Positions 1 through 10,000 of a stretch of DNA of 10,000 bases are shown one piece after another. This DNA comes from Clostridia bacterium (lineage in GTDB: Bacteria; Bacillota; Clostridia; Oscillospirales; CAG-272). A program made the translations under genes and the position numbers. The DNA lies in assembly GCA_033808535.1 (NCBI GenBank), contig JAPXNL010000047.1, positions 3,884 to 13,883 of the forward strand, read 5' to 3'. The stretch's first letter is position 1; every line of letters starts with the position of its first letter. A model generated the notes under the pieces. It was not told the origin of the DNA and did not search any database. It worked only from the letters and a program-made list of their open reading frames with translations.

Positions 1-1
1 C

Positions 2-433
2 AAAGGGATTGTACTGTCAAATGATTTCGGCGAATACATCTTCCCGGAGGATGAGCAGTTGCACATAAGACGCGGTACTGACGCAAAATACCGCTCGTCA
101 GAGTATGTCGCATGGTCTGTTTCAATCGGCAAAGACGATCTGTATTTCTTCCAGCACCGCGTCAGCCTCACGGAAGAAAAGGAATCGATCGATAAAAAGG
201 TTATAAGCCTTGACGAATATGCCGGTGCCAAAATAAACGAACACATATACACATACAAATACGGCAAGGATAAGTCCAAAACAAGCGAAATAAAGCACTA
301 TACCGTCGATGTGGCGACAACCGGCGGTGAAACCTATTCGCTGCCCGTCCATCCGGATGCGGAATTAGACGAACTGATCGACAGGATCGATCATGTTGTT
401 AAAAAGCGCCGCATGGAGAAAGCAGCTGAATAG
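2..433 (+). CDS. 3' portion of a hypothetical protein gene; the reading frame is open from the window edge, and the first in-frame Met is at 59
   Basis: The frame beginning at nt 2 has no stop before TAA at 431-433. The translation is protein-like (mixed charged and hydrophobic residues, ...YTVDVATTGGETYSLPVHPDAELDELIDRIDHVVKKRR). The antisense ORF 122..352 is hydrophobic low-complexity and therefore spurious. I recognise no family. Confidence 0.5.
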   Translation, partial: KGIVLSNDFGEYIFPEDEQLHIRRGTDAKYRSSEYVAWSVSIGKDDLYFFQHRVSLTEEKESIDKKVISLDEYAGAKINEHIYTYKYGKDKSKTSEIKHYTVDVATTGGETYSLPVHPDAELDELIDRIDHVVKKRRMEKAAE

Positions 434-510
434 TCGCCGCAAAACCGGGTAAACAACCAGTCTGGGGCCGCATTATCTACTGGAGCCACTGAAAACTAAA
501 TAAATTTAAC

Positions 511-516
511 AGGAGG
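511..516 (+). promoter_or_regulatory. Shine-Dalgarno AGGAGG 7 nt upstream of the flotillin ATG
   Basis: aggagg at 511-516, spacer ctgtaca, ATG at 524. Confidence 0.6.
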
Positions 517-523
517 CTGTACA

Positions 524-1936
524 ATGCCCGGCGAGAATTTGCTATATTTTATTACGGTAATCGTGGTGCTTGTGTTTACAACACTGGTGCTGCTGTTGTC
601 ACGTTACCGCAAGTGCCCCTCTGACCAGATTATGGTCATATACGGTAAAGTCGGGAGCAATGCCGACGGCACTCAGCGCTCCGCCAAGTGCATACACGGC
701 GGCGCGGCGTTCATCTGGCCAATTTTTCAGGCATATGAATACCTCGACCTGACGCCGATATCCATTTCGATTGACCTCAAACAGGCATTATCAAAGCAGA
801 ACATACGCATAGACGTTCCCTCGCGCTTCACGGTCGGTATTTCCACCGAGCAGGGTGTCATGCAAAATGCCGCTGAACGTCTTTTGGGATTGAAGCGCAC
901 CGAGATCCAGAGTCTCGCGGAGGACATAATCCTGGGTCAGCTCAGGCTTGTCATCGCGACGATGAAGATTGAGGAAATCAACACCGACCGCGACAAGTTC
1001 CTCGACGCAGTGTCGGGCAACGTGGAAACCGAGCTGAAAAAGATCGGTCTGCGTCTCATAAACGTCAACGTCACTGACATCAACGACGAGAGCGGCTACA
1101 TAGATGCGCTCGGACGCGAGGCTGCATCAAAGGCTATAAACGATGCGAAAGTTTCGGTCGCCAACAACGACAAGCTTGGCGCAATTGGTGCGGCAAACGC
1201 CGAACGTGACCAGCGCATTTCGGTGTCCCTTGCCAATTCCGAAGCGGTTTCCGGCGAAAATGAAGCGAAGGTAAAGATCGCCGAATCGGAAGCAATACGC
1301 CGGGAGCGCGAAGCAGAAGCTATGAAACGCGCTATCACCGCCGAAAAAATCGCCGAGGCAAAGGCGCGCGAAGATGCGTACGCTGCACAGCGCCTTGCGG
1401 AGCTTGCCCGTGCGCAGGTTGAAAAGGCTAAGCTCGAGGCTGATGTCATTATATCAGCTGAGATCGAAAAGCAGCAGCGCGTTATCGCAGCCGAAGCCGA
1501 AGCTGAACAGATACGCGCCCGCGCAAAGGGTGAAGCCGACGCCATCCTGCTGCGCAAACAGGCAGAAGCGGAAGGTATCCGCGCAATGCTGTCAAAACAG
1601 GCGGAAGGTTTCAGAGAGCTGATAGAATCCGCAGGCGGCCAGCCTTCTGACGCGATCAGACTGATGATTGCCGACAAGCTTGAAGAAATCGTGAAGATTC
1701 AGGTTGAGGCTATCAAGAATCTCAAAATCGACAAGGTTACTGTCTGGGATTCGGGCAGCAGCCAGTCTGGCGACGGCAAATCTTCCACCGCAAATTTCGT
1801 GTCCGGTATAATGAAGGCAATCCCGCCGATGAACGATTTGTTCGACCTTGCGGGCATGAATCTGCCGGAGTATCTGGGTACCGAAAAAGAACAGGCAGAG
1901 CTGAAGCCGGAACAAGCGCAAACAGGATCTACATAA
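524..1936 (+). CDS. floT: Flotillin / SPFH (band-7) family membrane-microdomain scaffold protein, FloT-like
   Basis: 470 aa. It has an N-terminal TM helix (LLYFITVIVVLVFTTLVLLLS). SPFH-domain motifs resemble B. subtilis FloT/YuaG, as I recall its sequence: IHGGAAFIWPIFQ (cf. VRGGGTFVLPVFQ), GYIDALGREAASKAINDAK (cf. GYLESLGKPRIAQVKRDAD). A long Ala/Glu/Lys-rich coiled-coil (EA-repeat) region follows, then a C-terminal ...FDLAGMNLPEY (cf. FDMIVKMLPEY). The RBS is strong. Confidence 0.9.
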   Translation: MPGENLLYFITVIVVLVFTTLVLLLSRYRKCPSDQIMVIYGKVGSNADGTQRSAKCIHGGAAFIWPIFQAYEYLDLTPISISIDLKQALSKQNIRIDVPSRFTVGISTEQGVMQNAAERLLGLKRTEIQSLAEDIILGQLRLVIATMKIEEINTDRDKFLDAVSGNVETELKKIGLRLINVNVTDINDESGYIDALGREAASKAINDAKVSVANNDKLGAIGAANAERDQRISVSLANSEAVSGENEAKVKIAESEAIRREREAEAMKRAITAEKIAEAKAREDAYAAQRLAELARAQVEKAKLEADVIISAEIEKQQRVIAAEAEAEQIRARAKGEADAILLRKQAEAEGIRAMLSKQAEGFRELIESAGGQPSDAIRLMIADKLEEIVKIQVEAIKNLKIDKVTVWDSGSSQSGDGKSSTANFVSGIMKAIPPMNDLFDLAGMNLPEYLGTEKEQAELKPEQAQTGST

Positions 1937-1950
1937 TGGTATAATAAAAA

Positions 1951-1996
1951 GAGCCGTCGCGTTCCGTTTCCCCGGAACCGGCGGCTCATATTCTAA
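1951..1996 (+). terminator. Candidate intrinsic terminator after the flotillin gene
   Basis: GC-rich hairpin 1951-1987 (GAGCCGTCG-c-GTTCCG / loop tttccc / CGGAAC-CGGCGGCTC; about 15 bp with one bulge). It is followed by the AT-rich tract atattctaattt. The U-tract is imperfect, so it may be a partial terminator or attenuator. Confidence 0.45.
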
Positions 1997-2090
1997 TTTA
2001 TGAAGGTATTTTATCTTAACTAATACCGTGATAAGGTTCTATGCGATACTTCCCATATAACAGCCCGATACGGCGGAAAGTGAGGACGAC

Positions 2091-2621
2091 ATGTATAGCG
2101 AGATTAAAAAAAGATACGCTTTCAAACTTGGTATCAGGCTCGCCATATCGGCGGCGGTCGCTGCAGTTGCGGTGGCTGCGACAATATGGCGGGGTGAGAG
2201 CAGCGGACTTGCAGCCTCTATAGGTATCGCTGCTTTTGCAGTCACAGCGCTGATCGCGCGCGTGCCGTCGCTGCTCGCTCCCGGATGGGATGGGGTTGTC
2301 ACAAACAAAACGGTCCGTTACAGAACTACCGCAAAGAAAATCAACGCGCCCGAATACGAGCTGACAGTCACAGATCCGCACGGCAGGGAACATCACGACA
2401 TTTTCCTTGACGAATCTGACGACGATTTGCCTAACCGCATAGAATACTATGATAACGGCGAACGCGTGCGCCGTCACCGCGGCTTTAAATATTTTGAGAA
2501 ATTTGATAAAAGCGGTAAAAATTCAGTCGTTTGCATTGACTGCGGCACACTCAATCCGAAAACACGCGAACGCTGCGCAAATTGCAACCTGTCGCTGCTG
2601 CGTGACAATATCGTGCAGTGA
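2091..2621 (+). CDS. Small membrane protein with two predicted TM helices and a C-terminal zinc-ribbon (CxxC...CxxC)
   Basis: 176 aa. The GTGAGGA RBS lies 5 nt upstream of ATG 2091, and an in-frame stop at 2058-2060 upstream fixes the start. Two hydrophobic segments are present (LAISAAVAAVAVAATIW, IGIAAFAVTALIARVPSLL). The C-terminus reads CIDCGTLNPKTRERCANCNL, a four-Cys zinc-ribbon. The antisense ORFs 2016..2477 and 2039..2308 are considered spurious. Confidence 0.7.
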   Translation: MYSEIKKRYAFKLGIRLAISAAVAAVAVAATIWRGESSGLAASIGIAAFAVTALIARVPSLLAPGWDGVVTNKTVRYRTTAKKINAPEYELTVTDPHGREHHDIFLDESDDDLPNRIEYYDNGERVRRHRGFKYFEKFDKSGKNSVVCIDCGTLNPKTRERCANCNLSLLRDNIVQ

Positions 2622-2966
2622 CGGCGAAATATTTTACAGCATAAAAAATCCCGGCATAGCTAATATTATTATCGCATAATTGGATTAAAGCTGCGTTTCG
2701 GTTTGCATTACCTGCGATTGCTCCATTGTGCACGGTTTATCACACCTGCTCCCGGTGCTGCCGCCGTGCAATCCGAGCGCGGCGAGAAAAGCTATAATCA
2801 ACACCATTGCATTTATACCCGCCTTATGCCACCACAAGAGCATTATCCGCATCCTCCGGAATCCCAATAAATGGTAACACTGAAATTATATCAGCGGAAA
2901 CCTGCGAGTGGTGTCGCATTTGGTCGGCGCGAAAAAAATATTATTCGATAATATTTGATAAAAGCA

Positions 2967-2995
2967 TTGTAAAATTCAGCTAAATATGCTATAAT
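2967..2995 (+). promoter_or_regulatory. Candidate sigma-A/sigma-70-type promoter for the lipoprotein gene
   Basis: TTGTAA (2967-2972), a 17-nt spacer, then TATAAT (2990-2995). The predicted +1 at about 3002 lies about 30 nt upstream of ATG 3032, and an AAAGGA RBS is present (agaaaggaccc). Confidence 0.35.
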
Positions 2996-3031
2996 AAGCC
3001 CAACCAAAAAAGAAAGGACCCATGATTAGAA

Positions 3032-3664
3032 ATGAAAAAAATCATTGCGCTGATACTTGCAGCAATGCTCGTATTGGCAACTTCCGTTGCATTTTATTCC
3101 TGCAACAACGACACAACCGGTGACGGTAATGATACCACTGCCGGCGCAACGCTGAATGACACATCAGGTGATGGCGCGGATACTACCGCCGCGGGTGGAG
3201 ACAATACACAGGCAGGCGTCGATATTGACCTTCAGGCCAAAATAGACATCAGCTCCGTTAACGGAACAGCCGGCGCAGTCGAATCCGAAGGCCCCGCAAA
3301 CATTTTCGACGGCGATTCATCCACAAAATGGTGCGCACTCCAGGAGGGTGTCAGCGTCGAGTGGAAAATGACCGAGCCGGTCACCGTTAACTACTACTAC
3401 TTCACCACCGCAAACGATGCTCCCGAGCGCAACCCTGCAAGCTGGGTGTTCTACGGTTCTGCCGACGGTTCAAACTGGACCGAGCTTGACAAGGTCGAAG
3501 GCGCAACCCTGCCGACCGATTTCTTCACCGATTCAGAGAAATACACTGTCGACAATCCCCAGGCATTCGAGTACTATAAGCTTGAAGTCACTGCCATCGC
3601 AAGCCCGGGCGAAAATGTGACCCAGTTCTCCGAGTTCAATTTCTACCAGACAGCAGGAAAATAA
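3032..3664 (+). CDS. Secreted protein or lipoprotein with a low-complexity T/G/D-rich linker and a C-terminal F5/8 type C (discoidin, CBM32-like) carbohydrate-binding domain
   Basis: 210 aa. The N-terminus is signal-peptide-like (MKKIIALILAAMLVLATSVAFYSC). A Cys at position 24 makes it a possible lipoprotein, although FYSC is a non-canonical lipobox. An NDTTGDG/TSGDGADTT repetitive linker follows. The C-terminal domain carries hallmark discoidin motifs: NIFDGDSSTKWCA, WVFYGSADGSNWTEL and YYKLEV. Confidence 0.75.
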   Translation: MKKIIALILAAMLVLATSVAFYSCNNDTTGDGNDTTAGATLNDTSGDGADTTAAGGDNTQAGVDIDLQAKIDISSVNGTAGAVESEGPANIFDGDSSTKWCALQEGVSVEWKMTEPVTVNYYYFTTANDAPERNPASWVFYGSADGSNWTELDKVEGATLPTDFFTDSEKYTVDNPQAFEYYKLEVTAIASPGENVTQFSEFNFYQTAGK

Positions 3665-3758
3665 TAAATAACAGTATATAAAAACAAACCCGACAGGAAA
3701 GGCACGGTTTAATAGGGAAACTTGTTGAACCATACCCCAAACCGATACGGAAAAAGGA

Positions 3759-3791
3759 AGAGAGGCATTATCTCAATGATATTGCCTCTCT
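3759..3791 (-). terminator. Strong rho-independent terminator ending the minus-strand operon; it may also act on the convergent plus-strand gene
   Basis: Hairpin AGAGAGGCA-t-TATC / loop tcaat / GATA-t-TGCCTCTCT (13 bp with one mismatch). It begins 9 nt after the CD-NTase stop at 3800. On the minus strand it is followed by TCCTTTTTCCGTAT, a T-tract. On the plus strand it is followed by the weaker tcttgctcgtt. Confidence 0.6.
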
Positions 3792-3799
3792 CTTGCTCG

Positions 3800-5173
3800 T
3801 TATGAATGTCCAATTGGTACGTCAATATGGCCAATGGCTACACAGATACCATTCTTAATGATATAGCATTCAACATAATGTGGTCCATAAAAGTTAGTGG
3901 TTTCTTTTCTCTCGGGTTGGTTGGTTTTCAACAGATTGCCTCTAATACAGTTCCTTCTTTCAGCTTCAGCGCCAACATTTCTAACTTTCCACCATATATC
4001 ATACGGCTTCGGGACATTGCATTCTTTTATATAAAATCTCAGGCTTAAATTATGGGGCAAAAACTTTTTTAGAACTTTATCGATATAAACACTGATAGGG
4101 CCTGTTCTAAAACCATTCCCAGAAGCCTCACAATCAATTTCAACTTCATAAATTTCATTGACATTAACTTCGTCTTCAATAAACTCTTCAGTATTTGAAA
4201 AATTAACGGCATTTATATCAAACGCACCTTTGCTTAATGAAGCAGATTCATTGACCGAATCTGGATTCCAAAAGTCATGATTGAACACCTCACGCCATGC
4301 AGCGTATGCATCAAATTTACTGCAATTACTATTAAACAAAACATCTAGTTTCCCCAAATAAGTATCAAGCCTACTCCTTAAATTCTCCATTTTATCACGA
4401 TCGCTTTGTTTCAAAAGGAGAGATACAGTACTTTCTGTCGGATTATAAACTTCAATGTAAACATTAAGCCTGTCCCGAATGTTTTTCATCAAATAGTAAA
4501 ATGTCTCATCTAAACGGTCATACCCTGTATTTATTTGCTCATCGCAAAGCACTGTCTGTATTAGACCACCAGGCATAATCCACGAAGAACGTGATTTACT
4601 AAACGTTTTGAGCAAACGAACACATTTGCGCAGTTTAGCCCCTTTTGATCTTATTTGGTCACTGAACCAATTTGATATGGCTTTGGGGTCTCGGCTTCGC
4701 CACGCACTCCCGCCATGTTCATAACTGTATGTACCGTCGCTATTTAGTGTTCTTCTGTAAACAGCAAAATCTACATGATAACCATTACTATATTTTATTC
4801 TGACACAGTTTGTTTTTACTTCAGATTCTGTCCCGAGATTTCCCTTTTTGCGATTGATGGCATCTGCGACTATGTTTCTGACGGATAATGGACCCAAATT
4901 GTTGATATTGGCTGAGTCAAAAACAATAGCGACATCAATATCGTAGTCATTAGAATCATTTTGAATTACAGTATGCATAGCCATACTGCCCTGGGTCAAA
5001 GTCTCGGCAACACTATATGAAGTCTTATGCTCATCATTATACTCTTTGAGACCAGTTTTAAGCCTTCGAATATTTGTATTCCGTTTGGCGCGGAGGTCAT
5101 TTTGTGCGTCCTGGGGCAAAACCACTTCATCACAATAAAACTTTTCAAATTCTGCAGATAAATCGAACAACAT
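3800..5173 (-). CDS. cGAS/DncV-like nucleotidyltransferase (CD-NTase / SMODS-type cyclic oligonucleotide synthase) with an additional C-terminal beta-rich domain
   Basis: The ORF runs 3800..5188, where 5188 is a TTG. I prefer ATG 5173 because it has an AAAGGA RBS 6 nt upstream. Numbering residues from the 462-aa ORF: a helical N-terminus typical of CD-NTases (MLFDLSAEFEKFY...RRLKTGL), a G67-S68 motif, then D83-I-D85 (hDhDh), and a third acidic residue in GYHVD140FAVY. W..DP....W and LRKCVRLLKTFSKSR match the conserved (R/K)LLKxW region of CD-NTases and OAS proteins. About 140 residues of non-core sequence follow at the C-terminus. Confidence 0.75.
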   Translation of the reverse strand: MLFDLSAEFEKFYCDEVVLPQDAQNDLRAKRNTNIRRLKTGLKEYNDEHKTSYSVAETLTQGSMAMHTVIQNDSNDYDIDVAIVFDSANINNLGPLSVRNIVADAINRKKGNLGTESEVKTNCVRIKYSNGYHVDFAVYRRTLNSDGTYSYEHGGSAWRSRDPKAISNWFSDQIRSKGAKLRKCVRLLKTFSKSRSSWIMPGGLIQTVLCDEQINTGYDRLDETFYYLMKNIRDRLNVYIEVYNPTESTVSLLLKQSDRDKMENLRSRLDTYLGKLDVLFNSNCSKFDAYAAWREVFNHDFWNPDSVNESASLSKGAFDINAVNFSNTEEFIEDEVNVNEIYEVEIDCEASGNGFRTGPISVYIDKVLKKFLPHNLSLRFYIKECNVPKPYDIWWKVRNVGAEAERRNCIRGNLLKTNQPERKETTNFYGPHYVECYIIKNGICVAIGHIDVPIGHS

Positions 5174-5230
5174 TACACATCCTTTCAAACGGAATCGGTC
5201 ATATCGGCAATCATATCCAAAATTAGCAAA

Positions 5231-6358
5231 TCATTGCCCTGCAACCAGTTCATTATTGATTACCAGATTGCCCTTATTTTCGCCGGTAACAACTATACCG
5301 TACTTATATTTCGGTGATGCTGTTGATACATAATGATGTACCACAATCTCGGGAAATCTATTGTCTAAATGACCCAGCTTACAGCCAAGATCAAATGCAT
5401 AACAACTTGGCACAGCACTGACTAAATGAATCCGTGTTAAGTTTGGATAGATATTTTTGAGCTCTATTATCAATTCATTAGTTTTATTAACATAATCTCT
5501 TAACTGCATAATGCTGGTTATGGCATTATCTTTTGGTTTATCGATTCCAAGCCTTATTATAGGGTAGTTAAATTGCGTCAAATCAGAATCTTGCACTGTC
5601 TGTGTTATAGATACCGCAATAACCACCTCCGCGGAATCGTCGCCTGTCAATACTGCCTCTGTCAGAGCAGGTATTTTCTTGTTTTTTATCCACTTCATCG
5701 GGCTGACAATATGTTTATGTATCAACTCATAATAGATATCCTCGCTTCGCTTATATTCGAAGAACCGCTTTATCATACGCCCAGTCATACATGTCCCAGC
5801 GTATACTTCAAAGGGGATCGGAGCCATACCGGTAAAGCAAACTGTAGATGCATCAGAGCGAGCAGAAAACTCACTAACATATTCTTCAATCTGTGCTTTT
5901 GCTTTTTCCCATGTCTGTTGGTTAACATCGTTTACTGCCCAACGCAAATCGAGCACGGTTTCTTTTAATTGGTAATCCTTAAGCTTCAAAGAATTTATGG
6001 TTTCGACGTCGCTGATTTCGTGTTTGACTTTCCCTAACATATTCAAAACATAAACTCTCGTCCTGATTGAATGCCATAAAATTATACCGAAAATTATGAG
6101 AGCAATTCCACATCCTAATAAAACGTAATTAGTATCCGGGCTTTTTATATAGCCGTAAGCAGCGCCAATTTTTGTGTTGATATTCAAGAAAAAGTCAAAT
6201 TCGAAGCAGCCAAGAATACCGCTACCCAACAATCCGATTCCCTCATGAATTAAAAGAAGCGGCAGTGCTGACTGCTTCGATTTACTTATATTTATCACTA
6301 TAATCCAGGTGAGGAAAGCTAAAAAAAGAATTGCTATAGTAACTATAAGCCTTAACAT
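5231..6358 (-). CDS. Integral membrane protein (3 predicted TM helices) with a ~270-aa cytoplasmic CARF/SAVED-like putative cyclic-nucleotide sensor domain; a candidate CBASS effector of the TM-SAVED (Cap14-like) type
   Basis: 375 aa. The start is ATG 6358 with a GGGAGGTG RBS (plus-strand 6364-6371, reverse-complemented) 5 nt upstream. There are three hydrophobic segments (res 2-24, 32-60, 78-98). The soluble domain has Rossmann-like beta-strand motifs typical of CARF/SAVED domains (STVCFTGMAPIPFEVYAGTCM, EVVIAVSITQT, IHLVSAVPSCYAFDLGCKLG). The functional assignment is by architecture and motif resemblance only. Confidence 0.55.
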   Translation of the reverse strand: MLRLIVTIAILFLAFLTWIIVINISKSKQSALPLLLIHEGIGLLGSGILGCFEFDFFLNINTKIGAAYGYIKSPDTNYVLLGCGIALIIFGIILWHSIRTRVYVLNMLGKVKHEISDVETINSLKLKDYQLKETVLDLRWAVNDVNQQTWEKAKAQIEEYVSEFSARSDASTVCFTGMAPIPFEVYAGTCMTGRMIKRFFEYKRSEDIYYELIHKHIVSPMKWIKNKKIPALTEAVLTGDDSAEVVIAVSITQTVQDSDLTQFNYPIIRLGIDKPKDNAITSIMQLRDYVNKTNELIIELKNIYPNLTRIHLVSAVPSCYAFDLGCKLGHLDNRFPEIVVHHYVSTASPKYKYGIVVTGENKGNLVINNELVAGQ

Positions 6359-6380
6359 TGAAACACCTCCCTCATCAAAA

Positions 6381-6410
6381 TCTATAGTTTCATGCAGTAA
6401 ATCAACTCAA
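6381..6410 (-). promoter_or_regulatory. Candidate internal promoter overlapping the res stop codon, positioned to drive the two AT-rich downstream genes
   Basis: On the minus strand: TTGAGT (reverse complement of 6405-6410), an 18-nt spacer, then TATAGA (reverse complement of 6381-6386). This lies about 20 nt upstream of the RBS of the 375-aa gene. The match to consensus is only moderate. Confidence 0.25.
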
Positions 6411-9400
6411 CACCTTATCCAATAACGCCGCATAACTGTCCACTACGTCATATACAACAGAATCCGTGCTGATAGCCTTAAAATGCTCGCGAGCGCAGTG
6501 GATTTTTGCTTCCTCGACCATACGCAGCTGCATGGTGGACATGGAGCCTTTCGTCTCGGCAACAAAGTAGATATGCTTCACTTTGCCCTCGTGAAAAGCT
6601 ATCGCCCAGTCGGGGTTATATTTTCCTACAGGTGTGCTAATAAAAAAGCCATTCGGCAGCTTTACATAGACCGCCACTTCATTGCTGGTATCAACGCTCT
6701 CCGCAAAGGTTCTCTCATTTGAGGAATCATATAGGATATGGTCATATAGATGCTTCTTCGCGGCTATTGCGTTCACACCAAGCTGTCCCTTTAATGATGG
6801 TTCGGTAAAAATGGTGGTATCATAAACGGCATCCAGCTTATTGTAAGTGATGTGCTGAATGATGGTCGTTGCTTTTTGCTCGTTAATGATCTGTGCTGCC
6901 TTAATAATGAATTCCTCCGGATTATTCGCAAACTGGTCAAATACAGCCTTTTCTATTCCACGCAGGATGCTTACAACAGCTTTTCTGGTAAGGCCAGTTT
7001 CGGCGACCACTTTACCGACGAGGTCATATTTTACCGCGCTGCTTGCGGAAATTTCAGCTTTGTAAACCTCGTTTTCCTCCTTCAAGAAGGCTGACCCCTG
7101 TTGCAGTTGTTCCCGTGATTGAATATCGGTCATCGACCCGGTTTCTACCTTGAAAAATATTTTAGATACACGCAGTTCTCGGTTCAGCGCCGATATTGCT
7201 TTCTGAATCAATTCATCCTGGTCGAATTCCACCACATATACAGACTTGGCGTTTATATTAGCCCATAACTTCTGGAATTCCGGCAAGCCCAGCTTGGATT
7301 TGTCAAGCTTCAATTCAACATTGTTTTTCCGTGCGTTCTCAGGCTGCATGGCCCGGCTGTCGTAAATAGAATCGAGAATTGCTATTATTGACTCTTTGCA
7401 ATCGGCGGCTTCTTCGGCGATTTCAAGACTGCCGTTTTTCTTATCCTCATAATATTTGTCTGTAAGGATACCTTTCTTTACATATCCGCTGGTGATAAGC
7501 CCCTCGTAAATACTCTGGGCAAGTTCGATGTCTACAACCTGTTCAGCGCCGCCGGCATCTTTTATTACTTTGTTCTTAAAGAGATCTGCCGTTACCATTC
7601 GCGGCCTGTCGGCTACAGCCTCGGCAAGCTCGGTTTGAAGGCCTTTGGCGAAGCTGTCATAGCTTTCGTTCGCAATAACGGTAAGAACATTCACGTTATG
7701 GACATCCTCGCCCAGCAGGTTCGTATCCATACGTTCTCCGTATTGATTTACGGAGAGACGTAAGCCCCGCCCGACTTCCTGACGCTTGCGGACATCGCTG
7801 CCGCTCTGCTTGAGGGTGCATATCTGAAACACATTCGGATTGTCCCAGCCTTCACGGAGAGCAGAGTGAGAGAAAATAAACCTCACCGGCTCCCGGAGGT
7901 CCAGCAATCGCTCTTTATTTTTCATAATCAGGTCATAAGCGTCCGCATCGTCGGAGGTGCGCTCCTGCCTGTCGCCCAGCTTGCTGTCAATCATACGCTG
8001 GCTCTTTTTGTCTATGGAAAAATATCCCGCATGGGTTTCCTCAGCGGTTATACCGTCAAGATATTTAAAATACTCATCGCCATCACCGATTTCAAGCTGA
8101 AGGTTACTGATCACTTGCTTGTATTCTTCCTCGAACATATCGGCATACAGGCCATTAAAGGCTTGCCCGGAAGCGTCGTACTGCTTGTACTTTGCAACTT
8201 CATCAATGAAGAAAAGCGACAATACCTTGATGCCTTTATAGAACAACTGCCGTTCCCGCTCGATGTGAGAGAGGATGGTCTCGCGGATTTGGATGCGCCT
8301 GAGCTGCTCCTCGCTGACCGCCCCGATAACATCACCGGCAAAGAGCTTGATGCCGTTTGTAAACTCGATGGAGCTGTCTCTTCCGTCAATCCGCAACACG
8401 GTGTATCCGTTTTTGTATTCTGCAAGCTCACCGGAATTAGGAAACAGGTTGTACCCCTCGCCGACGGTACGCCGGGTCTTGCGGACACCGCTTGAACCTT
8501 TTACATCAAACTCAATGGTTGCAGTAGGGTTGCCCCTGGATAGGTTGATGCTTTCCAGATATACATATCCTTCGGTTGCCGTGCTGCCCGTAACAGAAAT
8601 GCCCTTAACGGCAATCTTTTTGACCAGCTTTTTGTTGTAGGCTTCCATTGCGTCCAGGCGGTAAATCATATTATAAACGCTGTCCTTCTTGTGTGTTGCG
8701 GAATAGCGCAGCGTAAACAGCGGATTGAATTCTTTCAGGCGCTCCTTTGTGGCAGCGCCTTCCACCGACTGAGGCTCGTCGATAATCAGTATGGGATTGG
8801 TTTTTGCAAGAATATCAATGGGCTTGCGGCTTCTGAACTCGTCCAGCTTCATGTAAATGCGGCGGGCATCCTTGCCGCGGGCGTTAAAGGCCTGCGAATT
8901 GATAATCATCACATTGATGGCGCTGTCTGAAGCGAAGCGGTCTATCTCCGTCAGCTGGGCGGAATTGTAGATAAAATACCGGATTTTCTTTCCGTATTCC
9001 TCCGCAAAATGTTCCTCTGTAATCTGAAAAGATTTATATACGCCCTCGCGTATGGCGACGCTGGGCACAACGACAATGAACTTGCTCCAGCCGTATCGCT
9101 TGTTCAGCTCGTACATGGTTTTAATATATGTATAGGTCTTGCCCACGCCGGTTTCCATTTCCACGGTCAGGTTATACCGGCCCTCCAATTGCCTGGAAGG
9201 CTCAATCTGGTTGCTGCGCTGGATTCTGTTGATGTTTTCGAGGATAACCCCGTCGTTCAATTCCGGCACGAGCCTGGAGTTGCCGAAACCTGTAAAGCGT
9301 TCCGCTTCATCGAGCGCTATTTGCTCGTTTTTTACATAACCCCTGTCCATCATATAGCTGGGCGTGAGGTACGGCTGTCCGGCAAACACGTCACATACCG

Positions 9401-9449
9401 CCTTTGCCGCATCTGCCTGGAATTTTTGATGCTTGAATTTCAGCTTCAT
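6402..9449 (-). CDS. res: Type III restriction endonuclease Res-subunit-like protein: N-terminal SF2 helicase (ResIII) fused to a C-terminal PD-(D/E)xK nuclease
   Basis: 1015 aa. The start is ATG 9449 with an AAGGAGG RBS 9 nt upstream. The N-terminus MKLKFKHQKFQADAAKAVCDVFAGQPY is Res-like. Helicase motif I is METGVGKT, motif II is LIIDEPQ, motif III is YSATHK and motif VI is QEVGRGLRL. A C-terminal PD-ExK motif is present: YNPDWAIAF ... IYFVAETKG. Confidence 0.85.
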   Translation of the reverse strand: MKLKFKHQKFQADAAKAVCDVFAGQPYLTPSYMMDRGYVKNEQIALDEAERFTGFGNSRLVPELNDGVILENINRIQRSNQIEPSRQLEGRYNLTVEMETGVGKTYTYIKTMYELNKRYGWSKFIVVVPSVAIREGVYKSFQITEEHFAEEYGKKIRYFIYNSAQLTEIDRFASDSAINVMIINSQAFNARGKDARRIYMKLDEFRSRKPIDILAKTNPILIIDEPQSVEGAATKERLKEFNPLFTLRYSATHKKDSVYNMIYRLDAMEAYNKKLVKKIAVKGISVTGSTATEGYVYLESINLSRGNPTATIEFDVKGSSGVRKTRRTVGEGYNLFPNSGELAEYKNGYTVLRIDGRDSSIEFTNGIKLFAGDVIGAVSEEQLRRIQIRETILSHIERERQLFYKGIKVLSLFFIDEVAKYKQYDASGQAFNGLYADMFEEEYKQVISNLQLEIGDGDEYFKYLDGITAEETHAGYFSIDKKSQRMIDSKLGDRQERTSDDADAYDLIMKNKERLLDLREPVRFIFSHSALREGWDNPNVFQICTLKQSGSDVRKRQEVGRGLRLSVNQYGERMDTNLLGEDVHNVNVLTVIANESYDSFAKGLQTELAEAVADRPRMVTADLFKNKVIKDAGGAEQVVDIELAQSIYEGLITSGYVKKGILTDKYYEDKKNGSLEIAEEAADCKESIIAILDSIYDSRAMQPENARKNNVELKLDKSKLGLPEFQKLWANINAKSVYVVEFDQDELIQKAISALNRELRVSKIFFKVETGSMTDIQSREQLQQGSAFLKEENEVYKAEISASSAVKYDLVGKVVAETGLTRKAVVSILRGIEKAVFDQFANNPEEFIIKAAQIINEQKATTIIQHITYNKLDAVYDTTIFTEPSLKGQLGVNAIAAKKHLYDHILYDSSNERTFAESVDTSNEVAVYVKLPNGFFISTPVGKYNPDWAIAFHEGKVKHIYFVAETKGSMSTMQLRMVEEAKIHCAREHFKAISTDSVVYDVVDSYAALLDKVLS

Positions 9450-10000
9450 TCGTCCTTGCCTCCTTCGCCCTTTAAGTATTTTGCCATCTCTCTATCAAAT
9501 TGCGAAATATAGTCCCTGTCCTGCCGAACGCGGAACTGCTCGTAGATATCTTCCGCTTTTTTTACAGCATCCTCATGGGAAATCGTGCCTTTGCCTTCAA
9601 GGACTTTCCGGCGGTTGTTCTTAAGAAAGTTATCCGTCTCACGCAGCCAGTCCGCCATGCTCATCGGCACTTCATCCTCTGCCATTAACTCGGCATAGTC
9701 GATAAACATGGTTACAATACGGTTCAGTCGAGAAAGCTCCTTTTCGTTGAGGTAGTTCTTGGCGATAACCACATCCCGTTTGAGAATTTTGCCGTCCGGA
9801 GCCGCTTTCCATGTCGTCAGCCCCATTGTCGGATGTTCAAGGCTGACCCGCTCGGCAATCAGCTCGGCAGCGGTCTTTCCGGTTATGGCATAATGGAGCT
9901 TGTTCTGCACAAAGGAATAAAACTCTTTTGTCAGGCTGCTGTTTTTGTCATAGTCATAGCTGCATTGCTCGAACACATCGGCAATCTTCTGGTAGGCTCT
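9446..10000 (-). CDS. 3' portion of a RhuM-family (PF13310-like) protein gene; the 5' end lies beyond the window
   Basis: The frame is open from 10000 down to TGA 9448-9446, and the track's 'M' at 9976 is an internal GTG. The motifs FVQNKLHYAITGKTAAELIAERV...MGLTTWKAAPDGKILKRDVVIAKNYLNEKELSRLNRIVTMFIDYAELMA...MSMADWL...KGTISHEDAVKKAEDIYEQF match my recollection of RhuM-family C-terminal regions. The stop overlaps the res start as ATGA. Confidence 0.55.
   Translation of the reverse strand, partial: RAYQKIADVFEQCSYDYDKNSSLTKEFYSFVQNKLHYAITGKTAAELIAERVSLEHPTMGLTTWKAAPDGKILKRDVVIAKNYLNEKELSRLNRIVTMFIDYAELMAEDEVPMSMADWLRETDNFLKNNRRKVLEGKGTISHEDAVKKAEDIYEQFRVRQDRDYISQFDREMAKYLKGEGGKDE

Follow-up and report, generated by a model that had tools for sequence, protein, structure and literature searches.

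Two adjacent genes in a 10,000-nt stretch of DNA from a Clostridia bacterium (the window) raise the question of whether they form an anti-phage signalling system and, if so, of what type, with what signal and in what relation to the restriction genes beside them. We examined both proteins by profile, sequence, fold and neighbourhood analyses. Taken together, the results make it very probable that the locus encodes a CdnB-Cap14 system of type I CBASS, with a cyclic dinucleotide as its predicted signal.

Organization of the locus

Open reading frame calls recovered the two adjacent, co-directional genes of the initial annotation at the same positions, with an intergenic gap of 57 nt (5174-5230) and cap14 upstream on the same strand. 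The coordinates therefore stood, but the minus strand had been missed; as both frames lie on it, transcription proceeds from 6358 to 3800. The cyclase had also been given as 462 aa, a length that corresponds to an alternative TTG start at 5188. We rejected this start in favor of the ATG at 5173 because homologues begin with MxxLS there, public gene calls agree, and the ribosome-binding site would fall inside the longer frame. D83 and D85 of the longer frame are thus D78 and D80 in the 457-aa numbering used here. The positions of all features are listed in Table 1.

Table 1. Features of the cap14-cdnB locus and their positions in the window
Feature	Position	Strand	Evidence
Type III restriction enzyme Res subunit (res)	6402..9449	-	PADLOC REase_III 8e-291; Pfam ResIII + RE_endonuc
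cap14 ribosome-binding site, GAGGGAGGTG	6364..6373	-	GGAGG 7 nt upstream of ATG at 6358; direct sequence reading
cap14, 375-aa 3TM-SAVED CBASS effector (Cap14 / Saf-2TM-SAVED)	5231..6358	-	ORF, Pfam, PADLOC, NCBIfam, PDB sequence matches
Cap14 N-terminal membrane module, residues 1-99: three helices, beta-hairpin between helix 2 and helix 3	6062..6358	-	
Cap14 SAVED nucleotide-sensor domain, residues ~110-357	5288..6031	-	NCBIfam, invariant columns, Foldseek
cdnB ribosome-binding site, AAAGGA	5180..5185	-	6 nt before ATG; direct sequence reading
cdnB, 457-aa clade-B CD-NTase fused to AGS-C	3800..5173	-	PADLOC, Pfam, PDB sequence + Foldseek matches
Catalytic core codons: G62-S63 (4985-4990), D78 (4940-4942), D80 (4934-4936), D135 (4769-4771)	4769..4990	-	
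AGS-C (Ig-like) C-terminal domain of cyclase, residues ~327-454	3812..4195	-	Pfam PF18134 3.9e-44, 127/129 profile positions
Intrinsic terminator after cdnB: hairpin, 10-bp outer stem + 4 inner pairs, then UCCUUUUU	3750..3792	-	RNA fold
Downstream end of shared defence block	3698		Homology to related loci stops about here (blastn)

The terminator hairpin downstream of cdnB was recovered by RNA folding (-21.4 kcal/mol, z = -3.95, with none of 200 shuffles equally good). A consensus terminator scan did not flag it, probably because that scan accepted only loops of 3-8 nt, and 15 nt lie within the outer stem of this hairpin. The neighboring genes in the window encode Res, RhuM, an F5/8-type-C protein, a small membrane protein and an SPFH protein.

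The downstream gene product is a clade-B CD-NTase

The cyclase is a CD-NTase by both profile and fold. It matched the PADLOC CBASS cyclase model PDLC00778 over its full length (3e-197), and the Pfam models for DncV-like NTFase (1.9e-16), SMODS (2.7e-08) and AGS_C (3.9e-44); the scores for PF21654 and PF18144 exceeded the gathering cut-offs. NCBIfam equivalog models scored the protein below their cut-offs, which could reflect narrow model building. The best PDB sequence match was BfCdnB (7ljo, 8.1e-19), an entry described as CdnB04 (PMC10442399). Foldseek searches with the AF2 model (pLDDT 84) likewise returned BfCdnB (4e-17, TM 0.88 on target) and DwCdnB as the top matches. The SMODS and CD-NTase comparisons that the initial annotation had suggested as a check thus came out in its favor. 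These nearest sequence and fold matches, together with 42% identity to BtCdnB (E 7e-118, with identity much lower in the AGS-C domain), place the enzyme in clade B, with B02 as the expected sub-clade.

The full CD-NTase signature read from the sequence initially (GS, DxD, a third Asp and an LLKxF region) was found in its entirety, the last as LLKTF. G62-S63, D78-I79-D80 and D135 (GYHVDF) show no variation across 25 homologues. They line up with the GS, DxD and GYHxD motifs of BfCdnB and with the DID motif of BtCdnB, so that the triad is intact on alignment. In BtCdnB, the DID79AIA mutation abolished defence (PMC10402079).

The C-terminal AGS-C domain had escaped the initial annotation. The AF2 model is all-beta at residues 344-451 of this region. 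AGS-C is a common feature of type I systems and is near-universal in type I clade B (10.1101/2023.05.21.541620).

The upstream gene encodes a 3TM-SAVED effector

The membrane protein had been credited with three TM segments and a SAVED- or CARF-like sensor assigned by motif resemblance, and both parts were borne out. Hydropathy analysis gave three hydrophobic segments (~4-22, 34-52 and 80-98), and the AF2 model placed helices at residues 2-24, 31-51 and 78-99 with strands at 55-62 and 65-72 between the second and third. The model, built with 21 proteins from a word-based homologue search that is not a family census, had a pLDDT of 81 overall and lower values (53-79) in the N-terminal region. 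Three putative TM helices have also been described for BtCap14 (PMC10402079).

The sensor was identified as SAVED by Pfam (3.3e-24), by NCBIfam (1.9e-23, residues 110-357) and by Foldseek, and its TGMAPIP motif (176-182) is invariant among the aligned homologues. PADLOC matched the protein to Effector 2TM PDLC00676 (2.3e-70) and SAVED_TM (8.5e-67). Among PDB sequences the best match was 9wq2 (1.8e-38), with 9om7 at 3.5e-34, and identity to BtCap14 was 31% (E 2e-40). The top Foldseek match was a "3TM-SAVED dimer/filament bound to 2'3'-cGAMP" (3e-28). The SAVED domain also matched that of BtCap14 with 2',3'-cGAMP (9om7; TM 0.89 on target, rmsd 2.1 Å), an entry described here as in the fold-search table, a literature search by PDB code having given nothing relevant. 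With a C-terminal SAVED domain and a three-helix N-terminal module carrying a TM2-TM3 hairpin, the protein has the makeup of a 3TM-SAVED effector. The earlier suggestion of an unclassified variant with an uncertain sensor is not upheld, as the protein belongs to a family, Cap14 / 3TM-SAVED, that already has a name and solved structures.

System type, gene order and predicted mechanism

Profile searches found no Cap2, Cap3, HORMA or TRIP13 genes in the window, nor were any found within ~10 kb in a related locus (L001). The pair is therefore classed as type I CBASS with a TM-SAVED effector, as first proposed, and the PADLOC, Pfam, fold and neighborhood results agree on this. The homology is far beyond chance, with HMM E-values of 3e-197 (cyclase) and 2e-70 (effector). 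None of the results argued against membership of the CdnB-Cap14 family.

The effector-first order had been called unusual. It is the rule in this family: cap14 lies directly upstream of cdnB in Bt407 and in C. difficile BI1, and directly upstream on the same strand in 38 of the 38 genome loci that pair Cap14 with a related cyclase.

The domain content, intact catalytic residues, fold, arrangement and family membership of the pair are established by the present analysis. By analogy with the family mechanism (PMC10402079; reviewed in PMC13434031), we infer for cap14-cdnB a 2',3'-cGAMP product, filaments that disrupt the membrane, and a role in defence against phage. Upon phage infection, the cyclase would be expected to produce a cyclic dinucleotide; 2',3'-cGAMP, which its Bacillus, Clostridium and Desulfotomaculum relatives make, is the most probable one. 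Binding of this ligand to the cytoplasmic SAVED domain of Cap14 would then lead to head-to-tail oligomerization into filaments. The filaments would cluster the membrane modules and open the membrane, and the cell would die before phage maturation (abortive infection).

Alternative readings of the locus

At 42% identity for the cyclase and 31% for Cap14, the pair is only moderately close to the characterized proteins, so its specificity for product and ligand may not be the same. It is possible, though less likely than not, that the pair is a genuine CdnB-Cap14 system with a different signal, for example 3',2'-cGAMP, 3',3'-cGAMP or some further cyclic dinucleotide in place of 2',3'-cGAMP. Enzymes differ within clade B. 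BfCdnB and DwCdnB, the clade-B enzymes with solved structures, pair with other effectors, and one Deinococcus species is the source of both DwCdnB and the Cap5 SAVED structure 8ysq. However, 2',3'-cGAMP or its linear precursor was the product in all three cases (Bt, Cb and Da) in which a Cap14-associated or B02 enzyme was tested (PMC10402079). Both independent Cap14-type structures contain 2',3'-cGAMP, and the close superposition of the SAVED domain from the window on that of BtCap14 likewise argues for this ligand.

cap14 and cdnB occupy the 3' end of a type III R-M cluster and belong to a low-GC block bounded downstream by the terminator. Homology of the window in blastn comparisons ended at 3698 against L001, L003, L007 and Pelotomaculum terephthalicicum (L008), at 3700 against a Desulfitobacterium MAG (L010) and at 3681 against L009. 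GC content rises across this point from ~0.36-0.40 in the CBASS block to ~0.51. On the other side, cap14 and res share a strand, and the 43 nt between the res stop codon and the cap14 start contain no hairpin. A crude consensus scan of the minus strand at 6359-6700 found no sigma-70-like promoter. As no promoter of its own was detected, expression of the pair would depend on a putative transcript, and cap14-cdnB may be transcribed by read-through from res. The Res-cap14-cdnB linkage, with a spacer of 38-52 nt, is kept in P. terephthalicicum (Res 98% identical) and in the Desulfitobacterium MAG (Res 91%). In P. terephthalicicum, strain JT has the locus at 92% identity.

Such a junction could mean that cap14-cdnB is an integrated extension of the type III R-M cluster (Mod-RhuM-Res-Cap14-CdnB), expressed only from that operon and acting as a second line of defence. 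The tight spacing, the promoter result and the conserved junction all favor this reading, yet we consider it unlikely. The GC content of the CBASS block is clearly below that of res (0.44-0.53), so the CBASS genes were acquired separately, and the promoter scan was only a crude consensus search. Unrelated systems cluster in defence islands as a rule, which also counts against integration. More distant Cap14-CdnB loci are all without a nearby Res homologue, and the Bt407 system, which has no adjacent R-M genes, defends alone under its endogenous promoter (PMC10402079).

A bolder version, which we regard as quite improbable, would see CBASS and a type III restriction operon transcriptionally fused in this lineage, with the diverged CdnB and Cap14 perhaps also relying on some nucleotide different from 2',3'-cGAMP. 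The res-cap14 junction, in which neither a promoter nor a terminator was detected here, recurs in at least three genomes of Peptococcaceae type. If the fusion were real, an abortive-infection module would be expressed and regulated only together with a restriction enzyme.

That the NTase is instead a non-signalling Pol-beta-fold enzyme (MNT toxin-antitoxin or aminoglycoside NTase) beside an unrelated membrane protein, a best match the initial annotation had named as fatal to its proposal, has virtually no chance of being correct and was already refuted by the profile, PDB sequence and fold searches: every sequence and fold match was a CD-NTase, no MNT, KNTase or HEPN family appeared in Pfam even at E 0.1, and the partner is a SAVED protein in a pairing that recurs in 38 genomes.

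A functional link between the CBASS genes and the nearby SPFH/flotillin gene was also considered and judged a coincidence, because no related locus has a homologue of the SPFH protein of the window, close relatives do not have the flank beyond 3698, and the gene had no PADLOC match. An NfeD-SPFH operon lies ~2 kb from the Bt407 CBASS.

Significance

Read as the type I CBASS that it very probably is, cap14-cdnB is a standard two-gene anti-phage system of a kind already characterized biochemically and structurally, and is of little importance outside annotation. With it, a family whose chemistry (2',3'-cGAMP), 3TM-SAVED filaments and defence role have been published gains a diverged CdnB-Cap14 from an anaerobic syntroph. 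As a distant orthologue, it could help to map the residues of SAVED and AGS-C that are truly conserved. The tight res-cap14 junction also offers a convenient case in which to study whether restriction and abortive-infection layers are co-expressed. In the loci surveyed for this clade of cyclases, every Cap14 is encoded upstream and every 2TM-NUDIX effector downstream, and an effector-first order should thus not be flagged as anomalous by annotation pipelines.

Comparison with known systems

The nearest characterized system is CdnB-Cap14 of Bacillus thuringiensis Bt407 (BtCBASS, plasmid BTB_502p, NC_018878.1; WP_001028553.1 and WP_000282552.1), of which the pair in the window is a diverged orthologue. 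Both are two-gene systems without accessory genes in which cap14 lies directly upstream of cdnB, with a similar style of spacing. Both have a Cap14 composed of a 3TM module and SAVED, and a cyclase composed of a clade-B core with the DID catalytic motif and a C-terminal AGS-C-type extension. Conservation of the AGS-C region between them is low, however, this region is 26 aa longer in the cyclase of the window, and the intergenic gap is 57 nt here compared with 19 nt in Bt407. The Bt407 genes have their own promoter, whereas the pair in the window abuts a type III res gene, and the host is a Pelotomaculum-like anaerobe (a Firmicute) rather than a Bacillus. Phage resistance conferred by BtCBASS depends on the cyclase active site (PMC10402079).

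Among solved structures, the 3TM-SAVED entries 9WQ2 and 9WQ3 (dimer and filament with 2'3'-cGAMP) gave the best full-length fold match to Cap14 (E 3e-28, TM 0.64-0.72). They share with it the TM2-TM3 beta-hairpin and the TGxAPIP motif, but identity in the structural alignment is only ~27-29%.

Two further groups resemble the locus in part. Sister type I CBASS systems that combine CdnB with a 2TM-Sa_NUDIX effector are two-gene operons with a cyclase 44-55% identical to that of the window and the same AGS-C fusion. Their effector is a 2TM-SMODS-associated NUDIX protein that is always downstream of the cyclase (36 loci), whereas Cap14 is always upstream. The CdnG/CdnB-Cap5 (SAVED-HNH) systems share the SAVED fold with Cap14 (Foldseek 5e-15 to Cap5 SAVED) and a common logic of ligand-induced oligomerization. 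In Cap5, however, the effector domain is an HNH nuclease in place of the membrane module of Cap14, and 3',2'-cGAMP or a related nucleotide serves as ligand.

Organization of the cap14-cdnB pair

A six-frame ORF list bore out the two adjacent genes described in the initial annotation, including their 57-nt gap (5174-5230). That annotation had placed the membrane protein gene (cap14) ahead of the cyclase gene (cdnB) but left the strand unstated; both genes are on the minus strand and the pair is transcribed from high to low coordinates, therefore the membrane protein gene is indeed first. GAGGGAGGTG precedes the cap14 ATG, and AAAGGA precedes the cyclase ATG with a spacing of 6 nt. A longer cyclase ORF from a TTG (3800-5188, 462 aa) was set aside, as homologues, public gene calls and the Bacillus thuringiensis Bt407 orthologue all begin at the ATG; the cyclase is thus 457 aa long, and the residues initially numbered D83/D85 are D78/D80.

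Features of the window in coordinate order
Feature	Position	Strand	Details
SPFH/flotillin-like protein	524-1936	plus	470 aa
CxxC...CxxC protein	2091-2621	plus	176 aa; hydrophobic N-terminal region, motifs near C-terminus
F5/8 type C (discoidin) protein	3032-3664	plus	210 aa; hydrophobic N-terminal segment, then Cys (residue 24) and the domain
Terminator hairpin, strong	3750-3792		follows cdnB; -21.4 kcal/mol, z = -3.95
cdnB (cyclase)	3800-5173	minus	ATG start at 5173
cap14 (membrane protein)	5231-6358	minus	375 aa, ATG start
res (type III restriction Res subunit)	6402-9449	minus	upstream of cap14; PADLOC 8e-291
RhuM-family gene, C-terminal part	9446-10000	minus	cut by window edge; PADLOC candidate PDC-S05, 2.7e-66

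Identity of the two proteins

The CD-NTase signature claimed for the downstream protein held, with G62-S63, D78, D80 and D135 invariant in an alignment of 25 homologues. The cyclase matched Pfam AGS_C (3.9e-44), DncV-like NTFase (1.9e-16) and SMODS (2.7e-08), and the PADLOC CBASS cyclase model PDLC00778 from end to end (3e-197). Its top sequence match among solved structures was 7LJO (8.1e-19), the clade B04 CdnB of Bacteroides fragilis (PMC10442399). When its AF2 model (pLDDT 83.6) was searched with Foldseek, BfCdnB (TM 0.88 on target, rmsd 2.8 A) and Deinococcus DwCdnB ranked first, above DncV, CdnC, CdnD and CdnG; profile and fold both supported a CD-NTase. A non-signalling Pol-beta NTase was ruled out, as no MNT, KNTase or aminoglycoside NTase appeared among its Pfam, PADLOC, PDB sequence or Foldseek matches. 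AGS-C is present in approximately 40% of type I CBASS cyclases and almost always in clade B (10.1101/2023.05.21.541620).

The membrane protein had been read as three transmembrane segments joined to a SAVED-like sensor, and both parts were substantiated. Hydropathy gave three hydrophobic segments (residues 4-22, 34-52 and 80-98), and the AF2 model (pLDDT 81.1) three helices (2-24, 31-51 and 78-99), the second and third of which flank a beta-hairpin (55-72). SAVED models matched in Pfam (3.3e-24) and NCBIfam (1.9e-23), as did "Effector 2TM" (2.3e-70) and "SAVED_TM" (8.5e-67) in PADLOC. The top Foldseek matches were 9WQ2 and 9WQ3, "3TM-SAVED dimer/filament bound to 2'3'-cGAMP" (3e-28), followed by 9OM7, "BtCap14 SAVED domain + 2',3'-cGAMP" (TM 0.89 on target, rmsd 2.1 A); the SAVED domains of Cap5, CalpL and Cap4 ranked lower. 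A PDB sequence search alone recovered 9WQ2 (1.8e-38) and 9OM7 (3.5e-34). The suggestion that the sensor might be an unclassified variant is therefore refuted, as these matches place it in the solved Cap14 family.

Neither Cap2, Cap3, HORMA nor TRIP13 was found in the window, confirming the initial reading, or within about 10 kb on either side in L001, which is the longest of the public contigs whose proteins are identical; the pair was therefore classed as type I. It comprises an intact clade-B CD-NTase with AGS-C and a 3TM-SAVED partner in a type I architecture, and very probably belongs to the CdnB-Cap14 type I CBASS family.

Gene order among cyclase relatives

When one genome was scanned for each species, 486 stretches encoded a cyclase relative, and the best 80 were analysed. 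Two effector groups accounted for 74 of these 80 loci. Cap14 (3TM-SAVED) was immediately upstream of the cyclase on the same strand, with a gap of 12-173 nt, in all 38 loci where it was detectable, and a 2TM-SMODS-associated NUDIX protein (PF18167) was immediately downstream in 36; this protein has about 300 aa, apart from a single 191-aa copy. No locus of this set (L011-L086) was seen to carry both. Effector type therefore fixes gene position in the CdnB-AGS-C clade. The effector-first order had been called unusual; for Cap14 it is the rule among these best 80 of 486, and Bt407 and C. difficile BI1 share it.

Genomic neighborhood

A sharp GC step was observed in the 3500-6500 region. In the intervals lying inside the pair, GC content was 0.34-0.41; res had 0.44-0.53 and the opposite flank about 0.51, indicating a separate acquisition of the pair. 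Homology to every related locus ended at 3698, past which the neighbors differed: the F5/8-type-C protein, possibly a lipoprotein, in the window, and a DDE transposase and integrase in L001. Defence models matched neither this protein nor the CxxC protein. The SPFH-like gene is about 1.9 kb beyond the cyclase, and in Bt407 an NfeD-SPFH operon is about 2 kb beyond the Bt407 cyclase (L089 1610-3279). This proximity is probably coincidence, as the SPFH protein had no homologue among 86 loci and no PADLOC match.

On the other side, res overlaps the RhuM-family gene by 4 nt. Public contigs carry the full cluster: SNF2 helicase, DUF4391, SLFN/AlbA_2, N6/N4 methyltransferase, RhuM, Res, Cap14 and CdnB. 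In L001 (1-9957) the helicase has 1074 aa and the RhuM-family gene (5894-6913) is between mod and res; in the otherwise near-identical L004 (6780-6887) and L005, a 35-aa ORF stands in its place, so within the R-M operon RhuM behaves like a variable cassette. In L003, the place of the AlbA_2 gene is taken by a 158-aa ORF for which no Pfam family is recorded.

Only 43 nt separate the res stop from the cap14 start, and neither a hairpin nor a sigma-70-like site was found at this junction on the same strand. By its closest genomes in the cyclase scan, the window belongs to a Pelotomaculum/Desulfotomaculia-type Firmicute. The junction was kept in Pelotomaculum terephthalicicum JT (Res 98%, CdnB 92%, Cap14 90%) and a Desulfitobacterium MAG (Res 91%, CdnB 87%, Cap14 79%); Res was not found near more distant Cap14-CdnB loci. 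Restriction and abortive-infection layers could be co-transcribed here, although mere adjacency within a defence island is a simpler explanation. This conserved, promoter-less junction is the remaining mildly interesting feature. In L001-L005, identity to the window was 100% for Cap14 and 99-100% for CdnB but only 97.9% for Res, the opposite ranking to P. terephthalicicum; such mosaic divergence suggests either that the R-M and CBASS parts have recombined or that CBASS evolves faster.

Proposed mechanism and comparison with known systems

The family mechanism was taken from PMC10402079 and from PMC13434031, a review that covers Gao et al. 2026 and Tak et al. 2026. By this model, phage infection would switch on the cyclase, possibly via its Ig-like AGS-C domain; in other type I systems, escape mutations are located in virion assembly proteins (10.1101/2023.05.21.541620). 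The activated enzyme would make 2',3'-cGAMP, a product we consider fairly likely by analogy, and SAVED would bind it with nanomolar affinity. Cap14, an inactive monomer at the outset according to the review's account of Gao et al. 2026, would then form a dimer and, from it, filaments, with rearrangement of the hairpin between its TM helices. The membrane would be breached through either an ion-conducting pore or a linear fissure, as the two descriptions have it, and the cell would die before phage maturation.

Tblastn of plasmids located the reference system, the subject of Tak et al. (PMC10402079), on Bt407 plasmid BTB_502p, where a 368-aa SAVED protein is annotated directly upstream of a 431-aa nucleotidyltransferase, 19 nt apart; the two genes are arranged likewise in the C. 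difficile BI1 record. The window cyclase was 42% identical to BtCdnB (E 7e-118), mainly across the NTase core and weakly in AGS-C, and its Cap14 was 31% identical to BtCap14 (E 2e-40). The pair adds a new, moderately diverged member to a system already characterised and structurally solved.
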